Assembly: GCF_000092465.1 (NCBI RefSeq)
Contig: NC_014205.1
Span: forward strand, 1,290,001-1,322,000
Length of the DNA: 32,000 bases
Direction of reading: 5' to 3'
Origin: Staphylothermus hellenicus DSM 12710
GTDB lineage: Archaea > Thermoproteota > Thermoprotei_A > Sulfolobales > Desulfurococcaceae
The notes under the pieces: generated by a model
Told to the model about the DNA's origin: nothing
Database searches by the model: none
The model's input: the letters and a program-made list of their open reading frames with translations, nothing else
Made by a program: the position numbers and the translations under genes
Part shown: one piece after another, positions 1 to 32,000 of the stretch
Position numbering within the stretch: the first letter of the stretch is position 1
Layout of the letters: each line of letters opens with the position of its first letter

Positions 1-160
1 ACCTGCTACCACTAGCCCTAGCTAGTGCATCGATTACTAGAATACTCATTTTTAGCATCCGAAACCATTTCCTAATCGTATCTTATATTTTTAAAACCTA
101 TGATAACTAGTATCCCTTAAATACCTCTACCCGATTATAGATATTCAAAGGGAGACTGAA

Positions 161-826
161 ATGGCTGAATACGGGCAGGATACATTAGCAGAGATACATG
201 TGTATGAAAACATGGTTAATCTGCTTAACCAAGCAGATGATGTTATTAAGGCATTTACAGATGTTTTATCGAATCTTTTATCGGATCAAGAGTTCGACAA
301 GTTATATAATAAGATACAAGCACCAAAGATACGGGTCGAGGAAAATAGGCTTATGTTAATGGAGTATCTTATAAGACTTGGAGAAACACTGCCTAATAGA
401 CAAAACTATATATCTATTGCTCTCGGAATAGATAGACTTGTCCAGCTATTAGATGGCGCATCATATAGATTAACCCTTTTAAGAATGAAGGGATACAGAA
501 TAGATCAGAACATCTATGATCAGCTGAAAGAACTAGCATCCACTGTCATAGCACAATATCATGAATTAAATGAGGGGTTAAACAAGCTTAAAACCGATCC
601 TAAGAAAACCATAATGCATGTAAGAGAAATATCCCGTTTAGAAAATAAGGCAGACGAACTATATAGAAACCTAACTTTCACTATATACACTAAATATGAG
701 AACAAAATTGTACCGTTAATGGTATTAAAAGATGCTATTGATTTTCTAGAAAACGCTGCCGATTTATTAAAGGCCTTAGGTGAAGAGCTACGATTTCTAG
801 CACTGCACAGAATACTGATAACATAG
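161..826 (+). CDS. DUF47 / PhoU-like (putative phosphate-transport regulator family) protein
   Basis: 221-aa ORF with ATG start. The C-terminal 'LENKADELYRNL...DFLENAADLLKALGEEL' resembles the paired hExxADxl / ExxaD helices of DUF47/PhoU-like proteins. Assignment is by motif recall only. Confidence 0.55.
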   Translation: MAEYGQDTLAEIHVYENMVNLLNQADDVIKAFTDVLSNLLSDQEFDKLYNKIQAPKIRVEENRLMLMEYLIRLGETLPNRQNYISIALGIDRLVQLLDGASYRLTLLRMKGYRIDQNIYDQLKELASTVIAQYHELNEGLNKLKTDPKKTIMHVREISRLENKADELYRNLTFTIYTKYENKIVPLMVLKDAIDFLENAADLLKALGEELRFLALHRILIT

Positions 827-1380
827 CCGGCATCAAGACGGAGACCTGTAAAGGCTATCTCCTCTATAACCGTGTAATTGTTCCCGAATATGATTGTGCA
901 AATAAAATATATTGGAACGGCTATTATGGTTCATTCCTAGGAATACAAAAACCTAGAAATAAAAATATTCAAGCACCACTAGAATTATCCATTATTGAAG
1001 CACTATATTTGTTCGAGAAAAAAACCCTAGACATCTACATGGGAAATAAAAAAGTAGAAGAGAACGAGCTATATACTATAGGAAACAAGTATATTGAAAG
1101 ATTTAAGGAGCTCTACATTGTTTATAAAGATCTAAGAGAACGTGGATTTATTGTAAGACGAGGACTAAAATTTGGCTGTGATTACCTGATCTACAGGTTT
1201 GGTCCAGGAATAGATCATGCCCCATTTGGTGTCGAAGTATTTTTATCAAGCGAAAAATATGATCCAATAGACATTGTTAGAATAGGCCGCCTATTACATT
1301 CTGTGAGGAAAAAACTGATAATAGCAATAGTTAGTGGTGAACAAATAAAGTATGTATTATTATCTTGGTGGAAACCATGA
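823..1380 (+). CDS. endA: tRNA-splicing endonuclease, catalytic (alpha-type) subunit; 5' end unresolved
   Basis: The C-terminal catalytic domain 'RERGFIVRRGLKFGCDYLIYRFGPGIDHAPFGVEV...HSVRKKLIIAIV' is typical of EndA. The frame is open back to 784 and encodes the EndA N-terminal domain (GYLLYNRVIVPEYDCANKIYWNGYYGSFLGIQKP...PLELSIIEALYL). The ORF track only starts at TTG 1009. There is no ATG/GTG/TTG in frame between 784 and 1008. Confidence 0.85.
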   Translation: MAGIKTETCKGYLLYNRVIVPEYDCANKIYWNGYYGSFLGIQKPRNKNIQAPLELSIIEALYLFEKKTLDIYMGNKKVEENELYTIGNKYIERFKELYIVYKDLRERGFIVRRGLKFGCDYLIYRFGPGIDHAPFGVEVFLSSEKYDPIDIVRIGRLLHSVRKKLIIAIVSGEQIKYVLLSWWKP

Positions 1381-1500
1381 GAAAATATATAAGACGTTAT
1401 GGTGATATAGACTCTAGAAGTTCATCATTAACAGTTTATATGAATAGTAAAGCTAGGGAATAGGAAAAAATAATGGAAACGATGTGGAGCTGATTAACCC

Positions 1501-1896
1501 TTGAATAAGCGTCCATTTAATAAATCCTATTCTAGTCGAGGCCCGCATCGATCTTTCAAAAATGATAGGAGCAGGCCTCTTCAAAGAAAAGCTTATCCAA
1601 TGCCTAAAGGTGACAAATGCAATCCATTATGTCCATTTTTTGTATGTACAAGGAATGCATTAGTGATAGTGACAAAATCTTATAGGGGCAAGATCAGAAA
1701 GGTGGCTTTCTGCAGACTAACTGGTAGCGAATGTATTGGTGCAGAATGCAAATTTGCAAGTTGTAGAATCAATGCACTATTACCTGACGGTAGATGCGCT
1801 AAGGCTTTAGAGAAAAAAACACGTAAAACAACAGATAAAGAGCTCTTCCGCGAAATGGAAGAGATCGAAGATTACGATGTAGAAGATTTCCTCTAA
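1501..1896 (+). CDS. hypothetical Cys-rich protein (basic N-terminus, 8 Cys core, acidic tail)
   Basis: 131-aa ORF with TTG start (an alternative ATG lies at codon 34). Cys pattern CnplCpffvC...C...C...C...C...C. The acidic C-terminus is EMEEIEDYDVEDFL. No family recognised. Confidence 0.5.
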   Translation: MNKRPFNKSYSSRGPHRSFKNDRSRPLQRKAYPMPKGDKCNPLCPFFVCTRNALVIVTKSYRGKIRKVAFCRLTGSECIGAECKFASCRINALLPDGRCAKALEKKTRKTTDKELFREMEEIEDYDVEDFL

Positions 1897-2477
1897 CACG
1901 ACATCCATCTACAGTATAAATTATGAGGAACTCCTAAGGAATCCAATACTTTTCCAACAATAAACAATACTATATCATCTAATGTTTTTGGCTTAGAATA
2001 GAATGCGGGGCTAGCAGGCAAAATTATTGCTCCACCCATAGATAATATGTATAGGTTCTTCAAATCCATAGTTGATAGGGGAGTTTCCCGGAGAACAATA
2101 ACTAATTTTCTGTGCAGCCTCATTATCGAAGCAGCTGTTCTCAATAACAAGTTATCCTGAATACTAGTAGCTAGTTTAGCGACAGTATTCATTGAAGCAG
2201 GAATTATTACCATATCCGAATAGGCTAAGTTGCTACTACTTGATAATGGTGAGAACCAGTCTTTTTCTCCATAAATCTTTTCTATACAATTATTTTTTCT
2301 TAAATGCTCAATAATATCATCTATACCTTCCTCTATTCTAGCCACTAGTTTGGCGTTATTAGTTACTATAACATTTACTTCGTCATATTTTCTTTTCATA
2401 AGCGGACACATATCTAGTAATTTGACAGCATATCTGATACCGCTAGCACCAGTTATTCCAACTATAATTCTTTTCAA
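1893..2477 (-). CDS. ubiX: flavin prenyltransferase UbiX / PAD1 family
   Basis: The N-terminal 'RIIVGITGASGIRYAVKLL' and the later 'VIIPASMNTVAKLA...RETPLS...GGAIILPASPAFYSKP' match the UbiX family signature. It overlaps the convergent upstream gene by 4 nt. Confidence 0.85.
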   Translation of the reverse strand: MKRIIVGITGASGIRYAVKLLDMCPLMKRKYDEVNVIVTNNAKLVARIEEGIDDIIEHLRKNNCIEKIYGEKDWFSPLSSSSNLAYSDMVIIPASMNTVAKLATSIQDNLLLRTAASIMRLHRKLVIVLRETPLSTMDLKNLYILSMGGAIILPASPAFYSKPKTLDDIVLFIVGKVLDSLGVPHNLYCRWMSC

Positions 2478-2617
2478 TTAAAACCACCATATAAGCGGAT
2501 CAGGCCTGCGCGGGCTCATCATAATATTTATCAGCCCTTTCGAGCCTCAGCATCTCCGATATAATAATGGTTTTAACTATTTTATTAAATCTTTGAGGAA
2601 ACAGGTGATAAATAAAT

Positions 2618-2908
2618 ATGTATACGAGATGGATAAATCCAAGAAAACTCGATGAACTAGTTTTTAAACTAAGAAAAAACAATATCTTTACTAGTAGGCA
2701 CTCCTATAGCTATAGGCTGCTATATAATGATAAAATGATTGCAGGCATACATGTTTATCCAGGATATAAAGAGGTTGTTCTCAGAATATATATGTCTAAT
2801 ATCGAGTACGCTGAACCAGTATTAGAGCTTATTGAGAATATTATTAGAGAAATTTTCCCGGATTATAAGCTAAATATACACTATATTAAGCCCTTAATAA
2901 AAGAATAA
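2618..2908 (+). CDS. hypothetical small protein (96 aa)
   Basis: ATG-initiated ORF that ends 15 nt before the KaiC-like gene on the same strand. No recognisable motif. Confidence 0.45.
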   Translation: MYTRWINPRKLDELVFKLRKNNIFTSRHSYSYRLLYNDKMIAGIHVYPGYKEVVLRIYMSNIEYAEPVLELIENIIREIFPDYKLNIHYIKPLIKE

Positions 2909-2923
2909 TCTCGGGGAAAATCC

Positions 2924-3766
2924 TTGGGCAAACCAAGTATTGAGAGACTCCCTACAGGTATTAAAGGACTAGATGAGATTTTACGTGGAGGTATTCCGCA
3001 GGGTTTTGTTGTAGCAGTTGTGGGGGAGCCTGGAACAGGGAAAACTGTGTTCTGTATACATTTTATCGGTAAAGGCTTAGAAACGGGTGATAAGGGAATA
3101 TATGTAACAACTGAAGAGAGCCGTGAAAGCATTATTAGGCAAGCAGCTATGTTCAACATAGATCTTAGAAAACACGTTGATGAAGGAAATCTAGTTATAA
3201 TTGATGCTTTAATGGAGGAAAGAGGCGATCCATGGAGTCTTAGAGAGTTAGATATAGAAGAATTATTATCTAAGATCATTGAGGCCAAGAAATATCTAGG
3301 TTATGGTCACGCTAGACTAGTAATTGATTCCATGAGTGCATTCTGGCTGGATAAACCAGCAATGGCTAGAAAATACAGCTATATTATTAAAAGAAGACTT
3401 GCTAGATGGAACATGACTATTATCTTAACAAGTCAATATGCTGTCACGACAAGCCTAGGTTTTGGTTTTGGTGTTGAACACGTAGCAGATGGAATTATTA
3501 GATTTAGGAAATCTATTCTTGGAGGAGAACTTAAACGATTCCTAGTAGTTGAGAAAATGAGGCAAACAGATCATGATAAAAGAGTTTTTCTAATAGATAT
3601 AGTGGATGGGAAAGGACTAGTTGTTTTAGGACCCTACAATATTAGTCGGGGCGAAGTATCTCTACCATTCAGTGTTCTAGCAAAAATATTATCAGCTGAG
3701 CTGAAAAAAGAAGCTGAACTAACAAGTGGGGAACTAGAAGGTTCTGATTTAGAAAATAATGTTTAA
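2924..3766 (+). CDS. KaiC/RadA-like RecA-superfamily ATPase (single domain, COG0467-like)
   Basis: 'LPTGIKGLDEILRGGIPQGFVVAVVGEPGTGKTVFCIHF' (Walker A) and 'RLVIDSMS' (Walker B-like). TTG start. The C-terminal tail is acidic. Confidence 0.8.
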   Translation: MGKPSIERLPTGIKGLDEILRGGIPQGFVVAVVGEPGTGKTVFCIHFIGKGLETGDKGIYVTTEESRESIIRQAAMFNIDLRKHVDEGNLVIIDALMEERGDPWSLRELDIEELLSKIIEAKKYLGYGHARLVIDSMSAFWLDKPAMARKYSYIIKRRLARWNMTIILTSQYAVTTSLGFGFGVEHVADGIIRFRKSILGGELKRFLVVEKMRQTDHDKRVFLIDIVDGKGLVVLGPYNISRGEVSLPFSVLAKILSAELKKEAELTSGELEGSDLENNV

Positions 3767-6217
3767 ATCATAATCTAGTCTCTCAACACCTGGTTCATGT
3801 ATTTCAGGGTCTTTTCGCGTTAAAGCTCTAAAATATTTACATGCTATATCCCGAGCAAACTTGTGAAGCTCTTTCAAGTGTAGTCTAAGCTCGCTTTTCA
3901 GCTCGTCCCAGCTTTTTCCCTGAAGAGCTTTTCCTACTAGTATAGCTTCTTTTATTCTTGATAACTCAGCTCTTTTATCCTTTGGCAATAACCAGTGTAG
4001 CTTAGCCAGTCTATGCATGATATCAGCTGCTGCTTCAAACGTCATCGGACCGATACAGTAGATCCATAAACGATCTATTTGGACAGGGGAAAACAGATTG
4101 TCTGGAATATCGTTTAGTAGTGGATCACCATAGTTGAGCAGTTGCATGGCAACGCTTGTTTCCATGTCCCTATAAACAATTGGTAGTGAATCTAAGAGTT
4201 TAAGTCTGAATTCCTTATTCGCCCTTGATACGTATTCCCATGTTCTTTTACTTAATGGTTTTATTACGAGTAATGTATACTCTCCACTAACAGGATTTCT
4301 ATCTGGGCTTATATGTAATGGGTAGAACCCGTTTTTAAGCCAAAATCTTAATAATTCATAGTTTACTCCAAAACCTGCTGCTACCCAGTCTAATCCCTTA
4401 CTAATAGCTTCTTCAGACAGTTTACTTAGTGCCCAACTACCAATACCTCTTCCCTGAACTTGTGGATGCGTTGCTATCCTTACAACACGCCATCCAAGCA
4501 GTTCCGCGAATCCCTTGTATCTAAGATGCTTTAAGAATCTATCGGGAATTATATTACCTGGTATTCTACCTCCCTTTAATAATTCATTAGCTGTATCCCT
4601 GTCTATTCTGCCTTCATAAGCTATTTGTAGAGCACACACTATTTTCCCGCTACGCGTCTTTACCGCTCTTACGATATGGTGTGGAGCATCAGCAATCATA
4701 CCCAGATCATCGGGTTCGTTTCGATAATGTGCTAATACATATATTCCAAATAACTGTCTTAGCTCCTCTTCTCCTTTCTCACTAAACAAATATTTGGGAT
4801 CATATTCTACATAGACGAGATTCTTCTCTTCAATATCCTTTATGTCATCACTTGTTAATTCTGCGGGTTCAGCATCTAGTAAAAGAGTCTTAAACTGCCA
4901 TTCCTCTATTGGATCGTTGATAGAGTAACGTATAGGTTCTGTCATTTCATACTCGACTAGCTGAGTGTTTTTATCGCTTCTTATTTTCGAGAGAAACCTA
5001 ACAGAGAATCCTCTACCTGCTCCTTCATATCCATGTATAGTAGTTGAAAAAACTAATCGATTGCGGCTCATCCATATTTTATGAAGCATTGGAACATGTA
5101 TTCCAGCTGCCTCATCTACTATTACAATATCTCCTCTAATTCTAGGAATGTTAATTGGTTCCCAATATTCAATACTAAACTTTTCACCTCTAAGCTCAAT
5201 TACGTTGCCTTCTCTCTTAATAACTTCGTACTTATAGCCTAGTGCATCCAACACTCTCCTAGCAAGCATCATTAAGGATTGGACATTACTTGGACTAGGA
5301 GCTGTTACCAGTATTCTGGGCTTTGGTTTTACTTTTCTCAGAACATGTATTAATCCTACAGAACCAATTCCTACAGCACACGATTTTCCTCTACCACGAT
5401 CCGCTGTTATAACTATGACTTTTTTCTTGCCCTTACGTGGTTTCTCATATAATTGCTCCATCAACTTTATTACTTTGACTTGATCATTTGTTAATGCAAA
5501 TTCATAGACTTGTTTAGGGAAAAGAGTATCCTGTGGTATCTCTATTTTTTTCCTAGACAATTTTATTTCTCTTTTTAACTCTATTTTCTTGATAATGCGC
5601 TTGTTGTCTGCATCATATATGCCTATAGAATCATGTTTCAAAAGCTTTGATTTAACCCATTTTATAAATATGTGTCTTGGCTCTGGAAATTGTGGAACAG
5701 TTATGTTTCGTTTGAATATAGTCATATAGGTATCCCATTGATCCCATGGAGGGGTTAGTAGAATAACTAATCCGCCGCCTTCTACTATGCCTATTAATCG
5801 ACCAAGATCATTAGGTTTAAGATCTTTAGTTAAGTCCATGATTAGAAATGAAAATGTTGATCCAAGATATCGCTCACTACGTTCATAGACTGCATATTGG
5901 AACTCAGTATATTTAACATTGAGATTTCTACTAAAAACTTCTTTTAATAGAACTGCATCATCAAATTCGTCATGATAAACATATAGCCCGGAATATTTTT
6001 TCTTATCATAACGATGTCTTTGTCTCTCATAGTATTGTATAGCTTTTGCAGCTAGTAAACCCATAAATACAGGGTCGCTACCCGATATTGTCATTAGCGT
6101 TCTAAATCTTCCTTGAACTATATCTTTTATTATCTTACCATACAGTCTAAGAAATCGTTTAAAAGAAGATGGTATAGTATAGTCTTCGCCGCTTTCTATC
6201 CGCAATAATGGTTTCAC
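3749..6217 (-). CDS. tmcA: tRNA(Met) cytidine acetyltransferase TmcA (NAT10/Kre33 homolog)
   Basis: 822 aa. The helicase-type P-loop 'ITADRGRGKSCAVGIG' is followed by a GNAT-like segment 'RIATHPQVQGRGIGSWAL', which is the TmcA architecture. The gene lies directly downstream of cdc48 on the same strand. Confidence 0.85.
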   Translation of the reverse strand: MKPLLRIESGEDYTIPSSFKRFLRLYGKIIKDIVQGRFRTLMTISGSDPVFMGLLAAKAIQYYERQRHRYDKKKYSGLYVYHDEFDDAVLLKEVFSRNLNVKYTEFQYAVYERSERYLGSTFSFLIMDLTKDLKPNDLGRLIGIVEGGGLVILLTPPWDQWDTYMTIFKRNITVPQFPEPRHIFIKWVKSKLLKHDSIGIYDADNKRIIKKIELKREIKLSRKKIEIPQDTLFPKQVYEFALTNDQVKVIKLMEQLYEKPRKGKKKVIVITADRGRGKSCAVGIGSVGLIHVLRKVKPKPRILVTAPSPSNVQSLMMLARRVLDALGYKYEVIKREGNVIELRGEKFSIEYWEPINIPRIRGDIVIVDEAAGIHVPMLHKIWMSRNRLVFSTTIHGYEGAGRGFSVRFLSKIRSDKNTQLVEYEMTEPIRYSINDPIEEWQFKTLLLDAEPAELTSDDIKDIEEKNLVYVEYDPKYLFSEKGEEELRQLFGIYVLAHYRNEPDDLGMIADAPHHIVRAVKTRSGKIVCALQIAYEGRIDRDTANELLKGGRIPGNIIPDRFLKHLRYKGFAELLGWRVVRIATHPQVQGRGIGSWALSKLSEEAISKGLDWVAAGFGVNYELLRFWLKNGFYPLHISPDRNPVSGEYTLLVIKPLSKRTWEYVSRANKEFRLKLLDSLPIVYRDMETSVAMQLLNYGDPLLNDIPDNLFSPVQIDRLWIYCIGPMTFEAAADIMHRLAKLHWLLPKDKRAELSRIKEAILVGKALQGKSWDELKSELRLHLKELHKFARDIACKYFRALTRKDPEIHEPGVERLDYDLNIIF

Positions 6218-6226
6218 CTAGGCTCT

Positions 6227-8440
6227 CTAAACCCGATATGGTAGTCCGCCCATTCTCTTGAGCTCCTTAGCCATTCTCTCATATCTTTCTATATCAGATC
6301 CTGTCAGGCTTGGAGGTACGTGTTTCAATGCTTCTAGGAAGTGTTTCATTTCAACAGGTCTTACTTTGAATTCTTCTCTTAAAGCAAGAATTGCTGCTTC
6401 TCTACAAACTGCAGCTATATCTGCTCCAGTATAGCCTTCAGTTCTTCTAGCTAGTTCTTCTAAGTCTACATCAGGTGCTAAAGGCATTTTCTTCGTGTGT
6501 ACTTTAAATATTTCTATTCTCGCTTTAAAGTCCGGTGGAGGAACATATATTAACCTATCAAATCTACCTGGTCTAAGCAGTGCTGGATCGAGGATGTCTG
6601 GTCTATTTGTTGCAGCTATAACTACTACTTTTCTAAGAGGTTCTATTCCGTCAAGTTCTGTTAATAATTGATTCACTATACGATCTGTGACACCGCTTGT
6701 ATCATGCCTATATCCACGAGCAGGCGCAATCGAGTCTATTTCATCAAAGAATACAACTGCTGGAGCAACTTGTCTTGCTCTTCTAAATATTTGTCTAATT
6801 GCTTTTTCTGATTCTCCTACCCATTTGCTTAGTATTTCTGGTCCTCTAACTGCTATAAAGTTTGCGCCGCTCTCAGTAGCAACAGCTTTAGCCAACAAAG
6901 TCTTACCGGTTCCAGGAGGGCCAAACAGGAGTATTCCCTTTGGGGCTTCAATACCCATTTGTTCAAATACTTCGGGATGCTTCATGGGCCACTCAACAGC
7001 TTCCCTCAATTGTTGCTTCACGTCTTCAAGGCCTCCAATATCGCTCCATCTAACCTCTGGGACTTCGACATATATTTCCCTAATAAGGGTTGGTTGTACA
7101 TATTTCATTGCTTCAAGGAAGTCAGCCATTTTAACTTTTAGATCTCTAAGTTTCTCTGCTGGAATGGATTGTGTTAGATCTATTTTTCCTTCTTTAATGA
7201 ATCTTCTCAGTGCAGCCATTGCTGCTTCTTTAACTAGTGCAGCTAAATCCGCTCCTGTATATCCATGAGTCATTTCAGCGATCTTATCTAGATCAACATC
7301 TTCTTCTAAGGGCATATTACGTGTGTGAACAGCGAGTATTTCTCTTCTAGCACGCTTATCCGGCGGCGGAATCTCTATTTCTCGATCAAACCTACCTGGT
7401 CTACGAAGTGCTGGGTCTAGTGCTTCAGGTCTATTGGTTGCTCCAATAACTATTACTTTTCCACGTTCTTTCAAACCATCCATTAAAGCTAGTAGTTGCG
7501 CCACAACCCTTTTCTCCACTTCACCTGTAACTTCTTCTCTCTTAGGAGCAATACTATCTATCTCGTCTATGAATATTATTGCTGGAGCATTTCTCTCAGC
7601 TTCTTCAAATATTTCCCTAAGCCTCTGCTCTGATTCACCATAGAACTTACTCATTATCTCGGGGCCGTTAATCGCTGTAAAGTATGCTCCAATCTCGTTA
7701 GCTAAGGCTTTAGCCAGTAATGTCTTACCAGTACCTGGCGGACCATGTAGTAGGATGCCTTTTGGAGGCTCTATACCTAGATGTTTGAATAGCTCAGGAT
7801 GTTTTAATGGTAATTCAACTATTTCCCTTATCTTTTGCTTAGCCTCCTCCAGATCGCCTATATCCTCCCAGGTTACTTTAGGTATCATTCTAGCTCTTTC
7901 AATAACTTCCTCCTTAACAGGCTCGCTTCTTATCTGTATCTCTGTTTCATCTGTTACATATACTCTGTATCCAGGCTGTGTAGCTATAACGATGAATTTT
8001 AGGCTCATACCGAATATTGGAATTACTATTTCCTCTCCTCTGCTAATTGGTTTTCTAATTAAGAATTGGCGAACATATTCAACGAAATCCGGGCCGAAAC
8101 GTACAGGTTCTGTTGGTGCTAGAACTACTTTAGTTGCTGGCTCAACACTTGTTTTCTTAACGCTAACTATGTCTCCAACACTAGCTCCAATAGCCCTGCG
8201 TAAATATCCATCCATACGTATTATGTCTTTATCTTCATCTTCGGGATAAGCAGGCCAAACCTGTGCAATAATGCTTCCTCGAGGACCAATAATTTCCACG
8301 AAATCTCCTGTAACAACTCCTAGCCTAGCCATATCGGTTCTACTGATCCTGACAATTTTTCTTCCAACATCTCTTTGTCTCGCTTCCGCAACTCTAAGTC
8401 TAATCTCTCTATTATTATTATTTCTAGGCATAACTTTCAC
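6227..8440 (-). CDS. cdc48: CDC48/VCP-like AAA+ ATPase (two AAA domains)
   Basis: Two Walker A motifs '[13 protein letters not shown]', two '[18 protein letters not shown]' Walker B motifs, and an N-terminal CDC48-type domain. The start is probably ATG at 8431, since GGTGA lies 5 nt upstream. The ORF track uses GTG at 8440. Confidence 0.95.
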
Positions 8441-8563
8441 CTAAAAGGCACAATTCTAAAAACAAATTATAATAATTCTCCTTATTATATAATACTACAT
8501 GAAGTGATATTAATATCTGTAAACAATATTATTATTTAGTAAACTCTGTCTGAGGTGAAGATT

Positions 8564-9313
8564 ATGGTGGAAAGAGTAAAAACAGGCATTCCAGGATTTG
8601 ACGAAATAGTTAATGGTGGAATTCCTAAGAGAAACGTTGTATTGCTAAGCGGAGGCCCTGGAACTGGTAAATCGATTTTCGGAACACAGTATTTATGGAA
8701 CGGCCTTCAAATGGGTGAGCCCGGAGTATTTGTGGCGTTAGAAGAGCATCCCGTGCAGATAAGAATTAATATGAGACAGTTTGGATGGGATGTAAGACCA
8801 TATGAGCAACAAGGAGTATTCGCTATTGTTGATGCTTTTACGGGAGGAATAGGTGAAGCGGCTAAAAGGGAAAAATATGTTGTAAGGGACCCAACCGATG
8901 TTGGCGAGCTAATAGATGTTTTAAAACAAGCTATTAGAGATGTTGGAGCATTAAGAGTTGTTATAGACTCGGTTTCAACACTTTATTTAACAAAGCCGGC
9001 TGTTGCAAGAGGCGTAGTGCTACAATTAAAGAGGGTACTCTCGGGATTAGGAACTACATCGATTCTTGTATCGCAAGTATCAGTTACTGAGCGCGGATTT
9101 GGAGGACCAGGTGTAGAGCATGCAGCTGATGGTATAGTAAGGCTTGATCTAGATGAATATAATGGTGAACTTGTAAGAAGCATTATTATCTGGAAAATGA
9201 GAGGTACAAAACATAGTATGAGAAGACATCCTTTCGAAATAACTGATAAAGGAATAATTATTTATCACGATAAAGTTGTTAGAATTAAGGGTGGAACAGC
9301 TCTTATTGAATAA
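8564..9313 (+). CDS. KaiC/RadA-like RecA-superfamily ATPase (second paralog)
   Basis: '[36 protein letters not shown]' and 'RVVIDSVS'. ATG 8564 is preceded by GGTGA. The ORF track starts at GTG 8555, which lies inside that SD-like motif. Confidence 0.8.
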
Positions 9314-9408
9314 ACTTAACATTATTTTTAAGCTTTAAAAACCTCTCATTTTTAAGATACATTTATAACTACTCGTTTTTCTAAAACTTTAAACATGGTT
9401 GAGTATAT

Positions 9409-12400
9409 ATGGTGGAATTAAAGCATATTCATGGATATTATAGGTACTCATGTCCCAATTGTGCCGGTGAAAATAGCGACCTACGATTAATATATAAAGC
9501 ACCATGTGATAAGTGCATAGAGGAAGAACTATTTGATCAAATCAGAGAAAACATTAGTAAAAAATCCTACAAAGAAATACTTGAAACATACTATAAAGTA
9601 CTTCAAAAACATAATAAGCTGAAGAAAAGATTCGAGTCCCTATATAAGTTTGAAGAAAAACTAGAGAAATTCGAAGAATTCTTTAGCAGAGCGACCGGAG
9701 GCTATAAGTTCTGGAGCGCGCAGAGAACATGGGCTAGAAGATTATTAAAGCGTAGATCCTTCAGCATTATAGCACCTACTGGTATGGGTAAAACAATGTT
9801 TGCACTAATAAGTTCACTATACTTATCCAAAAAACAAATCATGATCCAAAAAAATAGAGCTTCGCGTAAAAAAGTTTATTTAGTATTCCCTACAACACCT
9901 CTTTTACTCCAGGCTGAGAAAAAGCTTAGAAAACTAGCTGAACAAGCAAGAATACCTGTTTGCCAAGAAGAAAACCATGATCAAACATGTTTAAACATTA
10001 TCAGCATACATGGACGTGTTTCTAAGAAGAAAAGAGAAAAATTATTAGAAGAAATCAAATCAGGAAATTTCGATATCTTATTGTCAACTAATATGTTTAT
10101 GCATAGAAACTATGAGTTATTACTTGGCAAGAAATACGAATTAATAGTCATGGATGATGTCGACGCTATACTGCGCAGCGGAAAAGCTATACGTATACTT
10201 TTCTATTTATTAGGGCTCACCGATCAAGAAATAAATGAAGCTATAGAATATTTAAAGGCAAGGCAGAGATTAGCGTTCAGGCTTTCAGAAGAAAAAAGAA
10301 GAGAGTTAGAGCAAAAACTAGAGACATTAGAGAAGAGAATAGAAAAGTATAAAAGAAAAATCGGCACAATTGTGATTGTTTCAAGTGCAACAGGCAAGCC
10401 CAGGGGAATTTATCCGAGACTATTTAGAATACTACTAAACTTCGAAGCAGGCTCCAAAGCCGAAGCAATCAGAAACATTGTCGATACATATACTTATCCC
10501 GAAGAATCTATTGAACAAACAATAATTAAACTCGCGAAAAAACTAGGCAATGGAGGATTAATATTTGTACCAATAGATAAGGGAGTAGAGTATGCTGAGA
10601 CTATAGCTGAGCTTTTAAAGAAAAATGGAATAAATGCTGAAGCATTTCACGCCAAGAAAGCTGTTAAACTACTGGAAGAGTTCGCTTCAGGCAATATAGA
10701 TATCCTAGTCGGTGTAGCAACATATTATGGAGTAATGGTTCGCGGACTAGATCTTCCGGATAGGGTTAAGTATGCAATATTTACAGGTGTCCCCCGACAC
10801 AAATTCAGTACAAGATTAGAGACACCCTCACCCACTGATGTACTACGAATATTTACAATTCTCCGAGACGTACTAGAAGGAGAAGAAAAGAGAAAAGCCG
10901 AGATCCTAATTGGACGTATATCTTTGAGGCTGAGAAGGCTAAGTCAAGGAGCACTTATGAAATTAAAAGAAGATTTCATAAAGAAGCTTCAAGGAGAAGA
11001 AGTAGAAGAGTATCCATTACTATCAATGTTGATTGAAGCATTATCAATGGCTAGAGAACTGTTATCAAAACCGGAGATCTGGGAAAAACTAAAACAAAAG
11101 GGAGATGTAGCTCTAATTCAAGAAGATGGGAAATCCTATATTTTGATCCCAGATGTCGCAACATATATTCAAGCAAGCGGTAGAACTTCCAGATTATATC
11201 CTGGAGGAATCACTAAGGGATTATCAATAGTTATAGTGGATGATCAGAGACTATTAAATGGACTAACCAAAAGGATGAGATGGCTATATGAAGAATTTGA
11301 CATGAGGAGACTAGACGAGGTAGACTTAGATAATCTAATGAAAGAAATAAATGAGGAAAGAAGAAAAGTCAAAATGATACTGGAAGGAAAAATTGAAGCA
11401 GAGAAAACACTTGAACTAACAAAATCAGCACTGCTCATAGTGGAGTCTCCTAACAAGGCTAGAACAATAGCTAATTTCTTCGGCAAACCCTCCATAAGAA
11501 TACTAGAAAACGGTATGCCCGTATATGATGTTACTACAGGGGACTATGTATTATCTATAATTGCAAGCATAGGCCACGTATATGATCTAGTAGTTGATGA
11601 TGGACTATATAATTATGGTGTCAGACTAGTTGGCGACAAATTCGTCCCAGTATATACGGATATAAAAAGATGTAATAAGTGCGGATACCAGTTTACCGCC
11701 GAAACAAATACGTGTCCAAAATGTGGTGGCAGAGATATATCGAGAAAACTAGACATAGTGGAAACACTGCGTGAACTAGCAAACGAAGTAGACACAGTAT
11801 TTATCGGCACAGATCCGGATACCGAAGGAGAAAAGATTGGATGGGATATTAAAGTATTATTAGAACCATATGCTAGGGAGATCAAAAGAGTCGAATTCCA
11901 CGAAATCACTAGAAGAGCTATACTAAATGCAATAAGAAACCCTAGAGACTTCGATATGAAGCTTGTAGAAGCACAAATTGTTCGTAGAATAGAGGATCGA
12001 TGGCTTGGTTTTGCCTTATCCAAGAAGGTACAGAAATACTTCTGGCCAAAGTACTGCGTCGAAGCCCTAATACCCTCCCTATATAAAATGATAAGGAAGA
12101 AAAAGAAGAAAATAGAAAAAATGCCGAACTGCTGTGTAGAGAATAGAAATCTTAGTGCTGGAAGAGTCCAAACACCTGTGCTGGGATATATTATTGAAAG
12201 ATACCGTGATCACAATGATGTATCAAAATATAAATATCTATTAACAATAAAGATCGATGATAATAGGTTACGTGTAGATATTGACAGAAGTGTACTGGAA
12301 AATATTGGGACTACCTCACCCAGAGACCTTATTGGCTATAGAGTCGAAGTTTTAGAAGGAGATAGAAAAGAAGAGATAATCAATCCTCCACCACCATTCA

Positions 12401-13350
12401 CGACAGATACCCTACTAGAGGAAGCATCTATGAGATTAGGATTATCTACAACACGTACAATGGAGATTGCACAAGAACTATTCGAGCTAGGTTTGATAAC
12501 ATATCATAGAACAGATAGCATAAGGGTAAGCGATGCTGGAATAAATGTTGCAAAACAGTATCTCGAAGAAAAGCTAGGTGAAAAAGCGAAGGAAGTATTT
12601 AAACCGAGAACATGGGGTACAGGTGGTGCCCATGAAGCAATAAGACCTACTAGACCTATTGATGCTGATAGATTAGCAGAGCTAATTCGTGAGGGCGCAT
12701 TAATTCTTGCGAGACCATTGACTAGACTACACTACTTGGTTTACAAATTAATATTTAATAGATTCATTGCTAGCCAAATGATCCCTGCTAAGATCGTAAA
12801 ACAAATTCTTAAGATTAGGATAAATGGGTACGAGAAGAATGTTGAGAGAGTAATAGGTATTATTGAAAAAGGATTTCTAGAATTCTACCAGACAGTTAAC
12901 ATAGAAGAAGAAGTTAAGCCAGGTACTTATCCAATAGTAGACGTGGAGGAACTAAAACCGCCTCTAGCCAGATACCACGATGTCATTAAATGGATGAAGA
13001 TCAAAGGAATAGGTAGACCAAGCACCTACGCTAAAATAATACAGACACTAATTGATAGAAGATATGTTAATGTATCTAAGCGTGTAAAAGCATTAATTCC
13101 AACCAGAAGAGGGATTATGGTATACGAGGAATTCTTGAATAAATACTACAGAGATGTTGTCGGCGTAGATGTTACAAGGGAATTAGAAAAGAAAATGAAA
13201 GAAGTAGAGGAGGGTGTTAGAGATTATCAGGAAGTTCTTTGGGAAATATATAATGAACTAAGAACTAAAATTATAGATAATCCTATAGTGAACAAAGAAC
13301 TGGAACGACAGTGGAGTATGTATTGCGGGCAAACAGAATATTCAAAATAA
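9409..13350 (+). CDS. rgy: reverse gyrase (helicase-like domain fused to topoisomerase IA domain)
   Basis: 1313 aa. It has an N-terminal zinc finger (CPNC...CDKC), helicase motifs 'APTGMGKT' and 'VMDDVD', then a Toprim/topo IA part with 'IVESPNKARTIANFFGKPS', 'GTDPDTEGEKI', 'SAGRVQTP' and 'ITYHRTDS' (catalytic Tyr context). Confidence 0.97.
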   Translation: MVELKHIHGYYRYSCPNCAGENSDLRLIYKAPCDKCIEEELFDQIRENISKKSYKEILETYYKVLQKHNKLKKRFESLYKFEEKLEKFEEFFSRATGGYKFWSAQRTWARRLLKRRSFSIIAPTGMGKTMFALISSLYLSKKQIMIQKNRASRKKVYLVFPTTPLLLQAEKKLRKLAEQARIPVCQEENHDQTCLNIISIHGRVSKKKREKLLEEIKSGNFDILLSTNMFMHRNYELLLGKKYELIVMDDVDAILRSGKAIRILFYLLGLTDQEINEAIEYLKARQRLAFRLSEEKRRELEQKLETLEKRIEKYKRKIGTIVIVSSATGKPRGIYPRLFRILLNFEAGSKAEAIRNIVDTYTYPEESIEQTIIKLAKKLGNGGLIFVPIDKGVEYAETIAELLKKNGINAEAFHAKKAVKLLEEFASGNIDILVGVATYYGVMVRGLDLPDRVKYAIFTGVPRHKFSTRLETPSPTDVLRIFTILRDVLEGEEKRKAEILIGRISLRLRRLSQGALMKLKEDFIKKLQGEEVEEYPLLSMLIEALSMARELLSKPEIWEKLKQKGDVALIQEDGKSYILIPDVATYIQASGRTSRLYPGGITKGLSIVIVDDQRLLNGLTKRMRWLYEEFDMRRLDEVDLDNLMKEINEERRKVKMILEGKIEAEKTLELTKSALLIVESPNKARTIANFFGKPSIRILENGMPVYDVTTGDYVLSIIASIGHVYDLVVDDGLYNYGVRLVGDKFVPVYTDIKRCNKCGYQFTAETNTCPKCGGRDISRKLDIVETLRELANEVDTVFIGTDPDTEGEKIGWDIKVLLEPYAREIKRVEFHEITRRAILNAIRNPRDFDMKLVEAQIVRRIEDRWLGFALSKKVQKYFWPKYCVEALIPSLYKMIRKKKKKIEKMPNCCVENRNLSAGRVQTPVLGYIIERYRDHNDVSKYKYLLTIKIDDNRLRVDIDRSVLENIGTTSPRDLIGYRVEVLEGDRKEEIINPPPPFTTDTLLEEASMRLGLSTTRTMEIAQELFELGLITYHRTDSIRVSDAGINVAKQYLEEKLGEKAKEVFKPRTWGTGGAHEAIRPTRPIDADRLAELIREGALILARPLTRLHYLVYKLIFNRFIASQMIPAKIVKQILKIRINGYEKNVERVIGIIEKGFLEFYQTVNIEEEVKPGTYPIVDVEELKPPLARYHDVIKWMKIKGIGRPSTYAKIIQTLIDRRYVNVSKRVKALIPTRRGIMVYEEFLNKYYRDVVGVDVTRELEKKMKEVEEGVRDYQEVLWEIYNELRTKIIDNPIVNKELERQWSMYCGQTEYSK

Positions 13351-14258
13351 TAAATCCATTTCAGTCGGAGACCAGTAATAATGTTATAAGTAGTTATATT
13401 GCTATAGGTCATTTAAACGTATATATCAAAGATAAAAGAAGTAATCTGGACGTAGCTAGAAAAAGTTTATTAATAGCACATGAAAACTATGTTGACACCC
13501 TTATACTACCATATATGCAGCCTTATGGGCCTATACTGAACAATAATATTTCAAAGAGCACACTAAGAAAAAAATACGGATTATCGCTTACAAGCAGGTA
13601 TCTTGCAAATCTAAGCATTATTGCTAAAAACTATGGTGTAAATGTTTTACTTATGAGCACAATAGAAAAAGCTGGTTCAAAAATTTATGTAACGGCTTTC
13701 TTAATCCCAGGCATAATAGGTGAACCAATCGAAAAGTATAGAAAAATAGTACTGAGCAATCGAGAGAAGATTATTGGTTTTAACAAAGGAAAAACCATTA
13801 AAAAGTTTAGATGCAGAAACATTTACTATAGCATAGTTTTAGATGATGAAATCTTATATCCGGAACTAGCAAAGCTTAGCCTCTATCTTGGAACGGACAT
13901 ATTATTTATAGGAATAGCTCCGGATTACCCTGTTAAGAACTATATGAGCATAATTAAATCATTAGCGCTTATGACTCGATCAAAAATTATATTGGTCGGA
14001 GGAATATATTATTATGAGAATAAGCTAAGCTATATTGTCCCAACAGTTATCCTTGATCAAAGAGGCAATATATTGTTCAAGTATATGAGCGATGAGCAAG
14101 CATTAATAATACTACCCACGCAATATCTTATTAGGAAAAATAAAAAAATTGATCAAGAAACAATGTTTATCTATACATTATATAGGAAGCTACTTCGCCG
14201 TAAAAAACGAGGTGTAGGAATTGGAGATAGAAAAGGTTATACCTATAAAGTTGAATAG
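13311..14258 (+). CDS. carbon-nitrogen hydrolase (nitrilase-superfamily)-like protein, catalytic Glu and Cys apparently replaced
   Basis: 'EKYRKIVLSNREK' matches the CN-hydrolase catalytic-Lys block (YRKiHLf..E). 'YYSIVLDDEILYPE' aligns with the 'iCyD..FPE' Cys block but has Leu at the Cys position. 'DTLILPY' aligns with 'dlvvlPE' but has Tyr for Glu. The start is uncertain (GTG 13311 or TTG 13323), and the ORF overlaps the rgy 3' end. Confidence 0.6.
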   Translation: MEYVLRANRIFKIINPFQSETSNNVISSYIAIGHLNVYIKDKRSNLDVARKSLLIAHENYVDTLILPYMQPYGPILNNNISKSTLRKKYGLSLTSRYLANLSIIAKNYGVNVLLMSTIEKAGSKIYVTAFLIPGIIGEPIEKYRKIVLSNREKIIGFNKGKTIKKFRCRNIYYSIVLDDEILYPELAKLSLYLGTDILFIGIAPDYPVKNYMSIIKSLALMTRSKIILVGGIYYYENKLSYIVPTVILDQRGNILFKYMSDEQALIILPTQYLIRKNKKIDQETMFIYTLYRKLLRRKKRGVGIGDRKGYTYKVE

Positions 14259-14577
14259 CCTAAACGATCTTGTGAGGCTAGCAGCAACTATTTCTAGTCC
14301 TCAAACAACGATGTATATTCTTAGATTTAAGTATAAGAATAAACTAGTCTTAGGAGTTCTCGGTGTATTCAGAGACTACTATAAACTATATGGTTTACCA
14401 ATGTTTTATTACTACATCCTCAAGAAAGAAGATGCTGAGAAAATAATTGATAAAAGCTATATAATTATTAGTAGTAATAACGAGAAAATAGAGTTTTCAA
14501 AACATCCAAAACCAGGATTATCTATACCTATGATTACCTTAGCAAAAAAACCATTATTTATTCCCGAACTTGACTAA
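14221..14577 (+). CDS. hypothetical protein (118 aa)
   Basis: ORF that overlaps the preceding gene by 38 nt. TTG start, with an alternative ATG at 14311. No motif recognised. Confidence 0.4.
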   Translation: MEIEKVIPIKLNSLNDLVRLAATISSPQTTMYILRFKYKNKLVLGVLGVFRDYYKLYGLPMFYYYILKKEDAEKIIDKSYIIISSNNEKIEFSKHPKPGLSIPMITLAKKPLFIPELD

Positions 14578-15089
14578 GAATTTTTGATCCCTCTCACAAT
14601 TTTTTATGCTGAGCCCTGGAGAGTTAAACGTATATGTTTCATAACCTAGATCCTTGAAGACTTATATCCTACTAATAATTCACAGATTTTTACCCGCAAA
14701 ACCAGTATTCTACCATTTTTCTCTAAGAGAATATAGGGTTTGAAAAGAAATCTGTTTAAAAATACGTGGATTTTTCTAAGGATTAGATCCTCGTCATGTA
14801 GACTATATGGGTAAAAGAGTATTCCTGTTCTTATTAATACATTTATTAAAATAGCTGCATCTCCTAGAAACCGTTTCTGCCCACACTATATAGCATCCAT
14901 TTCTATATCCAAGGCCACCTGTATTTTTGTCTAAGTATTCTAGGACTTCTTATAGACCCATATGTTTCTGTATAAATGCACATGCCTTCCCAGCAATTCA
15001 CCTAACGAAAAATAACAATTTTGATGAGTATTCATAGTTTTTCATAGCCTTTTTTATAGATCTCGTAAACCTTTAAATACAGTTATCAT

Positions 15090-15254
15090 CCTTGTCTTCG
15101 ATGAGGGGAGTCCGTAGAAGCCATATGCGGGGCTCCCGTAGTCGGGGACAAGGGGATCAATATGGGAAATGAAAACCTATGTAGGCCTATTGAGGCTTAC
15201 GTAGGTTGAACCCCTAGATAAATCATCTGCTTTATCGATTTTTCCGCGAAGCAG
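15090..15254. ncRNA. candidate structured non-coding RNA (unknown class, strand unresolved)
   Basis: G+C-rich island inside a 720-bp ORF-free AT-rich gap. Nested helices can be read directly: CCTTGTC(15090)...GACAAGG enclosing GGAGTCC...GGGGCTCC; CCTATGTAGGCCT-attg-AGGCTTACGTAGG; GGGG...CCCC; and CTGCTT(15227)...AAGCAG(15254). Confidence 0.3.
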
Positions 15255-15301
15255 GTATCCTGTAATGCATAGAATTATTTTTGTATATGGAAAAACATTG
15301 T

Positions 15302-15697
15302 TTATCTTGTTCTTATAATCATTCTTTTACCCATGACAACCCAGTATTCTACTTCTACTCCAGGCTGTAGTTTTTCTCGTAGTTTTTCATCACTAGGCTT
15401 CTCGACCTCGAATGTTTCAAACGTTTCCATATCCATTACTTGTAATAAGTCCCCCATGTCAGCTATTATTTGTCCAACTCTCTTCTCTATAACTGGGACC
15501 TCTACTCTCTGATCTACAGGAGCTACAAGGGTTTTCTTGTTACCCGTGAACAATCCTATAGCTACTACATGTGCTTTAGCGCTTCCATGTTTTCCTGTTT
15601 TAGCCTTGCTCATCTCTACAATTCTGCATGGTTCACCATCGATAATAATGAAATTGCCTGATTTTAATTCTCCAAGCGTAGCGTATGTTTTGCTCAT
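15302..15697 (-). CDS. eif5a: translation initiation factor 5A (aIF5A)
   Basis: 131 aa. The hypusine-site motif '[10 protein letters not shown]' is present, within an overall eIF5A SH3-like plus OB layout. Confidence 0.95.
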
Positions 15698-15815
15698 ACA
15701 TCATACACCTCATAAACAATTGTATCCTGGACTATACTCAGCTTGTTCGGAATAAATTATTATTCTAGCCATATATAAAACATGTGTAGAAACTAAAGGG
15801 CTAGGTGTATATTTG

Positions 15816-17291
15816 ATGACTCGTATTATTGATTATCTCAGCGAATATCCTCCAAACTATGGTCCGGAATGGGGTAGTGGAGGAATATTCGGGCTAAAAT
15901 ATCATAAGGGAGTCCTATATTACATGTTGGCTTTTGAAGCCCAAGGTTACTTTATAGATCATGATGGAATAAGGAAAATATACGAGTTTGAAAAACTAGG
16001 TTTAAAACCGGTATCAGGCGGGGACACATATAATGCTGTATACGCAATAGATGACTCGATATATTTTGGCGGATGGGTCCATGCACCAGCTATTTATAGA
16101 GGACGAACTAATAAAGGAGCCACTATTGATTTCCGCAACAAGTATAGCCACGTCCACAAATACGATATAGGCAATAATGAAGTCTCACTTATATGGAAGG
16201 AAAGCATTCATGATCCCGAGAAATGGGTTGGAGAAATATCAGAAATAATATATGATCCTTATGAGCAGAAATTATTATTAGCAAGAGCTGATGGCCATAT
16301 AAACCTAGGAGTCTACGAACTTGATCCTTTAAGTGGAAAAATAAGGAAAATACTGGATGAACCCGCATTAAAGGGGGCTATAAACCTAGATTATGCATGT
16401 TTCTCAATACATTATTTCCCAAAAAGCTTTAACGGTATAGAATGTATTGATTTGATAGAGAGAAAAACCATTATAGACAAATTTGATCCGAGCAAATATA
16501 CTATTGATAAGGGAGACGTTCGCTATCCTCTTGTAGGCCCAGTAGCTTCACTATATGGTAGAGTATTTGCATTTATGAAGGGCGGCGTACTAGTCTATAA
16601 TCCAGTGCTTGGCGAGAAATACTTTGTTAGATTACTCGATATTCCATATTCACAGCTTGGACCTGCAAGAGCAAACGCTAAAGTTCTTGGAGGCGGAGTA
16701 ATAGTTCCATATAACATGTTTGTGCATTCAGTGATTAATCCTACAAATGAGTTCGAAGAAAAAGCTAAGAAAGCAACAAATACTATTATATCGCCAACTC
16801 TTCTCCTATACATAGCTCCTCCGCTAGTAAAAATAATTGGAGCTTTCGGTGCAAGAATAACTGGTGTTGAAGTAATCGGGGATCATATATTACTAGCACA
16901 TAATACTATGGCGAACACATATAGATATGATGCATCACCATATGATCAAGGTATAAGAGGATTCACAGCACTAAACACAAGTATTATAAATAGTTCTCCT
17001 CCCCAAGCCACTATAGTTGTTCCAGGATGGATGATAAAAGATAAAGTATTTGGAGGAATACCGTTAACCGGCTACAAAGATCCAGAACTAATAATAATAA
17101 CGAAAAAAGAGAACAAATTGACAATTAACGAATACATGTTTACTCTACCACCAATGCTAACACATACTGAAAAAATCAATATTAACTCTGGAAGAAACCG
17201 TATACTTTTAAACAACTATAGTGGAATAGTATCCTTTAAATTCGATAAGGGTCTTAGTGAAAATGATGTGGTAATTATTCATTTGAAATAA
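15816..17291 (+). CDS. conserved-looking hypothetical protein (about 491 aa)
   Basis: Long clean ORF. ATG 15816 is preceded by GGTG. Recurrent 'Y(F)GGW / hhhYNP' beta-strand-like segments suggest a repeat/propeller-like fold, but no family was recognised. Confidence 0.6.
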   Translation: MTRIIDYLSEYPPNYGPEWGSGGIFGLKYHKGVLYYMLAFEAQGYFIDHDGIRKIYEFEKLGLKPVSGGDTYNAVYAIDDSIYFGGWVHAPAIYRGRTNKGATIDFRNKYSHVHKYDIGNNEVSLIWKESIHDPEKWVGEISEIIYDPYEQKLLLARADGHINLGVYELDPLSGKIRKILDEPALKGAINLDYACFSIHYFPKSFNGIECIDLIERKTIIDKFDPSKYTIDKGDVRYPLVGPVASLYGRVFAFMKGGVLVYNPVLGEKYFVRLLDIPYSQLGPARANAKVLGGGVIVPYNMFVHSVINPTNEFEEKAKKATNTIISPTLLLYIAPPLVKIIGAFGARITGVEVIGDHILLAHNTMANTYRYDASPYDQGIRGFTALNTSIINSSPPQATIVVPGWMIKDKVFGGIPLTGYKDPELIIITKKENKLTINEYMFTLPPMLTHTEKININSGRNRILLNNYSGIVSFKFDKGLSENDVVIIHLK

Positions 17292-17462
17292 AAAATTATT
17301 TTTTAAGATACAAATGTATTGGTTCACCCAGAATATATTCACTAATTTCTCTAACAGTTTCAGATACGGTCAAATGCGGATAAGGTATACTTGATGCTTC
17401 TTCTAGCTTGATCTTATTCATGATGAAAGGTATAAATGATGATATTACTTCAGAAGCTAATG

Positions 17463-17710
17463 GGGCAGAAAAGTTCAAGTATTCCAGATTATATTTTTCA
17501 ATATTGATCTGTGCCCCTGTGGGTTGATGGGAGCTATGCTCCGAGACCCATAGGGGGCTTGCTGTAGATGGGAGGCCCGTGCCGTTGGCCTCGACAGCCG
17601 CCCATGACCCCACAACCCCCAAGAGAGGAGTTGTGGAAGGAGGCGGAAGTCCCTACTGTGGACATAAATAAACACAGAAATATACAGAATGACACGGTAG
17701 GGACAAACGG
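17463..17710 (+). mobile_element. MITE-like internal-deletion derivative of the IS607-family element at 27747-29737 (left end plus omega-RNA-like right end, no ORFs)
   Basis: 17463-17500 'gggcagaaaagttcaagtattccagattatat' nearly matches 27747-27780 'gggcagaaaagtttaagtatttcagattatat'. 17521-17710 matches 29556-29737, including the identical runs 'ttgatgggagctatgctccgagacccat' and 'ctgtagatgggaggcccgtgccgttggcctcgacagcc' and the shared terminus 'gtagggacaaacgg'. Removing the element restores the lpd frame (GIFVV-(S/AP)LASEVI). Boundaries are +/-4 nt. Confidence 0.85.
17511..17710 (+). ncRNA. solo omega-RNA (reRNA)-like scaffold carried by the MITE
   Basis: Homologous to the 3' end/right end of the tnpB-bearing copy. 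It is G+C-rich relative to its surroundings. It keeps the hairpins GGAGC-tat-GCTCC and GAGGCC...GGCCTC, plus a helix (17610-17616/17630-17636) that covaries with 29645-29655/29660-29670. Confidence 0.55.
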
Positions 17711-18912
17711 AAACAACAAATATACCATATGGAACATTGTTCTTGCCCATTAGGATCTTTACATAGGAGTACTTGCTATCCTTAATCCTAACCGCTGATA
17801 AATGAGATATTGGCATTCTGATTCTACGATATCTTATTCCTTTGCTTCTGAGTTCTCTCTCCGTATAGCCTATCCAAGCAATTTCTAAACCACTAAAAAT
17901 CGTGTGTGGAATTAATTGATAATTCAAAGAAAATGATTCTTCTCCCAGGATATTTCTTGCTGCTGCGATACTTTCAAGAATTGCTTTATGAGCCAGTAAT
18001 GGTTCTCCAATAACATCTCCTACAGCATATATTCTGAGATTAGTTGTCTGATACTTCTCGTTAACTTTAATAAAACCTTTCTGAGTCGTTTCTACATGTA
18101 CTGTTTCAAGACCTATATTCATAGTTTTAGGCTGCCTACCTATAGCCACTAGGACTTTATCGGCTTCGATGATCTTGTCATTTGCTAGTTTAGCTTTCAC
18201 CATGTTGTTTTCGATTGTTATTTTTCAACGATAGAGTTCTCATAGATCTTAACGTTTTTCTCTCTAAGAAATCTTTTCATAGTTAAGCTTATGTCTTTAT
18301 CGAGGAAGGAAAGTATGTTGGGCATTGCTTCAACAATAGTAACATCTACACCTAACTGTGAAAAAGCATATGCAGCTTCTACACCAATAACTCCACCGCC
18401 CATAATTAGTATTTTTCGGGTTTTTCATCCATGTAGAAAATCTCTCTATTACTTAGCACATGTTTACCATCAAAATTCATGATTGGAAGCGGCATGGGAT
18501 CGGTTCCAAGAGCGAGTATAGTGTTCTTGGAAGAAACAGTATTATTGCCTATCTTGATCTCGGCATTTGTTTTTAGAATAGCCTTAGAGTTTATTATGTC
18601 AACACCGTAGCTTTCTAAGAGGTATTCTATTCCATTACGTGTTTTGCTGACAACCGATGATACCCATTTAGATAAGCTACTCCAATCTATATTTGCGTTT
18701 CCGCCTATTTTCTCAATAGTTCGAAACGCTTCAGCAACATTATATAGAGCTTTACTTGGGACACATCCATAGTTTGTACATTCGCCTCCCAGTAAGTGTT
18801 CTTCGATCACAGCAACTTTTAAACCGTGTCTTGCAAGATATATAGCTGCTGGATAACCTCCTACTCCAGCACCTACTACTGCTACATCATACATTACCGT
18901 ATCTCACCAATA

Positions 18913-20478
18913 CTAGCAGTTATCATGTTTTCTACAAACTTTCTCTACATAAATCCTCCATGTTGGAGCAAGGGTTTTAGGATGATTAGCTCTTACATTA
19001 TCAACTCTTCTAACACTTGTATTAAGTGGCCATTTTTTAGCTTTATCTGGATCACTATATGATACATTGCTTATTTCTCTTAGTCTTTCAGCATATTTCT
19101 CAATGTTCTCAATAGTTTCTGATTCTGTAAATTCCGTCATTAATGCTTCATGAACTATTAATGGGAAATATATTGTGGGTGCATAGAATCCTGCGTCGAG
19201 CAATCCTTTAGCAATATCTTCGGCTGAAACACCTGTATCATCATATAATGGTTTAGCGCTTAATACAACTTCGTGTTTACGGTATCTATTTTTCCCGTAG
19301 GGTATATCGTATCCTTTTATATCCTTAACTAGTGAGATGAAATAGTTGGTGTTTAAAACTGCATGTTCGGTAACTGTTCTTAGCCCTTTGGATCCAAGCA
19401 TTAATATGTATATGTATCCCCATATTAGGGGAATTATGTTGCCGAAGAATGCTTTCAACAAGCCAATACTGTATTTTTCATTATTAACCAGCTTATACAA
19501 TCCGGTGTTTTCATCGTAAACCACCCTATAACCTGGCAATAGATCTCTTAGCCAAATATTTCTTTCTTTATCAATTAATCTATCCTTAATACATACCGGT
19601 CCTGCTCCCGGCCCTCCTCCGCCGTGGGGGGAACCGAATGTTTTATGAATATTTATATGTGCAATATCGAATCCCATGTCGCCGGGCCTAGTATAGCCCA
19701 TTATTCCATTGAGATTCGCGCCATCATAGTATAGTAGTCCATCTACTCCATGAATAATCTTTGATATTTCGACTATGTTTTCCTCGAATAATCCGAGAGT
19801 GCTTGGATTAGTAATCATTAGACCAGCTGTTGATTCGCCAACAACGCTTCTTAACGCATCCATATCTATATTGCCATCTTCTCCGGAAGGCACCTCTACA
19901 ACTTTGAACCCGCCCATCGAAGCACTTGCAGGATTTGTTCCATGAGCGGAGTCAGGTATTATGATTTCGCTTTTCCGATCAAGCTGATTCTTTAATTCAT
20001 GGTATTTTCTAATAATCAATATACCAGCGAATTCTCCGTGAGCCCCAGCGGCTGGATGTAGTGAGCAGTAATCCATCCCTGTAATATTTGCAAGCCATTT
20101 CTGCAGCTCATATAGTATCTCGAGTAGTCCTTGAACTGTTCTCTCATCCTGAAGTGGATGCAACATATTTATTCTATAATCATTGCTTATTTCCCAGGCA
20201 ATTCTAGGATTATATTTCATAGTACATGATCCTAGGGGTACTGGGCCGTTATCTACTCCATAACTCATTTCCGTGAGCCTAGTATAATGACGTATCACCT
20301 CTACTTCACTTACTTCGGGGAGGTTAGGCGGTTTCTCACGTAAGATCTTCTCCGATATTTTAATCTTGCCTACTTTTCTCTTAACATCCTCCTCGGGTTC
20401 AGGGATAATGAAGCCTTTTCTACCCTTGTTTCCAAGCTCGAATATTAAGGGTTCATCCCATCTAGCTTGTCTAAACAT
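18913..20478 (-). CDS. gcvPB: glycine dehydrogenase (decarboxylating) subunit 2 (P protein, beta)
   Basis: The N-terminus 'MFRQARWDEPLIFEL' is typical of GcvPB, and the PLP-lysine context 'NIHKTFGSPHGGGGPG' is present. ATG 20478 is preceded by GGTGA. The ORF track starts at GTG 20487. Confidence 0.93.
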   Translation of the reverse strand: MFRQARWDEPLIFELGNKGRKGFIIPEPEEDVKRKVGKIKISEKILREKPPNLPEVSEVEVIRHYTRLTEMSYGVDNGPVPLGSCTMKYNPRIAWEISNDYRINMLHPLQDERTVQGLLEILYELQKWLANITGMDYCSLHPAAGAHGEFAGILIIRKYHELKNQLDRKSEIIIPDSAHGTNPASASMGGFKVVEVPSGEDGNIDMDALRSVVGESTAGLMITNPSTLGLFEENIVEISKIIHGVDGLLYYDGANLNGIMGYTRPGDMGFDIAHINIHKTFGSPHGGGGPGAGPVCIKDRLIDKERNIWLRDLLPGYRVVYDENTGLYKLVNNEKYSIGLLKAFFGNIIPLIWGYIYILMLGSKGLRTVTEHAVLNTNYFISLVKDIKGYDIPYGKNRYRKHEVVLSAKPLYDDTGVSAEDIAKGLLDAGFYAPTIYFPLIVHEALMTEFTESETIENIEKYAERLREISNVSYSDPDKAKKWPLNTSVRRVDNVRANHPKTLAPTWRIYVEKVCRKHDNC

Positions 20479-20483
20479 AGTTC

Positions 20484-21893
20484 TCACCTTTTCAACTCAT
20501 TAATTATATTAGCTAGTTTTTCCACAAGGAGATCTATATCGTTTTTCGTATGTGCCTCTGTAAAAGCGTATAGTGCTGTCTCGCCGAGTTCTGGGAACCA
20601 GTTCCCTATGTAGAGCCCTCCATGAATATTGTTTTCAAGTAGTTTTTCATGAATATACCTATACTTCACTCCTATATTGTCGAAGTTTATTGGGAATTCT
20701 TTGAAGAAATCAGATTTGAATATATCAGTATTTAAACCTATTTCTCTAAGCCTTGCCTGAGCATAATGTGATCGATAATATATTAGTTCGGCTAGTTTAC
20801 GTATTCCATTCCTACCCAGTAAAGCCAAGTATATTGCTGCAGCTATTGCCGATAATGCTTCATTTGTACATATATTAGATGTTGCCTTAGCTCTACGAAT
20901 ATGTTGTTCACGGGTCTGCAATATCATTGTGAAAGCCCTTGATCCATCAACAGATTTTGTTAATCCTATTATTCTTCCCGGCATCTGTCTTACAAGTTTC
21001 ATATTCATCCGTGTAGCAAATATTCCCAGATATGGTCCTCCATAGTTTAAGCCTAAACCTAATGGTTGACCTTCGCCAACAGCTATGTCTGCACCTAATT
21101 CGCCGGGGGGTTTAATCAGGCCCAGAGATATCGGATCTACACCCATGATGAACAAGGAATCTGTATCATGAGCTATTTCTCCTATTTCTTTCGCATTTTC
21201 CTCTATGTATCCGAAGAAGTTCGGTGATTGAACATATACTGCTGCTGTGTTTTCATCAATTTTATTTTTAAGATCTTCTAAATCTATGAGTCCTGTGTCG
21301 TGGTCGTAATTTATATATTCGATTCTGACATTATGAGGAGAAAGATAAGTGTTAGCGACTCTTTTATGAATAGGGTTCATGTTTGATGGCAACAATATTT
21401 TTCTCTTATTTTTCTTAACTCTAAGACTCATGAGCAAGGCTTCAGCTAGTGCTGAAGCCCAGTCATACATTGAGGAGTTAACTACATCCATATCTAATAG
21501 TTCAGCCATTAAGCTCTGATATTCAAATAATGCTTGAAGAATCCCCTGAGAGATCTCGGGTTGATAAGGCGTGTAAGATGTTAAGAATTCGCCGCGCGAA
21601 ATCAAGTATTTTATCACAGATGGCACATAGTGTGGATAAGCACCACCTCCAAGGAAGAGTAAGGGAACAAATACCTTGTTCATAGATAATTTTTCCTCAA
21701 TAATCCTCCTTGCTGTAATTTCTGAGACAGGATTCTTTAATCCGATTTCTAAATTATCCCATTCCTCCTTGCTAATCCTTACATTTCGAGGTATATCACT
21801 GAATAATTCATCAATGTTTTTAACACCTATTTTCTTCAGCATTTTTTCTCTGATCCCCCTATTACTGTTGGGGATCCATGGATGAGAATCCAT
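20484..21893 (-). CDS. gcvPA: glycine dehydrogenase (decarboxylating) subunit 1 (P protein, alpha)
   Basis: 'MDSHPWIPNS...MLKKIGVKNIDELFSDIP' and 'SYTPYQPEISQGILQALFEYQ' are GcvPA signatures. The ORF-track extension upstream of ATG 21893 has no homology and overlaps the gcvT promoter region. Confidence 0.92.
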   Translation of the reverse strand: MDSHPWIPNSNRGIREKMLKKIGVKNIDELFSDIPRNVRISKEEWDNLEIGLKNPVSEITARRIIEEKLSMNKVFVPLLFLGGGAYPHYVPSVIKYLISRGEFLTSYTPYQPEISQGILQALFEYQSLMAELLDMDVVNSSMYDWASALAEALLMSLRVKKNKRKILLPSNMNPIHKRVANTYLSPHNVRIEYINYDHDTGLIDLEDLKNKIDENTAAVYVQSPNFFGYIEENAKEIGEIAHDTDSLFIMGVDPISLGLIKPPGELGADIAVGEGQPLGLGLNYGGPYLGIFATRMNMKLVRQMPGRIIGLTKSVDGSRAFTMILQTREQHIRRAKATSNICTNEALSAIAAAIYLALLGRNGIRKLAELIYYRSHYAQARLREIGLNTDIFKSDFFKEFPINFDNIGVKYRYIHEKLLENNIHGGLYIGNWFPELGETALYAFTEAHTKNDIDLLVEKLANIINELKR

Positions 21894-21973
21894 GCTCCAA
21901 AGCACCTTCAAGGCATTGTCATATCTTTTTATTAAATAGTTCATTAATAGATTTGACTTGTAAAGCAAACCGG
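21894..21973. promoter_or_regulatory. divergent gcvPA / gcvT intergenic promoter region
   Basis: 80-bp spacer between the divergent starts. It contains the A/T box 'ctttttattaaatag' (~21921-21936), which is usable as a TATA element in either direction. The position is inferred only. Confidence 0.35.
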
Positions 21974-23095
21974 GTGAAAACATTGGCAAAGATCCCTCTT
22001 CTAAATTATCACGTGGAAAAATTAGGTGCAGAACCAGGTTTTTTCGGTGACTGGGAAGTACCAATGCGGTATACAAGCAGTATCGAAGAACACTTAGCTG
22101 TTAGGAGAGATGTTGGAGTCTTTGACGTAAGTCATATGGGCAGAATAAGGCTGAAAGGCTCTGACGTGTTTGAGCTGATACAATATGTTTACACCAAGGA
22201 TCTCTCAAAAGTAAAAACTGGATGGATGAGCGGGCCAACTCTAGCACTTAATCAATGGGCTAGAGTAAAAGATGATGAAATGCTCTATAAGATTAGAGAC
22301 GACGAATGGTTACTTGTACCAAACGCTCTAGTAAGAGAGAAAATGTTGTCGTATCTAAGAAGCATAATAAATAATCGTCAATACAAAGTCGTAATAGAAG
22401 ATTTAACATTCAAATATTCAATGATCGCTATACAAGGACCTAAATCCCCCGATATAATGGAGAAAATAGGATTAAAAGACGCATCTGATCTTAAACCTCT
22501 CCAATTTATAACCAATATCAAGCTCAATGATATCAAATTGTTCCTGATCAGTAGGAGTGGGTGGACGGGAGAAGACGGATTTGAAGTCTGGGGAGACCAT
22601 AGCAGTATCGCTAAACTATTAGATATTCTAGTCAAAGAAGGTGTTAAACCAGCAGGTATAATTGCACGAGATACTTTAAGAATGGAAATGGGTTTCGTCC
22701 TAGGCGATCATGAGTATGGAGAGGATCCCGTTAAGTATCCATGTGCAATTAGTTTAAGATATGGATTAGGAGCTATTACGTGGAGTAAGAAGGGATATGT
22801 TGGAGAAGAAGCTTTACGGGCATGTCTAAGAGAAGGAGTAAGATGGGTTAGGATGGGAATAAAAATGAGCAAGAAGAATGCAAGAATAATTCCTCGAGAA
22901 CATATGCCTGTCTATGTAGAAGATCAAGTAGTAGGCTGGATCACTAGCGGAACATACTCTCCAATTTTGAGAAGAGGAATAGCTCAAGCATATATTGATG
23001 CCAGATATGCTATCGAAGATCTACCCGTTAAGATCATGATGAGAAACAGGTTTTATGAAGGGAAAATAGTTGATTTCCCATTTATAACTAAGTAA
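21974..23095 (+). CDS. gcvT: aminomethyltransferase (glycine cleavage T protein)
   Basis: 'PLLNYHVEKLGAEPGFFGDWEVPMRYTSSIEEHLAVRRDVGVFDVSHMGR' matches the GcvT N-terminal signature. The start is GTG 21974 (or TTG 21983). The ORF-track start at 21878 is an upstream read-through. Confidence 0.92.
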   Translation: MKTLAKIPLLNYHVEKLGAEPGFFGDWEVPMRYTSSIEEHLAVRRDVGVFDVSHMGRIRLKGSDVFELIQYVYTKDLSKVKTGWMSGPTLALNQWARVKDDEMLYKIRDDEWLLVPNALVREKMLSYLRSIINNRQYKVVIEDLTFKYSMIAIQGPKSPDIMEKIGLKDASDLKPLQFITNIKLNDIKLFLISRSGWTGEDGFEVWGDHSSIAKLLDILVKEGVKPAGIIARDTLRMEMGFVLGDHEYGEDPVKYPCAISLRYGLGAITWSKKGYVGEEALRACLREGVRWVRMGIKMSKKNARIIPREHMPVYVEDQVVGWITSGTYSPILRRGIAQAYIDARYAIEDLPVKIMMRNRFYEGKIVDFPFITK

Positions 23096-23099
23096 ATAG

Positions 23100-24212
23100 T
23101 TAAACTACTTTTTTAACAATAAATCTATTATAATCAACAAGAACTTTCCAATACCCCTTAAGCATAGCATCTACATTATCATCTCCTGTATCTACCCTTA
23201 ATACTTTGACTGAGCTGATTTTTCTCCATGTAGAAACTATCAATATGTTTTCTCTACCTACAAGCCTAATGATCTCAGGTGATATTTGTTGGTTTCCTCT
23301 ACCAAATACGAAGCCTTGTCCACCTATAGGCGAAACTATTATCATGGCTTTATTATATTTATTGATGATTTCTAATAGTTCTCTTTCTCCAACATCTTTC
23401 GCGATTAATTTTCTTCTATATATTACATCGACTCCCAGTATTGTTCCATCGATACCTAACAACTTATTGATTGTCTTAACTGTTGAGCCAGGACCGAGAA
23501 TATATACGGTGTCATCATCCATGTGCTCAATTATGTATCTAGCAATAGCTATTTTATTTTCTTCCTCGGAAAAACCATGGTAAATAGTCTTACTTGCCTG
23601 GATCTTTCCCGAAGATACTGGAACTAATAAGTATCCATAGAGCTTAATTACAAGCTTATCCCTCCTAAATGCTTCCTCATCTATGTCGAGAACTTCTCTC
23701 TCAACTACCTCTACATTTCCCTTCACAAAATCTTCAATAACCATTGCAGCATCCCGCGGTGTTGTAGCGAAAACAGCACTATACATTTTAACACCGGCTG
23801 GAACACCTAGTACTGGTATTTTTTTGTCGACTGCTTCAAGAATATCTCTAGCTGTTCCATCACCGCCTACAAACACTAATATATCGATATCTCTCATCAT
23901 TTCCTTCGCTATTCTACGGGTATCCTCGGGCGTGGTTGGCTGGTTAATGCTATTTATAATCTTGAATAATTTATCTCTAAGACTAGATTTTCTAACTATA
24001 TCTTCCCCCATGGGTTTAGGTGCAGTAATTATTTGAATATTTCTTATTCTTATATTGTTGAGGAATTCAAGAGCCCTGATTGGAGATACTGGTTTAGCCC
24101 CCCTTCTTAGAGCCTCATAGTATGCTTCGCCATCAGTGCCTTTTAACCCTACTCTCCCACCCATTCCTGCAATTGGATTTACTATGAAACCCATCCGTAT
24201 ATTCTTAGTCAA
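23100..24212 (-). CDS. ATP-NAD kinase / AcoX-like kinase family protein (COG3199-like)
   Basis: 'MGFIVNPIAGMGGRVGLKGTDG' at the N-terminus and the 'VFVGGDGTARDI' motif of the NAD-kinase/diacylglycerol-kinase fold. TTG start is preceded by GGTGA. Confidence 0.7.
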   Translation of the reverse strand: MTKNIRMGFIVNPIAGMGGRVGLKGTDGEAYYEALRRGAKPVSPIRALEFLNNIRIRNIQIITAPKPMGEDIVRKSSLRDKLFKIINSINQPTTPEDTRRIAKEMMRDIDILVFVGGDGTARDILEAVDKKIPVLGVPAGVKMYSAVFATTPRDAAMVIEDFVKGNVEVVEREVLDIDEEAFRRDKLVIKLYGYLLVPVSSGKIQASKTIYHGFSEEENKIAIARYIIEHMDDDTVYILGPGSTVKTINKLLGIDGTILGVDVIYRRKLIAKDVGERELLEIINKYNKAMIIVSPIGGQGFVFGRGNQQISPEIIRLVGRENILIVSTWRKISSVKVLRVDTGDDNVDAMLKGYWKVLVDYNRFIVKKVV

Positions 24213-24280
24213 AATATTTTCACCCAGGATTCTAGATTATATATCTGTGTCAGTATATAGTATATTGAGGTGTTTATATC

Positions 24281-25600
24281 ATGGCTATAGATATTGTTGG
24301 GAAATATCCTGAGCTTAAAGAAGTATATGAATTAACTGTTAACCACACTATATGGAGAAAGAAGGAATGCATTAATCTAATAGCCAGTGAGAACGTTATG
24401 AGCCCTCTAGCAATGCTTCTCTACCTCAATGATATGATGCATAGATATGCGGAGGGGAAACCGTTTAAGAGATTCTATCAAGGACTAAAATTTGTTGATG
24501 AATTAGAAGTTAAAGCACAAAAAATAATCGGCGAACTACTTGGAACAGACTATGTTGAGTTAAGACCTATTAGTGGAACAATAGCAAATGCTACAGTGTT
24601 TAAAGCATTTGCAGAATATGGCGATAAAGCTGTTGTAGTCCCTGTCCAAGCAGGCGCACATGTAAGCCATACACGATATGGAACACTTGGAGGACTCGGT
24701 ATTGAACAAGTAGAAATGCCCTTCAATATAGAGGAGTGGAACATAGATATTGATGGAGCCGTAAAAGTAATTGAAGAAGCAAAACCAAAAATAGTTATAC
24801 TTGGAGGAAGCCTATACATATTTCCTCATCCAGTCAAAGAAATAGCTGAAGCAGCACATAGTGTAGGAGCAAAGCTCATGTATGATGCAGCACATGTTCT
24901 CGGACTTATCACTGGAAAGGTCTGGGAGAACCCATTGAAACAAGGAGCAGACATACTGACTTCATCAACACATAAAACATTCCCAGGACCACAAGGAGGG
25001 CTGATAGCAACTGTTACAAAAGAGGACTATAAGAAAGTTTCAAAGATTGTATTCCCAGTATTTGTTTCAAATCATCATCTACATAGACTAGCAGCACTTG
25101 CAGTAACTGGTTTAGAAATGAAGTATTTTGGTAAACAATACGCTGAACAAATAGTTAAGAATGCAAAAGCATTTGCAGAAGCTCTTGCAGAAAATGGTTT
25201 CAAGGTTATAGGTGAAAACAAGGGATTCACTGAGAGTCACCAAGTAATAATTGATGTTAGAGAACACGGTGGCGGAGCTAAAAACGCGAAATTATTGGAA
25301 GATGCAAATATTATTGTAAATAAAAACATGCTACCATGGGATAAACCAGAAGATATCAAGAATCCAAGCGGTATTCGTCTAGGAGTTCAAGAAGTGACTA
25401 GGTGGGGTATGAAAGAGGAAGATATGAAAACCATAGCTAAGCTCATGCGATTAGTAGTTATAGATAAGAGGGATCCCGCGGAGATAAGAAATAAGGTAAT
25501 AGAGTTTAGAAAGAACTTCCTAGAAATACATTATGGATTTAAGATAAGTAGTGATGAAGAAACTAAACTGCTAAAAATAATGCTACATGGAGAAACCTAG
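24281..25600 (+). CDS. glyA: serine hydroxymethyltransferase
   Basis: '[12 protein letters not shown]', the PLP-lysine motif '[14 protein letters not shown]', and '[13 protein letters not shown]'. GAGGTG lies upstream of the ATG. Confidence 0.96.
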
Positions 25601-25646
25601 CTAATATTTTTATAATATCATCTAAAACAATTCATTGGGTGTAAAT

Positions 25647-26078
25647 ATGACTGATGAAATAGTTGTTGAGGTCGGCAAGAAGAAATACATTATAAAAACA
25701 GATAGAAAATATACTGAAACAGATGAATGGGCTAAAATAGAAAATGAAATAGTTGTTATAGGTATCACTGATTATGCGCAAAAAGAGCTGAAAGACATAG
25801 TAGGGGTTGAATTACCTGAAACAGGTAAAAACATTAAGAAAGGAGAAGAGCTAGGCGTTATTGAATCAGTAAAAGCAACAAGCGAGTACTATGCTCCAGT
25901 ATCTGGAGAAATAATGGAGGTAAACGAGAGACTATTAGAGGAGCCTGAATTACTAAATATAGATCCCTATGGTGAAGGATGGATAGCTAAAATAAAACCA
26001 CAAGATCCTAGAGAATATGAATCGTTGCTTCCACCAGAAAAATACGCAGAAATAATTAAACAAAAAGAAACTAAATAA
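25647..26078 (+). CDS. gcvH: glycine cleavage system H protein
   Basis: 'YTETDEWAKIE...ITDYAQKEL' and the lipoyl-lysine context 'GVIESVKATSEYYAPVSGEI'. ATG 25647 is preferred over the ORF-track TTG 25635. Confidence 0.93.
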   Translation: MTDEIVVEVGKKKYIIKTDRKYTETDEWAKIENEIVVIGITDYAQKELKDIVGVELPETGKNIKKGEELGVIESVKATSEYYAPVSGEIMEVNERLLEEPELLNIDPYGEGWIAKIKPQDPREYESLLPPEKYAEIIKQKETK

Positions 26079-26128
26079 CTATATTTTTCAAATACATAAC
26101 CGCTAAGCCAAAGAATTTATTTATAAAG

Positions 26129-26223
26129 TGGGCCCGCGGGGATTTGAACCCCGGACCTCCGCCTCTCTAAGCCCATACCAGACACGTCAGGGCGGCGTCC
26201 TAACCAGGCTAGACGACGGGCCC
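26129..26223 (-). tRNA. tRNA-Val(GAC) with a 20-nt canonical (37/38) intron
   Basis: The reverse complement folds as GGGCCCG-TC-GTCT-AGCCTGGTTA-GGAC-G-CCGCC-CTGACG[tgtctggtatgggcttagag]A-GGCGG-AGGTC-CGGGG-TTCAAAT-CCCCG-CGGGCCC-A. The BHB is present: central helix CUGA/UUAG flanked by 3-nt bulges CG|U and AG|A. Confidence 0.9.
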
Positions 26224-26478
26224 AAATACTGTTCCTTCTAAACAAGCCCCACCATCTTGTGCCGGGGCTTCACCCATTCATCCACGTATTCCAATCTATT
26301 ATATTGTAGAACACATATGGGTTTATAAAGTGAACTCTAAGCAGACAGAGAAGGTTTCAAACAAGAATGGTTTTTCAAAGTTTCCCGATAACCATAAATA
26401 TCCAAACAAGTGAATGGTTTAAGAACATAGATTATTAAAAACCTTTACGAAAACTTCTAATACAAATAAAGATCATGG

Positions 26479-26642
26479 TGGGCCCGGGGGGATTTGAACC
26501 CCCGACCTACGGGTCACTCCCTCCAGATCCAATTCATTCCTCCCATCGGGAGGTCATATGACCCATAGCAGTGATCTGGAGCTTCGACCACCCCCCTAAA
26601 TAAAGGGGTGTCCGCCGCTCTGCCTGGCTGAGCTACGGGCCC
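26479..26642 (-). tRNA. tRNA-Trp(CCA) with two introns (29 nt at 30/31 and 61 nt at 37/38)
   Basis: Reverse complement: GGGCCCG-TA-GCTC-AGCCAGGCA-GAGC-G-GCGG[29-nt intron]G-CTCCAG[61-nt intron]A-CCCGT-AGGTC-GGGGG-TTCAAAT-CCCCC-CGGGCCC-A. Splicing gives a 74-nt cloverleaf with anticodon loop CUCCAGA and discriminator A73. Both introns have BHB motifs (see findings). The 3' flank reads CCA (26476-26478). Confidence 0.85.
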
Positions 26643-26704
26643 ACCAACAGTCATCTATATATGGGTTATTGTATACTGTGATATAAGGGTTTTTGTGATC
26701 TAGG

Positions 26705-27595
26705 CTATGATAGCTCTGTTACGCCCCATATTCTTATTCTTGCTTCTCTATCTTTTGCCACTCCTAGTAGGACTGGTAACATTTCTTCGCCGCCCTTGAT
26801 TTCTCTAACTCTTTTAATTACGCCGTATACTGCGATAATTTTTCCATCAGGTGTTAGTGAAACATATATTTCGGTATTGTCTGCTCTCATACTTATTAGG
26901 ACCAGCTTATAGTTCTTAGCTTGTTCAAGTATGGGTTCTACTATTGTTTTTCTGAATTCTTCGATATTGCTGGGCACTTGTGTTATAATTCTTTTTATAA
27001 GAGTTGCTTTTAACAAAGTATTAGCTAAGTATATTGGATCAGTCAATTTTGCTATTATCTCTTGCGTTATATACGTGCTAGGCCTGCTTTCCTCTACCCT
27101 CTCCACTCCCATCTCAGCAACAGCTGGCTTAGGCGGCTTTTCTTCTTCCATAGGAACAGTTTCTTTTAATGCTTCTTTCCTCACTCCAATTTTTCTCATA
27201 GTTCTAACATAGGCTACAATAGAGTCTTCAATGAATTTCACAAATTTTTTACAGAGTTTTTCAATATCTGATCTACAAGTTGTAACTATTTCTATCCGAG
27301 TATATGGAAACCTCTCCGCTAATCTTATAGATACGTCAATGTCCAATGTTTCGCCTACCGCAGTAATTACAACTGATCTTTCAGAAGTCCTCCTAGAATT
27401 AATAATTAATTTTTCACTTATTGTTCTGAAAAAACTTCTAAAAATAAACTCTACAACATATCCCTTCGGCGTTTTTTCAACAATCCTAGCATCCTTAATG
27501 CTTTTTATTAACGCCTCAATATCTGACAATAAATTAATAATATCTTCTATTTTAAGCGAGCTATCAAAAACTTTTGTACTACTAATTATCGGCAA
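26705..27595 (-). CDS. hypothetical protein (296 aa)
   Basis: Clean ORF. TTG start is preceded by GGAGGGT. The central region is Glu/Pro/Lys-rich (EEEKPPKPAVAE). No family recognised. Confidence 0.55.
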   Translation of the reverse strand: MPIISSTKVFDSSLKIEDIINLLSDIEALIKSIKDARIVEKTPKGYVVEFIFRSFFRTISEKLIINSRRTSERSVVITAVGETLDIDVSIRLAERFPYTRIEIVTTCRSDIEKLCKKFVKFIEDSIVAYVRTMRKIGVRKEALKETVPMEEEKPPKPAVAEMGVERVEESRPSTYITQEIIAKLTDPIYLANTLLKATLIKRIITQVPSNIEEFRKTIVEPILEQAKNYKLVLISMRADNTEIYVSLTPDGKIIAVYGVIKRVREIKGGEEMLPVLLGVAKDREARIRIWGVTELS

Positions 27596-27801
27596 TTTTT
27601 ACCCTCCACACGTAAATAAAAATGCTTCCTAAATATTATTAGGTATTTTCAAAATAATATATAATTGTCTGAAGATACCCCGATGAAGAATGAACCCGGG
27701 TAATAACTACTGAACATTTATAGATGTAGACAAGGCCCGCATGAGAGGGCAGAAAAGTTTAAGTATTTCAGATTATATCTTTCTGTATCGGATGATGTTT
27801 T

Positions 27802-28440
27802 GTGTTGGATAGGTTGTTGCCTCCTAGGGAGGCTTGTCGTAGGCTTGGTATTAGCTTTATCACTTTGAAGAGATGAATTTATTCTGGTAAGATACGTGCT
27901 GTCAAGACACCTACTGGTAGGTGGATGATCCCTGAGAGCGAGGTAGAGCGAATTATTGGTGGAAGTGGAGGGCAAGGAGAGGTTAGAGCACTGGTTTATG
28001 CTCGTGTATCAAGTAGTGATCAGAGAAAGGATTTGGAGAAGCAAATAAGTGAACTCATGAAATACTGTTCTGCCAGGGGTTATCGGGTTGTTGATGTTGT
28101 AAGTGATATAGGTAGTGGATTAAAAACTAATCGTAGAGGTTTACTCAAGCTCTTCAAATATGTAGTGGACAGAAAAGTAGACAAGGTAGTTATCACCTAT
28201 AGGGATAGGCTCACCAGATTCGGGTATGAATACCTAGAATACTTCTTTAAAAAATTCAATGTAGATATTGAAGCTATCTATGGCGATGAGCCTAGGGATG
28301 CTAGGCAAGAACTCGTAGAAGACCTCACAGCAATCGTAACATCATTTGCTGGAAAATTATATGGAATGAGGAGCCATAAGAAAAAGAAGCTTGTCCAAGG
28401 ATTCAAACAACTCCTAGAAGAGGTTGAGAGGAATGGTTAG
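27802..28440 (+). pseudogene. tnpA: IS607-type serine recombinase TnpA (MerR-like HTH + resolvase catalytic domain) with an in-frame TGA
   Basis: Catalytic 'ALVYARVSSSDQRKDLEKQ' (Ser nucleophile) and 'VVITYRDRLTRFGYEYLE'. Upstream, the same frame encodes the HTH 'LLPPREACRRLGISFITLKR*IYSGKIRAVKTPTGRWMIPESEVERI'. The stop at 27874-27876 (TGA) sits where a Trp (TGG) is expected. Confidence 0.8.
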
Positions 28441-29642
28441 AGTTACTAGAACAGTTGTGGTTGAATCTACAAGGGTTCCAAGAAAGTTGTTTAGGGTTTT
28501 GGTTGAGGTTGAAGGTATGTATCGCAACATGGTTGAGCAATTAACAATACATGCTGTTAGGAATGGGGCCTCAAGCTTTACAAGGCTTAAAGCACTAAGG
28601 TATCGTGAGCTTAGAAAGCTTTACCCAAAACTACCATCACACTACGCATATACAGCGTGTCAGGACTCCTCAACAAGGGCTAAAAGCTTCCTAAGGTTGA
28701 AGAAGCTTGGATGGGTAAAAAGTGGTTATCCTAGGGTTGAGAGGATATCGATATGGCTCGACGACCACTTGTGGAGACTGGACGGGTATACATCTATTAG
28801 GATAGCAACGCATAGGGGTTGGATAAGGATTGAGTTTGAGCCACACAAACTATACTGGAAATATATTAATAGTGGGTGGAAGCCTGCATCAGAGGCAAAA
28901 ATAAAGCTTGACAAACGTAATAGAAAGATCATAATATATCTAGTACTGGTTAAAGATGTTGAACCATATAAGCCTAAGGGATATATACCAGTAGATGTCA
29001 ATGAGAACAATGTAGCAATGCTAGTTGACGGTAAACCCATCCTGCTCGAAACAGATATGAAGAAGATCACTCTGGGCTACTATTATCGGAGGAAGAGGGT
29101 TCAGGAAAAATATGATAAAACCTATGGTGTAAAATCTAGGACTAAGAGGAAGGTACTGAGGAGACTTAGAGAGAAGAAAAAGAAGCACAGTATTAGGTGG
29201 AAGACAGCAAACATTATCGTGAGGGAAGCCCTTAGGAGAGGTTATGGCATAGCTCTTGAACAACTAGGTAGAAGATCAGCAAACAATATGATTAAGAAGA
29301 TAAGAGATAAACAGTTACGGCACAGGATCTTCCAAGCATCTTTTAGGAGTATCCAGAAGGCTATTGCCGAGAAGGCGCGTGAATATGGTGTTCCAGTAAT
29401 ATATGTTGATCCTAGGAATACTTCGAAAACAATGCCCAATACATAAATCACCAATAATATATAGTAATGGGTCCAGGATTGGGAGATGCAGTACCGGTGG
29501 AGAGCTCTGGCACAGAGACATAGTTGCATGCTATAATATTCTCTCACGCACCCTAGGGGTTGATGGGAGCTATGCTCCGAGACCCATGGGGGTTTACTGT
29601 AGATGGGAGGCCCGTGCCGTTGGCCTCGACAGCCACCCATGA
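28433..29642 (+). pseudogene. tnpB: TnpB (OrfB, RuvC-like RNA-guided nuclease family) with a 1-nt frameshift near 29427
   Basis: RuvC-like D/E/D contexts 'IPVDVNENN', 'IALEQLG' and 'WHRDIVACYNI'. The frame breaks at 'act tcg aaa aca A tgc cca', giving ...YVDPRNTSKT then *. The continuation CPIHKSPIIYSNGSRIGRCSTGGELWHRDIVACYNILSR lies in the +1 frame (ORF 29403-29642). Confidence 0.85.
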
Positions 29643-29737
29643 CCCCATAATCCTCTATCGAGGACTATGGGAGAGGTGAAAGTCCCTACCACAAACAAAT
29701 ACACGAATATACAAAATGATACAGTAGGGACAAACGG
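29550..29737 (+). ncRNA. omega-RNA (reRNA)-like scaffold overlapping the tnpB 3' end and the IS right end
   Basis: The position (tnpB 3' end to right end) matches that of known TnpB guide-RNA scaffolds. It is a G+C-rich block in an AT-rich genome. It contains the hairpins GGAGC-tat-GCTCC, GAGGCC-n-GGCCTC, CCCAT...ATGGG, and helix 29645-29655/29660-29670, which shows compensatory changes relative to the MITE copy. Confidence 0.6.
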
Positions 29738-29740
29738 TAG

Positions 29741-30313
29741 CTATATTATCTCTTTCCATAATTGTCTCATTCTTTTCCTTTTCTCGAGAAATGTTTCTCT
29801 CTCAATATATCTATACACTGTGCTGTGCCTCCTTCCCTCAATTAATAATTCAATAGCTGTTTTCGCGATATTGGCTGATTCAAAGTCACCTATTATTGCA
29901 ACATAGTTTTTATATATTGAAACATATGTTCCAGTCATTTCCTCAATAATCTTGCGTGCTTTTCCTCCTTCACCAATGATTCTGCCCTTGACTCTTTGTA
30001 GATGATTAGGTTTGTCTCCCACATATTGTTTTAAATCAATAATCAACAAGACCTGGTCCTCGTCAAGCAGCCTAAAAGCTCTTTCAGGGCTGAAGCCATA
30101 TGCAATTGCTCTAACAACATCTCTAGCCTTCATTAATTCTAATGCTGTAGTTGTAGGAGATGCTGGCTCTATAATGACTGTTCCCGTCGTGGAATCTATT
30201 GTGATAATTGTCCTAGTTCTACGCATTAACTCCTCCTTAATCTTGCCTTCATGCCCTATCAAAACACCTATTCTATCAGGTGGAACTTTCTCATAAAGCC
30301 TCGTAACACCCAT
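29741..30313 (-). CDS. KH-domain RNA-binding protein (archaeal Dim2/Pno1-like)
   Basis: 'VPPDRIGVLIGHEGKIKEEL' and 'RVKGRIIGEGGKARKIIEEMTG' are two KH GXXG motifs. The gene is last in the aIF1A-Rio1-KH operon. ATG 30313 lies 2 nt after the Rio1 stop, whereas the ORF track uses GTG 30343. Confidence 0.85.
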   Translation of the reverse strand: MGVTRLYEKVPPDRIGVLIGHEGKIKEELMRRTRTIITIDSTTGTVIIEPASPTTTALELMKARDVVRAIAYGFSPERAFRLLDEDQVLLIIDLKQYVGDKPNHLQRVKGRIIGEGGKARKIIEEMTGTYVSIYKNYVAIIGDFESANIAKTAIELLIEGRRHSTVYRYIERETFLEKRKRMRQLWKEII

Positions 30314-30315
30314 TG

Positions 30316-31125
30316 TTAGCCTTCCCTTTTGCTCCTCAGACACTTCTTAATCACCCCTATTATCTCATCTACATTTTCTATATCATTTAATCCTGCTTCC
30401 TCTCTAAAGAATCTGTTTATATTCTTAATGTCTCTAATAAGAAATTCCAAAGAGTTGGGATGATCTATATGAACAGCCTGGCTAACATCTATTATGATAA
30501 TATCAGGTCCAGGTTTAACCATAACATTATACTCTGATAGATCACCATGAACTAGGTTCGCCTTACACACAATCTTGAATAGTTCTTCCAGTATGTACTC
30601 ATATACTTTCTTGAGCTCATCAATACTTAGATGAGAGTAGACTTCTACTAGAAGAGGAAATCTTCTATTATTTTCCCCCATAAACTCCATTACTAATACA
30701 TTATTTTTAAACGTTATCGGCCTAGGTACTTTGACTCCTATATTATACATTCTTTTAAGATTACGGAACTCTTTACGCGTCCAAGCATATATTATATCTC
30801 TAGTATCTCCCGGCTTAAAATCCTCAAATCTTGGATCACCAATAATATATTTTAGCATTCCTTTTTTGAATACCGCTGAACTAGTCAAATATATTTTTAT
30901 AGCTAAAGGCTCATTTTTCCATCCAAAACCAAGATATACACGTGCTTCTTTACCAGCGCTTATAACCCCGTTCATTCTACGTATAATTCTCTTTCTCATA
31001 AGGTATAAAATTGTCATAACGGTTTTTGTATCAAAAACCTCCTCAACTGTTTCAAATAAGTCTTTATCCTTGTATCTTTTAAGATCCCTACGTTTAATAA
31101 TGGGTTCAAAATCTTCATCAATCAT
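30316..31125 (-). CDS. rio1: RIO-type serine/threonine protein kinase (Rio1)
   Basis: 'VISAGKEARVYLG' (ATP-binding loop/Lys), 'LVHGDLSEYNVMV' (catalytic loop) and 'IIDVSQAV' (metal-binding loop). At 269 aa with no N-terminal wHTH it is Rio1-type. The start overlaps the aIF1A stop (ATGA). Confidence 0.92.
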   Translation of the reverse strand: MIDEDFEPIIKRRDLKRYKDKDLFETVEEVFDTKTVMTILYLMRKRIIRRMNGVISAGKEARVYLGFGWKNEPLAIKIYLTSSAVFKKGMLKYIIGDPRFEDFKPGDTRDIIYAWTRKEFRNLKRMYNIGVKVPRPITFKNNVLVMEFMGENNRRFPLLVEVYSHLSIDELKKVYEYILEELFKIVCKANLVHGDLSEYNVMVKPGPDIIIIDVSQAVHIDHPNSLEFLIRDIKNINRFFREEAGLNDIENVDEIIGVIKKCLRSKREG

Positions 31126-31457
31126 ATATACTCACTTAGCGCGTCTAAGAACTCTCTAGGAATCACACCTCTCTCTACAAGCTTTGCTACTTCGTTCCTA
31201 CGATACCTATATATAACCTCCCCTCTCTCAGGAGAGAAATCCCATATAGCTACAAGAACTATGTCTCCTTCATTCATCCACACCCTTCTCCTCATTTTAC
31301 CTGGAATACGCACTTTACGATCCATGCCATCCATACATTTAACAATCATATAATCGCCGCCTAGATGACGTATTATGCCGCAAATAACTGTTCCCTCAGT
31401 TGGTAGAGGAGGCTCCTTACTTGTTTCTTCGTATCTTTTTCTTTTCTTCCTAGGCAT
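31122..31457 (-). CDS. eif1a: translation initiation factor 1A (aIF1A)
   Basis: 'MPRKKRKR...EGTVICGIIRHLGGDYMIVKCMDGMDRKVRIPGKMRRRVWMNEGDIVLVAIWDF' is the S1-like OB fold of eIF1A. ATG 31457 is preferred over the ORF-track GTG 31466. Confidence 0.93.
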   Translation of the reverse strand: MPRKKRKRYEETSKEPPLPTEGTVICGIIRHLGGDYMIVKCMDGMDRKVRIPGKMRRRVWMNEGDIVLVAIWDFSPERGEVIYRYRRNEVAKLVERGVIPREFLDALSEYI

Positions 31458-32000
31458 TATTATCACCTAATTCACTATTCTTAATCATGTAGACTTTATC
31501 TCTTACTCTAACAGCTCGGACTTTATCGCCTACAGATATATTGGCTAAGGTTTTTGTTCTTGGATAATCTATTATATTACCTGTCTCCTCATCTAATAGG
31601 TAAATAGTAGTCTTATCTTCTGCGATTACACTATATGTTTCACTATATACTAAATCCTCCGCTTTCTTAAGGTCTCCCCTCCAATATTTTTCAAACCTTA
31701 TATTCTCTATTCTTCCATCATCTAAGAACTCTGTTTTTATTCCATGCGGACTTACATCTATAACAACACCGGGTCTCCCCTCAAATTCTACTAGATCCCC
31801 CTTCTTGATCGATGGTAAGCGAACAGATAAAGTTGTTATTCCGGACCAGCGCCCCTTATCCGGGTTATATCGTACAGGTTTAAATGATTCAATAATTCTG
31901 GCACCTGTTAATCTATTTAGGATAGTAGATAGCCTCTTAGCTGCTACACTTGTTAAAAACTTAATATCTAAGCCGTATTTGTTCTTCTTTATTTCAACAA
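31450..32000 (-). CDS. 3' part of an uncharacterised protein (5' end outside window)
   Basis: Not in the ORF track because it has no start in the window. The minus-strand frame is open for 182 codons from the window edge (...KFLTSVAAKRLSTILNRLTGARIIESFKPVRYNPDKGRW...GDKVRAVRVRDKVYMIKNSELGDNNA*). Its TAG at 31450-31452 overlaps the aIF1A ATG. Confidence 0.6.
   Translation of the reverse strand, partial: VEIKKNKYGLDIKFLTSVAAKRLSTILNRLTGARIIESFKPVRYNPDKGRWSGITTLSVRLPSIKKGDLVEFEGRPGVVIDVSPHGIKTEFLDDGRIENIRFEKYWRGDLKKAEDLVYSETYSVIAEDKTTIYLLDEETGNIIDYPRTKTLANISVGDKVRAVRVRDKVYMIKNSELGDNNA

Follow-up and report, generated by a model that had tools for sequence, protein, structure and literature searches.

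Our analysis revealed a 245-bp, gene-less element inserted in the decayed lpd gene of Staphylothermus hellenicus, which is best explained as a non-autonomous deletion derivative of an IS607-family element. It consists of a left end (LE) fused to a right end (RE), and the RE block carries a conserved structured RNA that is organised like the scaffold of a TnpB omega-RNA. To this explanation of 17466-17710 taken jointly with the history and function proposed below we give a probability of roughly 80%. All coordinates refer to the window, i.e. the whole stretch of 32,000 nucleotides of the S. hellenicus genome that was analysed. Its GC content is 37%, and 36.8% has been published for the genome (PMC3236042). 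The features discussed in the following, together with the evidence on which each was placed, are:

17296..18894, minus strand: lpd pseudogene (dihydrolipoamide dehydrogenase, the glycine-cleavage L protein), split by the mini-element
17462..17465, plus strand: target-derived G-run T-GGGG (S. marinus empty site; seven family elements preceded by (A/T)GGG(G))
17466..17710, plus strand: mini-element, LE fused to RE, gene-less, a net insertion of 245 bp (repeat finding, alignments, empty site)
17466..17504, plus strand: left end of ~40 nt (88% identity to 27747-27788; comparison of the LE of seven elements)
17499..17514, plus strand: deletion junction, where LE homology stops and RE-block homology starts (alignment)
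17512..17710, plus strand: omega-RNA-like scaffold of the mini-element (covariance model R1, E 2.6e-58; fold z-score -5.5)
17711..17730, plus strand: predicted guide segment AAACAACAAATATACCATAT, encoded by the flank (from the architecture of TnpB/omega-RNA systems)
27750..29737, plus strand: IS607-family element of full length, 1,988 bp net, with both genes disrupted (not in the orthologous intergenic site of S. marinus)
27805..28440, plus strand: tnpA pseudogene, serine recombinase with HTH (Pfam Resolvase PF00239, E 2.3e-23)
28433..29727, plus strand: tnpB pseudogene (PF07282, Cas12f1-like TNB domain; frame translation)
29548..29737, plus strand: omega-RNA-like scaffold of the full-length element (R1), covered by the final ~65 tnpB codons and a further 10 nt

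The lpd gene of Staphylothermus marinus F1 represents the empty site and reads ...CTAATGGGG|AAACAACAAATA..., i.e. ATGGGG|AAAC. In the window the same site is occupied, with ...CTAATGGGG followed by the insertion (CAGAAAAG...ACAAACGG) and then by AAACAAC..., and removal of the 245 nt from lpd yields GIFVVSPLASEV, identical to S. marinus. The mini-element is oriented antisense to lpd. A preliminary description of this DNA had reported an element of ~248 bp (17463-17710). The insertion proved real, but its net length is 245 bp, and taking out 248 nt costs lpd one Pro codon; both lengths are 2 mod 3. The G-run at 17462..17465 is listed as derived from the target, and its final GG is presumed to be the crossover dinucleotide, lying within a TAM-like (A/T)GGG motif. 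GG is present at both junctions of the mini-element, and occupied sites read GG-CAG...AAAC-GG.

Repeat finding over the whole window matched 17463-17504 to 27747-27788 (42 nt, 88% identity), and 17515-17710 aligned with 29551-29737 in three gap-separated blocks of 83-93% identity, with 83.8% across the aligned block. A three-way alignment gave the mini-element and the full-length element a common start, GGGCAGAAAAGTT, and a common end, GTAGGGACAAACGG. Homology of the RE block probably begins near 17505 (AATATT, equivalent to 29533-29538) and is weak there, which would bring the retained part to ~205 nt. The interior that is absent at the junction amounts to ~1.74 kb relative to the full-length element, and no family-matching ORF was found within 17466-17710. 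The composition proposed earlier, with the first ~38 nt taken from the LE of the element at 27747, the last ~190 nt from its tnpB-3'/right-end block and both ORFs missing, is thus borne out: the similarity survives proper alignment (42 nt at 88%, ~200 nt at 84%), and what remains is an internally deleted IS607-family element with LE and RE block only. The label MITE, on the other hand, does not apply in the strict sense, because neither terminal inverted repeats nor a target-site duplication were detected at the mini-element by repeat finding and alignment with the S. marinus empty site. Both absences are expected for IS607 derivatives.

That these resemblances arose by chance or in the assembly, or that 17466-17710 is ancestral to lpd, has in our view a practically negligible probability. 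The two matching stretches (42 nt and ~200 nt, 84-93% identity) share exact termini, and the covariance-model E-value is ~1e-58. The orthologue in the relative S. marinus, in which insertion and ancestral lpd segment could be told apart, is an empty site. Furthermore, the genome was finished at a coverage of 462x Illumina and 132x 454, and the mini-element and the full-length element differ by ~15%, so that a single mis-assembled repeat cannot account for them.

The host gene has decayed beyond the insertion. It had been claimed that splicing out the element restores lpd in frame, which is correct locally, but two more 1-nt deletions remain in the gene, both in A-runs (18412-18416 and 18221-18225), as seen in the DNA alignment with the S. 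marinus F1 orthologue. Identity to this orthologue is 87% for the DNA and 88% between the conceptual Lpd protein and the S. marinus F1 dihydrolipoamide dehydrogenase. All four frameshifts seen in the window, two in lpd and two in tnpB, are located in homopolymer tracts. Given the coverage at which the genome was finished, these frameshifts are probably genuine.

The full-length element at 27750-29737 belongs to the IS607 family, with a TnpA that combines HTH and Resolvase domains and an overlapping downstream tnpB, which starts with the ATG at 28433 before tnpA has ended with its stop at 28440. Homologues of its TnpA have 211-212 amino acids with PF12728 and PF00239 and are named 'IS607 family transposase'; public data hold more than 2,500 of them, as well as 1,058 TnpB homologues at E<=1e-30 that are typically 432-434 amino acids long. 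In S. marinus the corresponding empty site reads GGAGGGG|AAAA, with the junction in the G-run, and as at the mini-element no inverted repeats linking the two ends and no target duplication were detected. The copy in the window is dead. In its tnpA, an in-frame TGA at 27874-27876 takes the place of a Trp of the relatives, and its tnpB carries +1 frameshifts in an A-run (29426-29429) and a G-run (29587-29591) as well as a TGA (WER*KS) at the position of a Trp in relatives. The truncated TnpB encoded here shows 100% identity to a protein that NCBI lists for S. hellenicus DSM 12710. We considered this copy as the direct parent of the mini-element and rejected it, as the identity is only ~84-88% and as 6 nt of the terminal helix are present in the mini-element and missing from the full-length element.

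Homologues of the RE block were taken from public contigs of genomes and metagenomes, which were scanned for an invariant stretch, and from plasmids, which were searched by BLAST. They derive from Acidilobaceae (L001), Thermodiscus (L010 and L002), Desulfurococcaceae (L016), metagenome contigs (L025-L027) and the Pyrococcus abyssi plasmid pGE2 (L030). A 20-mer of the RNA core, scanned over genome contigs, returned four true archaeal homologues and 13 chance matches in bacteria, and no matches were obtained from viral contigs or from the phage collection. Ten homologues, from Crenarchaeota and the Pyrococcus plasmid, have the common 3' end ...GGGACAAACGG. The RE boundary ...AGGGACAAACGG was recognized in six and later in ten homologues, and the sequences diverge directly after ...AACGG.

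In intact relatives the tnpB ORF stops at a TAG within the terminal GTAGGGAC, and the whole RE block overlaps its final ~65 codons, so that coding constraint and RNA constraint needed to be separated. On account of this overlap the block might be conserved as DNA only, for the C-terminus of TnpB and for TnpA sites, and the mini-element might have kept its long RE by accident and without any RNA function. The TnpA sub-sites of the RE must, by analogy, fall in the last ~60 bp. Rfam has no matching family either: a search of 17300-17900 gave no match at the gathering threshold, and a permissive search gave chance-level hits only (E>1). The pattern of substitutions argues against such an explanation. 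For nine sequences aligned with MAFFT (A3), RNAalifold predicted a structure of six helices and 49 pairs, and double compensatory changes occur in 23 of these pairs. When pairs were counted in A3, 90.2% of the cells were paired, compared with 36-46% in slid controls, in which the pairing partners were shifted by 1-3 columns, and none of 500 shuffles reached the observed values. In a model-fitted alignment to which the Pyrococcus copy had been added (A5), 93.4% of the cells were paired, compared with 36-45% in slid controls, and 25 pairs covaried; in helix 3 the Pyrococcus copy has swapped a G-C pair for C-G, a pair that is invariant in all other copies. A 23-nt hairpin, GAGGCC-CGUGCCGUU-GGCCUC, is invariant including its synonymous codon positions, which coding cannot explain. 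G.U pairs are frequent in the RE block and are strand-specific, which favours the plus (tnpB-sense) strand as the RNA. The fold is moreover retained in gene-less copies (the mini-element and the Thermodiscus copy L002), and an omega-RNA that overlaps the 3' end of tnpB is an established arrangement in the TnpB family (bioRxiv 10.1101/2023.11.20.567912; PMC10055086). We consider conservation as DNA only to be improbable.

These comparisons establish the RE block as a conserved structured RNA that overlaps the 3' end of tnpB and stops exactly at the transposon boundary, as expected of the scaffold in a TnpB omega-RNA, the role as guide scaffold being predicted from this anatomy. In nine of ten copies CCGUU, the invariant loop sequence, and AACGG at the 3' end of the scaffold are complementary. 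Both partners are without variation and hence give no covariation signal, and we propose their pairing as a candidate for a 3'-terminal pseudoknot, a structure on which other TnpB omega-RNAs depend (bioRxiv 10.1101/2023.11.20.567912). The covariance model R1, built on A3, scored the mini-element at 189.8 bits and the full-length element at 186.9 bits. Copies that adjoin an intact tnpB scored 191-218 bits, and since the mini-element comes near to these, its scaffold appears essentially intact. It forms 41 of the 49 consensus pairs, and part of the shortfall is a misaligned 2-nt insertion. The omega-RNA-like right end of the preliminary description has therefore gained in weight, with its position, exact boundary and strong covariation all being as expected of an omega-RNA scaffold.

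The left end was compared between seven elements. The consensus is CAGAAA..TTTAAATA followed by two TKTATC repeats, located 5' of the ATG of tnpA, and we take the conserved motif CAGAAA(N)2TTTAAATA to be a good archaeal BRE/TATA promoter. By this comparison the mini-element would carry a BRE/TATA-like promoter at 17466-17481 (CAGAAAAG-TTCAAGTA), and two degenerate repeats of the TKTATC type within 17466..17504 are putative TnpA sub-sites. Its TATA-like box is weakened, with TTCAAGTA versus TTTAAATA in the family, and the repeats have degenerated. The LE is kept approximately as far as the predicted start of transcription, and helix 1 of the scaffold follows next, which gives the mini-element the look of a promoter-plus-scaffold cassette. 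It may thus represent a compact cassette of tnpA promoter and scaffold.

The ends and targets of the family resemble those of the IS607 system described from bacteria. All seven family elements with a left boundary have (A/T)GGG(G) before the CAGAAA of the LE, and every RE ends in ...ACAAACGG. For IS607, a strict GG core and a 5'-TGGG-3' target that equals the TnpB TAM have been described, and the omega-RNA scaffold ends in ...UCGG, where a C at position -3 blocks self-cleavage (bioRxiv 10.1101/2023.11.20.567912). The same study described excision as a circular dsDNA intermediate, for which an LE of 40 bp and an RE of 60 bp were sufficient. These published TnpA/TnpB rules agree with what was found here, namely GG at the junctions, (A/T)GGG as target motif and a scaffold that ends in ...ACGG. 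By analogy, the TAM of the TnpB family is likely to be NGGG, from which the RE-internal mimic AACGG would differ at -3. The earlier proposal that the surviving parts are the minimum for recombinase recognition also agrees with this system, as ~40 bp of LE and at least 60 bp of RE would, judged by the bacterial element, equal the measured IS607 minima.

The design of the mini-element was found a second time. The metagenome contig L027 carries an independent mini-element in which ~75 nt of LE, including the ATG of tnpA, are fused to ~165 nt of RE. Both parts match the full element on contig L026, and the deletion end-points are unlike those of the mini-element in lpd. Two further copies, from Desulfurococcaceae (L016) and Thermodiscus (L002), are solo RE blocks that are intergenic and without tnpB; the former has a decayed LE-like sequence. 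We also considered the solo blocks as a sign of selection for the RNA and dismissed them for this purpose. The pattern with which they, like the element on L027, were retrieved sits inside the RNA core, and retention of the core in these copies is for this reason uninformative on selection.

How the element in lpd came to lack its interior bears on whether it ever moved in its present form. A full IS607-family copy may have inserted in lpd and lost ~1.74 kb in place, in which case the mini-element would be a one-off relic that never moved as a miniature. The R1 search found a single mini-element copy in the 32-kb window, the neighbouring full-length element is decaying too, and the draft stage of the genome assembly, which comprised four contigs, suggests few repeats. 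These points are in favour of decay in situ. They are opposed by the element on L027, which has the same LE+RE design with other end-points, and by the solo blocks L016 and L002, all of which indicate that such derivatives recur, and by the length of the retained LE, since ~40 bp is the minimal functional LE of an IS607 transposase. Recurrence of derivatives and LE length are both compatible with a deletion in situ as well. We consider this origin quite possible, at somewhat below even odds.

The proposed history of the non-autonomous IS607-family derivative accommodates either course. A full element would have lost ~1.74 kb of its interior, and the resulting mini-element would then have been inserted in lpd by TnpA-mediated recombination at the GG core via a circular intermediate, or else a full copy inserted in this manner would have decayed in place. 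From the BRE/TATA promoter of tnpA in the LE, with a predicted start near the deletion junction, transcription would produce the scaffold, and the transcript would run into the flank and thereby acquire a guide that matches the empty lpd site. S. hellenicus encodes an intact TnpB paralogue (ADI31435.1, 434 amino acids, 83% identical) in whose sequence the RuvC D/E/D motifs can be recognized, and this makes it conceivable that the RNA of the mini-element is loaded in trans on this protein. A complex of TnpB and guide would be predicted to cut only the excised, empty allele flanked by TGGGG, at the NGGG-dependent target AAACAACAAATATACC, and homologous repair of the cut allele would then favour retention of the element. 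The guide fits the retention model in which the vacated donor site is cut (bioRxiv 10.1101/2023.11.20.567912; PMC10055086).

Alternatively, the RNA could have been domesticated for regulation, either as an antisense RNA to lpd or as a trans-acting guide that retargets TnpB. The antisense orientation of the mini-element and a scaffold score on par with those of copies beside intact tnpB are in line with this idea. It is nevertheless very improbable in our view: lpd is already multiply broken and thus leaves nothing to regulate, the mini-element is missing from the sister species S. marinus, the guide is set by the insertion site and matches the empty allele only, and the solo copies showed no conservation of synteny across genomes.

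With regard to present-day mobility, the preliminary description had suggested that the element could be mobilised in trans. At present this is doubtful, because the tnpA in the window is broken by a nonsense codon and no TnpA from S. hellenicus occurs among the best 120 of more than 2,500 TnpA homologues, all of which are at least 73% identical. With no intact cognate TnpA detected and a host gene that has decayed further, the mini-element is today probably an immobile fossil of the non-autonomous IS607-family derivative proposed here.

The novelty of an omega-RNA-bearing, non-autonomous IS607 derivative in a crenarchaeon had been overstated, since SMN1 with ISC1733 (PMC3718332) and PATEs carrying omega-RNAs (PMC10055086) are already known. 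SMN1 is a non-autonomous element of ~320 bp in Sulfolobus islandicus that needs the transposase of the IS607-family element ISC1733 and that has been seen to move (Berkner & Lipps 2007, summarised in PMC3718332). Both elements are crenarchaeal, gene-less and a few hundred bp long, are inserted in genes and need the transposase of an element with orfA (resolvase) and orfB (TnpB). Compared by description, they differ in the host order, which is Sulfolobales for SMN1 and Desulfurococcales for the mini-element; transposition has been observed for SMN1, whereas for the mini-element it is a prediction. PATEs of the IS200/IS605 group are likewise gene-less and 'often encode omega-RNAs' for use in trans by TnpB (PMC10055086). 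The mini-element resembles them as a minimal transposon with two ends, a guide scaffold in the RE and a predicted dependence in trans on TnpA and TnpB. However, PATEs depend on a Y1-transposase and single-strand 'peel-and-paste' transposition and have hairpin ends and a TTGAT-type TAM, whereas the IS607 family, of which the mini-element is a member, is characterized by a serine recombinase, a dsDNA circle, a GG core and an NGGG motif.

Another parallel in design is synthetic. Zedaveinyte et al. engineered a mini-IS from the CboIStron without tnpA and tnpB, which was excised by TnpA_S in trans and served as a source of guides for TnpB (bioRxiv 10.1101/2023.11.20.567912). It shares with the mini-element the combination of LE and RE, a GG core, a target that equals the TAM (TGGG there, TGGGG here) and a scaffold that ends in ...CGG (...AACGG here), in which the C at -3 tells self apart from the donor joint. 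The engineered element is bacterial and contains a group I intron, in contrast to the natural, archaeal and intronless mini-element, whose excision and guide role are predictions. In Archaea, sotRNAs and omega-RNAs that overlap the 3' ends of tnpB have been described (Rfam RF02656/RF02657; PMC12558985). They are similar in being structured RNAs of the sense strand, embedded towards the 3' end of tnpB in Archaea, but they are haloarchaeal and of the IS200/IS605-IS1341 types, and their Rfam models did not match the mini-element.

The mini-element leaves the understanding of the IS607/TnpB mechanism unchanged. It provides a natural case, from a hyperthermophilic archaeon, of the minimal IS607 substrate that had been defined in bacteria, i.e. 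~40 bp of LE and an RE with omega-RNA. In addition, R1 represents a well-supported omega-RNA model for an abundant TnpB lineage of hyperthermophilic archaea that is absent from Rfam as a family, and the pairs of empty and occupied sites fix the boundaries of the elements and the likely NGGG TAM, which is useful for testing thermostable TnpBs as editors. More speculatively, and in our judgement unlikely on present evidence, the archaeal IS607 lineage may repeatedly yield minis composed of promoter and guide, which would persist as guide-only hitch-hikers that borrow TnpA to move and a paralogous TnpB for retention by homing, and which would be the natural IS607 counterparts of PATEs. If this were true, the scaffold of the S. 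hellenicus mini-element, which is still intact, could program the one intact TnpB of this genome.

The site of the full-length IS607-family element (window 27740-29745) proved to be empty in Staphylothermus marinus F1 as well (L028 ~860-1020, CP000575.1), with the empty-site junction falling in GGAGGGG. With both sites empty in S. marinus, the full-length element and the gene-less mini-element within the lpd pseudogene either occur solely in the S. hellenicus lineage or have undergone precise excision in S. marinus. The genes surrounding lpd, namely gcvT, gcvPA, gcvPB, gcvH and glyA, are intact. All four frameshifts of the lpd (18412-18416 and 18221-18225) and tnpB (29426-29429 and 29587-29591) pseudogenes consist of a single-base length change in an A- or G-run, and could be true slippage mutations or leftover homopolymer sequencing errors.

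Right-end blocks, the omega-RNA-like scaffolds overlapping the 3′ end of tnpB, were also found in other settings. A Thermodiscus MAG encodes a solo block (L002 2360-2620) that is followed by CTATTCTAGG, and the 8-mer CTATTCTA recurs ~45 nt upstream of the block, immediately after TGGGG. Over its entire length the solo block is 90.4% identical to L010, the tnpB-linked copy of that contig; by eye, the 3′ two-thirds are nearly identical to that copy and the 5′ third resembles the Acidilobaceae block L001, making the solo block a mosaic. On the metagenome contig L027, the covariance model built from the right-end block alignment gave a second, weak match (3922-4093, minus strand, 23 bits, E 2e-5), which may come from a different element with a divergent omega-like RNA.

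Elsewhere in the window we identified a 140-nt direct repeat with 70% identity (6531-6670 and 7359-7498, spacing 828 nt), which probably derives from tandem paralogous genes, as well as two adjacent tRNA features:

26128-26223, minus strand, tRNA-Val(GAC), interrupted by a 23-nt intron
26478-26644, minus strand, tRNA-like gene with encoded CCA, GGGCCCGTAGCTCAGCC...GGGTTCAAATCCCCCCGGGCCCACCA

The tRNA-like gene is interrupted internally by ~95 nt of inserted sequence; the 3′ halves of this gene and the neighboring tRNA-Val share 85% identity. It was missed by ARAGORN and by Rfam at the gathering threshold, with weak partial matches only.

Two further contigs carry elements of the same lineage, L033 (1780-3860) and L034 (100-2170), whose TnpB proteins are identical, as are the right end and right flank (~100 nt compared). 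Their left ends are unlike, and so are their TnpA proteins (212 aa versus 207 aa, the latter with a MerR match). This combination suggests that the left half of the element was swapped as a module.

Another lineage member resides on a euryarchaeal plasmid, Pyrococcus abyssi pGE2 (L030 1320-3182, NZ_MN477947.1); in this copy tnpA is 5′-truncated and the omega-like block reaches a score of 208 bits. Since this plasmid carries a member, the IS607/TnpB lineage extends across archaeal phyla, and plasmids are possibly a route by which it moves between them.

Follow-up and report, generated by a model that had tools for sequence, protein, structure and literature searches.

The window, that is, the whole 32,000-nt stretch of DNA that was analysed, carries two related insertions on the + strand. 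The larger of these, copy A (27750–29737, 1988 bp), is a full-length IS607-type element, delimited by a left tip that it has in common with a set of gene-less mini-elements and by the right end GGGACAAACGG common to all copies. Its genes are arranged in the IS607-type layout, tnpA followed by tnpB, where tnpA encodes a serine recombinase that combines an N-terminal helix-turn-helix (HTH) with a C-terminal catalytic domain. A TATA-like box, TTTAAGTA (27758–27765, +), preceded by the purine-rich CAGAAAAG, is kept in this insertion sequence (IS) and in 14 mini-elements, and is presumed from the archaeal BRE/TATA consensus to be the tnpA-tnpB promoter.

Both genes of copy A are broken. The tnpA gene (27808–28440, +) matched Pfam Resolvase (E = 2.3e-23) over residues 22–154 of a 171-aa ORF, with an HTH-like N-terminus upstream that is intact in a paralogue. 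Within this HTH region, an in-frame TGA at 27874–27876 (translation ...ITLKR*IYSGK...) occupies the position of a W in the intact paralogue. The tnpB gene (28424–29727, +), recognised by a Pfam Cas12f1-like TNB domain, is a pseudogene: its frame is shifted by +1 near 29430 and once more near 29590, and is then interrupted by a TGA at 29677–29679, ahead of the ancestral stop, the TAG at 29725–29727. The N- and C-terminal parts of the protein are encoded in different frames in copy A, and in one frame in three other tnpB copies (L005, L023 and L022). No other copy of this IS in the genome is full-length, and copy A is a dead element. It has no counterpart at the matching site of the sister species (G001), where its flanks are adjacent and 4–6 nt by the right end differ.

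The final 190 nt of copy A (29548–29737, +) were matched over the full length of covariance model R1, which was built from a MAFFT alignment of the 17 full copies found in this genome (199.9 bits; fold z = -3.55). The adjoining flank at 29738–29757 (+), where similarity between copies ends at ...ACGG, is the presumed guide segment, a role that follows from the OMEGA paradigm.

Copy B and the gene-less mini-elements

The second insertion, copy B (17466–17710, +), had been taken in the first-pass annotation for a right end only. It instead proved to be a whole mini-transposon of 245 bp, one of 14 such elements in the genome, with a left tip and a promoter-like box of its own. The limits of the insertion, which lies in a dihydrolipoamide-dehydrogenase-like gene on the minus strand, were given by the empty site in the sister species, where the flanks abut with a 2-nt GG overlap and without target duplication. 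The ends of the element, CAGAAA... and ...CAAACGG, are not inverted repeats. As far as can be read from the sequence, the shared GG crossover and the lack of both a duplication and terminal inverted repeats are as expected for an IS607 serine transposase.

Copy B consists of a left-end stub (17466–17511, +), which aligns with 27750–27800 of copy A and with 13 other mini-elements, and a 199-nt scaffold (17512–17710, +) that matched R1 with 211.7 bits (fold z = -5.54). The TATA-like box of the stub, TTCAAGTA (17474–17481), has one T>C change. The segment AAACAACAAATATACCATAT (17711–17730, +), which directly follows ...AATGGGG in the empty site of the sister species, is the presumed guide of copy B, and AAACAACAAATATACC is a candidate target sequence for the copy B RNA. 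The interrupted gene (17296–18894, -), to which Pfam Pyr_redox_2/Pyr_redox_dim were assigned, is read as three separate ORFs (17296–17622, 17475–18203 and 18406–18894), and so may have been disrupted at more than one point.

The 14 mini-elements (230–250 bp) have about 50 bp in common with the left tip of copy A (27750–27800), including the TATA-like box, and the junction between this stub and a right-end module of about 190 nt falls at one and the same point throughout the set. No similarity to tnpB or tnpA was found upstream of the scaffold in any of the 14, and the elements diverge by 12–27% from one another. Across the 1.58-Mb genome (36.8% G+C), 17 full scaffold copies were counted, only three of which have tnpB sequence upstream. 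A further right end, at genome position 1062315 (minus strand), was seen by motif search and is absent from the blastn list of copies.

Base pairing in the two copies

Copies A and B were reported at the outset to be alike over long runs and to diverge in one segment in such a manner that pairing is kept. Direct reading gave the same picture: the copies are 82–83% identical over approximately 190 nt, with long identical runs, and the divergent segment forms a variable hairpin (P4). In copy A, P4 (29645–29670, +) comprises CCATAATCCTC (29645–29655), the loop tatc and GAGGACTATGG (29660–29670), an 11-bp stem whose sole mismatch is an A.C at position 6; it was recovered by alignments, parsimony and RNAalifold. 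In copy B, P4 (17610–17636, +) was identified by direct reading and folding as CCACAAC (17610–17616) paired with GTTGTGG (17630–17636), a 7-bp stem without mismatch that is continued by two C-G pairs beyond a bulged A. Positions 4 and 7 are both T-A in copy A and C-G in copy B, and the A.C at position 6 of copy A is A-T in copy B, all as first described. The ancestral state of position 6 in the lineage of copy A is G-C (ATAGTC/GACTAT, seven copies), and the A.C mismatch is, on this evidence, a recent defect of copy A. Taken alone, the two copies make a case for a structured RNA that is only suggestive.

Four further helices were assigned in copy A, all on the + strand. The P1 stem (29551–29591), CCCTAGGGGTT paired with GACCCATGGGG, surrounds the hairpin GGAGC-tat-GCTCC (29566–29578) and was present in both the consensus and single-sequence folds. 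It is followed by the P2 hairpin GAGGCC...GGCCTC (29607–29627), by the P3 stem CCACC/GGTGA around P4 (29633–29679; from the own-genome alignment), and by the P5 stem (29682–29731; from consensus folds), in which GTCCCTAC and GTAGGGAC enclose a variable, A+T-rich loop. The last pair of P3 in copy A is a C.A mismatch, produced by a G>A change that also creates the TGA noted above. With two pair defects in its scaffold (A.C in P4 and C.A in P3) and both genes broken, copy A itself may be inert.

Covariation in the genomic copies and in relatives

The alignment of all genomic copies, proposed earlier as a check for covariation, comprised the 17 full copies of this genome. Its consensus contained P1 with the inner hairpin GGAGC/GCUCC, P2 (GAGGCC/GGCCUC), P3 (CCACC/GGUGG) around P4, and P5 with the arms GUCCCUACCG/CGGUAGGGAC around the A+T-rich loop. 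Canonical pairs occupied 95.6% of the pair cells, compared with 36–51% when the partners were slid by 1–3 columns, and the compensatory pattern lies far beyond this control; the added copies settle what the first two had only suggested. Double changes were found in four of the seven P4 pairs (U-A/C-G, G-C/A-U, U-A/C-G and C-G/U-A), and one P3 pair occurs as A-U, G-C and G-U among these copies.

The R1 search of related genomes returned at least 24 full-length copies. In an alignment of 32 sequences from relatives, 35 of 49 pairs showed double changes, and none of 500 shuffles reached the observed value on any of five measures. Being fitted to the structure, alignments derived from the R1 search are biased in its favour, which the own-genome alignment and a set of 19 diverse sequences avoid. 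For the latter, unfitted alignment with MAFFT followed by RNAalifold again yielded the five helices, and compensatory changes were present in 30 of 48 pairs. On a FastTree tree, about 81 double events from one canonical pair to another were counted by parsimony, about 30 of them in P4.

The hairpins GGAGC/GCTCC and GAGGCC/GGCCTC had been described as invariant. This held for copies A and B, where they are identical, and very nearly for the 17 genomic copies (P2 does not vary within this genome); it did not extend to relatives, in which both covary. Here, P1 has double changes in 9 of 11 pairs, P2 takes forms such as GAGCCC/GGGCTC and GCCCGC/GCGGGC, and in P5, TACCGC/GCGGTA, TAGAGG/CCTCTA, TAGATG/CATCTA and TGGATA/TATCCA are interchanged. 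Together, these data are taken as confirmation that the helices in both stretches represent conserved RNA structure and that the matched changes are genuine evidence for it.

Two further pairings were considered and set aside. An outer 4-bp helix, CTGT/ACGG, given by RNAalifold on the own-genome alignment, was only 70% paired in relatives and was not predicted on the diverse alignment. Folds of single sequences also offered an ATGGG/CCCAT pairing, which is incompatible with P2 and P3, both of them supported by covariation.

Since in silico folding is about as good for one strand as for the other, the balance of G.U and A.C oppositions is the only evidence on which strand is constrained. In the supported helices, G.U outnumbered A.C by 126 to 47 (2.7 times), which points to a constraint acting on RNA of the + strand, the sense strand of tnpB. 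The equal folding of the two strands, together with the location of the scaffold within a transposon end, would also suit hairpins of single-stranded DNA recognised by the transposase, as at IS200/IS605 ends. However, the excess of G.U would not be tolerated by a DNA hairpin, nor by the opposite strand, and a 190-nt fold of several helices far exceeds an end-recognition hairpin. The linked transposase is, moreover, a serine recombinase; the substrate of these enzymes is double-stranded DNA, with a crossover of 2 bp (PMC6188088), and the shared GG of copy B fits such a crossover. DNA hairpins are accordingly regarded as a very improbable explanation of the fold, and the pairing is treated below as that of an RNA.

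Coding and structural constraints at the tnpB 3' end

The scaffold starts about 180 nt before the tnpB stop in copy A, in the intact copy of this genome (L005) and in relatives (L023, L022, L039, L032 and L034). The tnpB frame crosses the whole of it, with the stop TAG inside CGGUAGGGAC, 6–10 nt before the right end (L005, L023, L039, L032 and L034). As the encoded TnpB tail is also similar across genera (VPLxSTATHDP...LWxRWKSL), the region is truly dual-coding in intact relatives. One tnpB of a relative (L022:1498-1754, genome G008) is without the usual TAG and reads 64 nt into the flank, so that its C-terminus depends on the insertion site.

It could therefore be asked whether the conservation is simply that of the TnpB C-terminal tail of about 60 conserved residues, with the pairing incidental. 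An intact ORF over the whole scaffold and a tail similar across genera would agree with this, as would the change in the 3' arm of P4 from GGA CUA UGG to GGG UUG UGG, which is synonymous (G-L-W). The matching change in the 5' arm, AUA GUC to ACA ACC, is however non-synonymous (I-V to T-T), and coding alone does not predict 30–35 compensatory pairs. The gene-less mini-elements are decisive in this respect: 9 of the 14, copy B included, have stops or frameshifts in the tnpB frame, and the fold is kept. This largely refutes an explanation by the protein alone, which is left with a very small probability; both coding and RNA constraints probably act in the intact copies. In P4, it is the protein that yields to the RNA, because the compensating change in the 5' arm alters the protein and that in the 3' arm is synonymous.

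The earlier proposal that selection acted on structure rather than on TnpB codons was thus upheld, by the lost frames of the mini-elements and by the non-synonymous 5' arm changes. The accompanying statement that P4 of copy A overlaps TnpB codons was not: with tnpB shifted twice and stopped, no intact codons are left there. Of wider use, the gene-less mini-elements form a natural control by which, in a region that is dual-coding throughout, constraint on the RNA can be told apart from constraint on the protein.

The right end and its flank

All copies end in ...GGGACAAACGG and diverge directly after it, and the flanks beyond the right end differ in 18 of 18 cases. From these alignments, the scaffold is seen to end at the transposon boundary, which is fixed by the empty site of copy B. 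When the 18 flank-derived guides were searched against the same genome for second targets, only chance-level matches with two mismatches were obtained. At the other end of the element, the left tip is preceded by 4 nt rich in G and A, with GGGG in approximately 6 of 15 copies, partly reflecting the crossover GG.

The P5 loop (29690–29724 in copy A, 17664–17697 in copy B) includes a GAATGA that is conserved across genera about 20 nt from the right end; read in the tnpB frame, its ATG encodes a conserved Met, with the stop four codons further on. The loop also has ACAGAA-type repeats, similar to the CAGAAA at the left tip. Both motifs are possibly TnpA binding sites.

Possible sources of TnpB and TnpA

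A single intact cognate tnpB was found, a solo copy at 269.0–270.3 kb of the genome (L005:356-1681) in which the D-E-D motifs are kept. A search of PDB sequences with this protein gave weak matches only, to 8hr5 'Transposase' (E = 0.0023) and to a Cas12f1 (E = 0.0052). A second IS607-like element (genome 1163193–1164700, minus strand) has an intact tnpA that is 62% identical and an intact tnpB that is 36% identical to those of the present IS, the latter with a canonical CxxC...CxxC finger. Its tnpA (1164.1–1164.7 kb) was the only intact one found, and this element is a candidate source of transposase for the mini-elements.

In the sister species, a single decayed tnpB/scaffold remnant was observed (G001:C1:1563869-1564215), compared with 18 right ends in the present genome. 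The scaffold family seems either to have expanded after the species split or to have been purged in the sister species. More widely, R1 had matches in 91 of the 151 genomes that were sampled from the class, and many copies per genome were frequent. Many copies in relatives are without tnpB and are preceded by a short stub that includes a TATA-like box and differs in its left-end sequence. This layout, again with different left ends, recurs in many hyperthermophilic crenarchaea.

The state of these genes bears on whether the copies in the window are relics only, the family having been shaped by selection in active lineages so that the covariation records the past. Copy A, in which both genes are broken and two pairs are defective, agrees with this, as do the T>C change in the TATA-like box of copy B, the single intact cognate tnpB that is left, and the fact that the sole intact tnpA found belongs to a second element only 62% identical. 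On the other side, an intact tnpB with its catalytic motifs exists, and the mini-elements have retained 95.6% pairing in spite of their divergence; this points either to purifying selection that is still acting or to working masters that were amplified repeatedly. That the copies are relics and nothing else is rated as unlikely, although not remotely so.

Discussion

Both stretches are very probably the TnpB omega-RNA (reRNA) scaffold of an IS607-type insertion sequence, operating by the mechanism proposed here. The first-pass annotation had suggested a structured RNA of the omega-RNA/reRNA type, and this is borne out by a location at the tnpB 3' end, a terminus at the right boundary, five covarying helices and the excess of G.U. 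The assignment is supported by position, strand, structure and context, and not by homology to a tested RNA, because no curated Rfam omega-RNA family matches. With the gathering score as threshold, only a tRNA was reported by Rfam in the whole window. In the scaffold region, at E values up to 10, only four chance-level snoRNA/miRNA matches appeared, and RF02656 and RF02657 were not among them. The tRNA match (26129–26223, -) covers 95 nt, compared with 71 positions in the model, so this tRNA is probably intron-bearing.

In the proposed mechanism, the omega RNA would be read from the + strand and fold into P1 with its inner hairpin, P2, P3 around P4, and P5. Its scaffold would end with AAACGG at the right boundary and, since it ends exactly there, the guide of a run-on transcript would come from the host DNA next to the insertion. 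A full element would yield the RNA by excision from the tnpA-tnpB transcript, at its 3' end. For the mini-elements, one deletion is envisaged to have fused the left tip with its TATA-like box to the scaffold, creating a small stand-alone guide-RNA gene. According to the published TnpB model, TnpB with its omega RNA would then cut the empty insertion site, favouring retention of the element. Transcription, processing, TnpB binding and cleavage are inferred for these scaffolds.

A more far-reaching arrangement can be imagined, in which the 14 promoter-equipped mini-elements and the single solo tnpB form a dispersed guide library, with about 17 flank guides served by one nuclease in trans. This is considered doubtful. 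If true, it would mean either that all insertion sites of gene-less elements are policed or that the host has taken the system over for another RNA-guided task.

The present analysis gives a covariation-supported secondary structure for an IS607-type omega-RNA family that is common in hyperthermophilic Thermoprotei and absent from Rfam. This is of use for annotation, as these G+C-rich islands repeatedly resemble mystery RNAs or introns, and it could help in choosing thermostable pairs of TnpB and guide. The family is widespread, uncurated and structurally well defined, yet RNAs of its kind are already known, and the understanding of TnpB omega-RNA systems is unchanged by it.

Comparison with known systems

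For ISDra2, overlap of the omega RNA with both the tnpB 3' end and the right end, and use of the flank as its guide, have been reported (Karvelis 2021, PMC8612924). The scaffolds described here resemble the TnpB omega RNAs of IS200/IS605 and IS607 elements (PMC8612924; Altae-Tran 2021 via PMC10691335) in the sense strand, the overlap with the tnpB 3' end, the terminus at the right boundary, the flank as guide and a multi-helix scaffold of 130–230 nt. They differ from known TnpB omega RNAs in that the ORF encloses the scaffold over its full 190 nt, the elements reside in a hyperthermophilic crenarchaeon and the functions of the RNA are predicted ones; no sequence or model similarity to the curated omega-RNA families was detectable. 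Among archaeal examples, the haloarchaeal sotRNAs (RF02656, RF02657) are sense-overlapping transcripts at the tnpB 3' end that are now regarded as omega RNAs (PMC12558985). They likewise come from archaea and from this end of the gene, and the present scaffold matches neither of their models at E values up to 10.

The omega RNA of SisTnpB1 from Sulfolobus islandicus REY15A, located at the tnpB 3' end, guides DNA cleavage at 75 °C (PMC10640517). It is likewise a crenarchaeal TnpB guide RNA in the same position; however, it belongs to an IS200/IS605-type element with an AT-rich TAM on its side, and its scaffold sequence is unrelated to the R1 family. Kinship to this one tested crenarchaeal omega RNA was rejected, the two being different sequence families on comparison.

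A gene-less crenarchaeal element has also been described that depends on ISC1733, which we take to be a member of the IS607 family. The element in question, SMN1, is non-autonomous, measures 320 bp and is moved in Sulfolobus islandicus by the transposase of ISC1733 (PMC3718332). Compared by description only, it resembles the mini-elements (245 bp for copy B) in being a crenarchaeal gene-less element with its transposase in trans.

A parallel in organisation is offered by PATEs, gene-less derivatives of IS200/IS605 elements that often encode omega RNAs (Meers et al., 10.1101/2023.03.14.532601), and by stand-alone mobilised omega RNAs, which work in trans (PMC10691335). Copy B and its 13 siblings likewise keep only the ends and the scaffold, and both TnpB and TnpA would have to be supplied in trans. 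In contrast to PATE-like elements, the mini-elements derive from a serine-recombinase (IS607-type) rather than a Y1 element and are without subterminal DNA hairpins used by the transposase; their left stub instead puts a TATA-like box directly before the scaffold.
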